A DNA stretch of 64,000 nt from Bacteroidales bacterium (GTDB lineage: Bacteria > Bacteroidota > Bacteroidia > Bacteroidales > Bacteroidaceae). Shown piece by piece: positions 1-64,000 of the stretch; position 1 is the stretch's first letter; each line of letters begins with the position of its first letter. The position numbers were made by a program, and so were the translations under genes. The stretch is from positions 7,467 through 71,466 of the forward strand of contig JAQXZK010000137.1 in assembly GCA_029227175.1 (NCBI GenBank), written 5' to 3'. The notes below the pieces were generated by a model, which was given only the letters and a program-made list of their open reading frames with translations, searched no databases and was not told the DNA's origin.

Positions 1-792
1 GACTACACCTGGCCGTTGTTTATTCTGGGTATTACGGGAATACTGAACCAAACGGCAGACAAAATCATCTTCCCACTCGTTTATCCAAACGAGGTGGTCG
101 GAAAAGAACTCCTGGGAATCTATGGCGGCTGCGTAAAAATTGCCATGATTATGGCCATGATCACACAGGCGTTTCGATATGCCTACGAACCAATTGTCTT
201 TGCTCAAGCCAAATCAAAAGACAAGAACGAGACCTATGCCTTAGGTATGAAGTTCTTCATCATCTTCACCCTTTTGGCCTTTCTGGCTGTGATAGCCTTT
301 CTGCCTATTCTGCAAGAGATTGTGGGCAAGAAATACCAAGTCGGAATGAAGGTGGTTCCTATCGTGATGATTGCAGAAATCATGATGGGCATATACTTCA
401 ACCTGTCTTTTTGGTACAAGCTTATAGACAAAACCATCTACGGAGCATGGTTCTCACTGGCCGGTTGCATCGTGCTTTTCGCTGTCAATATTCTGGGCAT
501 TCCCCACTTCAACTATATGGCCTGCGCTTGGGGCGGATTATTTGGCTACGGTACAGCCATGACACTGAGTTACATCATCGGACAAAGGATGAATCCTATC
601 CGGTATGACTTGAAGTCCATTGGAGGCTACGTCCTGCTCACCGCATTCCTATATATGGCTATGACCGCCTTTGAGATAGAAAACCGCTGGCTTTGCATCG
701 GTTACCGCACCATCCTGCTGCTTGTCTTCATGGCATACACTGCATGGAAAGACCTTCCTGTTAAAACCATCCTGCAAAGATTTAAAAGATGA
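1..792 (+). CDS. Polysaccharide biosynthesis/flippase (Wzx/MATE-like) membrane protein, 5'-truncated by window edge
   Basis: Open frame from window start; multiple TM segments; motifs QAFRYAYEPIVF and GIYFNLSFWYKL typical of Bacteroidales flippases. Confidence 0.8.
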   Translation, partial: DYTWPLFILGITGILNQTADKIIFPLVYPNEVVGKELLGIYGGCVKIAMIMAMITQAFRYAYEPIVFAQAKSKDKNETYALGMKFFIIFTLLAFLAVIAFLPILQEIVGKKYQVGMKVVPIVMIAEIMMGIYFNLSFWYKLIDKTIYGAWFSLAGCIVLFAVNILGIPHFNYMACAWGGLFGYGTAMTLSYIIGQRMNPIRYDLKSIGGYVLLTAFLYMAMTAFEIENRWLCIGYRTILLLVFMAYTAWKDLPVKTILQRFKR

Positions 793-2921
793 AACAACGA
801 GTCTTCCTTCTTCTTTGGGCACTGTGCCTTTTTCTGCCGACAAAAGCTGATGAAGGCATGTGGATGATAGGGAACCTCAACAAAGGGATTCGACAATCCA
901 TGCGCAAGATGGGCATTCAATTAAAGGCAGATAAATTATACAATCCTAAGGGCAACTCTCTCAAGGACTGTGTCGTCAGTTTTGGCGGATTCTGCTCTGG
1001 AGTTGTCGTCAGTGAGAACGGACTTGTCTTCACCAATCACCACTGTGGATTTCACAGCATACAGCAATTAAGCAATATCAACGAAGACTTCGTCCACCAA
1101 GGGTTTATTGCCTACGAGCAAGAAGGAGAACTACCCTGTCCCGAACTATACGTACGGTTTCTGCTGCGTCAGGAGAATGTAACCCGAAAAATCCTGTCCA
1201 AAGTCAAACCTGAGATGAGCGAGTATGAACGTGCAAACGTGATAGACTCCCTCAGTCGCTCCATCAGCGAGGAGATCTCCCGAAAAGACTCCACCTTGGT
1301 TGGCATTGTTGACGCCTATTATAGCGGTTCCGAGTTTTGGCTCTCTGTATACCAGGACTTTAATGACATTCGACTCGTCTTTGCCCCACCTTCGTACATC
1401 GGCAAATTCGGCTGGGAAACGGACAACTGGGTATGGCCAAGGCACACGGGAGATTTCTGTGTCTTCAGAATCTATGCCAATGCCCACAACCGCCCGGCAG
1501 ACTACGCAGCGGACAATCGGCCCTACCGAACCAAGAACTATGCCCGACTATGCCTTGACGGTTATCAAGAAGGAGATGCCACGATGACCATAGGCTACCC
1601 GGGAGAAACAACGCGCTTCCTCTCGTCGTACGGCATAGACGAAATCGTAAACACTCAAAATCAGGCACAGATTGACATACGCTCCATCAAACAGGACATC
1701 TGGAAAATGGCCATAAGAAGCAACGACAGTATCAGCATCATGTATGCAGCCAAATACGACGAAAGTTCCAACTATTGGAAGAACAGCATCGGGGTCAACG
1801 AAGCAATCAGAAAACACAAGACAATCGAAAAGAAACAGCAGGAGGAAGACAAACTGCTGCAATACATCCGAAACACCCCAGCAGAAAGAGGAAAACATCT
1901 GCAACTGTTTTCCGACCTGAAGGCAAACTACAGACAACGATTCGAGGCTCAGAAAGCACGGTTTTACCTCTATGAATCCTTCCTATATGCCCCCGAACTC
2001 ATACAACAGACCCTCAACATTCTCAATCTTGACCTGAGCGAAGACGCGGATGAGCAACTCGTCAATTCCACGTTAAGGAAGATTGTTGATACCTACCGAA
2101 ATATGGATACGAAAACCGACAAAGCGGTTTTTGGCGCCATGGTCTCCGCCTATAAAAACCATGTGGAAGAGGACTTTCTGCCCGATTTCTACACAACCAT
2201 CGACACCCTATACTCGGGAAATATCTCGACATTCGTGGACTCTCTATACGCCCGGACACACTTTGCCACACAGCAAGGCCTTGAAAAGGTCTGCCGCTCT
2301 GACAGCACCTTCAACCTCCAAGCCGACCCGGCTGTAAATGTTTGCCTGGACATCCTGGCCAAATTATTCGAAATAAACGCATTGATAGACGAACCCTCAC
2401 GCGAGATTGAGAGACTCGAACGAGATTTTACCGAACTAAAACGACGCTACAACAAGAACTACAATTTCTACCCGGATGCCAACTCCACCATGCGTCTGAG
2501 CATTGGCACCATAAAAAGCTATTCGCCCCGAGATGGCGTTGAATATGCTCACTACACAACGGTAATCGGTATTCTGGAAAAACTAAGAGACCACCTTGGA
2601 GACCCAGACTTCGAGATCAGCAGCGATTTCTTGAATCTGCTTGTCAAAGAAAAAGACACACCGCTTTTCGACAAAGACGGAACCATGCACGTCAACTTCA
2701 TAACCAACAACGACATTACCGGCGGAAACTCCGGGAGCCCGGTCTTTAATGCCAAAGGCGAACTGCTCGGCCTGGCCTTCGACGGAAATTGGGAGGCCAT
2801 GAACGGAGACTTCTTATTTGAAGAAAACACCCAGCGCTGCATTGCCGTAGACACACGATATATGCTTTACATCATGCAACTGGCCGAAGCCAACAGAATA
2901 ACAGCAGAATTAGGGTTCTGA
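789..2921 (+). CDS. S46 family dipeptidyl peptidase, DPP7-like
   Basis: Signal peptide then DEGMW; catalytic TNHHC and TGGNSGSPV; AFDGNWE (Gly at the S1 position as in DPP7; DPP11 has Arg). Confidence 0.92.
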   Translation: MKQRVFLLLWALCLFLPTKADEGMWMIGNLNKGIRQSMRKMGIQLKADKLYNPKGNSLKDCVVSFGGFCSGVVVSENGLVFTNHHCGFHSIQQLSNINEDFVHQGFIAYEQEGELPCPELYVRFLLRQENVTRKILSKVKPEMSEYERANVIDSLSRSISEEISRKDSTLVGIVDAYYSGSEFWLSVYQDFNDIRLVFAPPSYIGKFGWETDNWVWPRHTGDFCVFRIYANAHNRPADYAADNRPYRTKNYARLCLDGYQEGDATMTIGYPGETTRFLSSYGIDEIVNTQNQAQIDIRSIKQDIWKMAIRSNDSISIMYAAKYDESSNYWKNSIGVNEAIRKHKTIEKKQQEEDKLLQYIRNTPAERGKHLQLFSDLKANYRQRFEAQKARFYLYESFLYAPELIQQTLNILNLDLSEDADEQLVNSTLRKIVDTYRNMDTKTDKAVFGAMVSAYKNHVEEDFLPDFYTTIDTLYSGNISTFVDSLYARTHFATQQGLEKVCRSDSTFNLQADPAVNVCLDILAKLFEINALIDEPSREIERLERDFTELKRRYNKNYNFYPDANSTMRLSIGTIKSYSPRDGVEYAHYTTVIGILEKLRDHLGDPDFEISSDFLNLLVKEKDTPLFDKDGTMHVNFITNNDITGGNSGSPVFNAKGELLGLAFDGNWEAMNGDFLFEENTQRCIAVDTRYMLYIMQLAEANRITAELGF

Positions 2922-3054
2922 CCCTAAGATGATTGTTCGTTTTTTTTACCATCCTTACTTTCAACAATCCTAAGAAAAATCCAGTCATTGGCTCAGACCT
3001 CCTTAAAAATATAAAATATTCAGGTTAAAATTCCTTTCGCTCGATAAAAAACTT

Positions 3055-3062
3055 TACCTTTG
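3055..3062 (+). promoter_or_regulatory. Bacteroidetes -7 promoter box for the polysaccharide export cluster
   Basis: TACCTTTG matches TAnnTTTG, 40 bp upstream of the ATG at 3103. Confidence 0.6.
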
Positions 3063-3102
3063 CGATATTTAAACATCTCTATATTAGAATTGCCTGATAA
3101 TT

Positions 3103-5559
3103 ATGATAAAAAAACTGATTTTAAGCGCATTTGCAATCTTCTGCTCTGCAGGTATGCTCATGGCTCAAAGTACCATGAGCGACCAACAAGTTTTAGACTA
3201 CACAAAGGCTGCCGTAGCCAAGGGTAAATCATATACCGAGATAGCCAAAGAGTTGGCGCTGAAAGGGGTGACAAGAACTCAGGCCGAACGAGTAAAAAAA
3301 CTCTATGAGAGCCAACAGGACCAGAAAGAAGGCACCAACAAAAAGCAGACTAATAGGCAGATAACACGGAATGACAGCACCTACACCCAGCAACAGCAAT
3401 TACGTACTCCTGCCCTTACGACAAAAATCAAAAAACCCATACCGGCAGAGACCAAAGACCGGTTGGTATATAGCGACGCTGACACAACATCTACTTCTGA
3501 AAACGACGAAGTGCAAATCTTTGGACGCGAAATATTCCAGAACCGCGACCTGAATTTCATGCCGTCCGAAAACCTTGCCACACCTGAAAACTACCGACTG
3601 GGTCCCGGAGACGAAGTTATCATTGACATTTTTGGTGCCAACCAGACAACACTTCGCGACGATATTTCACCGGAAGGAAGCATCAACGTAGATATTCTCG
3701 GCCCAATCTATCTCAACGGCCTTACCATTGAGCAAGCGAACACTTTCTTGAAACAGCGCCTGTCCAGCATTTACGCTGGCCTGACAAGCGAAGGCGAACA
3801 GACCGACATCCGGCTGAGTCTGGGTCAAATCCGCAGCATCATGGTGAATGTGCTTGGCGAAGTGGCAAATCCCGGAACGTATAACATCTCTTCCTTCTCA
3901 ACGGTTCTTCATGCACTCTACACAGCAGGAGGCGTGATGGGTGTCGGTTCTCTTCGTGACATCAAAGTTGTCCGTAACGGAAAAACCGTCTCGTCCGTCG
4001 ACATCTACGACCTGCTCATCAACGGCAGTCGCCAGAACGACATCCGCCTCGAAGAAGGTGACGTCATCCTGATACCGGCCTACAAATGCTTGGTAGAGGC
4101 AAGGGGAAAGGTTAAACGGCCTATGTTCTTCGAAATGAAAGAAGGCGAATCTCTCGAGGCTCTCATCAACTATGCCGGAGGATATGACTCAGACGCCTAC
4201 ACTCAAAGCCTGACCGTCATCCGCCAGAATGGCAAGGAATATGAAGTATATAGCGTAGATAACAACGAATACGGCACATTCGTCCTAAAGAACGGTGATG
4301 AAGTGGAAGTCGGCGAACTGCTCTCACGCTTCAACAACCGAGTAAAGATAGACGGTGCCGTTTATCGCAAAGGTCTTTACCAGTTAGGTGGAAAAGTAAC
4401 GACAGTCAAGTCGTTGATTGAAAAGGCTGACGGTCTGCTTCCTGAAGCATTTACAACAAGAGCCATTCTCCACCGGGAAAAGACAGACCGCAGCCTTGAG
4501 GTCTTATCTGTCGACTTGGCCGGCATTCTCAATGGGACAGCTCCGGACATTCCACTTCGCAACAACGATGTCCTGTTTGTTCCAAGCATCTATGACTTGA
4601 AAGACCAGGGAACGCTCACCATCTATGGTGAAGTCGCCAAGCCTGGAGTGTTCAAATATGCCGGAAACACAACATTGGAGGATCTCATCCTGCAAGCCGG
4701 TGGTCTGCTGGAATCAGCCTCAACAGCACAGGTAGACGTTGCACGTCGTGTGAAAAACACCAATTCGCTCACAGCGCAAAGCGAAATAGCAGAAACCTAC
4801 AGCTTCAGCCTGAAAAACGGATTCGTCATTGAAGGCGAACCGGGGTTCATTCTCAAACCATACGACGAAGTCTTCGTTCGCACATCCCCGTCATACTCAG
4901 AGCAACAGCATGTCACTGTAACAGGTGAGGTAAACTTCACGGGGCAATTTGCCATGAGCGAAAGAGAACAGCGAATCAGTTCTATCATCAAGCGGGCAGG
5001 TGGAATAACAGATTTCGCCTATACCAGAGGAGCACGTCTGGCCCGCCGAATGACAGAAGAAGAGATTACACGTGCGAAAGAAAAATTAGAAACTTTAGAG
5101 CAAAGCGGTGATTCACTCAAATTAGACAAAAAGATTGAAGAATATTATTACGTTGGTATCAATCTGGACAAAGCACTTGCAAATCCGGGCAGCGATTACG
5201 ACATCGTACTCCGTGACGGTGACCGCATTGAAATACCGACATATAACAACACGGTCAAAATCAGCGGTACAGTTCTCTATCCCAACACCGTTACCTATGA
5301 TAAAAAACTATCTATAAATGACTATATTAAAATGGCAGGCGGATATGCACAGGATGCCAACAAAAAGAAAGTATACGTCATTAGCATGAACGGTATGGTC
5401 TCCAAAGGAAGAAAATACATGGACATCGAACCGGGCAGTGAAATTGTCGTTCCGATGAAGAAGAAACGTTCAAACACGCTTCAGGAAACAATGGCTATTG
5501 CCACAACCGCGACTTCACTGGCGACAACAATCGCAGCAATTACAGCACTGTTTAAATAA
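3103..5559 (+). CDS. SLBB-domain polysaccharide export protein (Wza/KpsD-like)
   Basis: Signal peptide; YRLGPGDEVIIDI Poly_export motif; repeated SLBB units (V.GEV..PG, AGG). Confidence 0.9.
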   Translation: MIKKLILSAFAIFCSAGMLMAQSTMSDQQVLDYTKAAVAKGKSYTEIAKELALKGVTRTQAERVKKLYESQQDQKEGTNKKQTNRQITRNDSTYTQQQQLRTPALTTKIKKPIPAETKDRLVYSDADTTSTSENDEVQIFGREIFQNRDLNFMPSENLATPENYRLGPGDEVIIDIFGANQTTLRDDISPEGSINVDILGPIYLNGLTIEQANTFLKQRLSSIYAGLTSEGEQTDIRLSLGQIRSIMVNVLGEVANPGTYNISSFSTVLHALYTAGGVMGVGSLRDIKVVRNGKTVSSVDIYDLLINGSRQNDIRLEEGDVILIPAYKCLVEARGKVKRPMFFEMKEGESLEALINYAGGYDSDAYTQSLTVIRQNGKEYEVYSVDNNEYGTFVLKNGDEVEVGELLSRFNNRVKIDGAVYRKGLYQLGGKVTTVKSLIEKADGLLPEAFTTRAILHREKTDRSLEVLSVDLAGILNGTAPDIPLRNNDVLFVPSIYDLKDQGTLTIYGEVAKPGVFKYAGNTTLEDLILQAGGLLESASTAQVDVARRVKNTNSLTAQSEIAETYSFSLKNGFVIEGEPGFILKPYDEVFVRTSPSYSEQQHVTVTGEVNFTGQFAMSEREQRISSIIKRAGGITDFAYTRGARLARRMTEEEITRAKEKLETLEQSGDSLKLDKKIEEYYYVGINLDKALANPGSDYDIVLRDGDRIEIPTYNNTVKISGTVLYPNTVTYDKKLSINDYIKMAGGYAQDANKKKVYVISMNGMVSKGRKYMDIEPGSEIVVPMKKKRSNTLQETMAIATTATSLATTIAAITALFK

Positions 5560-5566
5560 CAGAAAT

Positions 5567-6697
5567 ATGAATCAGACAGAATACTACAATAAACCTCCTC
5601 AATACATAGAAGAGGAAGAAGAACTCAACATTGACTGGATGGCGCTCATTGTCAAAGCATGGAAAGGGCGCAAATTCATTGTTATCTGCACATTCGTGTT
5701 TGCCTGTCTGGGCGTTGTATCCGCCCTGCTGAGCAAAAGACAATGGAATGTATCCGTAACGCTGGCCCCGGAAATGGCGCAGAAAAATGCTGGAGGAATG
5801 AGCGGCATTGCGAGCATGCTTGGCATGAGTTCACTGAACTTAGGCAATAGTACAGACGCACTGAACATCACGCTCTTCCCTGATATTTGCAGCAGCACAC
5901 CATTCCTTACCAGTCTGTTTGATGTGCCGGTCACGCCATACACCTCTCCCAAAGCACTGAAAAATGGCGAAAAGCCCAAAGAGCCCAGAAGCCTTTATAA
6001 ATATATCACCAAAGAGGACGAGCCCAAAGGTTTCTTTGCCTCCATTATGGAATCTATTTTCGGAGCAGAAAAAGACACGACAACTATCGTCAACATCTCC
6101 CACCTGACCCCCAAACAAATGTCGGTTGTCAAGGTATTGGGACGCTCCATTTCTGCCAATGTAGACAAAAAAACCGGCATAACAACCGTTGGAGTGACGA
6201 TGGACGACCCGGCCATTACAACCCAAATGGCAGATAGTGTCTGCAGGCGATTGCAAGACTACGTTATCAAATACCGTACTCAAAAAGCAACCGAAGACTT
6301 TGTGTACTACACTAAATTAGCTGAAGAAGCACACCAGAAACTTATCGAGGCACAAGATGCCTATGCGCAAAGCGTCGACTACGACCGAAGTGTCATTCTC
6401 CAAACCGTGAACAGTGAGAAACAACGGTTACAAGACGAAGCGACCCTTGCCAGTCAGATTTATACCCAAATGGAACAACAGAAAGAAATGGCTCGTGCCA
6501 GAATACAAGAGGAAAAACCTGTATTTGCCGTGATTCAGCCAGCTACCATGCCGGAAAATCCCGCCGGAAAAGGCCGCAAAATGACCGTTCTGATGTTCAT
6601 CGCTTTGGGCCTCATCATATCATTGGCATGGAAATGTTATGCTGAAGAAGTTACGCTCAACCTCTGGACTGACTTCAAAAGCAAAATGAAAGAATAA
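5567..6697 (+). CDS. Chain-length determinant (Wzz-like)
   Basis: N- and C-terminal TM helices flanking a coiled coil; PVFAVIQPATMP motif; start placed at MNQTEY (the ORF-track start overlaps the previous gene). Confidence 0.88.
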   Translation: MNQTEYYNKPPQYIEEEEELNIDWMALIVKAWKGRKFIVICTFVFACLGVVSALLSKRQWNVSVTLAPEMAQKNAGGMSGIASMLGMSSLNLGNSTDALNITLFPDICSSTPFLTSLFDVPVTPYTSPKALKNGEKPKEPRSLYKYITKEDEPKGFFASIMESIFGAEKDTTTIVNISHLTPKQMSVVKVLGRSISANVDKKTGITTVGVTMDDPAITTQMADSVCRRLQDYVIKYRTQKATEDFVYYTKLAEEAHQKLIEAQDAYAQSVDYDRSVILQTVNSEKQRLQDEATLASQIYTQMEQQKEMARARIQEEKPVFAVIQPATMPENPAGKGRKMTVLMFIALGLIISLAWKCYAEEVTLNLWTDFKSKMKE

Positions 6698-6729
6698 AAA
6701 TATAATATATTATACCTTATTAATATATA

Positions 6730-7554
6730 ATGTTCGGAAGTATCAAACAACAAACGCGCACATTGCTATGCCTGGCTGTTCTCCTCGTGTTTTGTACGGC
6801 CAGTCATGCACAGTTCACATTCGGAACAACCGGTCTGTTGCACCTGCCCACTGCCGACATGCAACGCGACAAGACATTCATGGGAGGTGGAACCTTGTTG
6901 AATCTGCACTCAACCCCATCTACGTGGAATTATAATACCTATAACTACTACATAGGACTTACATTCTTTCCTTGGATGGAAGTTACCTATACCTGTACGC
7001 TTTTCTCTGCGAAATCACTTGGTGTAGACAAATACCCCTATACCAAAGGGCACTTCTCCAATCAAGACCGAAATTTCAGTCTTCGCCTGAGGTTATGGAA
7101 GGAAGGGTGGTGGAAAACCTGGACACCCCAGATTGTCTTTGGCGCAAATGACGTATTACATACGAGGGAGAAAGGCTCCTCGTTAGGCCAGATTGGAGTC
7201 ACCTCAACAAGCAATGGCTACTGGGGAAGATTCTATATAGCAGCGACCAAACATTTTGATTTCCAAGGAATAGGTAATCTTGGAGCGCATGCCGTCTACT
7301 TTATTGATAACAATAGAACAGGATTCCTGTACAATGGATTAGGAGCCGGTGTAAACTTCCAATTTGCTACTCCCGGTGACAATTTTGGACAAAAACTTCT
7401 AAATAGGATGAATGTTATGGCAGAATACGACACACGAGAAGGAAGCATTGGCATGCACATTGCAGTGTGGAAAGACATGTTCAACATAGCCACAGAACTA
7501 TATGGATGCAAACATCTTTCGGTAGGAGCTTACATGAAGATACACCTTAGATAA
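6730..7554 (+). CDS. YjbH-domain outer-membrane protein (EPS export associated)
   Basis: Signal peptide then GTTGLLHLPTADMQ; DRNFSLRLRLWKE; beta-strand-like C-terminus. Confidence 0.8.
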   Translation: MFGSIKQQTRTLLCLAVLLVFCTASHAQFTFGTTGLLHLPTADMQRDKTFMGGGTLLNLHSTPSTWNYNTYNYYIGLTFFPWMEVTYTCTLFSAKSLGVDKYPYTKGHFSNQDRNFSLRLRLWKEGWWKTWTPQIVFGANDVLHTREKGSSLGQIGVTSTSNGYWGRFYIAATKHFDFQGIGNLGAHAVYFIDNNRTGFLYNGLGAGVNFQFATPGDNFGQKLLNRMNVMAEYDTREGSIGMHIAVWKDMFNIATELYGCKHLSVGAYMKIHLR

Positions 7555-7612
7555 TGCTTCCACTCCATCTGCCCGAGTCAACAAACATAAAACGAACAAA
7601 AATCATATTACA

Positions 7613-9562
7613 ATGAATCCATTCATCAAACTCTGTAACTGGTATTTCTCCAAGAAAGCCCTGCCGTATTGGTGTGTACTTGCAATGGATTGCCTAATTG
7701 TTCTTTTTGCACATCTTATATCCATCTTCTTTACCAAAGGAGGAGAGTTCATCTATAACCATTTTGAGCACATCATACTTATTATCTCTGCCTACTTGAT
7801 TCCATACATTATAGGATTCAGGCTGTTACACACCTACACAGGCATCCTCCGCTACAGCAGTTTCAGAGATTTGATTCGAATTGCATTTGCCATGTTGATT
7901 GGTGCAACTATCTGCATTGCAATAAACCACATCATACTCGACCACTTCGATTTTCTACACCCAAGTTATAATACCATCTGGCTTGTCGCCTTTCTGGGTA
8001 CACTTATTATGTGGTTCTCCAGAATTTCCATCAAATTCCTTTTTGAAATCTTCCGTTCCGGAAAACATTCTATCCGCGTCTTCATTTTCGGTACCCGCCA
8101 CGGAGGCGTTTCCTTGGCAAAGAGCATCAACAGCGACATTGATAGACAGTATATTGTCAAAGGATTTGTAACTCCGGATAAGGACATGCAAAAACACTCC
8201 TTGATGGGATTACCTATTTATAACAACGACGAGAACGTCATTGACATCATGAAAGACAAGGGTGTAACCTGTCTGATGGTCTCTCCTTTACAAAGCGACT
8301 TCTTCCGTAGTCAGGAAAAACTCATCAACAACTTGCTAAAGGCCGAGATACAAATCAGAATGATGAACCAATCAGAAGAATGGGACGGACATTCTGACTT
8401 GAAACACCAATCACTTCATGAAATTGATATTGAAGACCTGCTACCACGTGATAAGATTGAAGTCAACCTAGAAGCAACCAGCAAACTTCTGAAAGACAAA
8501 AGAATCCTCATCACCGGTGCAGCCGGCTCTATAGGCAGCGAAATCGTTCGACAGATTGCAACATTCAAACCGGCAGAAATGATTTTGATTGACCAGGCAG
8601 AAACACCCATGCATGACATTCGCCTGATGATGAAAAAATATCAAGAAATAACGTCTCAAACCATTGTGACAAGCATTACCAACCAGACACACATGGAAAG
8701 TATATTTGCTTGCCACAAACCGGACTATGTATTTCACGCCGCGGCATACAAACACGTTCCAATGATGGAAGACAATCCTGCCTTAGCCGTACAAAACAAC
8801 ATCCGAGGCACACGTGTTATAGCTGATCTTGCAGTCAAATACGGAACAAAGAAGTTTGTCATGATTTCAACAGATAAAGCCGTAAACCCAACCAATGTAA
8901 TGGGCTGCTCAAAAAGAATCTGTGAAATATATTGCCAATCCCTGAACAAAGCCATTTTTGATCAGAAAAACTCTGGCTCTCCGGCTACCATTCTACAAGC
9001 AGACGGTTCTCCGGCCATCACACAATTTGTCACCACACGATTTGGAAACGTACTTGGAAGCAACGGTTCTGTTATCCCAATCTTTAAGGAGCAGATTAGC
9101 AAAGGCGGCCCTATCACCGTTACACACCCAGACATCATCCGATTCTTCATGCTCATTCCTGAAGCATGCCGACTTGTCCTTGAAGCAGGAACAATGGGCA
9201 AGGGTGGAGAAATCTACATCTTCGACATGGGCAAGCCGGTAAAAATCTTGGACTTGGCCAAAAGAATGATTTCCCTCAGTCACGCGAAGAATATCGAGAT
9301 AAAATTTACAGGACTTCGCGACGGTGAGAAACTGTACGAAGAGGTGTTGAATGAGAAAGAAATCACCAAACCGACACACCATCCCAAGATTAAGATTGCT
9401 GCAGTGCGCGAGTATGACTACGAAACAGCAAAGGCAAACGAAGACCGTCTGCTCGAGGCAAGTTATACCTATGACGATATGCAAATTGTGAAGATTATGA
9501 AGGAAATCGTCCCGGAATATAAAAGTCAGCACTCCAAATACGAGTTTCTCGACAAACAATGA
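7613..9562 (+). CDS. Membrane-bound nucleoside-diphosphate-sugar dehydratase (CapD/PglF-like)
   Basis: N-terminal TMs; TGAAGSIGSE, HAAAYKHVP, STDKAVNPTNVMG and RFGNVLGSNGSV motifs. Confidence 0.93.
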   Translation: MNPFIKLCNWYFSKKALPYWCVLAMDCLIVLFAHLISIFFTKGGEFIYNHFEHIILIISAYLIPYIIGFRLLHTYTGILRYSSFRDLIRIAFAMLIGATICIAINHIILDHFDFLHPSYNTIWLVAFLGTLIMWFSRISIKFLFEIFRSGKHSIRVFIFGTRHGGVSLAKSINSDIDRQYIVKGFVTPDKDMQKHSLMGLPIYNNDENVIDIMKDKGVTCLMVSPLQSDFFRSQEKLINNLLKAEIQIRMMNQSEEWDGHSDLKHQSLHEIDIEDLLPRDKIEVNLEATSKLLKDKRILITGAAGSIGSEIVRQIATFKPAEMILIDQAETPMHDIRLMMKKYQEITSQTIVTSITNQTHMESIFACHKPDYVFHAAAYKHVPMMEDNPALAVQNNIRGTRVIADLAVKYGTKKFVMISTDKAVNPTNVMGCSKRICEIYCQSLNKAIFDQKNSGSPATILQADGSPAITQFVTTRFGNVLGSNGSVIPIFKEQISKGGPITVTHPDIIRFFMLIPEACRLVLEAGTMGKGGEIYIFDMGKPVKILDLAKRMISLSHAKNIEIKFTGLRDGEKLYEEVLNEKEITKPTHHPKIKIAAVREYDYETAKANEDRLLEASYTYDDMQIVKIMKEIVPEYKSQHSKYEFLDKQ

Positions 9563-9590
9563 CTCGTAAAGGAACTAAAGAATCACAATT

Positions 9591-10325
9591 ATGAAGTGCC
9601 TTATACTTGCTGCCGGATACGCTACTCGCCTGTATCCTCTCACAGAAAACTTCCCCAAGCCACTCCTGAAAGTTGGTTCCAAAACCATTCTCGACTGGCT
9701 CGTGGACGACATAGATTTATCAGGCAAGGTGGACGAATACATTGTCATCTCCAACCACAAGTTTGCCAAACACTTTGAGGATTGGGCTTCTACAAAATCC
9801 CAAAAGGTTTCTGTGGTCGATGATGGAACATCCTCCAACGAAACACGATTGGGTGCAGTCAAGGATATTCAATACGCCATAGACCTCCTACACATAGATG
9901 AAGATGTTTTGGTCATTGCGGGAGACAATGTCCTTGACTTCAGTCTGACAAGATTCATTGATTATGCCCTGGAAAAGCAGACCTCTGCCATCATGCGATA
10001 CTACGAGAGCAACGAACAGAAGTTGCTGAAATGTGGTGTTGTCACGACCAACGATGACGACCTGATTCTTCGTATGACAGAGAAGTCTCCGACTCCTGAG
10101 ACCCATTGGTGTACCCCTCCCTTCTATTACTATACTAAAGACGACATGCGCTTAATCAGCAAAGGTATAGAGAACGGATGTGGCGTAGATGCACCCGGCA
10201 GCTACATTGCATGGCTTTGCACCCAAGTACCTGTTCACGCCATGGAAATGCCCGGGAAAAGATATGACATCGGGAATCTACAAAGCTACGAGAAAGTCAA
10301 AGAAGAATATAAGGGGATTCTCTAA
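9591..10325 (+). CDS. Sugar-phosphate nucleotidyltransferase (NTP_transferase family)
   Basis: LILAAGYATRLYPLT..PKPLL signature; C-terminal YDIG. Confidence 0.88.
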   Translation: MKCLILAAGYATRLYPLTENFPKPLLKVGSKTILDWLVDDIDLSGKVDEYIVISNHKFAKHFEDWASTKSQKVSVVDDGTSSNETRLGAVKDIQYAIDLLHIDEDVLVIAGDNVLDFSLTRFIDYALEKQTSAIMRYYESNEQKLLKCGVVTTNDDDLILRMTEKSPTPETHWCTPPFYYYTKDDMRLISKGIENGCGVDAPGSYIAWLCTQVPVHAMEMPGKRYDIGNLQSYEKVKEEYKGIL

Positions 10326-10367
10326 TAGCTTGCTTATCATACTCAGTCTAAAACCTTGTAAATCGAC

Positions 10368-11240
10368 ATGAAACAGACTTCTTTTTTCTTCTACCTCTTC
10401 CTTATTGCAATTTTTACCACTCCCCTTACCTCCTGTGTCAATTCCATCCATGAGCCGGAAGACCCGGCTGATAAGCCTCAACTGACAACAGTCACCTTTG
10501 GCCTATTTACAGAAGACATCATTCCCCTGACAAGAGCAGAAAATGATGTGGACTTGAAATACCTTTATGTGTTTGACGAGTCCAATGGCACTACAGAAAA
10601 GGTGCTGACACGGACAAAAGAGAATCCCGAAGACAACCCCTTATCTGATTTGTCCATACAGCTTTCCACCGGGAATCACACCATTTATTTCGTTGCTACA
10701 ACACGAGCATACGAGTCATTTGACAAGCAGACAAAATCCCTCACTTGGGGAGCAAACCTTGGTATTGTGTGGGCTCAAAGCATAAACATGACTGTGTCCA
10801 GCTCACAAAATGAGAAAAAGAATGTTTCCCTGCCCCTTCGTGTGGCGGGAATCCGCATCGTAATGGAAGATGCTATTCCTTCGAATATGTCGTATATGGT
10901 TCAGAATGTCACAGCATATAGCAAGACACTTAATCTCTCCACCATGTCCGGACAAAACCCCGCTCCATACAGTCGCCGAGCGGCAATGCCTACATCACTT
11001 CTCGGACAAAGAAACATCAAGTTAGATTTATACACCTTCGTCCCTCCTGTCGGCTCAGTCGGGGATATGACAGCAACAGCCTATGATGCCGGCGACGTTG
11101 CCATTGCAAGCAAAAGTTTTACTAACGTCACCGTTACAAGCGGACATTTCCACCAATATTCCGGAAACTTCTTCTCCAATAACCAGAGCATCGGAATGGA
11201 GATTGAGACAAGTTGGATTTATAATGACGAAAGATATTAA
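10368..11240 (+). CDS. Lipoprotein, putative FimB/Mfa2-like (type V pilin-like) subunit
   Basis: Lipobox LTSC; PLTRA motif; beta-rich; C-terminal YSGNFF..W strand. Confidence 0.55.
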   Translation: MKQTSFFFYLFLIAIFTTPLTSCVNSIHEPEDPADKPQLTTVTFGLFTEDIIPLTRAENDVDLKYLYVFDESNGTTEKVLTRTKENPEDNPLSDLSIQLSTGNHTIYFVATTRAYESFDKQTKSLTWGANLGIVWAQSINMTVSSSQNEKKNVSLPLRVAGIRIVMEDAIPSNMSYMVQNVTAYSKTLNLSTMSGQNPAPYSRRAAMPTSLLGQRNIKLDLYTFVPPVGSVGDMTATAYDAGDVAIASKSFTNVTVTSGHFHQYSGNFFSNNQSIGMEIETSWIYNDERY

Positions 11241-11253
11241 AAAAGCAATCTCC

Positions 11254-12093
11254 ATGAAAAAACATTTCTTCGCAATCCTTGCGACAATCTGCTGCATATC
11301 TTGCACAAACCCAATGATCGACACTGAAGAAGATACCAAAAGCATAACCTTCCAACTCTTTGAGCGTACAGAAACGCCCATGACACGAGCAAGTTCCAGT
11401 AGTGCCCAATATTTACTGATAATCGATGAATGTAATGACACTATCATGAATGTGACCCCGGACGGACACACAGGTGCCAACACTTTAGACAATGTAACCC
11501 TTCACCTCAAGTATGGAGCACACAAACTATACTTTGTGACTTACGATTCTCCTTATAAAACGTTGGACTTGGCCAACCTCAAACTCACTTGGCAAAAAGA
11601 CACCAAGAAACTCAAAAATGTTCACACCGCCACCAAAGAGATATCCGTTACTAAAAATACGATAGCCAACCAGTCCATCGAGCTGGAAAGGAAGGTCAGC
11701 CTTATCGAAATCAAATTTACGGACGAGATTCCTGCCAATCTGGCCAAAATCAAAATGAACATAACCGGACTGAGCTGGACCTACGACCTGAAAAACAACA
11801 AAGGCATTGATGCCGGTGTCTACGAAGAAACGATAACAGAGGTCTCAAGTATCATCGGTACAACGAACACCTCCTTGTATGTCTATACCTTTATTCCGGA
11901 AACAGGAGTCATTGGCAATTATACCATTACGGCCTACGACTCAAGCGATCAGGTCATTAAAACGCAGACCATAACCGGCGTAAGCGTGACAGCCAATAAA
12001 CACATCACCTATAGCGGAGACTTCTTCTCCAACGATGCTCCATTCAGCTTTACAGTAAACGACACTTGGGATACAGAAGACCGGAACTTATAA
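11254..12093 (+). CDS. Lipoprotein, putative FimB/Mfa2-like subunit, paralog of the upstream gene
   Basis: Start MKKHFF; lipobox CISC; PMTRA; shares LYTFVP/VYTFIP, TAYD and YSG(N/D)FFSN blocks with 10368..11240. Confidence 0.55.
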   Translation: MKKHFFAILATICCISCTNPMIDTEEDTKSITFQLFERTETPMTRASSSSAQYLLIIDECNDTIMNVTPDGHTGANTLDNVTLHLKYGAHKLYFVTYDSPYKTLDLANLKLTWQKDTKKLKNVHTATKEISVTKNTIANQSIELERKVSLIEIKFTDEIPANLAKIKMNITGLSWTYDLKNNKGIDAGVYEETITEVSSIIGTTNTSLYVYTFIPETGVIGNYTITAYDSSDQVIKTQTITGVSVTANKHITYSGDFFSNDAPFSFTVNDTWDTEDRNL

Positions 12094-12177
12094 CCCCGGA
12101 CTTTAACCCTACGCCAACAAAATAACAGTTCAACATTTTTTTCTATCAATTTGTTTTTTCATTAAAAAGATAAAAAC

Positions 12178-12185
12178 TACTTTTG
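12178..12185 (+). promoter_or_regulatory. -7 promoter box immediately upstream of the cobalamin riboswitch
   Basis: TACTTTTG, 3 bp before the riboswitch P1 strand. Confidence 0.7.
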
Positions 12186-12188
12186 CAG

Positions 12189-12388
12189 CGTATTTGGATT
12201 TCAAGTCCACAATGTATGTAACATTGCCGGAGGAGAAACGAAGAGGGAACACAGTGCAAGTCTGTGGCTATACCCGTAGCTGTAAGTTCCATTACAACGT
12301 TGGTGTTGCATTCTGAACGCCACTGAATCCGATAAGGATTTGGGAAGGCGCAACGCCAGGAACGAAGCCAGAAGACCTACCAAATACG
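12189..12388 (+). ncRNA. Cobalamin (B12) riboswitch
   Basis: P1 CGTATTTGG (12189-97) pairs with CCAAATACG (12380-88); AGGGAACACAGTGCAAGTCTGTG, CCCGTAGCTGTAAG, GCCACTG...GGGAAGGC and B12 box AGCCAGAAGACCTACC. Confidence 0.92.
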
Positions 12389-12470
12389 TTTGTTATATTT
12401 GAAACACTTCGGGAAAAAGGTGGTTCGGACACAAAACGTAAATCGTTACATAAAGAGATTGGTGCATAGA

Positions 12471-14873
12471 ATGGCTGTTCACTTCTATGGCAACCATATT
12501 CGTATATCGGTATTATTTCTACTGATGTCGCTCGCCTTTGTAAACACATGGGCGCAGACCCAACCTATCATCTCCGGCAGAGTGACTGATGCGAAAGGCG
12601 CAGTGTTGCCCATGGCTTCCGTTGCAGTAAAAAGCACAAGCACTGGAACATATACCGACGATAAGGGGACATTCACCTTAAACGTAAAACCGGGAGTCCT
12701 TACGTTAATCGTGCAATACATGGGCTTTGAGACAGAAGAAGTGAAAGTTGACGCACGCAAGTCTCAACATCTTGAAATCAGCATGCACGAAAGTGGTTAC
12801 AACCTTGGCGACGTGACAATCACAGCCAAGAGTAACGAACAGAGGTTGCGCGAAGGAGCCTATGCCGTAAATGCGCTCGACATCAAGAGCATCGCAAGCA
12901 GCGTAACGAACCTGAACGAATTGGTGAGCCGCAGCAGTGGCGTTAATCTCCGTACCGACGGAGGTCTTGGCAGCAACTTTGAGTTGTCGCTCAACGGACT
13001 CTCGGGCAATTCCATCCGCTACTTTGTCGATGGCATTCCTCTGACATCAAAAGGGAATGGCGTCAACCTCAGCAACTTCCCCATTAACTCCATCGACCGC
13101 ATTGAGGTCTATAAGGGTGTTGTCCCAAGTTATTTGGGTGGTGACGCGCTGGGCGGTGCCATCAATATCGTAACGAAACAAGAGAAGAAGAATTTCCTCG
13201 ACGCCAGCGTCAGTGTCGGTAGTTTTCATACCTACACCGGCGAAGTCAATGCACAGATTGTCCTGCCCAAGAGTGGTATTCTGGTTCGCCCGCAACTCAA
13301 CATCATACACACGAAGAACGATTATAAGATGCACGATGTAGAGGTCTGGAACGCAGAAACCTCACAATACGAGACCGTCACCCGCAAGCGCTTTCACGAT
13401 GCTTATCACCACTATATGGCGCAAATGGAGGTCGGTGTGGAGAAGAAGAAATGGGCAGATGTCTTCCTCATCGGAGCAAGCTATACAAAGAACGATAAGG
13501 AACTGCAGACAGGAACCATCCAAACCATTGTCTATGGCAAAGCCGAGCGCCAGGAAGAAGCAATCAATCTACAGGCCAAATATACCAAGAAAGACTTCTT
13601 GCTAAAGAATCTCGCCCTGAATCTCTACGCCGGACACACGTGGGATAACAGTGTGACCATTGACACGACCTTCCATCGCTACAACTGGAACGGAGAATCC
13701 AAAGAGACGTCGCGCAACGAACTGACCGGGCGGGAGCGCAGTATGCGCCACTACAAGCGCCCAACCACTATCCTGCGAGGCAATGTGAACTATGTCTTCA
13801 ACGAACACCATTCCCTGAGTTTCAACTACCTGATGAGCAGAACCGGAAATCGGCGTTTCGATACGGCAGACGACTATTACCCCTACTTGAAAGACACTTT
13901 TGAAGAGACGAACGACCTCATTACGCGCCAGACTCTCGGACTTTCCTATGAACAATCATGGATGGACGGGCGATGGGTGAACTCCTTCTTTGTGAAGGAT
14001 TACGTCAATCACGTATCACTGGAGCAGGAAGACATACCCTCTATCACCGGGGCAGACAAAGCGGAGAAGAACGTGACCAAGAACAACGTGGGCGGCGGTA
14101 TCGGTACCCGGTTCACCATCATGGAACCGCTCCACGTCAAGTTGAGCTACGAGCGTGCCGAGAGACTCCCTCTAGCCCGCGAACTGCTTGGAAACGGCTC
14201 TACAACATATCCGAACCTGCTTCTCCGGCCGGAGAAAAGTCACAACGTGAATCTCGGACTGTTTGGGAATATTAAAACCGGGGGAATGAGTCACCTCTAC
14301 TACGAGGTCACGGCCTTCTATCGGAAGGTGACAGACTATATACGTCTACGCGTGAATGACAACGACGGCACGGCGCAATACGAGAACGTGAGTAACGTCA
14401 CGACCAAAGGCATCGAGGGGGAAGTCCGCTACAGCCTTGGGCGATGGCTTCAAACAACCGCCAACGTAAGTTTTCAGGAGAGTCTGGACATGAACGAGTT
14501 TCTGGAGAACGGCAGCACAAGCGCCACCTACAAGAACCGGGTGCCCAACAAGCCCTGGCTGAACAGTAACTTGGACCTGACGCTCACGAAGTACGACCTC
14601 TTCGGTCAGGGCGACCGCCTTCGCTTCAACACCCTGTACCAGTATGTCCACTGGTTTTACCTCTCCTGGGAGGGCTACGGCTATCTGCCCGCCAAAGCGC
14701 GCATTCCCAGTCAGCACATGGTCAACGCTTCGTTGACCTACTCCTGGCACCAAGAGCGATACAGCATTACCGTTTCGTGTGACAACGTGCTGGACAAACT
14801 GGCCTTCGACAACTATAAGCTTCAGAAACCTGGCCGCTCCTTCACTGCCAAGTTCCGCCTATACCTGAGATAA
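12471..14873 (+). CDS. TonB-dependent receptor with N-terminal carboxypeptidase-like domain, riboswitch-controlled
   Basis: Signal peptide from MAVHF (start uncertain); ISGRVTD N-domain; plug motif IDRIEVYKG..GGDALGGAINI; C-terminal PGRSFTAKFRL. Confidence 0.9.
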   Translation: MAVHFYGNHIRISVLFLLMSLAFVNTWAQTQPIISGRVTDAKGAVLPMASVAVKSTSTGTYTDDKGTFTLNVKPGVLTLIVQYMGFETEEVKVDARKSQHLEISMHESGYNLGDVTITAKSNEQRLREGAYAVNALDIKSIASSVTNLNELVSRSSGVNLRTDGGLGSNFELSLNGLSGNSIRYFVDGIPLTSKGNGVNLSNFPINSIDRIEVYKGVVPSYLGGDALGGAINIVTKQEKKNFLDASVSVGSFHTYTGEVNAQIVLPKSGILVRPQLNIIHTKNDYKMHDVEVWNAETSQYETVTRKRFHDAYHHYMAQMEVGVEKKKWADVFLIGASYTKNDKELQTGTIQTIVYGKAERQEEAINLQAKYTKKDFLLKNLALNLYAGHTWDNSVTIDTTFHRYNWNGESKETSRNELTGRERSMRHYKRPTTILRGNVNYVFNEHHSLSFNYLMSRTGNRRFDTADDYYPYLKDTFEETNDLITRQTLGLSYEQSWMDGRWVNSFFVKDYVNHVSLEQEDIPSITGADKAEKNVTKNNVGGGIGTRFTIMEPLHVKLSYERAERLPLARELLGNGSTTYPNLLLRPEKSHNVNLGLFGNIKTGGMSHLYYEVTAFYRKVTDYIRLRVNDNDGTAQYENVSNVTTKGIEGEVRYSLGRWLQTTANVSFQESLDMNEFLENGSTSATYKNRVPNKPWLNSNLDLTLTKYDLFGQGDRLRFNTLYQYVHWFYLSWEGYGYLPAKARIPSQHMVNASLTYSWHQERYSITVSCDNVLDKLAFDNYKLQKPGRSFTAKFRLYLR

Positions 14874-14902
14874 TATTCTTAACGTAAAAAACCATAGCAA
14901 CA

Positions 14903-16540
14903 ATGAAACAAATCAAACTTCTCTCCTGGGCATTCATTGCCATCCTCATGATGGGCATCTCATCATGTAGCGAAGATCTTCCCGAGCCATCCATCGAAGT
15001 TTCACGGGATACGGACAGTAACATCCAGGCATCAGGAGGTTCGTTGAACATCAGCATTAGTGCTAACGTAGACTGGACTGTCAAGTGCGATGCCGATTGG
15101 GTTACAGCCACCCCTTCATCCGGCAGCAACAACGGCACAGTCTCTCTGACCATCGCCGAGAACACCTCCTACGACTCCCGTTCTGCTAAGGTGACCATCA
15201 GCAGCAACGACCCGACAGTCGCCATCATCAAGGAAATCACCATCGCACAAGACGGTAAAGACAAGCCGACCTATCACTTTGACCTCATGGCCTCTGTCGG
15301 CGGAACCACCGGTATGTCTTCATCCGGTGTCACCTCAACCCTCATCCGCAATCTCTCCGTCGACGAAATAGAAGACAACACGAACACCATCTCTTTCAAA
15401 GGTATCGGAGTAGACATACAGGCCGAAATCAATTCCGAGGCCATCATCCACAAAGGCTATTACTACGAGGCTGCCCCGTTGAGCCAGTCTTGGTACGGCA
15501 AATACATCATCAACGACAACAAGCAGGTGAACACCGTAGCCCGATTTGAAATGGGCAAGTCCGTCTTCAAGGCCAAACAGTACACCCATGCCTGGATTGC
15601 AGACAATACCGTTGTGTACATCGGTGCGGACAAATCGGTAAGTAACCGAGGCTCAAACAAAGTGCTGACCAACACCATCCAATGGTCACGCGTGAAGGAC
15701 AACGGTACCACCCTCTCCCTGGAAGCAGAAGGTACCCTCGACCTGACAACGCCGACCAAGGCATTCAAGGAAGGTGGTGTAACAGCATTCTCCACCTCCG
15801 GACTGGCTGCATACCGCCCAAGCGACAACACCCTCATCTATGCGTTTGTTGACAACGACCTCACCGCCGAAACAGCCATAGACGGTGTCTTCATCGCCTT
15901 TATCGACCCCACCAACATGGAAGTAAAGAAGGTCATCTACGACAAGCGTGCCGATACGCTTGCCGGCACAGCTTACGGTGAACTGCAGCAGGACAAGCTC
16001 TTCTTTGACGAAAACGAAGACCTCTACATCGGTGCGGAACTGCTCATCCCGTGTACCAATAGTACCAGCTCAACTCCACAATACGGACGCATTCTCCGCA
16101 TCAAGAAAGGCGCGACCGACACCGACAAGGACTACCTCGGCTTTGCTGACTATCTGAACGGCAAGATACTTTCCATGGACTACCTCGGCAGCGGCAAGAT
16201 TGCCATGACCATGCAAGACCCGCTCAAGACTGGGCTCACCTCTTCTCGCGACTATTACGCTGGGTGGGGACAAAACGACTTGAGCATCTACTACGCCGTT
16301 TATGACATTGCCTCCGGCAAGGTGACCAACTTAGACGATATTCCCTTCTCACTGGGTTCGTTTACCGACCGTGTCGCCGTTGTCAACGGCAAGTGCTACA
16401 TAGCAAGCTGTCCGGACAGCAAAATCAGTGCCCCCTGCATCTACATCTATGACATTGCCTCCGGCAAAATCACCAAAGGTGCCCAAATCGAGGCCGGCTA
16501 TTACATCAATCGCCTGACTGTCGTCGACAACCTTAACTGA
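14903..16540 (+). CDS. Surface lipoprotein: N-terminal BACON domain plus probable beta-propeller (DUF4374-like)
   Basis: Lipobox ISSC followed by acidic SEDLPE; BACON pattern (WTV..DW...P.SG..NG.V...N.....R...T); beta-rich C-terminal ~420 aa. Confidence 0.7.
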   Translation: MKQIKLLSWAFIAILMMGISSCSEDLPEPSIEVSRDTDSNIQASGGSLNISISANVDWTVKCDADWVTATPSSGSNNGTVSLTIAENTSYDSRSAKVTISSNDPTVAIIKEITIAQDGKDKPTYHFDLMASVGGTTGMSSSGVTSTLIRNLSVDEIEDNTNTISFKGIGVDIQAEINSEAIIHKGYYYEAAPLSQSWYGKYIINDNKQVNTVARFEMGKSVFKAKQYTHAWIADNTVVYIGADKSVSNRGSNKVLTNTIQWSRVKDNGTTLSLEAEGTLDLTTPTKAFKEGGVTAFSTSGLAAYRPSDNTLIYAFVDNDLTAETAIDGVFIAFIDPTNMEVKKVIYDKRADTLAGTAYGELQQDKLFFDENEDLYIGAELLIPCTNSTSSTPQYGRILRIKKGATDTDKDYLGFADYLNGKILSMDYLGSGKIAMTMQDPLKTGLTSSRDYYAGWGQNDLSIYYAVYDIASGKVTNLDDIPFSLGSFTDRVAVVNGKCYIASCPDSKISAPCIYIYDIASGKITKGAQIEAGYYINRLTVVDNLN

Positions 16541-16581
16541 ACATATAGACTCACAAACAATTCTTCCTTATATATTTGAAA

Positions 16582-16620
16582 ATGGCTCTTTGTCCGCATC
16601 CCAAACGGATAAAGAGCCAT
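16582..16620 (+). terminator. Intrinsic terminator-like hairpin after the lipoprotein gene
   Basis: ATGGCTCTTTGTCCG...CGGATAAAGAGCCAT 15-bp stem. Confidence 0.75.
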
Positions 16621-16688
16621 GTGTGTTTTCCTCCCGGCTGTATTGTTTGGTAAAATATTATGACAATCGGCTGACTTTTCAGGAATGG

Positions 16689-16825
16689 TTCTGTCAAGAT
16701 GGCTTTTTGACCTTGCCATTTATATGATTTGGCAAGGTCGAATCATATAAATGACACAGCCGAATCATACATTCGACAAAGGCAAAGTTATCCCTCTCCT
16801 CATGTGCCACTACAGATATCTGTAG
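16689..16825. repeat. Four degenerate 22-bp units plus palindrome CTACAGATATCTGTAG
   Basis: Minus-strand units TCGAATGTATGATTCGGCTGTG / TCATTTATATGATTCGACCTTG / CCAAATCATATAAATGGCAAGG / TCAAAAAGCCATCTTGACAGAA; perfect 16-bp palindrome at 16810-16825. Confidence 0.7.
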
Positions 16826-16918
16826 AGGGGGTAAGGCCAACCTGACGAATTTCAAGCGCAAACGGTAAAATATATTTACGTCACGTACTCGGGTGTGTGC
16901 GTGAGACATCAGGGCAAC

Positions 16919-17473
16919 TCAGATGTCCGACAGCGAAAGCCTATGGCCGGAACACCGGCCTCGCATCATCTTGGGCGTCATGCCCGTCACCTGTTTGAAC
17001 TGTGCAGAAAAATGCGCAGGCGAGCTATACCCTAACTTGTAGGCTATCTCGCTTGTCGAAAGCCGGTTGTAACACAGCAGTTCCTTGGCATACTCGATTC
17101 GGTGAACGATGGCATAGCGCTCAAGCGTGAGGCCTTGTACCTCGCGGAATAGTTTGCTCAACGAACTGTAGTCCCTTCGCAGGCGTTCACACAGATAATC
17201 AGACATTTTGGGTCTCTCGCCATCCATGCGCACCCATTCGATTACCGCGAGCCTCATCTGCTCGACGAGCATGGAACGCGGGTCATCCAGCAGTTCAAAC
17301 CCCATCTCCTCCAGGGATTTGGAGAGCCTTTCCTGCTGCTCCGCCCCCAGTTCCTCCTTGATGTCGGCCATCCCCAAAGTTACCTCTCCGGGAGTGAGAC
17401 CTTCGGAAAGGAGTAGTGTCCTCACCGCCACGATGCAGCGAGGACAAACCATATTCTTGATGTTCAGCCTCAT
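16919..17473 (-). CDS. AraC-family regulator with N-terminal metal-binding CxxC domain
   Basis: IKNMVCPRC; C-terminal EIAYKLGYSSPAHFSAQFKQVTG. Confidence 0.9.
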   Translation of the reverse strand: MRLNIKNMVCPRCIVAVRTLLLSEGLTPGEVTLGMADIKEELGAEQQERLSKSLEEMGFELLDDPRSMLVEQMRLAVIEWVRMDGERPKMSDYLCERLRRDYSSLSKLFREVQGLTLERYAIVHRIEYAKELLCYNRLSTSEIAYKLGYSSPAHFSAQFKQVTGMTPKMMRGRCSGHRLSLSDI

Positions 17474-17788
17474 CTATTTGGAGGTCTTCTTTATATCGTA
17501 ACCTATCTTCTTGAATGCGGCAACAAAGTCCTTATAGGTCGCCTTCCTGCCGTCATAAACGATCGTGACCGACTGTTTGGCAAGGGAAGTCTCTATTTTC
17601 TTTGTCCCCTTTACGAAGCGTATGTTACGCTTGATTTTCTGCTCACATCCCTGGCAGTGCATCTGCGGGGTCGTGGTCACGACAAGTGTATCTGCCTTTG
17701 TCTGTGCGAACGCGCAGAGTGCGCACATCGCCAAAAGTACTGTTGAAATCGTCTTCTTCATACCATTCTGTTTTTTAAATCTTCTCAA
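17474..17788 (-). CDS. Exported heavy-metal-associated (HMA) domain protein
   Basis: Signal peptide; MHCQGC metal-binding motif. Confidence 0.88.
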   Translation of the reverse strand: MRRFKKQNGMKKTISTVLLAMCALCAFAQTKADTLVVTTTPQMHCQGCEQKIKRNIRFVKGTKKIETSLAKQSVTIVYDGRKATYKDFVAAFKKIGYDIKKTSK

Positions 17789-19769
17789 ACCTTAATCTTA
17801 CCCCTATATACGCCATGGCTCCCGCTATTGGCCCCCAGACCTGTGTGGCGTCAAAAGACTGCGACCACGGCTGGTGAGCATGCATGATGGGGTCTTGAAT
17901 CCTGTAATTTGTCAGGTTCTCGCCACCGAGATAGATACTGACGTGACGAAACTCACGGGTAACCTGTAACTGTAACTGGAAGTAAGCCGGGTATTTGGCT
18001 CTGTTATACAACACGCCCCCTCCGTTGAGCTGTCCGGTGAGGTCAAACTGCCACAGCTCCGTCGGAGTCTTGTAAGAGAGTGTCAGCAATCCCTTGTAGC
18101 GGGAAGTCAGGGGTTTCTGCCTGAGTTCTCCCCCATACGTACATTTAACGTCGTTCAGACGGAAGGCACCGGTGGCGGTGAATCCCTCAAAGAAAGGATA
18201 CGTCGCGTCAACCTGCAAGGTGTGGCTGTAACTCTTGCCACTCAGATTTCCAAACGTCAGGAAAAGGCCATCCTGCCCGTCACGAGGAGAGGTGTTTGTA
18301 TAGTCGATAACCAGCTGATTCTTGAAATCCGTGTAGTAATACTCGGCATTCAGTTCCAGATTCCGATTACGTATCGGGATGTTGAGGCCCGCCGAAAGAC
18401 CCATGTTCCAGGCTTCTTCCTGCTTCAGGTCTGATGCAAAGACAACCCGACGGCCACTTGCCAGCAAAGTGGTGTTTTCGGCCAGCGCGTGAGGCGTCCG
18501 ATAACCCTTTCCTGCCGAGGCGCGAAGTGTGAGCTTGTCGAGCGGAGAATACTTTATGTGCAGGCGGGGAGTAAGGAAACCTCCATGCAGTGTAGAGTAA
18601 TCCCAGCGAATACCGGGCATGACCGTCAGTCTCTCTCCAAGTTTGTAGGTATACTGAGCATAGACACCTGATGTCGTTTCCTTGTTTCCACCCGGCAGGG
18701 GGAGCTCAAGAGAACTTCGTTCGTCATAATAATCATGGTTAAGAGACGCTCCAACGCTTAAATTGTGCTCGTCCGTGAGGTCTGTCTCAAACATCAACTG
18801 CGCATAGCCGTTCTTTTGTGTCACATCATACTGCGTGAGTCCGAAGGTGTTCCAGCCATCATGCCACGAGCCCTGAAGCATCAAGGCAAGCGAGGTGTTA
18901 TGGTCCGCGTCCAGCGTCCAGCCGTTCTTCCACTGCACCTCATAGCGGTTGGTCTTCACGGAAGTGGTGTATGGCGTTCCACCCGCATCCGCCAGATGCT
19001 TCGCGCCCTGTCCGCCAATGCGCTCGTCACGCAGCACCCTCATGGACAACTGACTTATCCAAAGAGGAGACACATAAGCCCAGCGATGCATGAGGTTATA
19101 CTGTCTAATTTTGGGCATATCCATAAATCCGTCACCATTGCCATCATGCTCCGTCTGACGGTTTTCAAAATGCAGGAGTGTCGCCGTTGAGAGGCGGTCG
19201 TTGAGATGAATGCTTCCATCCACATTGACCTCCTGCTTCCATTCGCTGTCCAGATAGGCATTGGCGCGCACACCGTCTGTCGCCTGCGGCTTCAGGAACT
19301 CAATATTGATCTGTCCCGTCGTACTCTCGTAACCGTTCTTCACACTGGAAGCGCCCTTGCTCACCTGGATAGACTGCATCCAGGGACCGGGAACATAGCC
19401 GAGGGCATAGGGCAGTGACGCTCCACGCAGATTCGGGACATTCTCCGTCAACATCTGCACGTAAGTACCTGAGAGCCCAAGAAGCTTAATCTGTCTGGCA
19501 CCGGTCGCAGCATCGCTGTAACTGACATCGACCGAAGGATTTGTCGTGAACGACTCGCCCAAATTACAACATGCGGCCCGAATCAGCTGACTCTTCCCAA
19601 TAATATCCACACTCTCCACCCTCGACTGTGAGCGGGTACGCGAACTGACCCTGACCACAACATCCTTCAACTCATACTCATTGGCTATGCTGTCTGCCGA
19701 TTCCACCACCTGCGCGACAACGCCGGGCGGTACACATAGAGCCCAGATGATGGCAAGCACTACTTTCAT
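17775..19769 (-). CDS. TonB-dependent receptor of the metal-locus type
   Basis: RAACCNLGESF plug motif; C-terminal YIGVRL; start MKVV or MIRR (19787); -7 box TACTTTTG at 19816-19823 argues against the 19835 start. Confidence 0.88.
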   Translation of the reverse strand: MKVVLAIIWALCVPPGVVAQVVESADSIANEYELKDVVVRVSSRTRSQSRVESVDIIGKSQLIRAACCNLGESFTTNPSVDVSYSDAATGARQIKLLGLSGTYVQMLTENVPNLRGASLPYALGYVPGPWMQSIQVSKGASSVKNGYESTTGQINIEFLKPQATDGVRANAYLDSEWKQEVNVDGSIHLNDRLSTATLLHFENRQTEHDGNGDGFMDMPKIRQYNLMHRWAYVSPLWISQLSMRVLRDERIGGQGAKHLADAGGTPYTTSVKTNRYEVQWKNGWTLDADHNTSLALMLQGSWHDGWNTFGLTQYDVTQKNGYAQLMFETDLTDEHNLSVGASLNHDYYDERSSLELPLPGGNKETTSGVYAQYTYKLGERLTVMPGIRWDYSTLHGGFLTPRLHIKYSPLDKLTLRASAGKGYRTPHALAENTTLLASGRRVVFASDLKQEEAWNMGLSAGLNIPIRNRNLELNAEYYYTDFKNQLVIDYTNTSPRDGQDGLFLTFGNLSGKSYSHTLQVDATYPFFEGFTATGAFRLNDVKCTYGGELRQKPLTSRYKGLLTLSYKTPTELWQFDLTGQLNGGGVLYNRAKYPAYFQLQLQVTREFRHVSIYLGGENLTNYRIQDPIMHAHQPWSQSFDATQVWGPIAGAMAYIGVRLRFEKI

Positions 19770-20000
19770 TCCTTCTCTTCTTATCATAAATATACATTGC
19801 TTTGTCTTACGGATACAAAAGTAGGCATAAATCACGACTCCTTTCTATCATAATTATGGATTAAACTTATAACCGACACACATTTTATGATAGGCACACG
19901 CGCAAACATAGGTAATTCCTTCCGAAATCCAGGTAGTAAGCCTCTTGCTCTTTCTTCATTCCTTTGCAATCGAAAACAACATTCAATTATTATACATAAG

Positions 20001-20300
20001 ATGATGAAGAAAAATATTGTTGGACTTATGGCAATGACTTTTACTGTTTCAACAACTATTCAGGCACAAGACTTTCTGGCTACTCACGACAGGGTCGATT
20101 CTAATCGCATAGGCATTATCGGCATCTGCGGCTTTGGCGGTTTTGCTGTCAACGCAGCTGCACAGGATACTCGTATCAAGGCAACCCTTGCCATCACAAC
20201 AATAAGCGAACGACTGGGATTCGAATACCCACAACATTTCGTCCGATTCTTCAAGGCTCACACAGGCAAAACTCCCTCTGCATATAGAAAGGCATCATGA
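20001..20300 (+). pseudogene. Chimeric remnant: signal peptide + alpha/beta-hydrolase fragment + AraC HTH tail
   Basis: RIGIIGICGFGG..AAAQDTRIKA hydrolase nucleophile elbow joined in frame to ISERLGFEYPQHFVRFFK..GKTPSAYR, all within 99 aa. Confidence 0.75.
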
Positions 20301-20315
20301 CGGATGGTACATCAC

Positions 20316-20500
20316 GACTTTTCCGCCGTGCGATAACGCCGTTAACCGGTGAATCATGACCTTTCCGTCGTGCGACAACACCGTTAACCGGTGAATCGTG
20401 ACTTTTCCGCCGTGCGATAACGCCGTTAACCGGTGAATGGAGACTTTTCCGCCGTGCGACAACACCGTTAACCGGTGAATGGAGGTTTTTCCATCGTGCG
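20316..20500. repeat. 42-bp tandem repeat, about 4.5 copies
   Basis: Unit GACTTTTCCGCCGTGCGAYAACRCCGTTAACCGGTGAAT(CAT/CGT/GGA) starting at 20316, 20358, 20400, 20442, partial at 20484. Confidence 0.95.
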
Positions 20501-20667
20501 ACTCGAACGTTCCTTCACTTTTCGCGCTGCATATCTTATATATATAATGGGAGAATGGTTTTTTGGATATTATTCCGAGCGGCCGGGATTTGCAAGACCG
20601 GACTCAGAGAGAGAAGAATGTGAGGATGGGGCTGTCTTGACGTGTATGAAGAGGAAGAAAGAGAAAG

Positions 20668-20704
20668 GACTGCGCTGCCGGATATAAGAATCCACAGCAC
20701 AGTC
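20668..20704 (-). terminator. Hairpin downstream of the CoA-transferase gene
   Basis: GACTGCGCTG...CAGCACAGTC inverted repeat, with a pyrimidine tract following on the minus strand. Confidence 0.5.
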
Positions 20705-20738
20705 CCTTCCGTTAGTATACTGCCTGAAAACAGAACGA

Positions 20739-22235
20739 TTACATATACTTAGCCCAATCTGTGTTAGCCATATTGCCTGATGCAGCGAGCTCTGCGTGCA
20801 TAGCGAGAGCTACCTTGAGCGCATGAGGTGTCTGTGACTTTCCATCGGTGAGTTTGAGATAATCCCACAGCAGTTGCTTGTAGTCCGGATGAACACAGTT
20901 CTCGATAATGGTCTGTGCACGCTCCTTGGGGCTCTTGCCGCGAAGGTCGGCGATACCCTGCTCTGTGATGATGATGTTTACATCGTGTTCTGAGTGGTCG
21001 ACGTGTGAAACCATCGGAACAATCGCGCTGATTTTTCCTTCCTTGGCCACAGAAGGGCAGGTGAAGATGGAAATGTAGGCATTGCGTGTGAAGTCTCCCG
21101 AACCTCCAATGCCGTTCATCATCTTTGTGCCACCGATATGTGTGGAGTTCACGTTTCCGTAGATGTCGGCCTCAATAGCTGTGTTGATAGAGATGACGCC
21201 AAGCCGGCGGATAACCTCCGGACTGTTGGATATTTCGCTCGGACGGAGAATCAACTTGTCGCCAAAGAATGTCATGTCGTCATAAATGCTGTTGAGGCAG
21301 TCGTTCGTAACGGTCAGTGAGCAGCCGGATGCGAACTTGACACGGCCGTCGCGAATCAAGCCGATAACCGAGTTCTGGATAACCTCTGTGTAGACGTTGA
21401 ACGCAGGGATTGTCGTGTCACGGCCAAGCGCACCAAGTACGGCATTGGCAATGTTACCGACACCGCTCTGCAACGGTAGGAATGTAGAAGGGATGATTCC
21501 GCGCTTCATGTCGCTGACGAGGAAGTCTGCCACGTTCTGTCCAATCTTGTCAGTGATGGGGTCGGCTGCCGAAAATGAACGGGCTTCGTCTGGCCAGTTG
21601 GTCTCTACGACTCCGACGATTTTCTTCGGGTCGACCTGCACGTAGGGCAAACCGATGCGGTCGTCGGGCTTGCAGATAGGTATGGCGGCGCGCCGAATCG
21701 GGTCAAGAGGCTCGTACACGTCGTGCAGACCCTTGGCTGCCTTGCTGTGAGCCGCATTCAACTCAACAATAACGATGTCGGCCATGCGGGCAATGGTAGG
21801 AGAGATACCGCCGGCAGCCGTGAGGTAGATCTTTCCGTCTTCTGTCACGTCGCAAGCCTCGATGATGGCTACGTTGACCTTTCCCATGAAACCGTAACGA
21901 AGCTCCTGTGCCATCTGAGAGAGGTGAATATCGTTATAGGCAATTTCACCGGCATTGACACACTTGCGGAAATCGGGATTGGTGGTATAAGGCGCACGAT
22001 AGCGAATGGCTTTTGCGCGAGAGAGGCAGCCGTCGCAGGAGTCGCCTGTGGAGGCACCGGTGAAGATACCTATCTGGAAAGGACGACCGGCTGCATGTTC
22101 GGCTTCCGCAATCTTTGCCAACTCCGCCGTCACAGCCTTTGCCGTACCAGCCGGCGTAAAGCCACTCAAACCAATATTATAACCATGTTTAATCAGTTGT
22201 GCAGCCTCAGCTGCAGAGAAATAATTTAATGCCAT
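20739..22235 (-). CDS. Acetyl-CoA hydrolase/succinate CoA-transferase
   Basis: SGFTPAG, LQSGVGN, YTEVIQ, NGIGGSGDF, VSHVDHSEHDV, TEQGIADLRG motifs. Confidence 0.93.
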   Translation of the reverse strand: MALNYFSAAEAAQLIKHGYNIGLSGFTPAGTAKAVTAELAKIAEAEHAAGRPFQIGIFTGASTGDSCDGCLSRAKAIRYRAPYTTNPDFRKCVNAGEIAYNDIHLSQMAQELRYGFMGKVNVAIIEACDVTEDGKIYLTAAGGISPTIARMADIVIVELNAAHSKAAKGLHDVYEPLDPIRRAAIPICKPDDRIGLPYVQVDPKKIVGVVETNWPDEARSFSAADPITDKIGQNVADFLVSDMKRGIIPSTFLPLQSGVGNIANAVLGALGRDTTIPAFNVYTEVIQNSVIGLIRDGRVKFASGCSLTVTNDCLNSIYDDMTFFGDKLILRPSEISNSPEVIRRLGVISINTAIEADIYGNVNSTHIGGTKMMNGIGGSGDFTRNAYISIFTCPSVAKEGKISAIVPMVSHVDHSEHDVNIIITEQGIADLRGKSPKERAQTIIENCVHPDYKQLLWDYLKLTDGKSQTPHALKVALAMHAELAASGNMANTDWAKYM

Positions 22236-22260
22236 GAGTATTTGATTGTTTATATGTTTT

Positions 22261-22656
22261 TTAAAAGAATTTACGCTGTAATATCTCGCTCCATATTATC
22301 GCCTTTCTCGCCTCTTCTTCGCCTGTGATGGCAAATTCGGACGGCTCGGATGCTGCGGCCTCTGTCTTTTCCGGCTTCGGAGCAGAGAACTTCTCGACCG
22401 GAACGTACCTTGACTGCTCACGTTTGTACGTTGCAAACGTCTTTTCCTGCGGCCTGTTGTATACAGGCGCGTCCGGCTTCTCCTCCGGCAGCTCTTCGTC
22501 AAACAAAGGCGGGAGCTCAGACTCATCGTACTCTTCAGTCGAGCGGACGAACTTCCTGACTATCTTTACCAAGAAGACAAAAACGATGGCGAGCGGAACC
22601 AAAAAAGAAGATAAGAACTCATCCATAGACAGAACATTCATTAAATTTGGCTTCAA
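22261..22656 (-). CDS. Hypothetical membrane-anchored protein
   Basis: One N-terminal TM; C-terminal EEARKAIIWSEILQRK motif that I recognise from Bacteroidales proteins at this locus. Confidence 0.65.
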   Translation of the reverse strand: MKPNLMNVLSMDEFLSSFLVPLAIVFVFLVKIVRKFVRSTEEYDESELPPLFDEELPEEKPDAPVYNRPQEKTFATYKREQSRYVPVEKFSAPKPEKTEAAASEPSEFAITGEEEARKAIIWSEILQRKFF

Positions 22657-22857
22657 AGGTAATTATAATTATACAATTAGACCCCGTTTTTCTCCTTTTT
22701 TGATGGCTGCCTTTTCCCATTTTAGCCACAAATAAAGACACATGGCACGCAAACACGAAGGAGTTTGGAGCTCCATTCCATTATTTCCTTGAGAGAATAA
22801 ACCGTAATTTTGGATTTTTACGTAATTTCGCCGACTAATATATCAATTTCAACCCCT

Positions 22858-24195
22858 ATGAGTGCCCAAAAACTGCTGTTCATTGAAACATACGGCTGCC
22901 AGATGAATGTAGCTGACAGCGAGGTAATCGCTTCTATCATGAAAATGGCCGGATACGAGCAAGCCGGCAGCCTGGAAGAGGCTACTGCAGTCTTGATGAA
23001 CACCTGTTCCGTCCGAGATAACGCAGAACAAAAGATTATCAACCGTCTGGAATATTTCCATTCACAGAAGAAACACAAGCCTAACCTCATCGTCGGCGTT
23101 GTAGGATGTATGGCCGAACGTGTCAAGGACGAACTCATAGAGAAACATCATGCCGACCTGGTCGTGGGACCGGACGCCTATCTCTCGCTTCCGGACTTGT
23201 TCGCATCGGTCGAGGCCGGAGAAAAAGCCATCAACGTAGAGCTCTCGACAACAGAGACCTATCGAGAGATTATACCACAACGCATCTGTGGCAACCACAT
23301 CTCGGGCTTTGTCTCCATCATGCGAGGATGCAACAACTTCTGCACCTACTGCATCGTCCCCTACACCAGAGGGCGTGAACGCAGCCGTGACATTGAAAGC
23401 ATCCTCAACGAAGTGAAAGACCTGCGAGACCGAGGGTACAAGGAAATCACCCTGTTGGGCCAAAATGTCAACTCATACCACTTTGTCAACCCTCAGGACG
23501 GCACGGACATCAACTTCCCAACCCTGTTGCGCACCGTGGCCCGGACGGCTCCGGGAGTACGCATCCGCTTCACGACCTCACACCCCAAAGACATGAGCGA
23601 CGAGACACTGCACGTCATTGCCGAGGAACCCAACGTGTGCCGGCACATTCACCTGCCCGTACAAAGCGGAAGCAACAGAATCCTTCAAATCATGAACAGG
23701 AAATACACCCGGGAATGGTATCTCGACCGCGTGGCTGCTATACGCCGAATCATTCCCGACTGCGGACTCTCCACCGACATCTTCTGCGGATTTCATAGCG
23801 AGACAGAAGAAGACCATCAGGACTCACTCACGCTCATGGAGACTTGTGCCTACGACTCGGCATTCATGTTCAAATACAGCGAACGACCGGGAACATACGC
23901 ATCCAAGCATCTCCCGGACGATATCCCCGAAGAAGTGAAAATCAGACGACTGAACGAAATCATCGCCCTGCAAAACCGTCTCTCTGCCGCATCCAACCAA
24001 CGCTGCATCGGCAAGACATACGAAGTACTGATTGAAGGCGTGTCCAAGCGTAGCCGAGAACAACTCTTTGGTCGCACCGAACAAAACCGGGTAGTCGTCT
24101 TCGATAAAAAGAATCATCGCATCGGTGAGTATGTCAACATACGCATTACCGGTGCCTCCTCGGCAACCCTCTTGGGAGAAGAGGTCACAGACTGA
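22858..24195 (+). CDS. miaB: tRNA-2-methylthio-N6-dimethylallyladenosine synthase
   Basis: ETYGCQMN, NTCSVR, radical-SAM CNNFCTYC, C-terminal TRAM domain. Confidence 0.97.
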   Translation: MSAQKLLFIETYGCQMNVADSEVIASIMKMAGYEQAGSLEEATAVLMNTCSVRDNAEQKIINRLEYFHSQKKHKPNLIVGVVGCMAERVKDELIEKHHADLVVGPDAYLSLPDLFASVEAGEKAINVELSTTETYREIIPQRICGNHISGFVSIMRGCNNFCTYCIVPYTRGRERSRDIESILNEVKDLRDRGYKEITLLGQNVNSYHFVNPQDGTDINFPTLLRTVARTAPGVRIRFTTSHPKDMSDETLHVIAEEPNVCRHIHLPVQSGSNRILQIMNRKYTREWYLDRVAAIRRIIPDCGLSTDIFCGFHSETEEDHQDSLTLMETCAYDSAFMFKYSERPGTYASKHLPDDIPEEVKIRRLNEIIALQNRLSAASNQRCIGKTYEVLIEGVSKRSREQLFGRTEQNRVVVFDKKNHRIGEYVNIRITGASSATLLGEEVTD

Positions 24196-24315
24196 CAGGC
24201 ATTCTTATTAAAATTCCTTAATATAAAGTACATACACCCGAAGTTATCCTTACTTTTGCACCAATTTTTGGTGTAGTATGGATTGTCGTGTCCATGCTTC
24301 TTCATGTTTATACGA

Positions 24316-25212
24316 ATGGGTAAGCTAACAATCAAGACATGTCCTATCTGTGAAAGCGAACAATTAGAGCCTTCACTAACATGCGTAGACCACTTCACCA
24401 CCGGTGAGATGTTCTGTATAAACGTATGCAGAAACTGCGGATTCATGCTTACACAAAATGCTCCGGACGAAGAGGAAATAGGGCACTACTACGAAACCAA
24501 CGACTACGTGTCACACACCGACACCCGCAAAGGACTCATTCACCGCATCTACCACCTGGCGCGCAGGTTCATGCTCTGGCGAAAAAGCCTTCTGATAGAA
24601 AACCTGACGCATAAAAAAATAGGCCGCATACTCGACTACGGAGCCGGCACTGGCTACTTTGCAAACGCCATGAAACAGCGTGGATGGGACGTGCGTGCCA
24701 TTGAGCCGAATCGTTCTGCACGGGAATTTGCCGCAGCAAACTTCAAGATAAACATTCGCTCTCCCAAGGCCATCAAAACCCTTCGCAAGGGAAGCTACGA
24801 CGTCATCACACTTTGGCACGTATTGGAACACATCCATGACCTCAACAAGATTATGGAGCAGTTCAACAGCCTGCTTTCAGAAAAAGGACTGCTCATCATC
24901 GCTGTTCCCAACCACACAGGATATGACGCAGGCCACTACGGAGCACTATGGGCTGCCTATGACGTACCACGTCACTTATGGCATTTCTCGCCAAGCAACA
25001 TACAACAACTCGGAGCCAAGCACGGCTTCATTCTCGCCGAACGACATACCATGCCACTTGACGCATTCTACGTCTCCATGCTGACAGAGAAACAAATGCA
25101 CCACAGCCTCGCCTTCCTGCGTGGGCTCTTCGTGGGTCTCATCGCTTTCTTTAACACCATGGCGCACAAAGACAAAAGCAGTTCGCTCATCTACGTTTTC
25201 AGAAAAAAATAA
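24316..25212 (+). CDS. Class I SAM-dependent methyltransferase with Zn-ribbon N-terminus
   Basis: CPIC...CRNC; ILDYGAGTG; ITLWHVLEH; YDVPRHLWHF; -7 box TACTTTTG at 24251-24258. Confidence 0.88.
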   Translation: MGKLTIKTCPICESEQLEPSLTCVDHFTTGEMFCINVCRNCGFMLTQNAPDEEEIGHYYETNDYVSHTDTRKGLIHRIYHLARRFMLWRKSLLIENLTHKKIGRILDYGAGTGYFANAMKQRGWDVRAIEPNRSAREFAAANFKINIRSPKAIKTLRKGSYDVITLWHVLEHIHDLNKIMEQFNSLLSEKGLLIIAVPNHTGYDAGHYGALWAAYDVPRHLWHFSPSNIQQLGAKHGFILAERHTMPLDAFYVSMLTEKQMHHSLAFLRGLFVGLIAFFNTMAHKDKSSSLIYVFRKK

Positions 25213-25219
25213 TACAAAA

Positions 25220-26095
25220 ATGGGGAAAGATAAAAAAAGTATAGCAATCTTCGACATGCAATTCCTGACAGCGTCCATCAGCACAACCTTGGTACTGCTG
25301 CTATTGGGCATGGTTGTGTTCTTTGTCCTCACAGCCCACAACCTCTCCATATACGTCAAGGAAAACATCAACTTCACGATTTTGATTAGCGATGACATGA
25401 AGGAAAAAGACATCCTTTCCATGCAGAAAGACCTTGACACAAAACCATACATAAAATCAACCAAATACATTTCGAAGAAACAGGCATTGTTGGAAGAGAC
25501 AGAGGCCTTGGGCACTGACCCCCAAGAGTTTCTTGGCTACAACCCATTTACGGCAAGCCTTGAAGTGAGACTCATCTCCGACTATGCCAACAATGACAGC
25601 ATCGCTAAAATTGAACGTGAAATCAAAACAAACAAGTACGTACAGGATGTCCTCTACCAGCGCGACCTGATTGATGCTGTCAACGAGAACGTGCGGAATA
25701 TAAGCATCGCCTTGCTGGTGCTTGCCGGTGCATTGTCATTCATCTCATTCATGCTGATAAACAACACGATAAGGCTCACTATCTATGCCAAACGTTTCCT
25801 CATACACACCATGAAACTCGTCGGTGCATCATGGAGTTTTATCCGTTGGCCGTTCATCACACGAAACTTCTGGATAGGCATCTTCTCCGCACTGATTGCC
25901 TCCGGTATTCTTTGGGGACTGGCATTCTGGCTCATAAACTACGAGGCAGAGCTTTCCACCATCATTACCACCCAAGTCATGATTCTGGTAAGCATCTCTG
26001 TCTTTACATTCGGCATCTTAATCACCTGGCTTTGTGCATATCTCTCTATCAATAAATACCTGCGCATGAAAGCATCGTCACTTTACTACATCTAA
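25220..26095 (+). CDS. ftsX: Cell-division ABC permease FtsX
   Basis: TM, periplasmic domain, then INNTIRL..MKLVGASWSFIRWPF. Confidence 0.92.
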   Translation: MGKDKKSIAIFDMQFLTASISTTLVLLLLGMVVFFVLTAHNLSIYVKENINFTILISDDMKEKDILSMQKDLDTKPYIKSTKYISKKQALLEETEALGTDPQEFLGYNPFTASLEVRLISDYANNDSIAKIEREIKTNKYVQDVLYQRDLIDAVNENVRNISIALLVLAGALSFISFMLINNTIRLTIYAKRFLIHTMKLVGASWSFIRWPFITRNFWIGIFSALIASGILWGLAFWLINYEAELSTIITTQVMILVSISVFTFGILITWLCAYLSINKYLRMKASSLYYI

Positions 26096-26105
26096 CTGTC
26101 TGACA

Positions 26106-26339
26106 ATGAAAAAAGAAAAGTTCGCATTTGACAAAACCAACTACATCATGCTGGCCATCGGCATGGCTATTATCATACTGGGGTTCCTGCTCATGTCCGG
26201 CTCAGGAACAACCTCATCAGAATTTAATCCGGACATCTTCAGTGTACGCCGAATCAAGGTTGCTCCCATAATCAGCCTTATCGGATTCGTATTCATGATT
26301 TTTGCAGTACTACATAAACCAAATAACGGAAAAGAATAA
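26106..26339 (+). CDS. DUF3098 small membrane protein
   Basis: [30 protein letters not shown]; position between ftsX and uppP. Confidence 0.8.
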
Positions 26340-26341
26340 CC

Positions 26342-27145
26342 ATGGATTGGCTCGAAGCACTTTTACTGGGCATTTTGCAAGGCCTGACAGAATACCTGCC
26401 GGTAAGCAGTAGCGGACACCTTGCAATTGGCTCCGCACTTTTTGGCATTTCCGGTGAGGAAAATCTCGCCTTCACAATTGTGGTACACGTGGCAACAGTT
26501 CTCAGTACACTCGTCATCCTCTGGAAGGAGATTGTCTGGTTACTGAAAGGGTTGCTGCAATTCAAATGGAACAGCGAAACACGCTATGCATGTTGCATCC
26601 TGCTCTCAATGATTCCCGTTGGAATTGTCGGACTATTTTTTAAAGACGTCATCGAAGGAGTGTTTGGCTCGGGGCTCGTCATTGTCGGCTGTTGCCTGCT
26701 GGTCACTGCATGCCTTTTATCCTTCTCATACTACGCACATCCGCGTCAGAAAGAAAACATATCCTTTCGCGATGCCTTCATCATTGGTTTAGCACAGGCG
26801 GTTGCTGTGCTGCCAGGTATAAGCCGTTCAGGAAGCACCATTGCTACCGGTTTGATTTTAGGCAACAAGAAAGAATCGCTGGCCCAGTTTTCATTCCTCA
26901 TGGTCATTCCCCCCATTTTAGGCGAGGCATTACTGGACACGCTCAAACTCTTGAAGGGTGATGGCGATGCCATCGTAAACACGATTCCGACCTTCTCACT
27001 CGTCATTGGATTCCTGGCAGCCTTCATCTTTGGTTGCATCGCGTGTAAATGGATGATTAACATCGTCAAACGAGGAAAACTGATTTATTTCGCCATCTAT
27101 TGTGCCATCGTCGGCGCCGTCACCTTAACCTTCTGTCTTATCTGA
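26342..27145 (+). CDS. uppP: Undecaprenyl-diphosphate phosphatase
   Basis: [14 protein letters not shown]; PGISRSGST. Confidence 0.96.
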
Positions 27146-27155
27146 ACCTCACATC

Positions 27156-27881
27156 ATGACATATAACTTTAAGGACGGAGAGGTATTGTGCTTCAACAAA
27201 CCATTGGGATGGACATCGTTCAAGGTTGTCGGACATGTAAGATACCACCTCTGCCGCAGGTTACATATTAAAAAATTCAAGGTGGGCCATGCCGGGACTC
27301 TTGACCCGCTCGCCACAGGCGTGATTATTGTCTGCACAGGGAAAGCGACAAAACGCATAGAGGAATTTCAGATGCACACCAAAGAGTATGTCGCCACAAT
27401 AAGATTAGGGGCAACCACTCCGTCTTTCGACTTGGAGCACGAAATTGACGCACACTATCCGACCGAACATATAACATTAGAATTGATAAATAAAGCCCTC
27501 GAACAGTTTGTCGGCAAGATACAACAAGTCCCGCCGACCTTCTCGGCCTGCAACGTAAACGGGAAACGCGCATACGAACTGGCCAGAAGTGGAAAGGACG
27601 TTGAACTCAAGGCTAAAGAAATAGAAATAAAAGAGATAGAACTCCTTGAACATAACCTGACAGGAGATTGTCCGTACATTAAAATCCGCGTTGTCTGCAG
27701 CAAGGGAACCTACATCCGCTCGCTGGCACGCGACCTGGGAGTTGCCCTTCATAGCGGAGCTCATCTCACCGCCCTTGAAAGAACAAGAGTCGGAGACTTC
27801 AGGATTACAGACTGCATAGACCCTCTGAAATTTAAAGACTGGCTTGAAAACCAGACCATCATTGAAGAACAAGAGAACTGA
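27156..27881 (+). CDS. truB: tRNA pseudouridine(55) synthase
   Basis: NKPLGWTSF; GHAGTLDPLATG; KEY; CSKGTYIRSLARD. Confidence 0.97.
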   Translation: MTYNFKDGEVLCFNKPLGWTSFKVVGHVRYHLCRRLHIKKFKVGHAGTLDPLATGVIIVCTGKATKRIEEFQMHTKEYVATIRLGATTPSFDLEHEIDAHYPTEHITLELINKALEQFVGKIQQVPPTFSACNVNGKRAYELARSGKDVELKAKEIEIKEIELLEHNLTGDCPYIKIRVVCSKGTYIRSLARDLGVALHSGAHLTALERTRVGDFRITDCIDPLKFKDWLENQTIIEEQEN

Positions 27882-27910
27882 ACGAAGAATAATAATAAGA
27901 ATAACAATAT

Positions 27911-28966
27911 ATGAAACTCTCTCAATTCAAATTCAAACTGCCGGAAGAAAAGATTGCACTTTATCCTACAAACTTTCGTGACGAGTCCCGACTGATGGTT
28001 CTTCATCGCAAAACCGGAGAAATCGAACACCGGATATTCAAAGATATACTTACCTACTTCGATGAAAAAGACGTCTTTGTGTTCAATGATACGAAAGTCT
28101 TCCCCGCACGTCTCTTTGGCAACAAGGAGAAAACCGGAGCCCGCATCGAGGTTTTTCTTCTACGCGAATTGAACGAAGAAAATAGACTGTGGGACGTTCT
28201 GGTCGACCCGGCCAGAAAAATCCGCATTGGCAACAAACTCTACTTTGGAGAAGACGACTCCATGGTAGCAGAAGTCATTGACAACACCACATCCAGAGGA
28301 CGCACCCTGCGCTTCCTGTACGATGGCCCACACAATGAATTCAAGGAAGCTCTTTATGCCTTGGGCGAGACTCCACTCCCCAACATGATTGTCAAGCGCC
28401 CCGTAGAAGAATTAGATAAGGAACGCTTCCAGTCTATCTTTGCCAAAAATGAAGGTGCGGTGACCGCCCCGACAGCCAACCTCCACTTCAGCCGCGAACT
28501 GATGAAGCGCATGGAAATAAAGGGCATTGACTTTGCTTTCGTTACCTTACATGCGGGATTAGGAAACTTCCGCGAAATAGATGTGGAGGACCTGACCAAA
28601 CACAAGACAGACAGCGAACAGCTCATTGTGCCGGAAGAGGCTACAAGAATCGTCAACAATGCACAAGACCAAGGCAGAAGAATCTGCGCGGTCGGCACAA
28701 CGGTAATGCGTGCCTTGGAAACCACCAACAGCACAAACGGACACATCTCTCCGTATGAAGGCTGGACCAACAAGTTCATCTTCCCTCCCTACGATTTCAA
28801 CGTTGCCAATGCAATGGTGTCCAACTTCCACATGCCACTCTCAACACTGTTGATGATAACTGCTGCGTTCGGAGGTTATGAACAAGTCATGGAAGCATAT
28901 AATATTGCACTGAAGGAAGACTATCGGTTTGGAACCTACGGTGACGCGATGCTCATAATAGACTGA
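27911..28966 (+). CDS. queA: S-adenosylmethionine:tRNA ribosyltransferase-isomerase
   Basis: [12 protein letters not shown]; APTANLHF; AVGTT; SNFHMP; [10 protein letters not shown]. Confidence 0.95.
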
Positions 28967-28969
28967 CGA

Positions 28970-29407
28970 ATGTACATCTATTACATCGGTTTAGGTAGCA
29001 ATCTGGGTGACACCCGTGCAAACCTGCTCCGTGCGGTGGAGTTGATGAACCAACGCCTCGGCAGGGTAACCGCCCTCTCTTCGCTCTACGAAACCGAGCC
29101 GTGGGGATTTCGCTCTGAACACATGTTTTGCAATGCAGCATGCCGGGTGGAATGCCCGTATGCTCCCCAGGAAGTTCTGGACGTGACCCAGCAGATAGAG
29201 CGTGACTTGGGCCGGACCCGGAAATCGGTGAAAGGGCAATATACAGACCGTGTAATAGACATAGACCTGCTTTACTGTCTTGACGAGGCCGGACAAGCGG
29301 TGCATATCGAGTCACCGGCACTTTGCCTGCCTCATCCGCTGATAGAGCAACGTCCGTTTGTGAAACAGCCACTCCGTGAAATCTGGGTGGAGAGAGTGCA
29401 TTTTTAA
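28970..29407 (+). CDS. folK: 2-amino-4-hydroxy-6-hydroxymethyldihydropteridine diphosphokinase
   Basis: IGLGSNLGD; SLYETEPWG; DRVIDIDLL; LPHP..R.FV. Confidence 0.95.
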   Translation: MYIYYIGLGSNLGDTRANLLRAVELMNQRLGRVTALSSLYETEPWGFRSEHMFCNAACRVECPYAPQEVLDVTQQIERDLGRTRKSVKGQYTDRVIDIDLLYCLDEAGQAVHIESPALCLPHPLIEQRPFVKQPLREIWVERVHF

Positions 29408-29428
29408 TACACAAAGTAAAAGAAGGTA

Positions 29429-30145
29429 ATGAAGTTCGCAATAATAGCAGCGGGCGAAGGAAGCCGCCTTTCACAGGAGGGCGTAGAAGTTCCCAAACCC
29501 TTGATCCGCCTCAATGGTGAGGTGATGATAGACCGACTGATTCACATTTTTGAATCATGCGGGGCTACTGAAATAGTGATTATTGTCAATGAATGGAGCA
29601 CACAAGTCCGTCAACATATTGAATCCCTGCGATTAAGTGTCCCATTGCGTCTGGTCGTGAAGACGACTCCCAGTTCCATGCACAGTTTACACGAACTCTC
29701 CCCCTTGCTCAGAGGCGGGAAGTTCTGCCTGACTACGGTAGATACCATCTTCCGCCAGGAGGAGTTCGCCCGCTACATTCAGCACTTTGAATCGGCAGCA
29801 GACGACGTGGACGGCTGTATGGCAGTTACCCCATACGTCGATGACGAGAAACCACTGTGGGTGGCGGCAGACGAGTCGCTGCGCATCACCGGCTTTCACG
29901 ATAAGCAGCAGGAAGGCGATTACTTGGTATCGGGAGGCATTTATTGTCTCAACGACCGTGCGCTTGATGTCCTTGACCATTGCATGGCAGCGGGAATGAG
30001 CCGAATGAGGAATTTTCAGCGACAGCTTGTGGAAGAAGGCCTCAAACTGGAGGCATGGCCCATGCCCAAGATTGTGGATGTGGACCACAAGGATGACATC
30101 CGCAAGGCCGAAGCCTTTCTAAAACCATTGGGGGGGGTAAAGTAG
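29429..30145 (+). CDS. Nucleotidyltransferase, possibly inositol-phosphate cytidylyltransferase-like
   Basis: IIAAGEGSRL..PKPL; TTVD; C-terminal DVDHKDD. Confidence 0.85.
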   Translation: MKFAIIAAGEGSRLSQEGVEVPKPLIRLNGEVMIDRLIHIFESCGATEIVIIVNEWSTQVRQHIESLRLSVPLRLVVKTTPSSMHSLHELSPLLRGGKFCLTTVDTIFRQEEFARYIQHFESAADDVDGCMAVTPYVDDEKPLWVAADESLRITGFHDKQQEGDYLVSGGIYCLNDRALDVLDHCMAAGMSRMRNFQRQLVEEGLKLEAWPMPKIVDVDHKDDIRKAEAFLKPLGGVK

Positions 30146-30204
30146 ACATGGGCTACAAGGAAGACACCAGAAAGGCCGAAGCCTTCCTGAGGCCATTGGA
30201 GGGA
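30074..30204 (+). repeat. Diverged tandem duplication (period 68 bp) spanning a gene junction, with a G8 tract at 30130-30137
   Basis: VDVDHKDDIRKAEAFLKPLGG (from 30074) versus VDMGYKEDTRKAEAFLRPLEG (from 30142). Confidence 0.92.
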
Positions 30205-31047
30205 ACAACATGGATTGGGATAAGCCGGGAAAACCGCTACTCGCCCAACTGCACGCAGAAAGACTCTGCCATCCTGCATCAGACGGCATTACAACTGCAA
30301 AATCTGGGTGCAACGGTACAACTCATGCAGGAGGAAGAGTTCTGCAGAAGTTTCCAAGAGCTTACGTCGGTGGACGGTTGTTTCACCATGGCAAGAAACG
30401 AAAGCACCCTGCAATGCTTGCAGCAGTTGGAAGAACGGGGAGTGACGGTGGTCTATTCCGCCTTCGGAATCCGTCGCTGTGTGCGCAGCACGATGAGCAT
30501 GTTGCTTGAATCTAACGGGATTCCCTATCCAAAAAGCCACCTGATCGAAGCATCCGGGCACATGCCCGAAGACATCGCTTACCCCTGCTGGCTGAAGCGG
30601 GGCGATGGCTGTGCCCAACAGAAGGAAGACACCTGCTACGTGCAGAGTCTGGAGCAGGCAAACGAGGTGTTGCAAGACTTCTGGCGCCGTGGGGTCACCT
30701 CTGTCGTGACGTGTGAGCACATAAAGGGAGACCTTATCAAATTCTACGGTGTACGCGATACGGACTTCTTCTACTGGTTCTACCCATCGGACGTCTTTCA
30801 CTCCAAGTTTGGACTGGAGGTTATCAACGGAGTTCCTAAAGGGCTCCCCTTCAGCGTGGGGCATTTGAAGCAGATCTCAGATGAGGCTGCCCGCGTGCTG
30901 GATGTTCCTGTCTATGGGGGCGATTGCGTGGTGCAAGATGACGGACAAATTCTAATTATCGACTTCAACGACTGGCCAAGCTTTGCGCCCTGCTGCCAGG
31001 ATGCCGCTTACAAGATTGCCGAATTGATTACAAACATATCACAATAA
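30148..31047 (+). CDS. ATP-grasp fold protein of unknown function
   Basis: PCWLKRGDG, EHIKGDLIKFYGV and YGGDCVV..IIDFNDWPSF align with ATP-grasp motifs. Confidence 0.7.
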   Translation: MGYKEDTRKAEAFLRPLEGTTWIGISRENRYSPNCTQKDSAILHQTALQLQNLGATVQLMQEEEFCRSFQELTSVDGCFTMARNESTLQCLQQLEERGVTVVYSAFGIRRCVRSTMSMLLESNGIPYPKSHLIEASGHMPEDIAYPCWLKRGDGCAQQKEDTCYVQSLEQANEVLQDFWRRGVTSVVTCEHIKGDLIKFYGVRDTDFFYWFYPSDVFHSKFGLEVINGVPKGLPFSVGHLKQISDEAARVLDVPVYGGDCVVQDDGQILIIDFNDWPSFAPCCQDAAYKIAELITNISQ

Positions 31048-31053
31048 ACTGCC

Positions 31054-31959
31054 ATGGATGAATTTCAATCTTCCCTTAAATCCACTGATACCGAAGAGAC
31101 CATTGACGTCTATTTCTATCGCCCGATAGGTTATCGCTGGGCTCTGCTCTTTCGCCGCTTGGGTGTGCACCCGAATACGGTGACCATCTTTTCCATTATC
31201 CTGGGCGTATCGGCCGGTATATTATTCTATTTTAATGACATAAAACTGAATCTGGTAGGGATTCTGCTCCTGATGTGGGCCAACATGTACGACAGTGCTG
31301 ACGGACAGTTGGCACGCCTTACGGGACAAAAGACGGCATTGGGGCGAATCCTTGACGGCTTTGCCGGTGATTTGTGGTTCTTCGCTATTTATGTCAGCAT
31401 AGCGCTCCGCTTGACTCCGGAATGGGGAATATGGATTTGGATAACCGTTCTGTTCGACGGTTTTGTCTGTCATGCCCGACAGTGCCAGTTGGCCGATTAT
31501 TATCGGAATATCCACCTCTTCTTTCTCAAGGGAAAGGAGGGAAGCGAGATGGATGACTCGGTGGGTCAACAAGAGAAATACAATAAGCTGGACTGGCGCA
31601 CAGACTTCATTTCTAAGCTGTTTCAGTTCTTTTACGTACGGTATGTACGTGCCCAGGAGGGTATGACCCCAAAGTTCCAGCTCTTCAAAAGGGAAATGCT
31701 CGCCCGATACCCGTCAGCATTGCCTCTCAAGCTGCGCGAGGATTTCCGCGAGGGCAGTCTTCCTTTGATGAAGTATGCCAACTTCCTTACATTCAACTGG
31801 CGTTCTATCCTGCTTGCACTGTCTTTAATCGTAGGAGCTCCATGGATTTACATTGCTGCGGAACTGGTTCTGTTCTCTCTCGTGTTCTTCTATATGAGGG
31901 CCTGTCACGAAGCGTTGTGTGACCGCCTTCTCACCCAATTAGACCAATATGAAAGATAA
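31054..31959 (+). CDS. CDP-alcohol phosphatidyltransferase
   Basis: HPNTVT; DSADGQLARLTGQKTALGRILDGFAGD signature. Confidence 0.93.
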   Translation: MDEFQSSLKSTDTEETIDVYFYRPIGYRWALLFRRLGVHPNTVTIFSIILGVSAGILFYFNDIKLNLVGILLLMWANMYDSADGQLARLTGQKTALGRILDGFAGDLWFFAIYVSIALRLTPEWGIWIWITVLFDGFVCHARQCQLADYYRNIHLFFLKGKEGSEMDDSVGQQEKYNKLDWRTDFISKLFQFFYVRYVRAQEGMTPKFQLFKREMLARYPSALPLKLREDFREGSLPLMKYANFLTFNWRSILLALSLIVGAPWIYIAAELVLFSLVFFYMRACHEALCDRLLTQLDQYER

Positions 31960-32938
31960 ATACCGCAACGGCTTTCTGTTGTTTGGTGTCATAGCCATCG
32001 TAATCATGCTGTGCACCTTCGACATGGATTATACCGACATCTGGCATAGTCTGCGACGGGCCGGTGCCTGGTTCCCGGCCGTGCTGCTGCTGTGGCTGTT
32101 TGTCTACCTCCTGAATACGGCGTCCTGGTATCTGATTATCCATGACGAAGGACATTGCAAAGGACTTGGATTCTGGCGTGTCTTTAAATTGTCTGTCAGT
32201 GGATTTGCCCTCAACTATATGACCCCCTGCGGGTTGATGGGCGGCGAACCGTATCGCATCATGGAACTGACGCCTTATATCGGGGCAAGCAAGGCTACCT
32301 CCTCGGTGATTCTCTATGTCATGATGCACATCTTCTCACACTTCTGGTTCTGGCTTTTCTCGATTCTTCTCTTTATAGTGATTTATCCAGTAAAGCTGCA
32401 AATCGGTATTCTACTTGCGTTGATAACTCTCTTTTGCCTGCTGGCCATTTACTTTTTCGTGCGAGGGTATCGCACCGGAATGGCACTGAAGGCATGTACC
32501 TTACTGACGCATATTCCCGGCATCCGCAAGTGGGCACGGCAGTTTGTGACGGAGAAGGAGAGCTCGTTGCGACAGATTGACGAACAGATTGCCATGCTTC
32601 ATCGCCAGCATCGCCGGACTTTCTACAGTTCCCTGCTGCTGGAGTTCCTGGCTCGTCTGCTCTCCAGCCTGGAGATTTACTTCATTCTCAGAGCCTTCTC
32701 TGCCGGAGTCAGCATTGCAGATTCCGTACTTATTCTGGCTTTCTCGTCGCTCTTCAGCAACATGATTTTCTTCTCTCCAATGCAGTTGGGTGCCCGCGAG
32801 GGCGGGTTGGCCTTAGCCGTGGAGGGACTGAATCTATCCGGAGCATTGGGAGTCTACACGGGACTCATCACCCGTGTGCGTGAACTCTTCTGGGTTGCGG
32901 TTGGTATAATCCTGATACGTTTGGGAAACAGAAAATAA
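31949..32938 (+). CDS. Lysylphosphatidylglycerol-synthase TM-region (flippase-like) protein
   Basis: Multi-TM; NYMTPCGLMGGEPYR; PMQLGAREGG. Confidence 0.85.
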   Translation: MKDKYRNGFLLFGVIAIVIMLCTFDMDYTDIWHSLRRAGAWFPAVLLLWLFVYLLNTASWYLIIHDEGHCKGLGFWRVFKLSVSGFALNYMTPCGLMGGEPYRIMELTPYIGASKATSSVILYVMMHIFSHFWFWLFSILLFIVIYPVKLQIGILLALITLFCLLAIYFFVRGYRTGMALKACTLLTHIPGIRKWARQFVTEKESSLRQIDEQIAMLHRQHRRTFYSSLLLEFLARLLSSLEIYFILRAFSAGVSIADSVLILAFSSLFSNMIFFSPMQLGAREGGLALAVEGLNLSGALGVYTGLITRVRELFWVAVGIILIRLGNRK

Positions 32939-32951
32939 ACTTCAAGGCATT

Positions 32952-33668
32952 ATGGCTATAAAAGGTATTCTTTTTGATTTTGGCGGCACGCTCGACACAA
33001 ACGGCGACCATTGGTCGGAAGTCTTGTGGCGTGGCTATCAGCACTTTGGCATTGCGGTAGAAAAGAAAGACTTCCGGGATGCCTATGTGCATGGTGAACG
33101 TACGCTGGCCACTCACCCGATTGTGACAGCCGATTTCCACTTCGTGGATGTGTTGCGTGCCAAGCTGCGTATTCAGCTGGAATGGCTCTCCGGGCATGGC
33201 TTCCTGCCCGCTCTCGCTACGGACAACGTTGAGACTCTGGCCGATGATATGGCACGCTACGTGGATAGTCTGACGCATGAAACGCTGGCCCACAGCCGCG
33301 AAGTCCTCTCGAGGCTGAAAGCCACCTATCCCTTAGTACTGGTGTCAAATTTCTATGGCAACATACAAACAGTACTGAAAGATGCCGGCTTGGACTCCTG
33401 CTTTAGGCAAGTAATCGAATCGGCGGTGGTTGGGGTCCGCAAGCCCAATCCGGCCATCTTTGCCTTGGGAGTCTGCGCACTCGACCTGCCTGCATCGGAA
33501 GTGCTGGTCGTAGGAGACTCCTATACAAAGGATATTCTCCCTGCTCGCTCCTTGGGTTGCCACACCCTGTGGATTAAGGGACTGCAATGGGAAGACACCC
33601 CGTTTGACGAGACACTAACCGATGGCGTCATCACCCGCCTGGACCATATATTTGACTATCTGAAGTAA
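32952..33668 (+). CDS. HAD-family hydrolase
   Basis: DFGGTLD; LVSNF; RKPNPAIF; VVGDSYTKDI. Confidence 0.92.
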   Translation: MAIKGILFDFGGTLDTNGDHWSEVLWRGYQHFGIAVEKKDFRDAYVHGERTLATHPIVTADFHFVDVLRAKLRIQLEWLSGHGFLPALATDNVETLADDMARYVDSLTHETLAHSREVLSRLKATYPLVLVSNFYGNIQTVLKDAGLDSCFRQVIESAVVGVRKPNPAIFALGVCALDLPASEVLVVGDSYTKDILPARSLGCHTLWIKGLQWEDTPFDETLTDGVITRLDHIFDYLK

Positions 33669-33731
33669 CTCCCCTCACGGCATTCCGTCATACTGATGTC
33701 AGTATAAATCCTTGCTGTCCGGCACATATTA

Positions 33732-34086
33732 GAGTACAGCTGTACTCCACGGAGAGAACTGCAGTCATGGTAAACCCAAATCGGTCATTAGATTTGTGAT
33801 AAAGTAAAAGTTTCTGACATTCCGGAATCCCTTTCAGAAATGGTAAGGTCAAGAGCTATTTTCGACCCGATCGAAAGCATTATTCGACGAGGTCAAAAGC
33901 ATTATTCAATGAGGTCGAATATATGATTCGGTTAGGGTACCTCTACAGGCATGTGTAGCGGGGGTGGAACAAGTTGCAAGCCAAGATGAAAGAATGGTAA
34001 AAATTTCAGACATTCAATGTTTCAAAGAGCTTGCGTATCCCATCGTTCGGATGCCGTTCGAATACCGTTTCAATCCTATTATAACC
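33732..34086. repeat. Mosaic intergenic repeat region (palindrome, 22-bp array, 11-bp array)
   Basis: GAGTACAGCTGTACTC palindrome 33732-47; four 22-bp units 33849-33936; CTACA-N6-TGTAG 33943-58; 11-bp TTnnAA-type units 34043-34086. Confidence 0.75.
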
Positions 34087-34174
34087 CATACGGCAACAGA
34101 ACCTATCAGCACCCTAATGAACGTTTTGGGATAAAAAAACAGGGCAAAGAAGTACATCGTGTGAAAAAACACCA

Positions 34175-34182
34175 TATCTTTG
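34175..34182 (+). promoter_or_regulatory. -7 promoter box for the metK leader
   Basis: TATCTTTG. Confidence 0.7.
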
Positions 34183-34196
34183 CGGCCAAGAAACGA

Positions 34197-34252
34197 CGGG
34201 TGGAAAGATTTGAGTCGCTTGCAACCACCGAAAAAAATGCTAAAACACACTT
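34197..34252 (+). ncRNA. SAM-II-class riboswitch candidate upstream of metK
   Basis: P1 GGTGG/CCACC enclosing GATTT...TTGCAA, followed by AAAT-GCTAAAA: the SAM-II core (UUGC pairing with GC(U)AA); logical downstream gene. Confidence 0.75.
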
Positions 34253-34354
34253 CCTTTCTGCATTTTGAAGCAGGTGTCCCTACTTGCATCGAATCTCCCC
34301 CAAGTTTCTGAACGTAAACTTAACTTATTCACTAACCCAAACGATTGTTTTGTA

Positions 34355-35647
34355 ATGGGATACTTATTTACTTCCGAATCTGTGTCTGAAGGACATCCAG
34401 ACAAAGTTGCCGATCAGATTTCTGATGCGGTATTGGATAAAATCATTGCCTATGACCCACAGGCAAAGGTTGCATGTGAAACACTGGTAACAACAGGTCA
34501 AGTTGTATTAGCTGGCGAAATAAAGACGAAAGCTTATGTAGACCTGCAGCTCATTGCACGCGAAGTCATTGAGAAAATTGGCTACACGAAAGGCGAATAT
34601 ATGTTTGAAAGCAACTCATGTGGTGTACTGAGTGCTATCCACGAGCAAAGCGCAGACATCAATCGAGGCGTGGAACGTGAAGACCCCATCAATCAGGGAG
34701 CGGGCGACCAGGGCATGATGTTCGGCTATGCAACAAATGAAACAGAAAACTACATGCCGCTGTCTCTTTTCCTGGCACACCGGATTCTTGAAGTTCTGGC
34801 CGACATCCGCCGCGAACAGAAAGAAATGACCTATCTTCGTCCTGACTCCAAATCACAGGTCACGATTGAATACAACGATGACAACAAGCCTGTAAGAATA
34901 GATACTATTGTCGTATCTACGCAGCATGATGACTTTATCAAACCGGCCGATGGCAGCAAAGAAGCACAAGAAAAAGCAGACAGCGAAATGCTCAACATCA
35001 TCAGCCGTGACGTACAAGAGATTCTTATTCCGCGCGTAATCCGTTCTATACACAGCGAGAAAGTAATCGGCCTTTTTAATGAAAACATCAAATACCACGT
35101 CAATCCTACCGGAAAATTTGTAATTGGCGGACCTCACGGAGATACCGGTCTGACCGGCCGCAAAATTATCGTCGATACCTATGGTGGTAAAGGCGCGCAT
35201 GGCGGCGGTGCATTCTCGGGCAAAGACCCATCTAAAGTTGACCGAAGCGCAGCATACGCAGCCCGCCATATTGCCAAGAACCTTGTGGCAGCAGGTGTTG
35301 CAGATGAAATGCTTATCCAAATCAGCTATGCAATCGGTGTTGCCGAACCGGTAAGCATCTACGTTAATACCTATGGAACAAGTCACGTCAATCTGTCTGA
35401 TGGAGAAATCGCTGACAAAATCAAGACGCTATTCGACCTCCGTCCTAAAGCGATTGAGGAACGTCTGAAATTGAGAAATCCCATCTACCTCGAAACAGCG
35501 GCTTACGGACACATGGGTAGAGAACCGCAAACAGTAACCAAGAAATATACCTCCCGTTACGAAGGCACAAAAGAAATTGTCGTTGAGCTCTTTACCTGGG
35601 AGAAATTAGATTATGTAGACAAAGTTAAAGAAGCCTTTGGCCTCTGA
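34355..35647 (+). CDS. metK: S-adenosylmethionine synthetase
   Basis: [13 protein letters not shown]; GAGDQG; [16 protein letters not shown]. Confidence 0.98.
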
Positions 35648-35654
35648 CAACGAC

Positions 35655-36245
35655 ATGAACAGTTTAAGGTCTGTAGTGGTTTATTGTGCATCAAGTACAC
35701 AATTAGACCCTGTTTTCACTGAAGCGGCACATGAATTAGGAGTCTTGATTGCCCGGCACCATTTACGTCTTGTAAATGGTGCTGGCAATATGGGACTTAT
35801 GGCAGAAACAGCTGATACCGTATTGGCAAACGGAGGAGAAGTGATTGGTGTCATACCACAGTTTATGGTTGAACAACATTGGGAACACCAAGGATTGACC
35901 GAACTGCGCATCGTAAAAGATATGCACGAGCGCAAACAGACGATGGCATCACTCAGCGATGCGGCCATAGCCTTGCCCGGTGGAGTCGGAACTTTTGAGG
36001 AATTGCTTGAGCTTATCACCTGGAAACAACTGGGGCTCTACCTGCATCCTATTGTCATTCTCAATACTGACGGATACTATGACCCACTGCTTGAGATGTT
36101 TCAAAAGGCTATTGACAAACATTTCATGCGATTACGCCATGCTGACATCTGGAGAGTGGCACAAACACCAGAAGAAGCCATCAGACTCCTGTTTGAAACT
36201 CCGCAATGGGATTCTTCCGTACGTAAATTTGCAAAGATAGAATGA
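35655..36245 (+). CDS. LOG-family (TIGR00730) nucleotide phosphoribohydrolase
   Basis: GAGNMGLM; MHERK; LPGGVGTFEE; NTDGYYDPL. Confidence 0.9.
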   Translation: MNSLRSVVVYCASSTQLDPVFTEAAHELGVLIARHHLRLVNGAGNMGLMAETADTVLANGGEVIGVIPQFMVEQHWEHQGLTELRIVKDMHERKQTMASLSDAAIALPGGVGTFEELLELITWKQLGLYLHPIVILNTDGYYDPLLEMFQKAIDKHFMRLRHADIWRVAQTPEEAIRLLFETPQWDSSVRKFAKIE

Positions 36246-36952
36246 TTCTCACACTATGGAACCTGCCGTTGCAGATTCTGCGACCGTACGCAATGAATAG
36301 AGACAGCTATATTGCATTGATTATCATTACATGCCTTCTCTTTTCAAGCTACATTTACGCCCGAACAAATAAAATCCTTATCCAACTGTTCAAGGATTTC
36401 ATCCTGCATCGCGAACACACCAGCGTTTTACGTAATACCACCACTAACGAGTTAAGGTTTCTCGTTTTGCTCATCGGACAGACATGCGTCCTTGTGGCAA
36501 TATGCTGCTATGCACTTTCTATCTATAACAACCCTGCACTGCTGGACTCAAATAGTTCGCTCGCCCTTATAGGAATATATACCTTATGCAATATCTCATA
36601 CATTGTATTCAAATGGTTCATCTACCACTATATCGGCTATACCTTCTTCGACAAGGAGAAAAGCAGTATCTGGAGTGAGAGTTATTTCACCCTTATCTAC
36701 TATTCCGGCTTCATTCTTTTTCCCATTTGTCTGGTCATCGTATATCTGCAAATCAACGCTACATCCGCCCTCATTCTTTGCCTAATCCCGCTCGTTGTTG
36801 TCAAATTACTGATATTATACAAGGCAATTAAGCTTTTTTGTGTACGATATCTTTACATATTATTATTTATTTTGTACTTTTGCACCCTCGAAATCATGCC
36901 CTTACTTATATTTTGTAAGGGAATTTCAATTTTAAACAAAGTATTGATTTAA
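36242..36952 (+). CDS. DUF4271-like membrane protein (start uncertain)
   Basis: Multi-TM; ILYFCTLEIMP motif; position before hemD. Confidence 0.72.
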   Translation: MILTLWNLPLQILRPYAMNRDSYIALIIITCLLFSSYIYARTNKILIQLFKDFILHREHTSVLRNTTTNELRFLVLLIGQTCVLVAICCYALSIYNNPALLDSNSSLALIGIYTLCNISYIVFKWFIYHYIGYTFFDKEKSSIWSESYFTLIYYSGFILFPICLVIVYLQINATSALILCLIPLVVVKLLILYKAIKLFCVRYLYILLFILYFCTLEIMPLLIFCKGISILNKVLI

Positions 36953-36965
36953 AAATTACATAAAA

Positions 36966-37712
36966 TTGGAAATCAAAAAGATTCTGGTTTCGCAGCCAAA
37001 ACCGACTACAGAAAAATCTCCTTACTTTGACATCGCAAACAAATACAACGTTGAAATCGTTTTCCGACCGTTCATCAAGGTAGAGAGACTGACATCTAAA
37101 GAATTTCGTCAGCAACACATTTCTGTATTGGATCACACAGCCGTAGTCTTTACCTCACGCCATGCCATTGACCACTTCTTCAACCTATGTGCAGACCTTC
37201 GGCTCACCATTCCTGAGACTATGAAATATTTCTGTACCTCAGAAAGCATTGCGTTGTATATCCAGAAATATGTCCAATATCGTAAGCGCAAAGTCTTCTT
37301 TGGAGCAACAGGCAAGATTGAAGACCTTGTTCCCTGTATGGTAAAGCATAAGGTAGAGAACTATCTCATTCCGATGAGTGACGTGCACAATGACGATACC
37401 AAGAACCTTTTAGACAAGCACAAACTACGCCATACCGAATGCGTCATGTACCGTACCGTCAGCAATGACTTTACACCGGAGGAAGCATTTGACTATGACA
37501 TGCTCATTTTCTTCAGTCCGGCCGGAATCGCTTCTTTAAAAAAGAATTTCCCAGACTTTGAACAGAAAAAGATTGCCATTGGTACATTTGGCTCCATCAC
37601 AGCTCAGGCAGCCATCAATGCCGGTCTGCATCTTGACATTCAAGCCCCGAATCCTGAGGCTCCATCAATGACTGCAGCTCTGGAGCAATTCCTAAAGGCA
37701 CAAAAGAAGTAA
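36966..37712 (+). CDS. hemD: Uroporphyrinogen-III synthase (Bacteroidetes type)
   Basis: TTG start; KILVSQPKP..SPYF; FRPFIKVE; YRTVSND; FFSPAG. Confidence 0.85.
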   Translation: MEIKKILVSQPKPTTEKSPYFDIANKYNVEIVFRPFIKVERLTSKEFRQQHISVLDHTAVVFTSRHAIDHFFNLCADLRLTIPETMKYFCTSESIALYIQKYVQYRKRKVFFGATGKIEDLVPCMVKHKVENYLIPMSDVHNDDTKNLLDKHKLRHTECVMYRTVSNDFTPEEAFDYDMLIFFSPAGIASLKKNFPDFEQKKIAIGTFGSITAQAAINAGLHLDIQAPNPEAPSMTAALEQFLKAQKK

Positions 37713-37721
37713 TTCCTATCA

Positions 37722-38114
37722 TTGAACAAATTCCCAAAAACAGAGCATCTTTGTCGCAAAAAGGTGATTGAATCTCTTTTTGCCGGTAAAACATGTTCCT
37801 TCAGTTTGTTCCCCATCAGGGTTGTCTATAAAGAAGCAGGCGACCTTGAAAGTGAAGCGCAGGTTCTTGTCAGTGTCTCAAAAAGACACTTCAAAAGAGC
37901 TGTTAAAAGAAACCATGTCAAAAGACAAATCAGGGAAGCATACAGACTCCAGAAATCACCTTTGATCAATACACTGAAGTCTCAAAATAAGTGTCTCGCC
38001 ATAGCATTTATCTACCTTTCCAACTCTATTTTTGATTCGACTATTATACATCAGCGTGTACACACTGCGATACAGCGCCTCAACGAGAATCTTATACTTT
38101 CTCCCAAAGAATGA
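37722..38114 (+). CDS. rnpA: Ribonuclease P protein component
   Basis: FPKTEHL; [25 protein letters not shown]. Confidence 0.93.
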
Positions 38115-38329
38115 AACTGTTGTCACAACTCCTGCTGATTCCCATTTTCTTCTATCAGAGATTCATTTCTCCCATGTTAGGAAAGAATTGCAGATTCACC
38201 CCGACATGTTCTCAATATGCCGTTGAGGCTATCCGCAAGTACGGTCCTTTTAAAGGTTTATTTCTCGCCATCAAACGAATATTGAGATGTCATCCCTGGG
38301 GAGGAAGTGGTTATGATCCTGTTCCATGA
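38111..38329 (+). CDS. yidD: Membrane protein insertion efficiency factor
   Basis: [34 protein letters not shown]. Confidence 0.96.
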
Positions 38330-38967
38330 TTCCCTTTGTTGACATACACACCCATCACATTCCGGAGGGCAACCCGCAACACATTGTCAGTATCGTCTCG
38401 GTTGACCCGGATGCAACACCTTTAAACCCGGAACTCCGTTATAGCATCGGAATTCACCCCTACAACATTGAAAATAAGGATTTTCAGGTTGTCATCTCCG
38501 AGTCCGAGAAAAAGCAAGTCCTGGCCATCGGTGAATGTGGAATAGACCACCGCGTACCTACTCCTATCGATTTGCAGAAAGGCCTGTTCAAAGCCCATGC
38601 CCGGCTTGCAGAGAAAGTGGGCAAACCGCTAATCATTCATCAAGTCCGCTCTCAGGACGAAATTCTTTCCGCTCATTCAGATATTAGACCTGAAGTGCCT
38701 TGGATTATCCACGGATTCAGAGGCAAAAAAGAACAGGCCATGCAGTTCTTGAAAAAGGGATTCTACCTTTCCTTTGGCGAACACTATAACCCAGCATCCC
38801 TGCTTGCCTGCCCACCCTCACATCTCTTTCTTGAAACAGATGACACCGGGACTGACATACGGCACATCTATGAAAATGCCAGCCAAACGCTGTCAATTCC
38901 CTGCGAACAGTTAAAAAAAATCATTCGGGAAAACTATCACAACGTCTTTTTAAGGACAATTTGTTGA
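38326..38967 (+). CDS. tatD: TatD-family hydrolase
   Basis: DIHTH; GIHP; AIGECGID; IIHGF; LETD. Confidence 0.9.
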
Positions 38968-39050
38968 CACTTAACGTAAAAGAAACTAACTTTGCGTGTC
39001 ATTTTATCAGTATATCATAAATAATTCACTTATATTACATTACTCATTCG

Positions 39051-40346
39051 ATGAATTTTGTTGAAGAATTAAGATGGCGCGGTATGCTTCATACCATGAT
39101 GCCAGGTACGGAAGAACTACTCCAAAAAGAAACCGTTACAGCTTATCTGGGTATTGACCCTACAGCCGACTCACTGCACATCGGACACCTCTGTGGCATT
39201 ATGATGCTTCGCCATTTCCAACGCTGCGGACATAAGCCGCTGGCACTTGTTGGAGGTGCCACAGGTATGATTGGAGATCCCTCCGGCAAGTCACAAGAAA
39301 GAAACCTCCTCGACGAGCAGACACTGCGTCACAACCAAGAATGTATCAAGAAACAGTTAGCAAAATTCCTTGATTTTGAAAGTGATATTCCCAATCGTGC
39401 CGAACTGGTAAACAACTACGACTGGATGAAGGATTTCACTTTCCTCGATTTCGCCCGCGAAGTCGGCAAGCACATTACCGTCAACTATATGATGGCCAAG
39501 GAGTCTGTGCAGAAACGCCTCAACGGTGAGGCCCGCGACGGATTGTCATTTACCGAGTTCACCTACCAGCTCCTTCAAGGATATGATTTCCTCCACCTCT
39601 ACGAAACCAAAAACTGCAAACTGCAGATGGGCGGTAGCGACCAATGGGGAAACATCACAACCGGCTCTGAACTTGTGCGCCGCACCAATGGCGGTGAGGT
39701 GTTTGCACTCACCTGCCCACTCATTACCAAAGCCGACGGCGGAAAGTTCGGTAAGACTGAAAGCGGTAACGTTTGGCTTGACGCACGCTATACGTCACCA
39801 TATAAGTTCTATCAATTCTGGCTCAACGTCAGCGATACGGATGCCGCCAAGTACATCAAGATTTTCACCTCTCTGGAGAAGGAGGAAATAGACTCTCTGA
39901 TTGCCGAACACGAACAGGCTCCACACCTGCGCATCCTCCAGAAGCGCCTGGCCAAAGAAGTCACCATTATGGTACATAGCGTGGCCGACTATGAGGCGTC
40001 TATCGAGGCTTCAAACATCCTCTTCGGCGGTGGAACGGCCGAGGCCTTAAAGAACCTTGACGAACAGACGCTTCTCTCTGTGTTCGAAGGTGTTCCACAT
40101 TTTACGATAAGCCGAGACGTGCTTCAAGGCAAAGGAATCAAGGCCGTAGACCTCTGTACAGAACAGGCTGCCATCTTCCCCTCTAAAGGCGAGATGCGCA
40201 AGCTGACTCAAGGTGGCGGTGTTTCTATCAACAAAGAGAAACTGGCTTCATTCGACCGCCTCATTACCCCGGTAGACCTGCTTGACGACAAGTACCTGCT
40301 TGTTCAGCGTGGCAAGAAGAACTACTACCTTATCACCTTTGCCTGA
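39051..40346 (+). CDS. tyrS: Tyrosine--tRNA ligase
   Basis: [15 protein letters not shown]; [11 protein letters not shown]; KFGKT; S4 domain; -7 box TAACTTTG at 38987-38994. Confidence 0.98.
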
Positions 40347-40724
40347 ATGAGATTCTTAGGAAACATACTTTGGCTCGTGTGTGGAGGAGCCTGCTCTGCG
40401 GCAGGCTACTTCACCGGTGCCATTGCCTTGTGTCTGACTATTATCGGTATTCCATTCGGCATACAGGTAGCCAAACTCGGTCTGCTCTGCCTTTGGCCAT
40501 TTGGTGCGACAATCAACGTGGGAGACTATCCTCCGGGATGTATCCGCATACCCATGAACCTCATCTGGTTCATCTTCGGCGGCTTTCTATGTGTTTTGTC
40601 TCACCTCCTCTTCTGTATTCTGCTTTGCCTGACCATCATCGGAATCCCATTTGGGAAACAGCACTTCAAGATGGCCGAACTGGCATTAGCTCCATTTGGA
40701 AGAGATATCCACATAAACTTCTAA
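40347..40724 (+). CDS. YccF-domain inner membrane protein
   Basis: Two repeats of N(I/L)(L/I)W..GG..TIIGIPFG..LxPFG. Confidence 0.9.
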   Translation: MRFLGNILWLVCGGACSAAGYFTGAIALCLTIIGIPFGIQVAKLGLLCLWPFGATINVGDYPPGCIRIPMNLIWFIFGGFLCVLSHLLFCILLCLTIIGIPFGKQHFKMAELALAPFGRDIHINF

Positions 40725-40728
40725 CCCC

Positions 40729-42480
40729 ATGAAGCTACGTAGTCATATATTCCTCTTCGTGAGTTGCGCACTTGTGCTTCTCTCTACGAGCACCTGTTCA
40801 CACCGACCCACATCCTACACCGCCATTCTAGCCAATGCCGACAGACTCACCGCCACGGCACCCGACAGCGCCATCAGTCTGCTGCGTAACCTCGAAAAGA
40901 GTGTTTCCAATGCCAGCGAGGAGGACCAAATGTACTACAAATTGCTCAAACTCAAAGCCGGCGACAAAGCCTATATCAAGCTTACGAGCGACAGCGTGGT
41001 GACCGAAGTCATCAACTACTTCAAGAGCAAGCAGGATCACGCACACCTACCCGAGGCTTACTTCTATGCCGGTCAGGTTATCTACGAATTGGGCAATACA
41101 GAGAAAGCACTCGACTGCTTCAGAAATGCCCTCAAAGAGATTGGCCAACAGGGTAAATTTCTGGCGCTCAAGAGCAAGGTACTCAATCAAATGGGTGCTC
41201 TCTACAGCGAGGAAAGCCTTTTCAATGATGCCTATGCAGCCTATAAGGAAGCCATTGAATGTAACACAATGTTAGGCAACAGAAAAGAGCAGTCAAACAA
41301 CTTGAACGCCATTGCCGCCACCTTCCTCTATAAAGCCGAAATGGACAGTGCGTTACATTACTACCGTCTGGCTTTAGACATTGCACAGAACGACGGAGAC
41401 GAAGACCTCATCAACCGCATCAGTGTACAAATGGCACGCATCTACATGCGCAACCAACAGCTTGACTCCATTCCCAACTATATCTCCAAGGCCGTACGCT
41501 GCAAAGACAGTCAAGACCGCGATGCAGCCTATCTCCTCGCAGCGGAATACTATCACAAAAGGGGCCAGACAGACTCAACGGCCTATTACTACACCCTGCT
41601 CAAGGAATCGGACAACATACATGCCCATCGCATGGCCTCTTATGGTCTGTCTATGATTGAACTCTCCAAGGAAAACCCTAAAGAGGCCTTTTCCGTACTC
41701 TACCAATACTTTCACAACAACAACCTGAAGGAGCAATATGAGGATGATGTAGACTATAGGCAGATTGAGTCACACTTTAAATACATGATGTACGAAAAGG
41801 AAAACATGCTCTTGAAGTCACTGCACAAGCAGCATACGATTATCATCATTTCCGTCGTACTCATTACCTTACTTGTCCTTGTCTTTATCTGGAGCATCCG
41901 CGGCTGGCGCAGACGACGCCTAAACTCTTCCATTCAGTTACTCGAGAACCTGAAACATCGCGACTATGTGCGCAGCGACGAATATATCTCCCGGCAACGG
42001 AAAGAAATCCAATCTCTGGAGAAGCAACTCCGGCAAGACGAAGGACAGAGCGACAGCCTCCGCCAGGAACTGCAACGTCTGTACGAAAACTATAAACTGA
42101 ACATGCAACGTGCCGAATTGGCAAAGGCAGAAAAGGAAATAGCCAAGAAAAACCTGCAAAACTCTGAGGCCTACCAGCAGATGATGCGTTGCATCGACCA
42201 CGACAAACAGCCGACCAAGGAACAATGGAAAGCCTTGGAAGAGGCCGTCAACCAGGAGTTTTTCGGATTTACAAGCACGCTCAAATCCATCTACCCCATT
42301 AACACCCGACAGCTACACATTTGTCTGCTGCAGAAAGCAGAATTTTCACGCTACGACATTCCGAAACTAATGGGTATGAGCATGGATGAAACCATGCAAC
42401 TGCGTAAACAAATTACGGCCAGATTCATTGGCAAGAACGGAACGCTCGCCGACCTGGCACATCTCATAGACGGCATCTGA
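40729..42480 (+). CDS. TPR-repeat membrane-spanning sensor with putative C-terminal LuxR-like HTH
   Basis: Signal/lipobox-like N-terminus; TPR motifs (AYFYAG, ALDCF..AL, ALHYY..AL); TM IIIISVVLITLLVLVFIW; coiled coil; helical tail. Confidence 0.7.
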   Translation: MKLRSHIFLFVSCALVLLSTSTCSHRPTSYTAILANADRLTATAPDSAISLLRNLEKSVSNASEEDQMYYKLLKLKAGDKAYIKLTSDSVVTEVINYFKSKQDHAHLPEAYFYAGQVIYELGNTEKALDCFRNALKEIGQQGKFLALKSKVLNQMGALYSEESLFNDAYAAYKEAIECNTMLGNRKEQSNNLNAIAATFLYKAEMDSALHYYRLALDIAQNDGDEDLINRISVQMARIYMRNQQLDSIPNYISKAVRCKDSQDRDAAYLLAAEYYHKRGQTDSTAYYYTLLKESDNIHAHRMASYGLSMIELSKENPKEAFSVLYQYFHNNNLKEQYEDDVDYRQIESHFKYMMYEKENMLLKSLHKQHTIIIISVVLITLLVLVFIWSIRGWRRRRLNSSIQLLENLKHRDYVRSDEYISRQRKEIQSLEKQLRQDEGQSDSLRQELQRLYENYKLNMQRAELAKAEKEIAKKNLQNSEAYQQMMRCIDHDKQPTKEQWKALEEAVNQEFFGFTSTLKSIYPINTRQLHICLLQKAEFSRYDIPKLMGMSMDETMQLRKQITARFIGKNGTLADLAHLIDGI

Positions 42481-42524
42481 CATTAACGTCTCATCCCCCC
42501 CGATAAAGATAATTTTTCAAAACA

Positions 42525-42612
42525 CCGTTCAAACAACGTTACAATGTTATTGCAATACTATTGCAATGACGTTGCAACGCCATTATAAGGCTGTTGCAAC
42601 ACTTTTCGAACG
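42525..42612. repeat. Eight degenerate 11-bp units each containing TTnnAA
   Basis: CCGTTCAAACA ACGTTACAATG TTATTGCAATA CTATTGCAATG ACGTTGCAACG CCATTATAAGG CTGTTGCAACA CTTTTCGAACG. Confidence 0.85.
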
Positions 42613-42704
42613 CAACAAAAACAGCACAGAGTCCCGAACTTAGGTCTATCGACCGATTTTGTGCTAAAGTCAGGAAAAGACGCAACGTGCAATACTTCAC
42701 GTCA

Positions 42705-42818
42705 AGTACTGGAGTACTTCATATGGAGTACTGCTGTCATCCCTAAGAGAGTACTCGAGTACCCGCCGCGGGGTACTTCACCTTGTCTCTGATTAACCCA
42801 AATCGGTCAATAGGATTT
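42705..42818. repeat. GTAC-rich ~22-bp array plus AACCCAAATCGGTCA motif shared with 33.7 kb
   Basis: (A/G)GTACT at 42705, 42727, 42750, 42772; AACCCAAATCGGTCA present in both places. Confidence 0.7.
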
Positions 42819-42830
42819 TGGGGGGTAAGC

Positions 42831-42870
42831 AAAAATTAAAGGGCTGACTCCGGCAAACGGAATCAACCCT
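42831..42870 (-). terminator. Intrinsic terminator of the sulfatase gene
   Basis: Minus strand AGGGTTGATTCCG-TTTGC-CGGAGTCAGCCCT followed by TTAATTTTT. Confidence 0.8.
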
Positions 42871-42922
42871 CCAAGTGTGTTTATCTCGTCGCTATTGCGG
42901 ACGGTAATACTCTCGACTTACG

Positions 42923-44461
42923 TCAATATGTAATCAACTCGGGAAGGAGTTTGTCCTGATACCAGCGGTCGTCGATTCTCTTCAGTTCTTGACCGAGTTT
43001 CTGGCAAAGCTCCTTGACCACTTCAGGCTTTTCATCCAACGGAATGTTACGCTGCTGATACGGGTCTTCTACGTCGTCGAAGAACAATGACTCACGCAGT
43101 TTTCCGGTCTTTTTGTCCAGGTAGAAAGCAATGGTATATCTATCTGTCTTCAAGCCGCGTGCATTGGGATAGAAATCATAGAACAGTCCGTCCTCTCCCT
43201 TGCGCCCATCAGAATTCTGGAAATACAAGGCCGATTCAGGGCGTTCCACGGTAGTTGTCTCGGGATTGAAAAAGATATCTGACAGGTCACGACCGTGAAG
43301 ATGTCCCGGTATCATGTGCTTCAAGCCTACAAGACCCAAGAGTGTGGGGTAGATGTCGGGTGTGGAGAGCATGAGGTTGTCTACACGCGGCTTCAGGTGG
43401 TCGGGATAGCGAATCATGAACGGCACATTGACCGACTCGGCATAAGGTGAGTTTTTCGGGTCTTTGACACCCTGACTGCACATGGTTTCGCCGTGGTCGG
43501 AGGTGAATATCACAATCGTGTTCTTATCCAGTCCGAGTTCTTTCAGTGCGTCGAGTATACGTCCAAATTCGCGGTCCACACCGGTCACGTTGGCAAAGTA
43601 ATAAGGCGCACTCTTTGTCTTGTCCATGCTGAAGTCTACATTGGGGCGTACCAACAGGCTATCCAAAGGAGTGTCCTTATATAGGTTATAGTCTTCTTCC
43701 ATGCAGTCCTTGGTAGACTGATAGGGGCTGTGAGGAGGATTCATGGAAATCATCATGAAGAATGGCTTGGAACTGTCGCGCAACTTGCCACCTTCGTTTC
43801 TCATGTATTCGATGGCCTTGTCAGCCTCGTGCTTGGGTGAATATTCGTGCGGGTCATGTCGATTACCCTCGCTGTCCCAGTAATGGGGATTCTTGTGAAC
43901 ATCAAATGTGCCATAGGAGTACCAGAAATCAAAATGATGACGCTGGTGTGGCTCGGTATAAGCATCCCAAGCTGGTACTCTGGACTCGACGTACTGCCCC
44001 GGGTGTTGCGGGTCGTTCGGCGTAGGACAGAAGAGATGCAGCTTTCCTATGTATGCGCAGTCATAGCCTGCCTCGTAAAGGACATCGCTCACGCAGGTTG
44101 CCGAATCAGGAAGCGAACAAGTGGGACGGAACGACTGACAGTTATTTGGGACACCGCTCTTGTTGGAATACATGCCTGTAAAAAGACTGCCGCGGTGCGG
44201 ACTGCTGACCGGATTGTTGCTGAAGCACGAAGACAGAACCACCGACTGGCGTGCAAATTCATTCAGTCGCGGCGTGTGGGTTGGGTCTCCCTGAAAATTG
44301 ACATACGGACGGAATTCATCCTGAGACCAATACTCCATGGCCGCATTGCGCAACTGGTCGGGAAACACATAAATGATGTTTGGCAACTGTGGAGCAGACT
44401 GCTGGGCATTGCAGGCTGTCAAGGCAATAAGCCCCATACCTCCCAATACAAAGTTTTTCAT
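42923..44461 (-). CDS. Ser-type sulfatase, lipoprotein
   Basis: Lipobox LTAC; PNIIYVFPDQ; SSPHRGSLFTG (S-x-P-x-R); YIGKLHL; FTSDHG. Confidence 0.92.
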   Translation of the reverse strand: MKNFVLGGMGLIALTACNAQQSAPQLPNIIYVFPDQLRNAAMEYWSQDEFRPYVNFQGDPTHTPRLNEFARQSVVLSSCFSNNPVSSPHRGSLFTGMYSNKSGVPNNCQSFRPTCSLPDSATCVSDVLYEAGYDCAYIGKLHLFCPTPNDPQHPGQYVESRVPAWDAYTEPHQRHHFDFWYSYGTFDVHKNPHYWDSEGNRHDPHEYSPKHEADKAIEYMRNEGGKLRDSSKPFFMMISMNPPHSPYQSTKDCMEEDYNLYKDTPLDSLLVRPNVDFSMDKTKSAPYYFANVTGVDREFGRILDALKELGLDKNTIVIFTSDHGETMCSQGVKDPKNSPYAESVNVPFMIRYPDHLKPRVDNLMLSTPDIYPTLLGLVGLKHMIPGHLHGRDLSDIFFNPETTTVERPESALYFQNSDGRKGEDGLFYDFYPNARGLKTDRYTIAFYLDKKTGKLRESLFFDDVEDPYQQRNIPLDEKPEVVKELCQKLGQELKRIDDRWYQDKLLPELITY

Positions 44462-44486
44462 GATATCCAGATTTTAAAGTAAAACA

Positions 44487-45389
44487 TTATTTCTTCTTTT
44501 TAACGACAGACTCAATGGGATGTCGCAGGCCTCGTGCATCCTTGAAGAACGCCTTCGCCGAACCAAAATGGAGATACATATCCAAGCGGATGGGCAGGTG
44601 ATTCTTGTCATCGGAGATGTAAAAGGTAATGACCTCCTTCTCCTTTCCCTTGGGATATTCGACAAACGAGAACACGAGACAGCGGTATGTCTTTTTATCG
44701 CTGGCCTCGATTTCCTTGATGCCCCGATAAATCAGCGTCTGCTCCTCAACCTTCTTTCCCGTACACATGGGGAAGAGGATTTTATCGCCCACTTTATAAT
44801 CGGTCGGGTCATAAGAACGAGCATGAGAGAGGATACTGAGCATATCAAAGATGCACAAGTCGCTCTCGTACTGCGTCTCAACGGCAGGCTTGTCCCTGTA
44901 GGTGCGCTTCTGCTTCACGTGCGACTTGCCGTTAGCATAACTGTACCAAGCCTCATCAACGGTATAACGCTTGCCTTCCTCGGCACCCTTCCTATAATAT
45001 ATGGGCTCCAAATTCTCTGTCACGACACTGGTTATGGTATCGCGCATCTTGAAGTAGAAATCGGTCTGCTTGCTGCTTATACAATGCAGATTGAAGCGGT
45101 AGGCCTTCTTCTGCCTATAGGTTGTGTCCTGCGTGTTCAGCGTGGCATATCCAACTTTCTTCCAAATGAATTTCCAGTTGAAGTACAAGTCATAAACAAT
45201 GCTCTCTCCACTCTTGAATGCATCGTTTCGCGCCTGACACTGTGCGAATGCCGCACTTGGAGACAGGCAGCAAAGAAGCAGACAGGCCACAAGGAACCGA
45301 CTAACGACGAAGCGAGCGGTTTGACGAGCTGTTGTTGTTCCTGTTATTGTTTCTGGAATTGTTTCGTTCTCTTTTCTTTCTTTCATCAT
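44487..45389 (-). CDS. DUF3108-domain protein (start uncertain)
   Basis: Signal-like stretch then AQC...AFKSGE..Y..YFNW; C-terminal DDKNHLPIRLD..FGSAKA. Confidence 0.8.
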   Translation of the reverse strand: MMKERKENETIPETITGTTTARQTARFVVSRFLVACLLLCCLSPSAAFAQCQARNDAFKSGESIVYDLYFNWKFIWKKVGYATLNTQDTTYRQKKAYRFNLHCISSKQTDFYFKMRDTITSVVTENLEPIYYRKGAEEGKRYTVDEAWYSYANGKSHVKQKRTYRDKPAVETQYESDLCIFDMLSILSHARSYDPTDYKVGDKILFPMCTGKKVEEQTLIYRGIKEIEASDKKTYRCLVFSFVEYPKGKEKEVITFYISDDKNHLPIRLDMYLHFGSAKAFFKDARGLRHPIESVVKKKK

Positions 45390-47289
45390 CTGGTTTCTGT
45401 TTCTTTAGTTCTGATGGTTTCTGGGCATGTGCTGCGCGCTCATGGATGTTCCACGTTTGGGTAATGTCAAAATTGGCCTTCAGATTTATGAGTTGCCAAT
45501 AGTAATATACCTCTTCCGCCTGCAGGTGTTCGGCATACTTTCCTGTGTCCCACATACCATTGTTGTTTCTATCTATTATCAGGCGCGCCCCATACTTTCC
45601 CGGATTAAGAAAGTAGAAGTCGGCCCTATCGTTTTCTACCGTAACCGTACGGAGTACCTTGTCCTGCTCGTCGAGCAACTCCACAAAGGCTGTCGTGTCA
45701 ACTCCCGAGATGTCAAAGAATATTTGTCCGTACTCTTCCAATTTCTTGACCTTGAAGTTCCGCTTCTGCCTGTTGGTGCACTTACCATAGATGTTGACAC
45801 ACGCCAGCGAATCCATCTCAAATGTGTACTCACCACCTGTGATCCAGTCCTCCCTCGGTATGATATTGTAAGTCATGATTGACATCGAGTCACGTTCGAA
45901 GTCATAGGGAACGTCACTCCACAAGGTATCTATCTTTTGCCTGATATGAATCATTGACGTGTCCACCGACTCCACCGGTTCCGTGAACTTAATCGAGATG
46001 AAGTCATACACGTCCATGGACTGTGGCGCATATATTTCCACGGAAAGATAGTCTTCCTTAGGCTTTACCTCCTCACCTTTTTTCCTTTTCTTGGCCGCAG
46101 CCTTTTCGGCTTTCTCCCTTTCTTCGGCCTCTCGCTCCATCAGTTTCTTATAAGGAGTCTTGGAGACGATGCGTACAGTGTCATTAAAGGGCAAACGTCG
46201 GTTCAGACTGTCCATCTTGTCATAGGTAAGTACCATCCGCAAGGTATCCTGCTGAAAGAGCAAAGAGTCACGTATCCAGTAGTGAAGCGTGTCAATCCGA
46301 CCGGTTGGCTGCTCGACGATGAACGCGTCCCTTGCCTCAAAGTTCAATCCTTCCATCATGGGTAAGGAATCCATAGGAGCGGTAAAGTACAGGGTGAACT
46401 TATTGGGCTTCAGACGCTCCATCTTTGAGAGACGCTGGTTCCACACGTCTTCCTTGAAACAACGAAGGACGATGTCGTCAGGAAGGTAGTGGGTATAGTC
46501 GCGCACGGTAATGGTATCTATGGTCAACGTGTCAATCCACGTCGTGTCCCTTCTGATGCGACGCTCAAAATGCGGTGTGATGATAGAATCGCCAAAAGCT
46601 ATTACTTCCCCTGGTTGGGAGAAATAATAATTCTGGTCGGCATCCTGCAACGCAAAGATACGGTAACTGCCTGGTGCAATTCCCTTAATGGAGAATCGTC
46701 CACGGCTGTCGGTCTTTCCTACTCGGTCAAAGGGCAAAGTGGTAAAGACAGAGTCATCCATATTGGCATAAAGGCCTACAACAGCTCCCTTGACAGGCTC
46801 AAGGTCTTTCGCGTTGAGCAAAAAGCCCGATACGGCCATAGTATCAAGAATAGAACCGGTCGAGAATGAATACTGGAAGTTCTCCAGCGGATTTCCTTCG
46901 TTGTTATCCTGAATAGCATCACCGAAATCAAAGGTGTAGGTTGTATTTGCCTTCAGGGTGTCTTGCAACTTGATGATGACCTTCTTGCCACTTGCCGTTA
47001 TCTCGGGCATGTTGACCTGAGGAGGTGAAATGACTACCTTCTCACTTGCCTTCTCAAGCTTCAGAAATTCGTTGAACACCAATGAAATCTTGGAACGGTT
47101 GGCATTTAATGCCCCTTGTACCGGTGTACTGGACAGGAAGACAGGAGGTTCCTCGTCATAAGGGCCGCCCTCTATTCTGCCCACACTGGCACACGAATAG
47201 AGTATCAACCCTATTATCAAAGCAAAAGCCAGATATCTCACTTTGCAATGCCTGTCAAGCCACTTGTCCCAAGATGATTTCATGGCCAT
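45301..47289 (-). CDS. Ig-like (Big_5) domain lipoprotein
   Basis: YSCAS...GGPYDEEPP; FNEFLKL; LKANTTYTFDFGDAIQDNNEGN; FSTG. Confidence 0.8.
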   Translation of the reverse strand: MAMKSSWDKWLDRHCKVRYLAFALIIGLILYSCASVGRIEGGPYDEEPPVFLSSTPVQGALNANRSKISLVFNEFLKLEKASEKVVISPPQVNMPEITASGKKVIIKLQDTLKANTTYTFDFGDAIQDNNEGNPLENFQYSFSTGSILDTMAVSGFLLNAKDLEPVKGAVVGLYANMDDSVFTTLPFDRVGKTDSRGRFSIKGIAPGSYRIFALQDADQNYYFSQPGEVIAFGDSIITPHFERRIRRDTTWIDTLTIDTITVRDYTHYLPDDIVLRCFKEDVWNQRLSKMERLKPNKFTLYFTAPMDSLPMMEGLNFEARDAFIVEQPTGRIDTLHYWIRDSLLFQQDTLRMVLTYDKMDSLNRRLPFNDTVRIVSKTPYKKLMEREAEEREKAEKAAAKKRKKGEEVKPKEDYLSVEIYAPQSMDVYDFISIKFTEPVESVDTSMIHIRQKIDTLWSDVPYDFERDSMSIMTYNIIPREDWITGGEYTFEMDSLACVNIYGKCTNRQKRNFKVKKLEEYGQIFFDISGVDTTAFVELLDEQDKVLRTVTVENDRADFYFLNPGKYGARLIIDRNNNGMWDTGKYAEHLQAEEVYYYWQLINLKANFDITQTWNIHERAAHAQKPSELKKQKPDDERKKRERNNSRNNNRNNNSSSNRSLRR

Positions 47290-47293
47290 TCGA

Positions 47294-49111
47294 CTACATT
47301 CTTTCAGGCAACTCTATGCCAAGCAGTCCCATGCCCAGTTTGATAACCTTGGCCACATTGGCAGAAAGTGCCAGACGGAACATCTTGACATCCGGATTTT
47401 CTTCGCGCAGAATGCTGAAATCGTGATAGAACTGATTATACTCCTTCGTCAAATCATAGCAGTAATTGGCAATTACACTCGGGAGATAATCATCACCGGC
47501 CTGCTTGACTGTTACGGCAAAGTCAGCCAAAAGTTGTATTAGGTTCTTCTCTTTCTCGCTCAACGCAACATGGTTGGGGATAACTGCCGGTATCTCCAGT
47601 CCTGCCTCTGCCGCCTTGCGAAGAATAGAACGTATGCGGGCATAAGTATACTGAATGAACGGACCTGTATTGCCGTTGAAGTCTATGGACTCCTTCGGGT
47701 TGAAGGTCATGTTCTTACGAGCATCAACCTTGAGAATGAAATACTTCAATGCGCCAAGACCCACGATACGTGAGATTTCTCTTACTTCCTGCTCGTCCAT
47801 CTCTTCCAGTTTGCCTGTCTCAACAGACATCTGATAAGCCGACTCAACCATCTTGTCCATCAAGTCATCGGCATCAACGACCGTACCCTCCCTACTCTTC
47901 ATCTTTCCTTCCGGGAGTTCAACCATTCCGTATGAGAAATGAACCAAGTCCTTACCCCATTCGAAACCAAGTTTGTCGAGCAGGATGGAGAGCACCTGAA
48001 AATGGTAGTTCTGCTCATTTCCCACCACATAAATCATCTTGTTAATAGGATAGTCCTGGAAACGAAGCTTTGCCGTACCAATGTCCTGAGTCATATAGAC
48101 AGAAGTTCCGTCGCTACGCAACAGCAGCTTCTGGTCCAGTCCCTCGGGAGTTAGGTCAGCCCATACCGAGCCATCTTCTTTCTTATAGAACAGACCTTTC
48201 TCCAGCCCTTCCAACACCTTGTCCTTGCCTTCAAGATAGGTTTCAGACTCGTAGTATATTTTATCAAAACCTACGCCCATTCGTTTGTAAGTTTTGTCAA
48301 ATCCATCGTAAACCCAGTTATTAAGCATCTTCCAGAGAGCGCGTGTCTCCGGGTCGTTCGCTTCCCACTTGACGAGCATCTCACGTGCTTCCTTCATCAG
48401 ACTGTTTTTCTCCTCAGCCAACGCCTTAGCCTCTTCATCTGTCTTATGACCCAACTTGTAGCACTCTATCGTCTCATTGAGCTCTTCCTTATAGTGCTTG
48501 TCAAATGCCACATAGGCATCACCTACGATGTGGTCGCCCTTGCGATTATGGGTCACGGGAGTCTCTCCACCACCCCACTTCATCCAGCCTATCATGGACT
48601 TACAGATATGAATACCTCTATCGTTCACAATATTTGTCTTTACGACCTTATTGCCGTTTGCCTCTACAATCTGAGCCAAAGACCAACCTAAAAGGTTATT
48701 ACGCATATGCCCCAGGTGTAAAGGCTTGTTCGTGTTTGGCGAAGAGTATTCTATCATTACAAGCGGAGAAGACTCTGTAACAGGCTTAAAACCGTACTTC
48801 TCATCGGCGTGGATTATATTCAGCAAGTCTATCCACGCTTCTGACGCAATGCTGAGATTCAAGAAACCCTTGATGACATTATAACTTGCAACCAACTTTG
48901 TGTGTTCCTTGAGATATGCACCTATCTCGGCAGCCGTATCCTCAGGCTTCTTACGTGAAATGCGCAGGAAGGGGAAAACAACTAAAGTGAGATGACCTTC
49001 AAATTCCTTTTTTGTCTTTTGTAATTGAACTTGATTTTCAGCTACATCAGATCCATAAAGAGTCTTCAGTGCATCAATAATCGACGCAACCAGATTTTGT
49101 TCTATATTCAT
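47294..49111 (-). CDS. argS: Arginine--tRNA ligase
   Basis: EYSSPNTNKPLHLGH; DGTSVYMTQD; KMKSREG; YIQYTYAR-like motif; -7 box TATCTTTG at 49140-49147. Confidence 0.98.
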   Translation of the reverse strand: MNIEQNLVASIIDALKTLYGSDVAENQVQLQKTKKEFEGHLTLVVFPFLRISRKKPEDTAAEIGAYLKEHTKLVASYNVIKGFLNLSIASEAWIDLLNIIHADEKYGFKPVTESSPLVMIEYSSPNTNKPLHLGHMRNNLLGWSLAQIVEANGNKVVKTNIVNDRGIHICKSMIGWMKWGGGETPVTHNRKGDHIVGDAYVAFDKHYKEELNETIECYKLGHKTDEEAKALAEEKNSLMKEAREMLVKWEANDPETRALWKMLNNWVYDGFDKTYKRMGVGFDKIYYESETYLEGKDKVLEGLEKGLFYKKEDGSVWADLTPEGLDQKLLLRSDGTSVYMTQDIGTAKLRFQDYPINKMIYVVGNEQNYHFQVLSILLDKLGFEWGKDLVHFSYGMVELPEGKMKSREGTVVDADDLMDKMVESAYQMSVETGKLEEMDEQEVREISRIVGLGALKYFILKVDARKNMTFNPKESIDFNGNTGPFIQYTYARIRSILRKAAEAGLEIPAVIPNHVALSEKEKNLIQLLADFAVTVKQAGDDYLPSVIANYCYDLTKEYNQFYHDFSILREENPDVKMFRLALSANVAKVIKLGMGLLGIELPERM

Positions 49112-49208
49112 GTTTTTGTGTAATTTACATTTGGTCGCGCAAAGATAGTGAATCAATGCTTTTTAGACAAAGTCAAATGAGTTAATATATGGTAAGGTTG
49201 TCTGAAAG

Positions 49209-50084
49209 TTACCTCCTTGCTGCCATATACATTCCACTTACGATGAATATTACTCCCGCAAAAGCCATCCAGGTGAAAGGTTCGTTCAGAAAAAGGAACG
49301 AGCCAAGCAAAGTAAAGAAAGGATTCAAATAGATGTAGTTTGTGGCCTTTACCGTACCTAATTTTCTCAGTGAATGGTTCCAAAGAGCATAACAAATCAA
49401 AGAGGCTAAGACCGAAAGGAATAACAAATTACCGATGACAAGAGGATTTCTGAACAAACTCAAAGGACACTGCCACGGAACAAAAAAATAGACAGGAAGA
49501 ATCGTAACAAGTCCATAGAAAAACACCTTTCGCGTAATGAAATTGATGTCGTATCTCTTAAACAAATCCTTAAGAAAATATCCGTAAAAGGCCCACACCA
49601 CAGAAGCAACGAGTGCGAGAATGTCTCCCTTGGGGGATAACTTCAATATAAACGAACCATTATATACCACCAACCCCACTCCCACAAGAGATATTAACGA
49701 ACCCACAAGGAGGTTTCGCGTGAGATGTTCATTCCTATCCAAAAGAATCAGCAACAAAGCTGTCACCAGCGGAGTTGTACAAACAATGAATGAAACATTC
49801 GTTGCCAACGTATAAGACAATGAATAATTCTCGGAAAGGAAATAAAGTGAACCACCCGTCACACCACCAAGTAACATCTTAAACTCGTCTGCCCCGGAAC
49901 GGCAAAAAAGTGGACGTGGTGCAATGAACCACATTCCTACGTATGCAATAGCAAAACGTAATGTGAATATCTCTGTCGGTGTCAAACCATTGTTTATAAG
50001 TGTTTTTGTAGAGATGAACGTAATACCCCAAACTGCCGAAACACAGATGGCAACTATATGATACAGATAGTTTTTCTCTTTCAT
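49209..50084 (-). CDS. DMT/EamA-family transporter
   Basis: Ten TM segments in two EamA repeats; WGITF; YIYLNPFF. Confidence 0.9.
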   Translation of the reverse strand: MKEKNYLYHIVAICVSAVWGITFISTKTLINNGLTPTEIFTLRFAIAYVGMWFIAPRPLFCRSGADEFKMLLGGVTGGSLYFLSENYSLSYTLATNVSFIVCTTPLVTALLLILLDRNEHLTRNLLVGSLISLVGVGLVVYNGSFILKLSPKGDILALVASVVWAFYGYFLKDLFKRYDINFITRKVFFYGLVTILPVYFFVPWQCPLSLFRNPLVIGNLLFLSVLASLICYALWNHSLRKLGTVKATNYIYLNPFFTLLGSFLFLNEPFTWMAFAGVIFIVSGMYMAARR

Positions 50085-50298
50085 TTCTCGTTAATATTTC
50101 TTTTTCGAGCTCACAAATATATTTACAATTGTTCATAAACCTCTATCTTTAGGTACATTTAGTAACCTAAATCTATGAGTTTCTGAAAATAAAGGCTTAA
50201 ATTTGCACCGCTAAAATTCGGAACTATAAACATAGTTATAAACCGAATATTCATACTTTTCAACAATAAAAATAAAAACATACAATACATAAAGTCTT

Positions 50299-53145
50299 AT
50301 GGAATACAATTTTAGAGACATAGAGAAAAAATGGCAAAAAAGATGGGTTGACAACAAAACATACAGAGTGAAAGAAGACCCTTCAAAGAAGAAATATTAT
50401 GTGTTGAACATGTTTCCCTACCCCAGTGGAGCTGGATTGCATGTAGGACACCCACTCGGTTATATTGCCAGTGACATCTATGCCCGCTACAAGCGTCTTC
50501 AAGGCTTTAATGTATTGAACCCGATGGGTTATGACGCGTATGGACTTCCAGCTGAACAATATGCCATTCAGACAGGACAACATCCGGCAATCACTACAGA
50601 ACAGAACATAAACCGCTATCGCCAACAACTTGACAAGATAGGTTTCTGCTTTGACTGGGAAAGAGAAGTAAGAACTTGTGAGCCTATTTATTACAAATGG
50701 ACACAATGGGCATTCCAACTGATGTTCAACTCATTCTACTGCTATGACTGTCAGAAGGCACAACCCATTGAGAAACTCGTAGAACACATAGAAAAACAAG
50801 GTACATCAGACCTCAATGTAGCACAAAGCGAGCAACTTAACATCACTGCTGATGAATGGAAAGCCATGAACGAAGTAGAACAGCAGAAAGTACTTATGAA
50901 CTACCGCATTGCCTACCTTGGAGAAACAATGGTAAACTGGTGTGCAGGTTTGGGTACTGTACTTGCCAATGACGAAGTGGTGGATGGTGTTTCTGTACGT
51001 GGCGGTTTTCCCGTTACACAGAAGAAGATGCGCCAATGGTGTCTGAGGGTAAATGCTTATGCACAAAGACTTCTTGACGGACTGGATACAGTAGAATGGA
51101 CCGAGTCATTGAAAGAAACGCAACGCAACTGGATTGGTCGTTCAGAAGGTACTGAAGTAGAATTCTCAGTCAAAGACAGTGATATCAAATTCACTATTTT
51201 CACTACTCGTGCCGACACAATGTTTGGTGTCACATTCATGGTTTTGGCTCCTGAAAGCGAATATGTGTCTCAAGTAACGACTTCTGAACAAAAACAAGCC
51301 GTTGAAGATTATATAACCTATGTCAAGAAAAGAACTGAACGCGACAGAATTTCTGACAGAAAAGTTACCGGTGTATTCACTGGAAGTTATGCGATCAATC
51401 CGTTCACTGGAGAGTCAATTCCTATTTGGGTAAGCGAATATGTACTTGCTGGATATGGTACAGGTGCTATCATGGCTGTACCGGCTCACGATAGTCGTGA
51501 CTACGCATTTGCCAAACACTTCAACCTTCCTATTGTTCCACTGATTGAAGGTGCTGACGTAAGCGAAGAAAGTTATGATGCAAAAGAAGGAATTGTAACA
51601 AACAGTCCGCGAGAGGGAGTTACTCCTTACATCAATTTCAGTTTGAACGGATTGACTATCAAAGAAGCAATTGCTGCCACCAAAAAATATGTCAAGGAAC
51701 ATAACCTGGGACGTGTAAAGGTGAATTATCGAATCAGAGATGCCATCTTTTCACGCCAGCGTTATTGGGGAGAACCATTCCCGGTATATTACAAAAATAA
51801 CATGCCATACATGATTCCTTCTAACAAACTTCCGTTGGAATTACCCGAAATATCCGCATACAAGCCAACAGAAGACGGACAACCACCGTTAGGTCGTGCA
51901 GAAATGTGGGCATGGGATGAAGTCAATCAGGTTGTTGTCAATAAATCACTCATTGACAACAAAACCATATTCCCCATCGAACTGAACACTATGCCTGGAT
52001 TTGCAGGTAGTTCGGCCTACTATCTGCGATACATGGACAATAAGAACGAAGAAGCACTCGTAGCAAAAGACATTGACGAATACTGGCAAAATGTTGACCT
52101 TTACGTAGGTGGTACAGAACACGCTACAGGACACCTGATTTACTCCAGATTCTGGAACAAATTCCTCCATGATTATGGATACAGCTGCAAGGAAGAACCC
52201 TTCCAAAAGTTGGTTAACCAGGGAATGATTCAAGGCCGTTCTAATTTTGTATATAGAATCAATGATGAAGACCATTCTAAAGCACCTGTTTTTGTAAGTC
52301 TTGGACTGAAAGATAAATATGATGTTACCCCTATTCACGTGGACGTAAATATTGTAAATAATGACGTGCTTGATGTTGAAGCATTCAAGGCATGGCGTCC
52401 TGAATATAATAATGCAGAATTTATCTTAGAAGATGGAAAATATATCTGCGGTTGGGCAGTCGAGAAGATGTCAAAATCCATGTTTAATGTAGTGAACCCG
52501 GATATGATTGTAGAAAAATATGGAGCAGACACACTTCGTCTCTATGAAATGTTCCTTGGTCCAGTAGAGCAAAGTAAACCTTGGGATACAAACGGTATTG
52601 ACGGCTGCCACAGATTCTTGAAGAAATTATGGGCACTTTTCTATAATCGAGATGGACAGTTCCTTCCTAACGATGATACTCCTACCCCGGAACAACTGAA
52701 GAGCATTAACAAACTTATTAAAAAAGTTACTCAGGACATCGAACTCTTCTCTTATAACACCAGTATCTCTGCATTTATGATTGCCGTGAGCGAATTACAA
52801 AAATGTACAAGCAAAGATATCTTAAGAAAACTTGTTGTATTACTCGCTCCATTCGCGCCTCATATTGCTGAAGAACTTTGGGAATCCCTTGGTCAACAAG
52901 ATAGTGTTTGCAATGCACAGTGGCCGGTTTGTGAAGAAAAATATCTCATTGAAAGCACCATTAACTATACTATTTCATTTAATGGCAAAGCAAGATTTAA
53001 CATGGAGTTTTCTGTGGATGAAAATCAAGATGTCATACGCGAGAAAGTATTAGCCGATGAACGATCCACCAAATGGATTGAAGGAAAAAAAATACTGAAG
53101 GTTATCATTGTTCCTAAGAAAATAGTGAATATCGTTGTAAAATAA
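50299..53145 (+). CDS. leuS: Leucine--tRNA ligase
   Basis: [14 protein letters not shown]; FTTRADT; YVGGTEHA; KMSKS. Confidence 0.98.
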
Positions 53146-53153
53146 TTCAGGCA

Positions 53154-54050
53154 ATGCTCTTCGCAAATAAGGTAATTTTAGATGAAATAAAAGATTATTT
53201 CATCATAACTATCGGTTTGATAAGCTATGCAATTGCATGGCCATTATTCTTAATGCCTTACCAAATTTCCATTGGAGGAACTACCGGTATTGCATCCATC
53301 ATCTACTATGCAACAGGATTTCCCATTCAAAACACATACTTAATTATAAATGTTTTCCTACTGCTTTTCGCTTTTAAACTTATAGGATTCAAGTTCAGTA
53401 TAAAAACCACCTATGCCGTATTTATGCTCACATTTTTATTGTGGCTTTTTCAAGAACTTTTTAAGAATGAAGATGGAAAATTCTCCCAACTGATGGGTCC
53501 AGGACAAGAACTATTGGCCTGTATATTAGGTGGAACCATGTGTGGATTTGGTTTAGGTATTACCTTTACGCACAATGGAAGCACAGGAGGAACTGATATA
53601 ATTGCTGCCATAGTCAACAAATATTATGATGTTACGCTTGGTAGAATAATAATGTTAAGCGATATTGTAATTATATCTTCCTGTTATTTTATTTTCAACG
53701 ACTGGAAACGAGTTATTTTTGGTATGGTCACTCTCTTCTTTATAAGCATTGTGATTGACTATGTAGTAAACTCAAGTCGACAGTCTGTTCAATTCATCAT
53801 ATTTTCAAAAAAATATGATATGATAGCCGATAGAATCACAGTTGAAACACATCGCGGAGTTACAGTACTCGATGGAGAAGGTTGGTACAGCCATGGAGAC
53901 GTGAAAGTACTTATTGTCTTGGCTTACAAACGTCAATCACAACATATATTCAAAATCGTAAAATCAATTGACCCTAATGCATTCATTTCCCAAAGTTCGG
54001 TAATTGGTGTATATGGTGAAGGATTTGATAAAATCAAGGCTAAAGTATGA
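53154..54050 (+). CDS. YitT-family membrane protein
   Basis: [10 protein letters not shown]; [14 protein letters not shown]; DPNAFIS. Confidence 0.9.
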
Positions 54051-54628
54051 AGAAACTTGTTTTTGCTACCAATAACAAGCACAAAATAGAAGAAGTATCT
54101 GCCATGCTTTCCGGAAAATTTGAATTGCTGAGCATGAAGGATATACATTGTGACATTGATATTGCTGAAACAGCAGATACTTTTGAAGGAAATGCCTTGA
54201 TTAAGGCAAAATATATTTATGAAAATTTTAATTGTGACTGTTTTGCTGATGATTCAGGACTGGAAGTTGAAGCATTGGATGGAAAACCAGGAATATATTC
54301 TGCACGATATGCCGGAAATCATGATTCTGACGCAAACATGAACAAACTTCTTGCAGAATTAAAAGAAAAGACAAACAGAAATGCACAATTCAGAACAGTC
54401 ATTGCACTTATTTTAGATGGAGAAACTCATATATTTGAAGGAATAATCAAAGGAACCATAGCCCAGAAAAAACTCGGATCAGGAGGTTTTGGTTACGACC
54501 CTATTTTTATTCCTGAAGGATATCAACAGTCATTTGCTCAATTAGGTATTGATGTTAAAAATAACATCAGTCATAGAGCAAGAGCTATGGAAAAACTATT
54601 CAAATTTCTACATTCCAAATTTTCCTAA
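54047..54628 (+). CDS. rdgB: Non-canonical purine NTP pyrophosphatase (Ham1)
   Basis: FATNNKHK; ADDSGLEV; SARYAG; FGYDPIF; SHRARA. Confidence 0.96.
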
Positions 54629-56670
54629 TGAAAGGTATCTATAAATACATCATTTATCTATTCATTACTTTATTTATTTCTACTGCTGAATCACTAACCT
54701 GTTCAGCTGACAACACATCCACGTACAATAATTGGAAAATTCATCAATCCTATCACTTTCCAACTCGTACAGAAAAATCCGGTAATAAAATATATGTACT
54801 TGCTAATGGAGGTCTTTTTTCATACGATAAAAGTGATGATAACATTACCATTTACTCAAAAAAATCACCGCTAAATGATGCTATTATAAGCTTCATTTCT
54901 TATTCACCAGCTCACAAACTTCTTATCGTAGTTTATGATAACAGCAATATTGATTTGCTAGCTGACGAATATAAAGTATACAACATACCAGACTTTAAAA
55001 ATAAAGTAAATACATCTGATAAACATATTAATCAGTGCTTTATTTTCAATAACAAAGCGTTTCTCACTACAGGAAACGGAATATTATCGTTGGATCTACA
55101 AAACAGAATAATAGATAATTTCTATGCTTTAGGGAAAAATATTTTAGCCTGCTGTGTAGAAAATAACTGTCTGTATGCGTGTAGCGAAAAGGAAATTATT
55201 TTCTGTCCGCTCAAAGAAAACATGCTTGACCCTAATAATTGGAAAACGGACAATGAAAAGACTGTTAAAAACTTCTTGTCTCATTATGGAGATAAACCAA
55301 TGAAAGAAAACATAAGTGAATATTATCTTCCTAATAGTCCAGTAAGAAACTATGCGTTTAACTTAAGTATAAAAAATAATCATTTACTCGTAGCCGGAGG
55401 TGCATACATTGAAGACAGATTTCTGCGTGAAGGAACAATCATGTTGTTCAAAGATGAAAAGTGGATAAATTTTCAAGAAGAAGGAATAAGCCAAATCACA
55501 GGAACCTGGTATAAAGACATAATCTGTGTAGTAGAAAACCCTAACGATAATAATATTCATTTTGCTGCCTCCTGTGGAGAAGGATTATATGAATTTAGGG
55601 AAGGAAAATTTATAAAGCAGTATTCTCTGCATAATTCTCCATTACAATCAGCATTACCCAATGATTCAGATGCACGAAATTATGTGCGTGTAGGAAGTCT
55701 CATCTATGATAAAGAAGGTAATTTATGGATGACCAACTGTGAAACAAACGCACCTATTCACGTATTGCAAAAAGATGGAAAATGGAAAAGTTTTTATTAT
55801 AAGTCACTTAAACAAGCCTCAAATCTCGGTCGGTTGCTTATTGATAAACGAGGATGGATTTGGGGAACTTCATTACTCGAATCATCCTATGGTTTATTCT
55901 GTTTAAATTATAATCAAACCATCCAAGACGAATTTGATGACAAATTTGTCTATCACACCAAATTCAACGAACCATCGGGACAAACGCTTGACAGTAGAGC
56001 TCTCTTTTGTCTGACAGAAGATAAAGAAGGATACATTTGGATGGGTACTAGTAAAGGTATACTACTTATAGAAAATCCTGAAAATGTTTTTCTAAACAAC
56101 TTTTCTATCAGGCAATTTAAAATTTTCCAAAATGAAAAATTTTTAGAAAATGAATCTGTCACCTGTATTTGTATAGATGAAGAAAACCAAAAATGGATAG
56201 GAACAGACAATAATGGACTTTTTTTACTTTCTTCAGACAACAAACAAGTAATCTCACATTTCACTATAGAAAACTCACTTCTGTTGAGCAACAGCATACA
56301 ATCACTTGCATATAACGAAAACACCGGCGAATTATGGATAGGCACCAACAAAGGAATTGTATCTTACATGACAGGAATTGTTAGCGGATCAAAAGAAATA
56401 AATGATGAAAACATACTTATATATCCTAATCCTGTTAAACCCTCTTATGAAGGAAATTTAACCATTAGCCAACTTGAAGGCCAGTCACGGGTAAAAATTA
56501 TAAACGTAGCAGGTAAAGTGATGTGCGAAGGTTCCTCATTGAGTGGAACCTTCACCTGGAATCTCCGAGATTATAACAATAAAAAAGTACCCTCAGGAAT
56601 TTATATTATATTCATTACAGACGAGAACGGAAAACGAAAAGCAAGCGGAAAAGTTACTGTGATTCGTTGA
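54628..56670 (+). CDS. porZ: PorZ-like beta-propeller protein with T9SS C-terminal domain
   Basis: Signal peptide; propeller repeats (DKEGNLW, IWMGTSKG, KWIGTDNNG, LWIGTNKG); IYPNPV..SGIYI CTD; adjacent to Ham1 gene. Confidence 0.72.
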   Translation: MKGIYKYIIYLFITLFISTAESLTCSADNTSTYNNWKIHQSYHFPTRTEKSGNKIYVLANGGLFSYDKSDDNITIYSKKSPLNDAIISFISYSPAHKLLIVVYDNSNIDLLADEYKVYNIPDFKNKVNTSDKHINQCFIFNNKAFLTTGNGILSLDLQNRIIDNFYALGKNILACCVENNCLYACSEKEIIFCPLKENMLDPNNWKTDNEKTVKNFLSHYGDKPMKENISEYYLPNSPVRNYAFNLSIKNNHLLVAGGAYIEDRFLREGTIMLFKDEKWINFQEEGISQITGTWYKDIICVVENPNDNNIHFAASCGEGLYEFREGKFIKQYSLHNSPLQSALPNDSDARNYVRVGSLIYDKEGNLWMTNCETNAPIHVLQKDGKWKSFYYKSLKQASNLGRLLIDKRGWIWGTSLLESSYGLFCLNYNQTIQDEFDDKFVYHTKFNEPSGQTLDSRALFCLTEDKEGYIWMGTSKGILLIENPENVFLNNFSIRQFKIFQNEKFLENESVTCICIDEENQKWIGTDNNGLFLLSSDNKQVISHFTIENSLLLSNSIQSLAYNENTGELWIGTNKGIVSYMTGIVSGSKEINDENILIYPNPVKPSYEGNLTISQLEGQSRVKIINVAGKVMCEGSSLSGTFTWNLRDYNNKKVPSGIYIIFITDENGKRKASGKVTVIR

Positions 56671-56698
56671 TAATCATTTTCACTTTTCCTACTCATTT

Positions 56699-57625
56699 TT
56701 ACTTGCTTAACTCAAGCATTCTTAATATAGGCTTAATAGCACGTTTAGCTATTTCAGAATCTACATGTACCTCCGGAGTCTCGTTTAACAAACAATTATA
56801 AAGTTTTTCAAGAGTGTTCATACGCATAAAGTTACACTCATTGCAAGCACAAGTACTGTCGCTTGGAGGAGCAGCTATGAAAGTCTTATTAGGACATTTC
56901 TTTTGCATCTCATGCAAAATACCGCTTTCGGTTGCCACAATAAAGGTATTACAGTTGCTATTTATGGCAAATTTCAATAAAGCAGCAGTAGAGCCTACAT
57001 AATCTGCCAATTTCAGCAGTGCACCCTTACACTCAGGATGAGCGAGAATTAAAGCATTCGGATATTGTTTTTTTAGTTCTATTATTTTTTCTACAGAGAA
57101 TCTTTCATGTACATGACATGCTCCTTCCCAAAGCAACATGTTTTTACCCGTTACACTATTTATGTAAGCACCCAGATTTCTGTCAGGTCCAAAAATAATT
57201 TTTTCATCCTGCGGAAAACTTTCTACTATCTTTCTGGCATTAGTCGAGGTAACCACAACATCTGTTACAGCCTTAACGGCTGCCGATGTATTCACGTAAG
57301 AAATCACCGTGTGTCCAGGATGTTCCTTAATAAACTTACTGAAACTATCAGCTGGACAACTGTCGGCTAAAGAACAGCCTGCCTCAATGTCTGGAATCAA
57401 TACTTTCTTGTCAGGACAGAGAATTTTAGCAGTCTCACCCATAAAGTTCACACCGCACATTACAATAACATCTGCTGTAGTCTCTGCCGCCCATTGGGCT
57501 AACGCCAGACTATCACCTATAAAGTCAGATATCTCCTGTATTTCCGGTCTTTGATAGTAATGACCCAAGATAATAGCATTTTTCTCATATTTGAGTTTCT
57601 TTATTTCTTCAACGATATTATTCAT
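56699..57625 (-). CDS. nadA: Quinolinate synthase
   Basis: ILGHYYQ; GDSLALA; AGCSLA; SYVNTSA; GACHVH; AHPEC; CACNEC. Confidence 0.97.
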   Translation of the reverse strand: MNNIVEEIKKLKYEKNAIILGHYYQRPEIQEISDFIGDSLALAQWAAETTADVIVMCGVNFMGETAKILCPDKKVLIPDIEAGCSLADSCPADSFSKFIKEHPGHTVISYVNTSAAVKAVTDVVVTSTNARKIVESFPQDEKIIFGPDRNLGAYINSVTGKNMLLWEGACHVHERFSVEKIIELKKQYPNALILAHPECKGALLKLADYVGSTAALLKFAINSNCNTFIVATESGILHEMQKKCPNKTFIAAPPSDSTCACNECNFMRMNTLEKLYNCLLNETPEVHVDSEIAKRAIKPILRMLELSK

Positions 57626-57847
57626 AATTATTTTATTTCTTTATTTTAAGAAAAAAGTGTATGTTGATTATTATAGCTTGTTCATTATGTTTGAAAAAAA
57701 ATATTGTTATTTACTTGTTTTTGTATTAGTAAAACTCAAATGTTTTTTTTGAACAATGTATGAACAATAATATTCTCTAATATAGTATTTATTATAAAAA
57801 CTTTATCTTTTATTTCTATTGGTTTTGAACAGGCTGTTTATAATCTG

Positions 57848-57855
57848 CAAAGTTA
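57848..57855 (-). promoter_or_regulatory. -7 box probably driving nadA
   Basis: CAAAGTTA = TAACTTTG on the minus strand. Confidence 0.55.
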
Positions 57856-58063
57856 AAAACTATTCGGAATTTTTTTTTCATTATGAATGCTGAAAACTTG
57901 TTTATATTAAGCTATTAAATAAACCATAACTCTTTTTATAATTTGTAGATAATTTATATACGGGTTTTTGCTGGAGATTTGCAAATTTATTTTTCCTATT
58001 TATTTTTTCTCACTTTGAACAGTTTTTCAAATCTTATTGACAGGGTTGTTTATATTTATATAT

Positions 58064-58071
58064 TATCTTTG
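58064..58071 (+). promoter_or_regulatory. -7 box for the TrmH-family gene
   Basis: TATCTTTG 26 bp before the ATG. Confidence 0.7.
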
Positions 58072-58097
58072 CAATAGGTGAAGAAAAAAATACTGTA

Positions 58098-58646
58098 ATG
58101 GATTTCAGAAAACTAAGTATAAAGGAATTGAATAGAATAAGTGTGGAAGAGTTTAAGCAATCGGAGAAACTTCCGCTTACAGTTATTCTTGACAATATTA
58201 GAAGTTTACATAATATAGGTTCTGTATTTCGTACGGCTGATGCGTTTCGTCTTGAACGTATTATTCTCTGTGGAATTACAGCTTGTCCTCCTCATGCTGA
58301 AATGCATAAGACCGCTCTTGGTGCAGAATTTACAATGGAATGGGAATATTACGCTGATACATGTGAGGCTGTGAAAAAGTTACAAGCTGAAAATTATAAG
58401 GTATTGGCTATTGAGCAGTGTGAGCATAGTGTCATGCTTAATGAAATATATATAGATACGCATGAAAAATATGCTGTCATACTGGGAAATGAGGTTAAAG
58501 GCGTACGTCAGGAGGTAATTGATATGTGTGATGGATGTATAGAAATTCCTCAATTCGGCACTAAGCATTCGTTAAATGTATCGGTAGCCGGTGGAATAGT
58601 ATTATGGGAGATAAGTAAGTCATATTTGTCCATTTTCAACAAGTAG
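58098..58646 (+). CDS. TrmH/SpoU-family RNA methyltransferase
   Basis: LDNIRSLHNIGSVFRTADAF; LGNEVKGV; IPQFGTKHSLNVSVAG. Confidence 0.93.
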   Translation: MDFRKLSIKELNRISVEEFKQSEKLPLTVILDNIRSLHNIGSVFRTADAFRLERIILCGITACPPHAEMHKTALGAEFTMEWEYYADTCEAVKKLQAENYKVLAIEQCEHSVMLNEIYIDTHEKYAVILGNEVKGVRQEVIDMCDGCIEIPQFGTKHSLNVSVAGGIVLWEISKSYLSIFNK

Positions 58647-59240
58647 AATAATACGCTCTATCATCTTGTCATCTCCTTCAGCATCATATTCTTTTTTCAG
58701 ACTTGCTCCGAACATGGCAGCAAATGTTTGATAAAAACCTGCTTTAAATGGTCCCATAAATGCTTTTACCAGTTGAAAACTGGTCTGATTACATTGTCTG
58801 TCTACAAGTTTAATAAGCAATTTACCTTGTGAAAAGGTGAGTTTCTTTAGTCTTGGTGTATATTGTTCCTTTAGTCCTTTTTCAACAGCTTTGATGTGTT
58901 TTTGTTTTTCCTTTTCAGTGGGAAGGGTCTGTAAGTATTCATAAGTTTCTATGACAATGTCTTTTATTTCCTTCGAGATAGGATAGACTCGCTTTACATC
59001 TCTCACTAATCTTGCGTATTTTACGTATTCTCTCTTATTTTTGAATTTCAGAGGTTTGAAAATGTATACGGTTGGAAGTTTTATATATGGAATAGTATCT
59101 CCTTGATAAACTGTCATAGCAGTCAGGTAGACAAGCTTTCCTTCTTCATTCTTGTACCGAGCGGAAGTAATATTTTCTTGGCCGTAAGTCAATGCGCGGA
59201 TGACAATAGCCAATATTGAGAGAATAAACTTCTTTTCCAT
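58620..59240 (-). CDS. DUF4294-family protein
   Basis: Signal peptide; LVRDVKRVYP; LTFSQGKLLIKLVDRQ; FGASLK. Confidence 0.8.
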   Translation of the reverse strand: MEKKFILSILAIVIRALTYGQENITSARYKNEEGKLVYLTAMTVYQGDTIPYIKLPTVYIFKPLKFKNKREYVKYARLVRDVKRVYPISKEIKDIVIETYEYLQTLPTEKEKQKHIKAVEKGLKEQYTPRLKKLTFSQGKLLIKLVDRQCNQTSFQLVKAFMGPFKAGFYQTFAAMFGASLKKEYDAEGDDKMIERIILLVENGQI

Positions 59241-59342
59241 GTGAACAAAGATATAATATTATGTTTGATTATGTCTAAAATTAAATTCTCTATTTAAAGT
59301 TTTTAATTTATATTTGCCTCGATAAATTTGTGTTATTTACAG

Positions 59343-60116
59343 ATGACAGTTATATATCCGTCTCCTATATTTGGACCTATCCATTCACGTCGTTTGGGAG
59401 TATCTTTAGGAATAAATCTGATGCCCGGCGATGGAAAATTATGTTCTTTCGATTGTATATATTGCGAATGTGGGTTTAATGCTGATTTTCGACCTACTTC
59501 CACACGTCCTTCTCGTCAAGAAGTATACACTGCCCTTGAGGCTAAGTTGATTGAAATGAAGCACGAAGGAATCGGACCGGATGTGCTTACTTTTGCCGGA
59601 AATGGAGAGCCTACGTTACATCCTCATTTTCCCGAAATAATATATGATACACTTTATCTGCGAGATAAGTATTTTCCATTGGCAAAAGTAAGTGTATTAA
59701 GCAATTCTACGAATATTTTTAGTGATTCTGTTTTTCAAGCGCTCAAGCAGGTTGATAATAATATTCTAAAACTCGATACTGTAAATATAGACTACATACA
59801 TCGTTTAAATAGACCAACAGGTCATTATGATTTGGAAAAATTAGTTGATCGCATGATAGCGTTTGGTGGTCAATGTATGATACAGACTATTTTTCTTAAG
59901 GGAATATCAGGTGGATTTGATATGAATAACACAACCGATGAATATGTATTGCCTTGGTTGGAGTCTCTTAAACGTATTAATCCTCGGCAGGTAATGATAT
60001 ATACTATTGATCGTGAAACTCCTGATAAGTCCTTGCTAAAATCTACGCCAGAAGAACTGGATGCTATAGCAGAAAAGGTTAAACATGCAGGACTTTCTGT
60101 TAGTGTATCATATTGA
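59343..60116 (+). CDS. Radical SAM protein
   Basis: FGPIHSRRLGVSLG; CSFDCIYC; FAGNGEPTLHP. Confidence 0.9.
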   Translation: MTVIYPSPIFGPIHSRRLGVSLGINLMPGDGKLCSFDCIYCECGFNADFRPTSTRPSRQEVYTALEAKLIEMKHEGIGPDVLTFAGNGEPTLHPHFPEIIYDTLYLRDKYFPLAKVSVLSNSTNIFSDSVFQALKQVDNNILKLDTVNIDYIHRLNRPTGHYDLEKLVDRMIAFGGQCMIQTIFLKGISGGFDMNNTTDEYVLPWLESLKRINPRQVMIYTIDRETPDKSLLKSTPEELDAIAEKVKHAGLSVSVSY

Positions 60117-60164
60117 GAAAAATAATAAAAGAAAAAAATATTTGCACAATTCCACGCAAGGATG

Positions 60165-60172
60165 TATCTTTG
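60165..60172 (+). promoter_or_regulatory. tRNA promoter -7 box, with TTTG at 60141-44 as the -33 element
   Basis: TTTG-N20-TATCTTTG. Confidence 0.8.
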
Positions 60173-60210
60173 CGGTCGTAAATTCTAATTAAGAATTGAT
60201 ACAATAAGTT

Positions 60211-60281
60211 TGGACTATGGTGTAATGGTAGCACAACAGGTTTTGGTTCTGTTTGTCCAAGTTCGAATCTTGGTAGTCCAA
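60211..60281 (+). tRNA. tRNA-Gln(UUG)
   Basis: Acceptor TGGACTA/TAGTCCA; anticodon stem ACAGG/TCTGT with loop TTTTGGT; T-arm CCAAG-TTCGAAT-CTTGG. Confidence 0.97.
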
Positions 60282-60286
60282 CTTAG

Positions 60287-60326
60287 AAAATCCTTATAAA
60301 CAAGAATGTTTATAGGGATTTTTTTT
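60287..60326 (+). terminator. Intrinsic terminator after tRNA-Gln
   Basis: AAAATCCTTATAAACA-AGAA-TGTTTATAGGGATTTTTTTT. Confidence 0.85.
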
Positions 60327-60329
60327 ATA

Positions 60330-60556
60330 ACTCATTATCTCCGAATGGTGATTGGCGCGAAGCCATGCGACTGCCATCTTCTGCTGGGTGGCGAAATCCT
60401 GCATCTGTGCTACCTGTAGCTTGGTGGAGGAACTTGCAGGTACTTCTCCAGGTGGATGAGGTTTGAACTGGAGTTGATGGTGAAGTATTCGTTGCTTCTG
60501 CTGCCACACTTTCCTGAGATGCCCTTGATGACATCGATTGGCGTAATACGTGCCAT
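60330..60556 (-). pseudogene. Frameshifted, truncated small hypothetical gene
   Basis: MARITPIDVIKGISGK..IHLEKY, then KFLHQATG and QDFATQQKMAVAWLRANH in other frames; own -7 box at 60764-60771. Confidence 0.55.
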
Positions 60557-60677
60557 GGTTGTTTTTCCTCAAAGCCATAGCAGAGGTAGAGTCTGCCGAC
60601 CATTTGTATGCCGTTGAGGACGGTGTTAGGTTTGACAATCGGATTCGACGGGCGACCATTTCCGAGCCTTGCCGGGC

Positions 60678-60730
60678 CCTCAAAGGCTCCTCAAAGGCTC
60701 CTCAATGAGTCCTCATCGCTCCTCATCGCG
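60678..60730. repeat. 11/10-bp tandem repeat, 5 units
   Basis: CCTCAAAGGCT x2, CCTCAATGAGT, CCTCATCGCT, CCTCATCGCG. Confidence 0.85.
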
Positions 60731-61111
60731 GAGGCTGATGAAATCCCATCTGAATCACACCTGCAAAGATACTGCTCTTTCCGAGCGTATGGGCAGGTTG
60801 TCCCGAGGGTAGTAGTGACTTTGTCCTGTAAGTTGTGAGGGACGAGTGTCAAACGTCAAATGTCAACTCGATAGAACCCCACTTTTTCAACTCGTCCTCC
60901 TAACTGCCCACCCCTCTAAGCCTTTACTCCTTGACTGTCCCTACTTTATCAATCATTTTTTCCTTTAAGTGAGCAGTTATAAAAGTAAGTTTTCTCATCA
61001 GAATATTTCCATTATATTTCTACTGATGAGTAAATAAAATTTTACTATATTTGCTTGAGGTCTGCTATATTTTCCTTTATTCCACTCTAAGTGAGTAGGC
61101 AAGAAGGCTAT

Positions 61112-62686
61112 TCATTTATTATTTTTTGGATAGTCAATAGAAAAGTGTAGTCCCCTACTCTCTTTTCGTTCGAGCGCATGCCTCGTGATGAGGTATCCTA
61201 CATTAATCATGTTACGCAATTCGCAGATTTCTTTGTTTGGCTTGACTCGTTTGAACAGGTCTTCGGTTTCTTCATATAACAGGTCGAGTCGTTCCCAGGC
61301 GCGTCTCAGTCGCAAGTCACTTCTGACAATGCCCACATAAGTACTCATTATTTCATTGACTTCTTTCATATCTTGAGAGATGAGTACCTTTTCTTCGTTA
61401 CTCATCATGCCTTCATCGTTCCATTCGGGAATTTTCTCATTGAATGTATAGTCATTGACAACGCCCAAACTGTGTTTAGCGGCTGCTTCAGCATAGACTA
61501 CGGCTTCAATAAGCGAGTTGCTGGCCAATCGGTTTCCTCCATGAAGTCCGGTACAAGAGCACTCTCCTACTGCATAGAGTCGTTTGATGCTTGATTCTGC
61601 GTCTAAATTCACTTTGATGCCACCACACATGTAGTGAGCACATGGTACAACGGGAATGTATTCTTTGGTGATGTCTATTCCTATGCTCATACATTTAGCA
61701 TAGATGTTTGGGAAGTGATGACGTGTCTCTTCCGGGTTCTTATGGGTTACATCGAGATAGACATGGTCAATGGCATGAATCTTCATTTCATTGTCGATGG
61801 CTCTGGCTACTATATCTCGTGGAGCGAGACTTAGTCGATCATCATATTTTTGCATGAACTCGTTTCCGTCAGGCAGTCTTAGTATGCCACCATATCCTCT
61901 CATGGCTTCAGTAATGAGATAGGCAGGATGCGTTTCGTTTGGATTGTAGAGGGCTGTAGGATGGAATTGTACAAATTCCATGTCCTTCACTTTTCCTTTA
62001 GCTCTATAAACCATGGCAATGCCGTCTCCCGTAGCAATATTTGGATTTGTTGTCGTTTTATACACAGCTCCAGTGCCACCGGTAGCAATAAGGGTTACTT
62101 TAGAAAGGAAAGTATCAATCTTTTGTGTTTGTGGATTCAGTATATAGGCTCCGTAACATTCTATATCCGGAGTTCTTCGTGTAATGCGTATACCAAGGTG
62201 ATGCTGAGTTATGATTTCTACAGCGAAATGATGCTCATAGATTGTAATATTTGGGTTCTTTCTAACTGCTTCCATCAGTCCTCGCTGAATTTCTGCACCG
62301 GTATCGTCAGCATGATGAAGAATTCGAAATTCGGAGTGTCCTCCTTCGCGATGAAGGTCAAAATCTCCGTTTTCATTCTTGTCAAAATTTACGCCCCAAT
62401 TTACAAGTTCCTGAATCTGTGAGGGAGCTTCACGTACAACTTTCTCCACTGCCGCTCTGTCACTGATATAGTCTCCAGCAATCATTGTGTCGTTGATATG
62501 CTTGTTAAAATCATCGACCAGCAGATTGGTTACACTGGCTACTCCGCCTTGTGCAAATTTAGTGTTGGCTTCGTCAAGTGTCGTTTTGCAGACCAGGGCA
62601 ACTTTTCCTTTATGTGCCACTTTCAGGGCGTAGCTCATGCCGGCAATGCCGGAACCGATGACAAGGAAATCATATCTTTGTATCAT
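61112..62686 (-). CDS. nadB: L-aspartate oxidase
   Basis: IGSGIAG; AQGGVA; REGGHS; MEFVQFHPT; LAPRDIVARAI; GLHGGNRLASNSL; ESRGLH; -7 box TAACTTTG at 62733-62740. Confidence 0.97.
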   Translation of the reverse strand: MIQRYDFLVIGSGIAGMSYALKVAHKGKVALVCKTTLDEANTKFAQGGVASVTNLLVDDFNKHINDTMIAGDYISDRAAVEKVVREAPSQIQELVNWGVNFDKNENGDFDLHREGGHSEFRILHHADDTGAEIQRGLMEAVRKNPNITIYEHHFAVEIITQHHLGIRITRRTPDIECYGAYILNPQTQKIDTFLSKVTLIATGGTGAVYKTTTNPNIATGDGIAMVYRAKGKVKDMEFVQFHPTALYNPNETHPAYLITEAMRGYGGILRLPDGNEFMQKYDDRLSLAPRDIVARAIDNEMKIHAIDHVYLDVTHKNPEETRHHFPNIYAKCMSIGIDITKEYIPVVPCAHYMCGGIKVNLDAESSIKRLYAVGECSCTGLHGGNRLASNSLIEAVVYAEAAAKHSLGVVNDYTFNEKIPEWNDEGMMSNEEKVLISQDMKEVNEIMSTYVGIVRSDLRLRRAWERLDLLYEETEDLFKRVKPNKEICELRNMINVGYLITRHALERKESRGLHFSIDYPKNNK

Positions 62687-62813
62687 GGTAGTTTATATGT
62701 TTAAGCGTGAATATAATATCATATATATGATGCAAAGTTATGCAATAACCACTTTCAGTGTATTTGTATTCGGATAAAATGTCTAAATTAGCAGCAAAAT
62801 TTTTAATGAATAT

Positions 62814-64000
62814 ATGATAAAGAAAAGGTTCTGGCTGACTGTTTTATTCTTTTTGGTGATAAATGTCTGTAATTCTCAAACGAGTTCACAGTCTCTTGTT
62901 GAGCGTATGGATGACCTCATACAGTATCAACTTCCAACTGGAACAAATGTGGGAATTTTGGCTTATGATTTGACCAGTGAGAAGGTAGTATATGAATATC
63001 AGTCGGACTTGCTATGTCGACCAGCGTCAACTATGAAGCTGCTGACAGCTATTTCTACTCTTTTTCTGACACCTTATGATGCCCCATTCAAAACAGAAGT
63101 ATGGGGTGTAGGTGAAATTAAGAAGGATGTCTTATATGGTGATTTGTATGTTGTCGGTGGTTATGATCCCGAGTTCAATGAAGAATCAATGGAAGGTCTT
63201 GTAGAGCGCATAGAAGCAACAGGAATTCGCGAAATACAGGGTCGGCTCGTTGGTGATGTATCCATGAAGGATTCTTTGTTTTGGGGAAGCGGATGGGCTT
63301 GGGATGATAACCCTGATTATTATCAGCCTTATCTTTCACCGCTGATGTACTGTAAAGGTACGGTTACCGTTAAGGCAATTCCCGATGAACAGGGTCAGCC
63401 TGCCCAAATCACCACTATTCCTCAATCCGGTTATTTCACCATTGATAACCAAACTTTTTCTAAGGCTCCTACCGCAGGAAGATTCCGTGTACAGAGAAAC
63501 TGGTTACAGGACTATCAGGGTCTCAGTGGAGACGGAACGGCAAATTACATCATTGTTTCGGGAAATGTGCAGCATCAGACGGAAGGAACAATCAACGTAT
63601 ATAAGAGTGATGACTATTTTCTCTGTGCCTTGCAAGAAAAACTGGCTGAACGAGGTATCCTAATTTGTGAGTCATCTGCTTCATTCTGTTATGATGTCTT
63701 GCCCTCCGATTCATCTTCCTTGCATTTGTTGGCAACGTGGGAGACCCCTCTCCAGGTTGTGCTCAATAATCAACTCAAGGAAAGCGATAATCTGAATGCT
63801 GAGGCTCTTCTATGTCGTTTGGGCGCATTTGTAAGTGGGCATCGACATATCTCTGTCAATGAGGGTTTAGACGCTATTAGAGGAATTATAAAGGAGTTAG
63901 GATTGAATCCTGCATCCTATAAATTGGCTGATGGAAGCGGATTGAGCGGTTATAATTATCTTTCCCCGGAGTTAGAAGTTGCTTTTCTGCGTTATGCCTA
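62814..64000 (+). CDS. dacB: D-alanyl-D-alanine carboxypeptidase/endopeptidase (PBP4), 3'-truncated by window edge; absent from the ORF track
   Basis: My translation: MIKKRFW signal peptide; PASTMK (SxxK); GDLYVVGGYDP; WGSGWAWDD; KESDN (SxN); DGSGLS. Confidence 0.93.
   Translation, partial: MIKKRFWLTVLFFLVINVCNSQTSSQSLVERMDDLIQYQLPTGTNVGILAYDLTSEKVVYEYQSDLLCRPASTMKLLTAISTLFLTPYDAPFKTEVWGVGEIKKDVLYGDLYVVGGYDPEFNEESMEGLVERIEATGIREIQGRLVGDVSMKDSLFWGSGWAWDDNPDYYQPYLSPLMYCKGTVTVKAIPDEQGQPAQITTIPQSGYFTIDNQTFSKAPTAGRFRVQRNWLQDYQGLSGDGTANYIIVSGNVQHQTEGTINVYKSDDYFLCALQEKLAERGILICESSASFCYDVLPSDSSSLHLLATWETPLQVVLNNQLKESDNLNAEALLCRLGAFVSGHRHISVNEGLDAIRGIIKELGLNPASYKLADGSGLSGYNYLSPELEVAFLRYA

Follow-up and report, generated by a model that had tools for sequence, protein, structure and literature searches.

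The characterised members of the XusABC family import ferric siderophores, and the XusB-fold proteins, which have one conserved pocket, bind differing ligands (PMC13142918). The locus described here resembles XusABC of Bacteroides thetaiotaomicron (BT2065/BT2064/BT2063; 9GBC) in the full-length homology of its receptor to XusA, including an N-terminal CarboxypepD_reg-like domain, in the adjacent DUF4374-propeller lipoprotein, encoded in the order receptor then lipoprotein, and in the PepSY_TM partner found in several relatives of the pair. It differs by a cobalamin riboswitch, by its place in a clade of its own, by an additional BACON domain and by an operon without PepSY_TM (XusC). The partners found in its relatives also differ and comprise CbiK, a CobN-like protein, BtuFCD and cbi genes.

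The BtuB-BtuG system (with BtuH, BtuJ and BtuK) shares with the locus a riboswitch-controlled receptor and a propeller lipoprotein, presumably a lid. In BtuK a seven-bladed propeller is preceded by an N-terminal Ig-like domain, a plan resembling that of the lipoprotein studied here (PMC13616437). However, our pair has no BtuB homology outside the plug and none to BtuG, BtuH or BtuK, and while the Btu system serves auxotrophs, modules of our type were absent from the 282 CbiD-negative genomes of the order sample.

The logic shared with the Hmu system (HmuY-HmuR-HmuS-T-U-V) is that of a surface binder and a TonB receptor which pass a metallo-tetrapyrrole to a periplasmic, membrane-anchored enzyme of the CobN family. 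CobN-like proteins regulated by B12 have reportedly been named BtuS (Rodionov 2003). HmuS is a de-chelatase (PMC12583661), and the CobN-like BtuS1 of B. fragilis, assigned to the B12-regulated BtuS family, aids heme-iron assimilation (PMC6460266). The binder is HmuY in Hmu and a XusB-type propeller here, the receptor is HmuR there and of the XusA type here, the CobN-like module was found neither in the analysed stretch nor in the assembled genome, and control is predicted to be by cobamide, not by iron or heme.

Genomes with a corrin pathway but without the precursor genes form a recognised class whose uptake route is not known (PMC6461909). Shelton et al. set this class by its missing enzymes, validated aminolevulinate salvage alone, in Firmicutes and Treponema, and put forward no uptake system (PMC6461909). 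Their salvagers and the corrin-pathway puzzle of Porphyromonas gingivalis share with our genome the pattern of a ring pathway with no steps leading to precorrin-2.

Organisation of the locus

The analysed stretch (the window) comprises 64,000 nucleotides of a Bacteroidales bacterium (GCA_029227175.1, JAQXZK010000137.1:7467-71466). The following features were located in it:

12178-12185, + strand: -7 promoter box TAnnTTTG of the Bacteroidota type (TACTTTTG), from the alignment of loci
12178-12398, + strand: cobalamin riboswitch aptamer RF00174 (91.5 bits, E 2e-21, complete model 1-189)
12399-12470, + strand: leader or expression platform, between the aptamer and the receptor ATG
12471-14873, + strand: XusA-type TonB-dependent receptor, 800 aa (Pfam, PDB and NCBIfam matches)
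14903-16540, + strand: putative surface lipoprotein, 545 aa (translation, Pfam, PDB profile, model and fold search)
15023-15250, + strand: BACON (Ig-like) domain, residues 41-116 (PF13004 45 bits, PF19190 46 bits)
15272-16537, + strand: beta-propeller, residues about 124-545, divergent DUF4374 (family profile, fold search)
16582-16629, + strand: intrinsic terminator-like hairpin with U-rich tail (folding)

The riboswitch, called in the earlier note on this DNA, was confirmed by the covariance model, as the full aptamer scored 91.5 bits, where the gathering score is 31.5 bits. It is the sole RF00174 match across the 2.88-Mb, 92%-complete genome and lies 72 nt upstream of the receptor start. In the alignment of nine homologous loci, positions T9, A10 and T13-G16 just 5' of the aptamer are invariant, and we take this block to be the promoter box, going by the Bacteroides consensus. 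The alignment of homologous loci also showed a conserved CTTCGGGnAnAnAG element 3' of the aptamer, while folding of the 12399-12470 region gave no significant structure (z -0.42).

The receptor reading frame is open from a TTG at 12390, and ATG 12471 is the likely start. The signal peptide ends TWA/Q, and the Pfam domains are CarbopepD_reg_2, Plug and TonB barrel. The closest solved relative is XusA of B. thetaiotaomicron (9gbc_A, 370 bits; residues 16-799 align with 11-793), and the NCBIfam model MxcH matches over the full length with 476 bits. In contrast, E. coli BtuB aligned with the plug region alone (45 bits), the BtuB family models likewise covered no more than the plug and remained below their cut-offs (TIGR01779, 101 vs 599.7 bits; PRK10641, 69 vs 836) and B. 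thetaiotaomicron BtuB1 (8blw) was missing from the solved-structure matches of the receptor. Its identification as BtuB was rejected on these grounds, in agreement with the earlier note, which had placed it among Xus-type receptors.

The lipoprotein gene begins 29 nt downstream of the receptor gene. Its translation contains a lipobox cysteine (GISSC22) followed by the acidic export motif SEDLPEP, which suggests that the protein is exposed at the surface. The BACON domain matches those of GH16 and sulfatase structures, and the propeller model is of high confidence (pLDDT 90.3). Hmmscan found no PF14298 (DUF4374) match in the lipoprotein, even with the propeller alone at E<=1, although homologues in the large database do have precomputed PF14298 matches. 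The lipoprotein family profile, searched against the PDB, retrieved XusB (9hqe, E 1.4e-11; 9gbc_B, E 1.3e-7) and also 8gex. The best alignment is with B. fragilis XusB (9HQE/9HQK, 414 residues), which its authors call short, hookless and ferrichrome-binding. Likewise, in the Foldseek search with the predicted structure, a check suggested in the earlier note, the best match of the propeller was the ferrichrome complex of this protein (9hqk, E 2e-16, TM 0.76).

Fold matches to BtuG were weaker (E 4e-7 to 9e-6, TM about 0.6, 10% identity) and, judged on the model, the resemblance is one of generic fold only. Neither the lipoprotein nor its family profile gave a sequence match to BtuG, BtuH or BtuK in the PDB, and the best 50 fold matches of the propeller included neither 4R5O nor 9S6C and none labelled BtuH or BtuK, so that the assignment to any of these three proteins was rejected. 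The partner is thus, as had been supposed, neither BtuG nor BtuH and does carry a BACON domain, but it does not stand outside the Xus type, being a divergent XusB/DUF4374 propeller by profile and by fold. In another branch a different Ig-like domain (Big_2) occupies the position of BACON, an analogy which lends some plausibility to a stalk that would raise the binding domain over the capsule.

The hairpin downstream has 15 bp (16582-16620) and a loop of 9 nt, because of which it is absent from the automatic scan, and is followed by GUGUGUUUU. Its folding energy is -24.1 kcal/mol (z -6.5), and none of 200 shuffles was equally stable. Neither PepSY nor BtuFCD genes were found downstream of the lipoprotein gene in the window, where the next genes, on the opposite strand, encode a regulator of the AraC type (16919-17473) and a further TonB receptor (17775-19835). 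The two-gene, terminator-closed unit proposed earlier holds for the window; in relatives, genes of both kinds do accompany the pair.

Conservation of the riboswitch-linked pair

RF00174 lies directly upstream of the pair, on the same strand, in 20 of the 21 informative loci of the lipoprotein clade, namely the window, 9/9 genome loci, 6/6 metagenome loci (reaching down to 30% lipoprotein identity) and 4/4 carriers of the order sample. In the 19 further loci the riboswitch sits at the matching position and scores 82-111 bits. A riboswitch was nearby in none of the eight lipoprotein genes of the seven classic XusA-XusB-PepSY loci, and the lipoprotein tree separated the riboswitch-linked from the classic Xus group (SH-aLRT 97). 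A paralogous pair on contig C108 of the window's genome falls inside the riboswitch-linked clade, yet has its own short promoter region without a riboswitch. The cobalamin regulon has recruited an iron-piracy scaffold, and the arrangement is conserved (20/21 loci), not a local accident. The earlier note had proposed an iron-scavenging scaffold repurposed for B12, cobamide or cobalt; the scaffold's place in the cobalamin regulon stands, while plain corrinoid capture is argued against by the distribution given below.

In relatives the riboswitch-linked pairs share operons with several sets of partner genes. In L009 and L010, which are the closest relatives, the pair is followed by a CobN-Mg_chel protein of 1261 aa with MotA_ExbB and DUF2149 proteins, the same ExbB-like and DUF2149 partners as those of the Hmu CobN-family enzyme. 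Two loci (L011 and L012) continue with PepSY_TM, a CbiK with signal peptide and cbiH/C-cbiET-cbiG. CbiK, a CobN-like protein and BtuFCD lie beside the pair in L053, CbiA and BtuFCD in L056, and PepSY, CbiK and BtuFCD, immediately 3' of cbiJD, in L058. PepSY_TM accompanies the pair in L011, L012, L054 and L058 as well as on C108. Fur-type context was not seen.

Distribution and the corrin pathway

The genome of the window is a metagenome-assembled genome of 232 contigs and 92% completeness, so the absences of HemC, SUMT (uroporphyrinogen methyltransferase), BtuC, a BtuB-like receptor and a CobN-like protein are provisional. It encodes CbiL, H, F, G, D, J, E/T, C, A, P and B, with the cbi ring genes on contig C34, together with CobD, a BtuF homologue, MetH and methylmalonyl-CoA mutase. 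HemC was absent, and TIGR01469 (SUMT) had no match above its cut-off. The TP_methylase matches include no SUMT: three are the cbi fusions, and a visual reading of the sequences assigned the other ORFs, one as CbiL-like and two as RsmI-like. With CbiD and cbi fusions present and HemC and uroporphyrinogen methyltransferase not found, the genome falls into the class of Shelton et al. Its sole ORF of the CbiK family encodes a signal peptide and is found on C108 beside the paralogous pair with PepSY. No BtuB orthologue is apparent, as the top receptor of the genome scores 81 bits with TIGR01779 and 56 bits with B. thetaiotaomicron BtuB1.

In an evenly sampled set of 301 genomes of the order, the window's own included, CbiD was present in 19, and all five module carriers were among these (Fisher P=5.8e-7; 9e-6 leaving out the window's genome), while the module occurred in none of the 282 CbiD-negative genomes. 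CbiD was also found in nine of the ten metagenome-assembled carriers. HemC and SUMT were both missing above the cut-off in 14 of the 15 carriers, among them G039, which is closed (a single contig at 100% completeness), and two others of 97% and 99% completeness (G283 and G140), so that carriers appear, by gene content, to be tetrapyrrole-precursor salvagers. Both enzymes were present in 8 of the 14 non-carrier CbiD-positive genomes (absence in carriers vs non-carriers, Fisher P=0.005, a test that ignores kinship, the ten metagenome-assembled carriers being interrelated). Within the order sample the contrast is small, with carriers making up 1/9 complete producers vs 4/10 truncated producers. 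HemC and SUMT are both found in one of the carriers, G180, and six truncated producers have no module, so that it is neither necessary nor exclusive.

Function of the module

The window pair is very probably a cobamide-repressed Xus-type outer-membrane import module that serves the organism's own corrin synthesis and neither iron uptake nor ordinary B12 scavenging. The likeliest of its possible cargoes is an exogenous tetrapyrrole of about the sirohydrochlorin or precorrin-2 level, as free base or metal-loaded, e.g., siroheme, with a cobalt chelate and a corrinoid as serious rivals; we put this forward tentatively, because cbi genes are present, HemC and uroporphyrinogen methyltransferase were not found and the sole CbiK has a signal peptide. 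Neither sirohydrochlorin nor siroheme is, to our knowledge, a free extracellular nutrient.

Surface exposure, the lid function, the direction of regulation, the cargo and all periplasmic steps of the following model are what we infer. At low intracellular cobamide the riboswitch would permit expression of both genes, and the lipoprotein would be exported to the cell surface with BACON as a spacer. The propeller pocket would capture the ligand, with the lipoprotein closing the XusA-like barrel like a lid, and the barrel, energised by TonB, would pass the ligand into the periplasm. There cobalt would be inserted or exchanged, assisted in relatives by the PepSY reductase and the CobN/HmuS-like protein, and the cobalt-tetrapyrrole would cross the inner membrane by a BtuFCD-like route and join the pathway at CbiL.

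A different cargo is conceivable in a BtuB-BtuG analogue whose lipoprotein binds cobamides, cobinamide or incomplete corrinoids, which the receptor would take up and BtuFCD would carry on to the cytoplasm, to be used or remodelled there. A TonB receptor under riboswitch control is classically a B12 importer, the genome has a BtuF homologue yet no standout BtuB orthologue, and BtuFCD genes lie 3' of the pair in three relatives (L053, L056 and L058); this adjacency and the riboswitch control are also expected of a corrinoid importer. Moreover, BtuK1 (Ig-like domain and propeller) and BtuG lids do bind B12 (PMC13616437). Nevertheless, we consider corrinoid capture less likely: the CbiD-negative genomes of the order sample lack the module though they depend on corrinoid uptake, the import of finished cobamides needs no periplasmic CbiK, CobN-like protein or PepSY reductase, the propeller is far nearer to BfXusB than to BtuG, and the sequence searches linked the lipoprotein to none of BtuG, BtuH and BtuK. 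A supply line for tetrapyrrole precursor and/or cobalt fits better, since the module goes with CbiD (5/5 in the order sample) and 14/15 carriers have no HemC and SUMT.

Cobalt alone could be the goal if the pair imported it as a chelate of a siderophore-like or other organic ligand, from which the PepSY reductase and/or the CobN-like protein would free periplasmic Co(II), to be taken on by CbiK or by a transporter of the inner membrane. Fold and receptor are both of the metal-siderophore type, nearest to the hydroxamate-binding BfXusB, and the PepSY_TM of five loci is a FoxB/XusC-type reductase. Cobalt would be useful solely to corrin-ring organisms; the CbiD restriction is explained equally well by a cobalt-only or an incomplete-corrinoid cargo. 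Control of cobalt transporters by B12 riboswitches is reportedly common (Rodionov et al. 2003). We know of no cobalt-specific chelator in such habitats, however, and this explanation, which we likewise regard as less likely, does not account for the mostly HemC- and SUMT-negative carriers, the predicted export of the sole cobaltochelatase or the adjoining cbiA and BtuFCD-type ABC importers of organic chelates.

Acquisition of iron or heme, as xenosiderophore or heme importer whose B12 control reflects some indirect physiological link, would agree with the ferric siderophores taken up by characterised family members (PMC13142918) and with the contribution of B. fragilis BtuS1 to heme-iron assimilation (PMC6460266), but is very improbable given 20/21 loci under a cobalamin riboswitch in a clade apart from the riboswitch-free classic XusABC, a module set among cbi and btu genes that, within the order sample, occurs in no genome without CbiD, and no Fur-type context seen.

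Returning to the supply of corrin synthesis, the module probably imports ring-precursor or cobalt cargo and not iron or finished B12. From the genomic evidence, we interpret the pair as an import module, repressed by B12, which would feed a truncated corrin pathway. A candidate outer-membrane route is now tied to the precursor-salvager class in Bacteroidales.

The riboswitch-controlled two-gene unit

The riboswitch, receptor, BACON lipoprotein and terminator described in the earlier note were all recovered, and the first was borne out by the Rfam covariance search, which matched the full RF00174 model far above its gathering score of 31.5 bits. The unit and its neighbours are as follows.

12178-12398, forward strand: cobalamin riboswitch RF00174, 91.5 bits, E 2e-21, whole model matched
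12178-12185, forward strand: TAnnTTTG box directly 5' of the aptamer, invariant in an alignment of nine homologous loci
12471-14873, forward strand: TonB receptor, 800 aa; likely ATG at 12471, 72 nt past the aptamer; reading frame open from TTG 12390
14903-16540, forward strand: lipoprotein, 545 aa, after a 29-nt gap; lipobox Cys22, then the acidic stretch SEDLPEP
16582-16620, forward strand: terminator-like hairpin of 15 bp with a U-rich tail, dG -24.1 kcal/mol, z -6.5
16919-17473, reverse strand: AraC-type regulator next to the unit
17775-19835, reverse strand: unrelated TonB receptor, 685 aa

The TAnnTTTG box fits the Bacteroidota -7 promoter element, which we take it to be. Folding of the leader between aptamer and receptor revealed no significant expression-platform structure. 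The hairpin and its U-rich tail close the two-gene unit; it was found by reading and folding, as the automatic terminator scan missed it because of its 9-nt loop. The AraC-type regulator and the 685-aa receptor, which is without a close solved relative, are convergent to the unit, and no link of either to it was found.

The receptor contains CarbopepD_reg_2, Plug and TonB-barrel domains. The search of PDB sequences showed that its top solved relative is 9gbc_A (370 bits, full length), part of the XusA-XusB complex of B. thetaiotaomicron according to the depositors (PMC13142918). In the same search E. coli BtuB was matched in the plug alone (45 bits), and B. theta BtuB1 was absent from the matches. 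Among the NCBIfam models, the myxochelin receptor MxcH matched over the full length with 476 bits, while the BtuB models, whose cut-offs are 600 and 836 bits, gave 101 and 69.

The lipoprotein and its pocket

The lipoprotein carries a BACON domain at residues 41-116, and its C-terminal 420 residues have no Pfam match even at E<=1. A profile of 56 homologues matched the XusB structures of B. fragilis (9hqe, E 1.4e-11) and B. theta (9gbc_B, E 1.3e-7) and one further DUF4374 structure. The AlphaFold model built from the homologue alignment (pLDDT 90.3, pTM 0.83) had ferrichrome-bound BfXusB (9hqk) as its top fold match, with E 2e-16 and TM 0.76, whereas BtuG structures were at the level of generic propellers (E 4e-7 to 9e-6, TM ~0.6, 10% identity). 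For BtuG the comparison was made by PDB sequence, profile and fold searches with the window lipoprotein as the query. Neither receptor nor lipoprotein belongs to BtuB, BtuG, BtuH or BtuK.

The residues of BfXusB that contact ferrichrome, W323, D352-G354 and F398 (PMC13142918), align with W455, S486-T488 and Y533. W455 is invariant across eight close relatives and F487 nearly invariant across the whole family; no conservation was found at S486, T488 and Y533, and the flanking G485, G532 and Y534 are conserved. With W455, F487 and the flanking glycines and tyrosine kept, the canonical DUF4374 pocket looks partly conserved in the alignment.

The N-terminal Ig-like addition is a BACON domain in the window protein and in its relatives at L009-L012. 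The orthologous lipoprotein at L060:6072-7733 (genome G140) has a Big_2 domain at the same site; the Ig-like spacer was therefore gained independently at one position, and such additions arose more than once. The plan is similar to that of B. theta BtuK, which combines a PKD domain with a propeller (PMC13616437).

Linkage to the riboswitch and phylogeny

Loci of relatives were drawn with a close alignment of eight lipoprotein sequences. Ten loci from species-representative genomes, Bacteroidaceae-like MAGs of rumen, buffalo, sheep and horse-faeces origin, encode lipoproteins 47-70% identical to that of the window. RF00174 directly precedes the receptor, in the same orientation, in nine of them (82-111 bits), the tenth being cut at a contig end, and also in all six metagenome loci whose lipoproteins are merely 30-42% identical. 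In an even draw of 301 genomes of the same order, strong matches to the family profile (>450 bits) occurred in five genomes, the window's own included, and in the other four the riboswitch was always present 2.5-2.9 kb upstream on the same strand. Weak matches (43-59 bits) in seven of the 301 genomes were classic receptor-DUF4374-PepSY loci with eight lipoprotein genes, none of which had a riboswitch nearby.

The maximum-likelihood tree placed these eight classic proteins apart from a 22-member clade (SH-aLRT 97) that includes all 20 riboswitch-linked lipoproteins. Linkage thus divides by clade as 20/0 vs 0/8 (Fisher P=3e-7, kinship among loci ignored). Chance juxtaposition of riboswitch and pair was rejected, as the linkage is kept in 20 of 21 loci. 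One member of the family alone matches >1067 clusters at 90% identity (E<=1e-30), and among the best 120 matches every named entry is a 'hypothetical protein' of uncultured Bacteroidales.

The genome of the window

The sole exception among the 21 loci is a paralogous locus on another contig of the same genome (C108:24030-30294), with genes for PepSY_TM, receptor, lipoprotein and signal-peptide CbiK in this order. Its receptor matches that of the window with 860 bits, and its 432-aa lipoprotein, without BACON, falls inside the riboswitch-linked clade. No riboswitch was found before it; between the locus and an unrelated GC-rich ORF there is only a promoter region of 110 nt. The window aptamer is the single RF00174 match in the whole genome (2.88-Mb MAG, 232 contigs, 92% complete).

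The genome encodes MetH and methylmalonyl-CoA mutase, the corrin ring fusions CbiH-CbiC, CbiET, CbiJ-CbiD and CbiG-CbiF (contig C34), and CbiA, CbiB, CobD, CbiP and a BtuF truncated by a contig end; a CbiL-like methylase was assigned by eye from the sequence. In this 92%-complete MAG no HemC or CobN-like gene was found, no uroporphyrinogen-III methyltransferase (SUMT) matched above the cut-off and no clear BtuC candidate was present; the exported-CbiK profile hit only the C108 gene. The six TP_methylase matches were three cbi fusions, the CbiL-like ORF and two RsmI-like ORFs, the last three assigned by eye. The RsmI-like ORFs (C23:4110-4883 and C42:3055-3384), one of which ends a short contig, may stem from mixed strains or from a little contamination of the MAG.

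Other observations concern tetrapyrroles and riboswitches. A HemD-like gene (HEM4, 105 bits) adjoins a DUF4271 gene at 36966-37712 of the window, in a genome without HemC and SUMT; P. gingivalis reportedly keeps HemD beside only three other heme-pathway enzymes. A SAM-II riboswitch (34194-34253, 61.7 bits) directly before the S-adenosylmethionine synthetase gene (34265-35647) looks ordinary. At three loci (L034, L035 and L038, of G010, G005 and G006) a gene with the N-terminus MIRKILVANRGEIAIR... has a cobalamin riboswitch ~45 nt ahead of it; by eye its product resembles the biotin carboxylase of an acyl-CoA carboxylase. Such a target would be uncommon for this riboswitch and might have to do with the B12-dependent propionate pathway.

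Gene neighbourhoods and signal-peptide CbiK

Two-gene units as in the window are also common among relatives (L013, L014, L018, L049, L055, L057, L059 and L060), and other loci carry additional genes. In the closest relatives, L009 and L010 (lipoprotein 70% identical, BACON also present), the pair is followed by genes for a 1261-aa membrane-anchored CobN-Mg_chel protein, a small membrane protein, a MotA/ExbB protein and a DUF2149 protein. This is the arrangement of HmuS-T-U-V in the heme de-chelation system (PMC12583661), and the gene set is also of the 'BtuS' type, for which metalloporphyrin salvage is Rodionov's proposal as cited in PMC6460266. Downstream of the pair at L011 and L012 come PepSY_TM, a signal-peptide CbiK and then directly cbiH/C, cbiET and cbiG. 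L053 combines CbiK with a CobN-like protein and with BtuFCD. At L056 the upstream genes encode CbiK, a CobN-like protein, ExbB and DUF2149, those downstream encode CbiA and BtuFCD, and cbiB-cobD-cbiP run opposite; the order at L058 is cbiJD, riboswitch, pair, PepSY, CbiK, BtuFCD. The genes for signal-peptide CbiK and for two further riboswitch-controlled receptor types are listed below.

C108:24030-24854 (window's genome): signal-peptide CbiK
L011:9221-10036: signal-peptide CbiK
L012:9209-10024: signal-peptide CbiK
L017:1390-2214: signal-peptide CbiK
L058:3701-4573: signal-peptide CbiK
L068:425-3662: receptor with CirA-like plug, then a 361-aa CbiK-like protein
L069:391-4201: siderophore-receptor-like receptor, then PepSY_TM

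All five CbiK genes listed, each adjacent to such a module, begin with a signal peptide, even where the gene directly precedes cbiH/C in a cbi operon. Since the one on C108 is the sole CbiK-family ORF found in the window's genome, these bacteria may insert cobalt in the periplasm.

The relatives' genomes contain two to five riboswitches each, and the remaining receptors under riboswitch control precede a CbiK-like or PepSY gene. The type with the CirA-like plug ('VVVTGTGT...') was rejected as a canonical BtuB, its best PDB match being the CirA plug (115 bits), and neither of the two further types resembles B. theta BtuB1. The receptor with the CirA-like plug and its 361-aa CbiK-like partner recall P. 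gingivalis IhtA/IhtB. Taken together, the cobalamin regulon of these bacteria has the look of a metal-chelate or tetrapyrrole uptake regulon.

Distribution of the module

Of the 301 genomes sampled, 19 have CbiD, and these include all five carriers of the module (Fisher P=5.8e-7; 9e-6 without the window's genome), with no module in the 282 CbiD-negative genomes. Nine of the ten MAG carriers likewise have CbiD. HemC and SUMT were co-present or co-absent across 29 tested genomes. They are missing from 14 of 15 carriers, including G039 (closed, one contig, 100% complete, apparently an isolate), G283 (97%) and G140 (99%), and present in 8 of 14 CbiD-positive non-carriers (P=0.005, kinship ignored). 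In the unbiased order sample alone, carriers made up 1/9 of complete vs 4/10 of truncated producers. Most carriers thus qualify as 'tetrapyrrole-precursor salvagers', a class that comparative genomics had recognised. P. gingivalis was its early example, and no uptake route had been identified for the class (PMC6461909).

Proposed function

The pair is probably a XusAB-like system under cobamide repression that feeds the corrin pathway of the cell itself; the surface propeller lid would pass its ligand to the TonB-driven barrel, as in XusAB. Our preferred cargo is a ring from outside the cell, of the sirohydrochlorin/precorrin-2 level and perhaps in the form of siroheme, a reading to which we give somewhat less than even credence. 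It is suggested because the corrin pathway of carriers begins at CbiL, because the only cobaltochelatase is exported, because the accessory genes encode a reductase, a de-chelatase-type CobN homologue and an exported chelatase, and because an organic-chelate ABC importer often adjoins.

Corrinoid capture is unlikely. It would suit a riboswitch-controlled receptor, but finished-B12 scavenging, the need of auxotrophs, is hard to reconcile with the absence of the module from all CbiD-negative genomes. The iron scaffold repurposed for B12, cobamide or cobalt, as the earlier note had it, was right in outline, but its emphasis on corrinoids was the weaker branch. A non-corrin cobalt chelate is a serious alternative, though about as unlikely as corrinoid capture. 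Iron or heme is very improbable, and a classic iron Xus locus was rejected because the clade stands apart, a riboswitch is present and the setting is one of cbi genes.

For a ring cargo, we more tentatively propose that the pair is the outer-membrane entry of 'tetrapyrrole-precursor piracy' in Bacteroidales without HemC and SUMT, with periplasmic cobalt loading and a truncated cbi pathway. Sirohydrochlorin-type rings or siroheme shed by other microbes would be captured, and cobalt would be loaded or swapped in the periplasm by the exported CbiK, helped in some lineages by the CobN/HmuS-like de-chelatase and the PepSY reductase. The product would then enter the truncated cbi pathway and yield the cell's own cobamide.

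Significance

Cobamide supply shapes gut and rumen communities, and the B12 status of ruminants rests on rumen producers. Work on Bacteroides has so far centred on BtuBG-type scavenging by auxotrophs. Full-text literature searches returned no paper linking DUF4374 or XusB with cobalamin, and DUF4374 itself is mentioned in only eight papers. Xus-type transporter pairs were already known; here, one is placed in the cobalamin regulon, and the present analysis itself derived the linkage, the division into clades, the confinement to CbiD-positive genomes and the pattern of HemC and SUMT. The novelty could plausibly become greater if the precursor-piracy reading holds.

The result is a large unannotated family of Xus-type receptor/lid pairs tied to the B12 riboswitch and seen solely where a genome has corrin-ring genes. 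The majority of these genomes lack the capacity to make the ring precursor, and the pair is a concrete candidate for the route by which salvagers obtain ring and/or cobalt; the module also suggests that their cobalt insertion may take place in the periplasm. If the proposal is true, the XusB fold reaches beyond siderophores, and piracy would explain the long-standing puzzle of corrin pathways without precursor synthesis in P. gingivalis and other 'precursor salvagers'.

Follow-up and report, generated by a model that had tools for sequence, protein, structure and literature searches.

In the 64,000-nt stretch of Bacteroidales DNA analyzed here (the window), two adjacent open reading frames (ORFs), one for an NTP-transferase and one for a protein predicted to adopt an ATP-grasp fold, meet at a junction where a short sequence occurs twice and a run of eight G residues lies near the end of the first copy. 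The locus raises the question of whether a single gene has been split here, by what route, and what changes in the length of the G run do to the proteins on either side. An initial annotation made from the sequence letters had proposed either a gene fission in progress or a phase-variable fusion. The features of the locus are given in Table 1.

Table 1. Features of the junction and of the operon that it opens (window coordinates).
Feature	Position	Strand	Description
NTP-transferase ORF (putative inositol-phosphate cytidylyltransferase)	29429..30145	+	238 aa in G8 state; from ORF list and Pfam
Junction unit copy 1	30074..30141	+	encodes VDVDHKDDIRKAEAFLKPLGG(VK*); authentic C-terminal helix of the NTP-transferase domain
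G8 homopolymer	30130..30137	+	variable element; natural alleles G7, G8, G9, G10, G6AG, G8AG
Junction unit copy 2	30142..30209	+	encodes (VD)MGYKEDTRKAEAFLRPLEGTT; vestigial N-terminal extension of the ATP-grasp protein
TAG stop of NTP-transferase ORF	30143..30145	+	in G8 frame; from GTG to GTA at first codon of copy 2
ATG start of ATP-grasp ORF	30148..30150	+	from second Val codon (GTG) of VDVDH motif
ATP-grasp-fold ORF	30148..31047	+	299 aa; C-terminal half of fused orthologs
ATGGAT directly after copy 2	30210..30215	+	(G)TGGAT microhomology, also found at the unit start at a distance of 68 nt
CDP-alcohol phosphatidyltransferase	31054..31959	+	Pfam
LPG_synthase_TM protein	31949..32938	+	Pfam
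HAD hydrolase	32952..33668	+	Pfam

The junction contains a direct repeat of 62 nt (30074-30135 and 30142-30203) whose copies are identical at 48 of 62 positions (77%) and start 68 nt apart. When the surrounding 501 nt were shuffled 300 times, the best 62-nt self-match averaged 29.9 and never exceeded 34, compared with the 48 observed. The duplicated unit was taken as 62 to 68 nt with a period of 68. Tandem Repeats Finder reported nothing for this junction repeat of two copies at 77% identity. The diverged duplication of period 68 and the G8 run described in the initial annotation are both borne out. An inverted repeat detected at the junction is incidental, resulting from the small palindrome AAGGC-CGAA-GCCTT, which encodes KAEAF in each copy.

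Translation of the junction at different tract lengths gave distinct products. Addition of one G (G9) creates a single ORF of 539 aa reading ...KPLGGGKVDMGYKEDT..., and removal of one G (G7) terminates the first ORF at ...KPLGG*; fusion by G9 and immediate termination by G7 had both been anticipated. In the G8 state, the first ORF ends in TAG and the ATG lies 2 nt downstream, and in the G7 and G10 states, the stop is TAA and the ATG lies 8 nt downstream. Both complete domains are encoded at all tract lengths. The second start codon had been attributed to a GTG-to-ATG change in copy 2, and comparison with copy 1 and with the orthologs, which have a Val codon (GTG or GTA) at this position, agrees. 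The G8 tract belongs with homopolymers of at least ~7 nt in which a change of ±1 alters the reading frame, and in the G8 message, UUG GGG GGG formally matches the slippery pattern X XXY YYZ.

The first ORF matches NTP_transf_3 (PF12804; 8.6e-12) and NTP_transferase (PF00483; 1.4e-11) in Pfam and corresponds by sequence comparison to the N-terminal half of the fused orthologs described below. The 299-aa ORF has no Pfam match. An AlphaFold (AF2) model of its product, built with 19 homologs, had a pLDDT of 89.8 and a pTM of 0.86, and a Foldseek search of the PDB with this model returned D-Ala-D-Ala ligase (Ddl), RimK, and LysX/ArgX (E values of 7e-15 to 1e-12, TM of 0.6 to 0.71). The modeled structure supports the ATP-grasp label of the initial annotation, which is warranted at the level of the fold. 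An ITPK1-like kinase identity was also considered and was not established: profile matches to inositol-trisphosphate 5/6-kinases were nonsignificant (E of 0.3 to 0.6), and the best structural matches were to ligases (Ddl, RimK, LysX) instead. In a model of the fused G9 protein, both domains were confident and residues 234 to 252, in the duplicated segment, had a pLDDT below 50; as modeled, this segment looks like a flexible linker.

The two ORFs open an operon, the remainder of which extends from 31054 to 33668 on the plus strand, and the gene order is identical in all related contigs. When Pfam content was compared with the published description (PMC9246714), the operon fit the composition of the “alternative” B. 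vulgatus-like inositol-lipid cluster of Heaver et al. (2022), with an NTP-transferase, a CDP-alcohol phosphatidyltransferase, an LPG-synthase-like protein, and an HAD protein in one operon. That pathway is itself biochemically unconfirmed (PMC9246714). Unlike the operon described here, that account leaves the ATP-grasp gene and its fusion undiscussed (a text search found no “ATP-grasp”). MIPS is adjacent to the Heaver cluster, with exceptions such as P. copri (PMC9246714); here, the only Inos-1-P_synth match in the genome (a 2.9-Mb assembly, 92% complete) lies on another contig, C30, outside the window. The samples that yielded relatives were pig and other gut metagenomes.

The direction of change was read from relatives. 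The gene pair is present in 16 of 61 related reference genomes. Two of the 16 have an uninterrupted 519-aa ORF, 4 have both halves in one frame with a single intervening stop, and the remainder have them in different or overlapping frames. Closest homologs were collected by querying a large protein collection with the 299-aa protein. A same-species protein (P0001; 99% identity) is split, with 299 aa. It is followed by P0002 (80%) and P0003 (70%), both fused and 520 aa long, and by about fifteen more fused proteins of 513 to 524 aa (P0004 to P0020; 51 to 56%). Stand-alone forms of ~284 aa from Bacteroides, Phocaeicola, and Mediterranea rank only below the fused proteins in identity. The homolog survey suggested in the initial annotation accordingly finds fusions as the closest relatives.

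In a maximum-likelihood tree of the ATP-grasp domain, the window protein and P0001 are sister to the fused P0002, then to the fused P0003, and then to eleven fused proteins. The nodes that nest the window pair within the fused clade have SH-aLRT values of 99, 99, and 98, and all other split forms (~284 aa) make up one separate clade with support of 100. Since the window pair is nested within the fused clade, its split state is a secondary fission. An ancestral split, with independent fusions in the relatives and a repeat unrelated to the gene boundary, is hardly credible: split pairs are indeed commonest in the wider family (98 of the 118 top matches, plus most reference genomes), but the ATP-grasp-domain tree rejects this order by placing the window pair three nodes deep among fused proteins, and the fused orthologs hold exactly one copy of the unit, so that joining the window ORFs minus one copy reproduces their architecture. 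The fissions among the relatives sampled consist of plain stop codons or frameshifts with overlapping frames, and no second copy of the motif was found in the other relatives examined.

To follow the tract within the species, its states were read from independent public assemblies, which are short-read metagenome assemblies and in some cases of low coverage (e.g., cov 3.7). Same-species contigs were reached through the 90%-identity clusters to which the two window proteins belong, and 24 same-species sequences, 97 to 99.7% identical to the window, were obtained. No contig encoding the window's exact 299-aa protein was found, and metagenome contigs with the neighboring DUF4271 protein gave relatives at no more than 33% identity over most of the protein and no same-species contigs. 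Members of the 90% clusters include 539-aa proteins (P0289 and P0291) reading ...GGGKVDM(G/A)YK..., as well as proteins of 236 aa (P0288; ...KPLGG), 237 aa (P0292; ...KPLGGG), and, in many cases, 238 aa. A fusion product of ~540 aa had been predicted, and predicted proteins of 539 aa (and 236 aa) are on record.

The tract varies among these contigs. G8, with two ORFs, is found in the window and in L017, L035, L036, L038 to L041, L043, and L044. Two ORFs are also present with G7 (L026 to L029, L032, and L033), with G10 (L034, a contig that ends 6 nt later), and with G8AG (L045). In L037 and L042, the tract is interrupted (G6AG) and the protein is as in G8. One intact 539-aa ORF is encoded in the three G9 contigs (L023, L024, and L025), and fused alleles are a minority, at ~3 of ~27 contigs. 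By source, G9 stems from SRR17418318, SRR17418327, and sample SAMEA104467343; G8 from SRR17418326, ERR2597535, and ERR2597490; G8AG from SRR17418317; and G7 from ERR2597532, ERR2597374, and SRR25904988. Two outcomes that would have undone the initial annotation, a G8 that is a consensus error for a uniform G9 and a G8 that is invariant, are contradicted by the presence of G8 in at least 10 independent assemblies and by the other alleles within the species. Both ORFs are intact and conserved in more than 25 contigs (97 to 99.7% identity) with no other frameshifts; across 90.5 kb of same-species alignment, no indel other than the tract shifts the frame.

The alleles were also placed on their flanking sequence. 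G7, G8, and G6AG all occur on one identical 1,840-bp flank haplotype. A flank tree of 17 contigs calls for five or more tract changes and for two or more changes between fused and split. Within it, the three G9 contigs group with one G8 contig in a single clade, and because the G9 contigs cluster in this way, fused and split may be fairly stable lineage alleles, not fast-switching states. Three contigs (L030, L031, and L034) break in or beside the tract, two of them inside it, possibly reflecting within-sample mixtures; contigs that break at the tract came from SRR13517655, SRR13517644, and SRR18693154.

Other homopolymers in the neighborhood served as controls, using ten further same-species contigs over 30.3 to 50.7 kb of the window (115 kb aligned). 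A coding A8 at 38913 has the same length in all 10 contigs. An intergenic C7 at 42495, 12 kb away, reads C8 in six of the contigs and C9 in another (8 sequences in all), and one of the six compared at an intergenic G6 has G5. One contig, L099, deviates at two other G/C tracts simultaneously. G/C runs are thus generally unstable in this species where frame is irrelevant, and the junction tract behaves alike.

Could the length differences be poly-G sequencing or assembly artifacts, with a true state that is always G8 and a pair that is simply split? Poly-G tracts are error prone, the evidence all comes from the short-read assemblies described above, the tract is the end point of three contigs, and L099 deviates at two other G/C tracts together. 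The distribution of the alleles nevertheless makes this explanation very improbable. G7 is found in six contigs from at least three to four runs and from MEGAHIT-type, SPAdes-type, and Logan assemblies, including a 77-kb contig, and G9 comes from two runs of a single study, whose haplotypes are identical, as well as from a third study. What appear to be double assemblies of the same sample by different pipelines agree on the tract (L027 and L029, with the same start base, and L032 and L033, of near-identical extent). G6AG, seen in two samples, is a substitution and not a length error, and the coding A8 does not vary.

We then considered how the duplication arose. The fused orthologs L018 and L019 each have a single copy of the unit, which reads PKIVDVDHKEDILKAEAFLQPLKGAHWVGISR in P0002 and PKIVDVDHKEDIAKAEAFLRPLEGKKWIGVCR in P0003. 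In the window, copy 1 reads VDVDHKDDIRKAEAFLKPLGGVK* and copy 2 reads (VD)MGYKEDTRKAEAFLRPLEGTTWIGISR. Copy 1 is identical to the two single-copy orthologs at 46 and 51 of 62 positions and copy 2 at 40 and 46 of 62. A derived Arg before KAEAFL (I/T-R-KAEAFL) and the sequence CCATTG are common to both window copies and absent from the orthologs, indicating that the duplication arose in the window lineage and was not imported. These shared states rule out an origin of copy 2 by recombination with a diverged allele. A sister species with the duplication was not found.

The two copies have had different fates. Copy 1 keeps DVDH...DIxKAExFL, the motif with which the NTP-transferase terminates in all homologs, whether fused or split. 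Copy 2 has lost those residues (DVDH to DMGY and DI to DT) and has kept RKAEAFLRPLEG. The identity of only 77% between the copies implies either that the event is old or that copy 2 has decayed fast.

The copies lie head to tail with no spacer, the orthologs are single copy, and a direct repeat bounds the unit at equal spacing, as is characteristic of tandem duplication. In L019, the unit opens with GTGGAT, and a second GTGGAT lies exactly 68 nt further on; the window has a TGGAT behind copy 2, at a distance of 68 nt from the start of that copy. Such an arrangement is the hallmark of slipped mispairing between short direct repeats and predicts an out-of-frame duplication of 68 bp, which is the period observed, and the comparison of these sequences points to a microhomology-mediated event. 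The fission proposed in the initial annotation is upheld, and its mechanism can be stated more specifically, as the splitting of a fused ancestor by a 68-bp tandem duplication. A different order of events is that the duplication was first in frame (69 bp, or 23 codons, serving as a harmless linker) and that the split came later through loss of one base from the G run. In its favor, the period in G9 alleles is exactly 69 bp and their 539-aa ORF is intact, and the model predicts a disordered linker for the duplicated segment. We consider it improbable, since the GTGGAT pair in L019 is spaced at 68 nt, not 69, and the window shows the same 68-nt distance between the start of copy 2 and the TGGAT behind it, over sequence free of any G run.

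The junction can be compared with known systems. As in homopolymer phase variation in Neisseria, Haemophilus, Campylobacter, and the M. tuberculosis complex, a coding G run of 7 to 10 nt differs by ±1 between close relatives, and as in contingency loci, the change shifts the frame and recurs on the same haplotype background. In contrast with contingency loci, no tract length silences a gene here; the difference is between one polypeptide and two. Known phase variation in Bacteroides operates mainly via DNA inversion. The nearest parallel is the M. bovis frd operon, in which a 7G-to-8G insertion fuses FrdB to FrdC, with a phenotype (PMC12263978). There, too, a G tract lies at the gene boundary, one additional G removes the stop to give an in-frame fusion, and both alleles occur in natural isolates. 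In frd, however, the two genes were ancestrally separate and joining them obstructs the quinone-binding pocket (PMC12263978), whereas here the fused state is ancestral, the split came through tandem duplication, and the re-fused protein has a duplicated 23-residue linker that is predicted to be harmless to both domains. The locus also resembles the bacterial gene fissions recorded in surveys and in the GeneTack catalogue of frame transitions (PMC3711429), in which a bifunctional gene is two adjacent genes elsewhere, and, as in known fissions, the split form has arisen from within a fused clade. Unlike the fissions of its relatives, this one duplicated the junction, and neither half lost sequence. 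A model of duplication followed by complementary degeneration has been described for eukaryotic gene fission, and the locus is a small-scale analogue of it.

Whether selection maintains the tract is a separate matter. If the junction were an adaptive contingency locus, selection would keep the G run as a stochastic switch between fused and split forms, and ATP-grasp dosage or substrate channeling would differ between them, tuning inositol-lipid or capsule output in the gut. Several A-to-G changes are required to build G8 from the ancestral GGAGGGAA, tract change is recurrent on one haplotype, and the frd fusion provides a precedent with a phenotype. The genome as a whole has 180 G/C runs of 6 nt, 20 of 7 nt, 13 of 8 nt, 6 of 9 nt, and 2 of 10 nt; after the nine-fold drop from 6 to 7 nt, runs of 8 to 10 nt (21) outnumber those of 7 nt. 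Several of these tracts adjoin SusC-like, Wzc-like, and restriction-type helicase genes, and the distribution is compatible with a set of contingency loci. Against this, no tract state turns a domain off, which leaves the selectable difference unclear; interrupted and presumably more stable “locked” G6AG alleles occur; fused alleles are in the minority; and the neutral intergenic C7 is equally polymorphic. Because the C7 varies similarly, adaptive phase variation is no more likely than tolerated slippage, and we regard maintenance by selection as rather unlikely. The related proposal that the junction evolved as a switch of architecture and not of expression, in which all three frames are productive and the G run toggles stochastically between separate and linked enzymes, seems to us unlikely.

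Duplication-mediated fission that left a frame-tolerant boundary, followed by tolerated slippage that occasionally re-fuses the gene, is probably the correct account. The ancestor would have been one gene of ~520 aa, with the NTP-transferase and ATP-grasp domains joined via VDVDHKEDIxKAEAFLxPLxGxxW. Two (G)TGGAT microhomologies, separated by 68 nt, would then have mispaired by slippage and produced the tandem duplication of the junction, and because 68 is 3n+2, the frame would have shifted and the gene would have been split. The upstream ORF would have retained copy 1, with the complete C-terminal helix, followed by a stop. The downstream ORF would have retained copy 2, in which a Val GTG became the ATG start and a neighboring G-to-A change gave the TAG stop two bases ahead of it, and the former NTP-transferase residues of copy 2 (DVDH and DI) would have decayed afterwards. 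The tail of copy 1 is proposed to have evolved into a G run that slips by ±1, giving two ORFs with G7, G8, or G10 and the 539-aa ORF with G9, in which the duplicated 23 residues would act as a floppy linker. Slippage would change whether the two domains are covalently linked, and probably also the second enzyme's coupling or stoichiometry, and would leave the on/off state of the genes unaffected. Since the duplication leaves each half complete in every frame, such slippage would be tolerated and could segregate in wild populations; both forms are presumably functional, and the polymorphism is probably mostly tolerated and not selected.

Homopolymer phase variation, gene fission, and homopolymer-driven gene fusion are each already known. 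What is new is fission by duplication of the junction, with all three frames viable as a result, and the coexistence of ancestral-like fused alleles with split alleles in wild populations of one gut Bacteroides, in a lipid pathway of current interest. The locus offers an unusually clean route to bacterial gene fission at the sequence level, one that left both halves complete, and the ancestral fused, split, and re-fused states are all visible in public data. It is also a warning for annotation, as one G decides whether pipelines call two genes, one gene, or a pseudogene. More generally, gene boundaries at which all frames are viable can harbor a hypermutable homopolymer, and natural populations can then be polymorphic for protein architecture. 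Fused and split alleles that are one base apart constitute a natural experiment on the benefit of linking consecutive enzymes, and if the junction does act as an architecture switch, flux or channeling into inositol lipids or capsule would change with it.

Because the palindrome AAGGC-CGAA-GCCTT, which codes for KAEAF, is present in both copies of the 68-nt duplicated unit, an inverted repeat was found there by repeat search. In four related species (loci L002, L004, L011, and L013), the NTP-transferase and ATP-grasp sequences lie in the same frame with one stop codon between them. These splits are independent fissions without any duplication. The G9 reading, the tract length that joins the two ORFs, is also present in P0282, a protein of 450 aa from an ENA contig of 2,526 bp. 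The N terminus of P0282 comes from an unrelated 119-aa protein family (P0273) and is connected to the NTP-transferase C terminus via a common RQLVEEG motif; P0282 is probably an assembly chimera.

Control tracts within the window were compared among same-species contigs. The coding A8 was unchanged in all 10 contigs. The intergenic C7, located between convergent genes, was C8 in six of the seven other contigs and C9 in the remaining one, and the nearby G6 was G5 in one of six. Intergenic indels of 22 to 23 bp also segregate at two positions. In one strain (the contig of L036/L097), an in-frame 24-bp deletion in the HAD hydrolase gene yields a protein of 230 aa versus 238 aa.

The sole myo-inositol-phosphate synthase of the genome (L046) is located on a separate contig, apart from the putative inositol-lipid operon.

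Positions of the features described
Feature	Contig or locus	Positions
Palindrome, copy 1	window	30101-30114
Palindrome, copy 2	window	30169-30182
Stop-separated junctions	L002/L004/L011/L013	near 1485-1546, 985, 1470
HAD hydrolase deletion	window	33362-33385
Intergenic indels	window	34043; 42710
Coding A8	window	38913-38920
Intergenic C7	window	42495-42501
G6	window	42820-42825
myo-Inositol-phosphate synthase	C30	45140-45499
G/C run (example)	C16	16228-16235
G/C run (example)	C119	6146-6154
G/C run (example)	C42	171-180
G/C run (example)	C63	2295-2303
G/C run (example)	C185	1166-1173

Across the whole genome, G/C runs numbered 180 at 6 nt, 20 at 7 nt, 13 at 8 nt, 6 at 9 nt, and 2 at 10 nt. Several of these runs immediately precede ORFs for SusC-like receptors. 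A G10 falls within the ORF of an SNF2/restriction-type helicase, a Wzc-like kinase has its C-terminal GGG encoded by a C9, and a G8 is located at an SDR/KAS-III gene junction. The long G/C runs of this Bacteroides genome may together represent a set of contingency loci based on homopolymers.

What the first reader, a model, noticed from the sequence alone, without database searches (positions are those of the whole stretch)
57626..58097. Candidate oriC, unlinked to dnaA, with non-canonical DnaA-box-like motif
Nine related 9-mers cluster in an extremely AT-rich interval: TGTTGATTA 57662, TGTTCATTA 57679, TTTTGAACA 57747, GTATGAACA 57758, TTTTGAACA 57823, TGTTTATAA 57835, TGTTTATAT 57899, TTATTGACA 58034, TGTTTATAT 58047. 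The consensus is roughly WWATRAACA versus canonical TTATNCACA, with two inverted pairs 3-4 bp apart. Strand composition appears to flip here. Plus-strand spot counts: argS line 48361 C22/G8 and nadA 57121 C18/G6, versus TrmH-family 58441 C5/G13 and dacB 63121 C6/G18; these are confounded by gene direction. A C-to-G switch is the origin polarity. I also recall the B. fragilis genome being numbered from a SpoU methylase gene, which fits. Caveat: most genes to the left would then be head-on to the fork.
Basis: partly seen in the sequence, partly recalled or inferred. Interest (0 to 1): 0.7.

Follow-up and report, generated by a model that had tools for sequence, protein, structure and literature searches.

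The report
Bacteroides chromosome replication origin beside nadA

Summary
All nine 9-mers sit at the stated coordinates in a 472-bp spacer of 20.8% GC between divergent nadA and a SpoU/TrmH methylase gene.

The strand-composition switch is real and is not caused by gene direction. Third-codon-position GC skew (GC3 skew), corrected for gene orientation, changes sign exactly at this spacer (posterior 0.998).

The same nadA-spacer-TrmH arrangement is conserved in 21 of 24 same-genus genomes for which a TrmH locus was fetched. In a complete 6.03-Mb relative it lies where the chromosome-wide skew turns from negative to positive, 1.2 Mb from dnaA.

Across 36 orthologous spacers the recurring box is TTATCAACA, one base from E. 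coli TTATCCACA. It occurs about 100 times more often there than in background sequence. Some species carry perfect TTATCCACA at the same aligned positions.

Next to nadA there is a conserved module: two abutting boxes, a GC-rich triplet, a 3-nt-periodic tract and an AT-rich tract. This is the layout of the basal unwinding system (BUS) described for bacterial origins.

A second origin-polarity switch on contig C12 falls in a dispersed repeat at a synteny break and is probably an assembly join.

Verdict: oriC, a new member of a known kind. Confidence 0.88, interest about 0.3.

The parts
57626..57659 (.). AT-rich tract next to the nadA start codon; candidate DNA unwinding element (DUE)
   Evidence: Sequence AATTATTTTATTTCTTTATTTTAAGAAAAAAGTG. 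The homologous tract is the least stable 30-mer in 28 of 36 orthologous spacers. The DUE role is inferred, not shown.
57660..57678 (-). 3-nt-periodic tract (plus strand TATGTTGATTATTATA) and GC-rich triplet (GCT); DnaA-trio-like element
   Evidence: It aligns with the conserved TGATGGTGATGATAG-GCC block of relatives. Minus strand: AGC-T-ATA-ATA-ATC-AAC-ATA. The complementary strand therefore reads 3'-TAT TAT TAG-5', with a central A as in the relaxed 3'-NAN-5' trio rule of PMC8287927. It does not match the stringent 3'-GAT-5' form.
57679..57696 (-). Two abutting DnaA boxes next to the trio-like tract: TAATGAACA (57679-57687) and degenerate TTTCAAACA (57688-57696)
   Evidence: Relatives have CTATTAACA and TTATCCACA/TTATCAACA at these two aligned positions, for example L020/L023 with perfect TGTGGATAA.
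57662..57670 (-).
   Evidence: It lies inside the trio-like tract, so it may not be an independent box.
57747..57766 (+). Direct pair of boxes TTTTGAACA (57747) and GTATGAACA (57758)
   Evidence: The 57758 site aligns with GTTATCAAC / GTTATGAAC / GTTATCCAC in relatives.
57823..57843 (.). Inverted box pair TTTTGAACA (57823, plus) and TTATAAACA (57835-57843, minus), 3-bp gap
   Evidence: Conserved in relatives as TTATTAAC-NNN-CTGTTGATAA. Prevotellaceae members have TTATCCAC at the first box. TTATAAACA is the only box in the window's spacer that scores 9 bits or more on the family matrix.
57847..57861 (-). Highly conserved block GCAAAGTTAAAAACT (relatives: GCAAAGTTAATAACTTT, a near-palindrome). 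On the minus strand it reads TAACTTTGC, fitting the Bacteroides -7 promoter consensus TAnnTTTG
   Evidence: GCAAAGTTA is present in 30 of the 37 orthologous spacers counted; alignment. The promoter consensus is from my own knowledge. A role as the nadA promoter and/or a regulator site is inferred.
57899..57907 (-). Box ATATAAACA (plus strand TGTTTATAT)
   Evidence: Aligns with TGTTTAT / TGTTGAT / GTGGATA in relatives.
57944..57952 (-).
   Evidence: The aligned region has TGTTCATAA in the genus and TGTGGATAA in L104/L131.
58013..58055 (.). Array of boxes spaced 10-11 bp apart: CTTTGAACA (58013), TTTTTCAAA (58023), TTATTGACA (58034), then inverted ATATAAACA (58047-58055)
   Evidence: Relatives have TTTTGACAG-G-TTTTCAACC-G-TTATCAACA at the same place with a 10-bp period. 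Coordinates.
58064..58071 (+). Likely -7 promoter element of the TrmH/SpoU gene (TATCTTTG)
   Evidence: TAnnTTTGCA is conserved in nearly all aligned spacers about 27 bp before the ATG. The consensus is from my own knowledge.
56699..57625 (-). nadA (quinolinate synthase), the conserved left neighbour
   Evidence: NCBIfam NF006878, 452 bits. GC3 skew is -0.20, the last gene with left-replichore composition.
58098..58646 (+). SpoU/TrmH-family RNA 2'-O-methyltransferase, the conserved right neighbour
   Evidence: Pfam PF00588, E = 1.1e-36. GC3 skew is +0.47, the first gene with right-replichore composition.

Best explanation
The nadA-TrmH spacer (57626-58097) is the chromosomal replication origin (oriC) of this uncultured Bacteroides.

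Proposed mechanism:
- DnaA binds about a dozen 9-mers of the lineage type TTATNAACA (genus consensus TTATCAACA). They are arranged as two inverted pairs, a direct pair and an array spaced 10-11 bp apart.
- At the nadA end, two abutting boxes, a GC-rich triplet and a 3-nt-periodic tract lead into a 34-bp AT-rich tract. This tract is the likely site of first unwinding and helicase loading, and the layout is that of a basal unwinding system (BUS).
- Forks then move outwards, which produces the C-rich plus strand on the left and the G-rich plus strand on the right.

Shown here: the motifs, their excess over chance, their positional conservation, and the co-location of the spacer with the skew switch in this genome and two relatives.

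Inferred: DnaA binding, the identity of the unwinding element, the trio-like function, and firing in vivo.
For: Composition:
- Genome-wide, replication accounts for about +/-0.085 of whole-gene GC skew and coding strand for only +0.024. There is no gene-strand bias.
- On contig C137, GC3 skew is negative for nearly all genes to the left, on either strand, and positive to the right, with nadA at -0.20 and TrmH at +0.47.
- A change-point model with parameters from 1097 genes on other contigs puts the switch between nadA and TrmH with posterior 0.998.

Relatives:
- Divergent nadA-spacer-TrmH is found in 21 of 24 same-genus TrmH loci and in some Prevotellaceae.
- In the complete 6,031,385-bp genome G002, sampled skew is positive in 14 of 16 samples from 0 to 2.84 Mb and negative in 13 of 14 from 2.99 to 6.03 Mb.
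- In G002 the best local change point is the same spacer; in G018 it lies within 5 kb. dnaA in G002 is at 1.20 Mb.

Boxes:
- An unbiased k-mer count over the orthologous spacers gives TTATCAACA as the top non-trivial repeated 9-mer.
- Exact TTATCAACA occurs at 1.69 per kb in the spacers against 0.017 per kb in background. TTATCCACA occurs at 0.49 against 0.015 per kb.
- Canonical and variant boxes alternate at the same alignment columns.
- In the window itself there are 12 hits against 2.9 +/- 1.7 in shuffles, and it is the densest window in the genome.
- No canonical box cluster exists anywhere else in the assembly; the maximum is 3 per 600 bp.

Architecture:
- The box-box-GCC-(ATC)n-AT-tract module is conserved.
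- The least stable 30-mer is the nadA-proximal tract in 28 of 36 spacers.
- A similar predicted basal unwinding system is listed for the DoriC origin of Prevotella ruminicola 23 (supplement of PMC8287927).

Initiator: DnaA keeps R399, H434 and H439 but differs at three of the six base-contacting residues, P423S, D433N and T435A. This fits an altered box.

Literature: oriC far from dnaA is common in Bacteroidetes (PMC4755523).
Against:
- The assembly is a 232-contig draft, about 92% complete, so the global skew minimum cannot be computed for this genome itself.
- A second contig, C12, also shows a negative-to-positive switch.
- The window's own boxes are weak against the family matrix (1 site at 9 bits or more), and only one 9-mer is within 1 mismatch of E. 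coli TTATCCACA.
- In sequence of 21% GC, relaxed AT-rich motifs are easy to find.
- The box motif is not enriched upstream of dnaA in 24 relatives, so there is no independent link between this motif and DnaA.
- About 80% of neighbouring genes on both sides point towards the spacer, that is, head-on to the forks.
- The spacer must also hold the nadA and TrmH promoters, so part of its conservation is regulatory.
Confidence: 0.88

Rival explanations
1. The origin lies close by, but the spacer is only part of it or is not the unwinding site. It could be a bipartite origin with a second box cluster a few kb away, or an origin in the transporter-leuS gap near 50.1-50.3 kb, where the raw cumulative skew bottoms out.
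For: - Raw cumulative skew is lowest near window coordinate 50.5 kb and flat as far as 65 kb.
- In G002 and G018, strong boxes are also dense in the 2-3 kb beyond TrmH, including a cluster of 6 about 2 kb from the spacer.
- The G018 change point is about 5 kb off the spacer.
- Two good boxes lie at 50130 and 50257.
Against: - leuS, the YitT-family gene, rdgB, porZ and nadA all have left-replichore GC3 skew (-0.20 to -0.39). This puts the switch to the right of nadA.
- The flat raw skew from 50 to 57 kb is what plus-strand genes on a C-rich strand would give.
- Gene content beyond TrmH differs between G000 and G002/G018, so a second cluster is not conserved in this genome.
Confidence: 0.07
2. 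The spacer is only a long divergent promoter and regulatory region for nadA and TrmH. The skew switch would mark a rearrangement breakpoint or an assembly join rather than the origin, and the true oriC would be elsewhere or unassembled, for example at the C12 switch.
For: - Two Bacteroides-type -7 promoter elements and a conserved near-palindrome lie in the spacer.
- C12 shows a negative-to-positive switch of comparable strength.
- About 8% of the genome is missing.
- The boxes are degenerate in this genome.
Against: - The same spacer lies at the skew switch of a complete relative and of a second relative on a 1.1-Mb contig.
- DnaA-type boxes are 30- to 100-fold enriched in 36 orthologous spacers.
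- The C12 switch sits in a repeat with at least 15 dispersed copies, many at contig ends.
- The C12 flanks, purH and PBP1A, are 1.9 Mb apart in G002 and on different contigs in all relatives checked.
- The C12 junction has no box cluster.
Confidence: 0.04
3. The conserved sequence encodes a structured RNA, for example an NAD+ riboswitch in the nadA leader, or a small protein, rather than protein-binding DNA sites.
For: The spacer lies upstream of nadA, and a conserved minus-strand promoter about 220 nt upstream would give a long leader.
Against: - No Rfam family matches on either strand at E <= 1.
- No ORF of 60 aa or more lies in the spacer.
- The conserved blocks are short 9-mers in both orientations, separated by variable stretches with insertions and deletions.
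- An RNA would not explain the skew switch.
Confidence: 0.01

Closest known systems
DoriC / Ori-Finder predicted oriCs of Bacteroidales, e.g. Prevotella intermedia OMA14 (positions 1,498,452-1,498,927; PMC4755523) and Prevotella ruminicola 23 ORI93030288 (supplement of PMC8287927)
   Same: - It is an intergenic region of about 470 bp at the GC-skew transition, far from dnaA, with several boxes within 1-2 mismatches of TTATCCACA.
- The P. ruminicola entry lists the same layout, written 3'-5': AATAGTTCT | ATAAGTGC | CGTA | TAG TAT GAT ... The window has AAAGTTTGT | ATTACTTGT | TCG | ATA TTA TTA ..., and genus members have AATAGGTGT | GATAATTGG | CGG A | TAG TAG TAG.
   Different: - Those are predictions too; none has been tested experimentally as far as I could find.
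- I could not check whether they lie next to nadA/TrmH.
- In the text and the held supplementary tables (S1, S2) of Ori-Finder 2022 I found no Bacteroidetes-specific indicator gene and no Bacteroidetes DnaA box.
- The window's boxes are more degenerate than in any relative examined.
Bacillus subtilis oriC basal unwinding system (BUS): DnaA boxes 6 and 7, GC cluster, DnaA-trios, AT-rich region (PMC6669920, PMC8287927, PMC8235120)
   Same: Order and polarity match: two tandem boxes reading 5'-TTATCCACA-like toward the unwinding side, a 3-4 nt G/C-rich spacer, a tract of at least 3 trinucleotides with a central A on the complementary strand, then an AT-rich tract.
   Different: - The trio sequence is 3'-TAG/TAT-5' rather than 3'-GAT-5'.
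- The origin is not next to dnaA.
- Box position 6 is A rather than C.
- Function is untested.
Escherichia coli oriC
   Same: A DnaA-box cluster with an AT-rich unwinding element at one end. The DUE-proximal box has the same polarity as R1. There is an array of same-orientation sites with about 10-11 bp periodicity, like R5M-tau2-I1-I2. The origin is unlinked from dnaA and flanked by divergently transcribed genes.
   Different: There are no GATC/SeqA sites and no 13-mer repeats. The box consensus differs, and the flanking genes differ (gidA/mioC in E. coli, nadA/TrmH here).

Membership tests
DnaA-dependent bacterial oriC | Lies at the switch of leading-strand composition (minimum of cumulative GC skew) | tested here: met
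   Contig-level V-shaped skew. Orientation-corrected GC3 change point at the spacer, posterior 0.998. The orthologous spacer lies at the chromosome-wide switch of the complete relative G002. The whole-genome minimum of this draft itself cannot be computed.
DnaA-dependent bacterial oriC | Cluster of at least 3 DnaA boxes within 1 mismatch of the E. coli box TTATCCACA (Ori-Finder criterion) | tested here: not met
   In the window only TTATCTACA (57944) is within 1 mismatch of TTATCCACA; there are 3 sites within 1 mismatch of TTATNCACA. Several relatives carry perfect TTATCCACA or close variants at orthologous positions.
DnaA-dependent bacterial oriC | Cluster of boxes matching the lineage's own DnaA-box consensus | tested here: met
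   The genus consensus TTATCAACA was derived from 36 orthologous spacers. The window has 12 sites within 1 mismatch of TTATNAACA against 2.9 expected, the densest window in the genome. Caveat: that DnaA binds this consensus is inferred.
DnaA-dependent bacterial oriC | AT-rich DNA unwinding element flanking the box cluster | tested here: met
   The 57626-57659 tract. The homologous tract is the least stable 30-mer in 28 of 36 spacers. In the window itself the whole spacer is AT-rich, and the single least stable 30-mer is at 57767-57796.
DnaA-dependent bacterial oriC | DnaA binding, DnaA-dependent unwinding, autonomous replication or a marker-frequency peak | not testable with these tools
No experimental study of a Bacteroides oriC was found in the paper searches.
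DnaA-dependent bacterial oriC | Adjacent to dnaA (common but not defining) | tested here: not met
   dnaA is on contig C90 and 1.2 Mb away in G002. This is reported as usual for Bacteroidetes (PMC4755523).
Basal unwinding system (BUS) | DnaA box(es), a spacer of at most 16 bp, at least 3 consecutive 3'-NAN-5' trios, then an AT-rich region (search rule of PMC8287927) | tested here: met
   Minus strand: TTTCAAACA-TAATGAACA-AGCT-ATA-ATA-ATC-AAC-ATA-CAC-TTTTTTCTTAAAATAAAG. The module is conserved in the genus. The rule is permissive in AT-rich DNA, so conservation is the stronger argument.
Basal unwinding system (BUS) | Trios of the stringent form 3'-GAT-5' | tested here: not met
   The repeat unit is 3'-TAG-5' or 3'-TAT-5', which reads 5'-GAT-3' on the plus strand. 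That is the opposite polarity to B. subtilis.

The most novel reading that the evidence does not exclude
Bacteroidales DnaA may have a shifted box specificity (TTATCAACA, with A rather than C at position 6) caused by lineage-wide substitutions at two of the six base-contacting residues: T435A in 28 of 30 genomes, and P423A/S. This genome would have gone a step further. Uniquely among the 30 genomes it carries D433N, and its origin boxes have drifted to WWATGAACA / WWATAAACA, so the initiator and origin would be co-evolving. On this reading the trio element 3'-TAG-5' is a phylum-specific variant of the DnaA-trio.
Probability: 0.3. Interest if true: 0.5.

Novelty: new member of a known kind. Interest (0 to 1): 0.3.

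Why it matters
- It anchors the origin of an uncultured Bacteroides draft genome. That helps with ordering contigs and with growth-rate (peak-to-trough) estimates from metagenomes.
- It shows that the nadA-SpoU/TrmH spacer is a dependable origin marker for Bacteroidaceae. The Ori-Finder 2022 text and held tables I searched name no Bacteroidetes-specific indicator gene.
- The family-wide box consensus TTATCAACA, together with substitutions at DnaA's base-contacting residues, gives a concrete hypothesis about initiator specificity that can be tested cheaply in a major gut phylum whose origin has apparently never been dissected experimentally.
- As biology it is an ordinary origin.

Tried and rejected
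- Canonical TTATCCACA (up to 1 mismatch) cluster scan of the whole assembly: no cluster above 3 per 600 bp anywhere, so it does not point to any locus.
- C12 as the origin: rejected. The switch lies in a dispersed repeat at a synteny break and has no box cluster.
- DnaA boxes upstream of dnaA as independent support for the motif: no enrichment, 0.33 against 0.86 per kb.
- NAD+ riboswitch or other RNA in the spacer: no Rfam hit.
- Origin in the transporter-leuS gap at the raw skew minimum: rejected by GC3 skew.
- A generic BUS regular expression on the spacers: too permissive to be informative. It matched 34 of 37, often at the wrong place.
- The search for related loci with a TrmH alignment returned mainly MAGs, not named complete genomes. 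The B. fragilis numbering claim therefore stays unverified.
- The paper with the DnaA-DNA contact map (Fujikawa 2003) is not held. The residue list was taken from PMC7561715 and PMC2533591.
- The correlation between DnaA residues and box composition could not be tested, because almost all relatives share the same residues.

Full report
**What is there.** The window is part of contig C137 (87.7 kb) of a 232-contig, 2.88-Mb draft genome with 46.8% GC, about 92% complete. The closest named relatives of the SpoU/TrmH gene next to the finding are uncultured Bacteroides and Bacteroidaceae MAGs from animal guts.

The finding's interval, 57626-58097, is exactly the gap between two divergent genes. On the left is nadA (56699-57625, minus strand). 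On the right is a SpoU/TrmH-family RNA methyltransferase gene (58098-58646, plus strand). The gap is 472 bp and 20.8% GC.

All nine 9-mers are at the stated coordinates. The four C/G spot counts and the gene names are correct. dnaA lies on another contig, C90.

**Is the motif cluster more than chance?** Yes, with a caveat.
- TTATNAACA with up to one mismatch occurs 12 times, against 2.9 +/- 1.7 in 2000 dinucleotide-preserving shuffles; none reached 12.
- Under the TTATNAACA definition this is the densest 472-bp window in the assembly, with 13 hits against 6 for the runner-up.
- The caveat: against a weight matrix trained on relatives, only one site in the window scores 9 bits or more. At relaxed thresholds the spacer is merely among the top clusters.
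- No canonical-box cluster exists anywhere in the assembly.

**Is the strand switch real?** Yes. In this genome the replication-associated GC skew is about +/-0.085. The coding-strand effect on whole-gene skew is only +0.024, and there is no gene-strand bias.

On C137 most genes to the left are on the plus strand yet C-rich. Most genes to the right are on the minus strand yet the plus strand is G-rich. Gene direction therefore works against the observed switch and does not create it.

Third-codon-position GC skew (GC3 skew) is negative for almost every gene up to and including nadA (-0.20). It is positive from TrmH (+0.47) onwards.

A change-point model was fitted with parameters estimated from 1097 genes on other contigs (replication 0.178, orientation -0.089, residual sd 0.131). 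It puts the switch between nadA and TrmH with posterior 0.998. The polarity, from C-rich to G-rich on the plus strand, is that of an origin.

**The rival switch on contig C12.** C12 also goes from negative to positive skew, near 58 kb.
- That junction, between purH and a GH29/PBP1A block, lies inside a repeat of about 0.5 kb. The repeat has at least 15 dispersed copies, many at contig ends.
- purH and PBP1A are 1.9 Mb apart in the complete relative G002. They are on different contigs in every other relative checked.
- The junction has no box cluster.
- I read it as an assembly join through a repeat, or a recent rearrangement, and not as an origin.

**Relatives.** Divergent nadA-spacer-TrmH, with a spacer of 390-620 bp, is present in 21 of 24 same-genus TrmH loci fetched. 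It is also present in one other family of the order and in several Bacteroidaceae and Prevotellaceae MAGs.

G002 is a complete 6,031,385-bp chromosome of the same genus.
- Twenty-kb samples are positive in 14 of 16 cases from 0 to 2.84 Mb and negative in 13 of 14 from 2.99 to 6.03 Mb. The origin is therefore at the record junction and the terminus near 2.9 Mb.
- The nadA-TrmH spacer lies 11 kb from the record's end.
- The spacer is the best-supported local change point, with weight 0.45; all alternatives lie within 4 kb.
- dnaA is at 1.20 Mb.

In G018, on a 1.1-Mb contig, the switch is within about 5 kb of the spacer.

**What the boxes are.** An unbiased k-mer count over the orthologous spacers gives TTATCAACA (31 copies), GTTATTAAC and TTATTAACA as the leading non-trivial repeated 9-mers.

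An iterated weight matrix gives T-T-A-T-C-A-A-C-A, with position 6 being A in 78% and C in 20% of sites. Exact TTATCAACA is about 100 times denser in the spacers than in background (1.69 against 0.017 per kb). TTATCCACA is about 30 times denser.

In the alignment the boxes occupy fixed columns. At several of these columns some species have perfect TTATCCACA/TGTGGATAA where others have TTATCAACA, TTATTAACA or TTATGAACA. That is what is expected if all are sites for one protein whose canonical site is the DnaA box.

The 9-mer at 57747 aligns with only a partial box in relatives. The 9-mer at 57662 lies inside the periodic tract described next.

**Architecture and likely mechanism.** Read on the minus strand towards nadA, the genus shows four elements in order:
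- two abutting boxes, for example TTATCCACA-CTATTAACC;
- a G/C-rich triplet, GCC or GGC;
- a tract of about 18 nt with 3-nt periodicity, T-ATC-ATC-ACC-ATC-AA;
- a T/A-rich tract that runs up to the nadA start.

The window has TTTCAAACA-TAATGAACA-AGC-T-ATA-ATA-ATC-AAC-ATA, followed by TTTTTTCTTAAAATAAAGAAATAAAATAATT.

This is the order and polarity of the basal unwinding system (BUS) defined in B. subtilis: box, box, GC cluster, DnaA-trios, AT-rich region (PMC8287927, PMC8235120). The trinucleotides have the required central A on the complementary strand. However, they read 3'-TAG/TAT-5' rather than 3'-GAT-5'.

The nadA-proximal tract is the least stable 30-mer in 28 of 36 spacers. At the TrmH end there is an array of same-orientation boxes with a 10-11 bp period (58013, 58023, 58034), followed by an inverted box (58047).

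I therefore propose the following sequence of events. DnaA fills the boxes, oligomerises from the two nadA-proximal boxes onto the periodic tract, and opens the 57626-57659 tract. All of this is inference from sequence.

The spacer also carries what look like the two gene promoters, in the Bacteroides -7 form TAnnTTTG. One is at 58064-58071. The other lies on the minus strand within the very conserved near-palindrome GCAAAGTTAAWAACTTT (57847-57861). Transcription from the minus-strand promoter would run through the boxes and the unwinding element.

**The initiator.** The six base-contacting residues of E. coli DnaA are R399, P423, D433, H434, T435 and H439 (PMC7561715, PMC2533591).
- This genome keeps R399, H434 and H439.
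- It has S at 423, N at 433 and A at 435.
- A at 435 is shared by 28 of 30 Bacteroidales DnaA proteins examined. An A or S at 423 is usual. N at 433 is unique to this genome.

This fits a shifted box preference in the order and perhaps a further shift here, but it is only a correlation. An independent link between the motif and DnaA, boxes upstream of dnaA, was looked for and not found.

**What is already known.**
- The P. intermedia OMA14 genome paper places a 476-bp oriC with multiple boxes at a skew transition far from dnaA. It states that this is common in Bacteroidetes according to DoriC (PMC4755523).
- The supplementary table of PMC8287927 lists predicted basal unwinding systems for DoriC origins of Bacteroidales. 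The boxes are of the same type: TTATCAAGA in P. ruminicola, TTTTCAACA in P. gingivalis and TTATTAACA in Odoribacter. The P. ruminicola entry has the same box-box-spacer-TAG... layout.
- In the text and held supplementary tables of Ori-Finder 2022 I found no Bacteroidetes-specific indicator gene or box.
- I found no experimental study of a Bacteroides origin.
- Earlier notes of this scan report several nadA-linked origin candidates in other Bacteroidota. They agree with my reading but are not independent evidence.

**Verdict.** This is very probably oriC (0.88), an ordinary origin of a kind already predicted for the phylum. The modest additions are the nadA-SpoU/TrmH marker for Bacteroidaceae, the consensus TTATCAACA, the conserved BUS-like module with a variant trio, and the DnaA contact-residue substitutions.

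Noticed in passing
window 60340-60840; also G000 C12:57740-58700 and at least 13 other contigs: A dispersed repeat of about 0.5 kb with at least 15 copies at 75-97% identity, many at contig ends, so it breaks the assembly. It carries a short minus-strand ORF (window 60294-60683, 129 aa, no Pfam or NCBIfam hit). In C12 it is flanked by TTGTTAATTTGTTAATTT / AACAAATTAACAAATTAAC inverted repeats. In the window it sits just downstream of a tRNA gene.
   Followed up: partly
window 60211-60281 (+): A tRNA gene (Rfam RF00005, 62.9 bits) 2 kb from the origin. The anticodon was not determined.
   Followed up: no
window 1-64000 and the rest of contig C137: Genes converge on the origin from both sides: 41 of 50 genes on the left are on the plus strand and 16 of 20 on the right are on the minus strand. 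About 80% are therefore head-on to the forks over roughly 85 kb, although the genome as a whole has no strand bias (49-50% co-directional). This is not seen in relatives G002 and G018.
   Followed up: partly
window ~50000-60000: The 10 kb around the origin has much lower GC (33-40%) than the genome (46.8%), even in housekeeping genes (rdgB, porZ, nadA at 33-38%). G002 and G018 show only a mild dip (37-40% against 43-44%).
   Followed up: partly
G002 and G018 loci L034-L053, 2-3 kb beyond TrmH: In two large-genome relatives, strong TTATCAACA-type boxes are also dense outside the spacer, including inside coding sequence. One cluster of 6 lies at the 5' end of a 682-aa gene about 2 kb away. This may be a second DnaA-binding cluster (bipartite origin or DnaA-titration site).
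   Followed up: partly
G023 DnaA (locus L164): One same-genus genome has a strongly divergent DnaA recognition helix, KHHSTVLYA instead of KDHATVLHA (D433H, A435S, H439Y). Its spacer (L007) has more CCAC-type boxes.
   Followed up: no
window 57847-57861: The near-palindrome AAAGTTA-A-TAACTTT is the single most conserved block of the spacer (GCAAAGTTA in 30 of 37 spacers). It overlaps a minus-strand -7 promoter element and could also be the operator of an NAD-regulon repressor.
   Followed up: no
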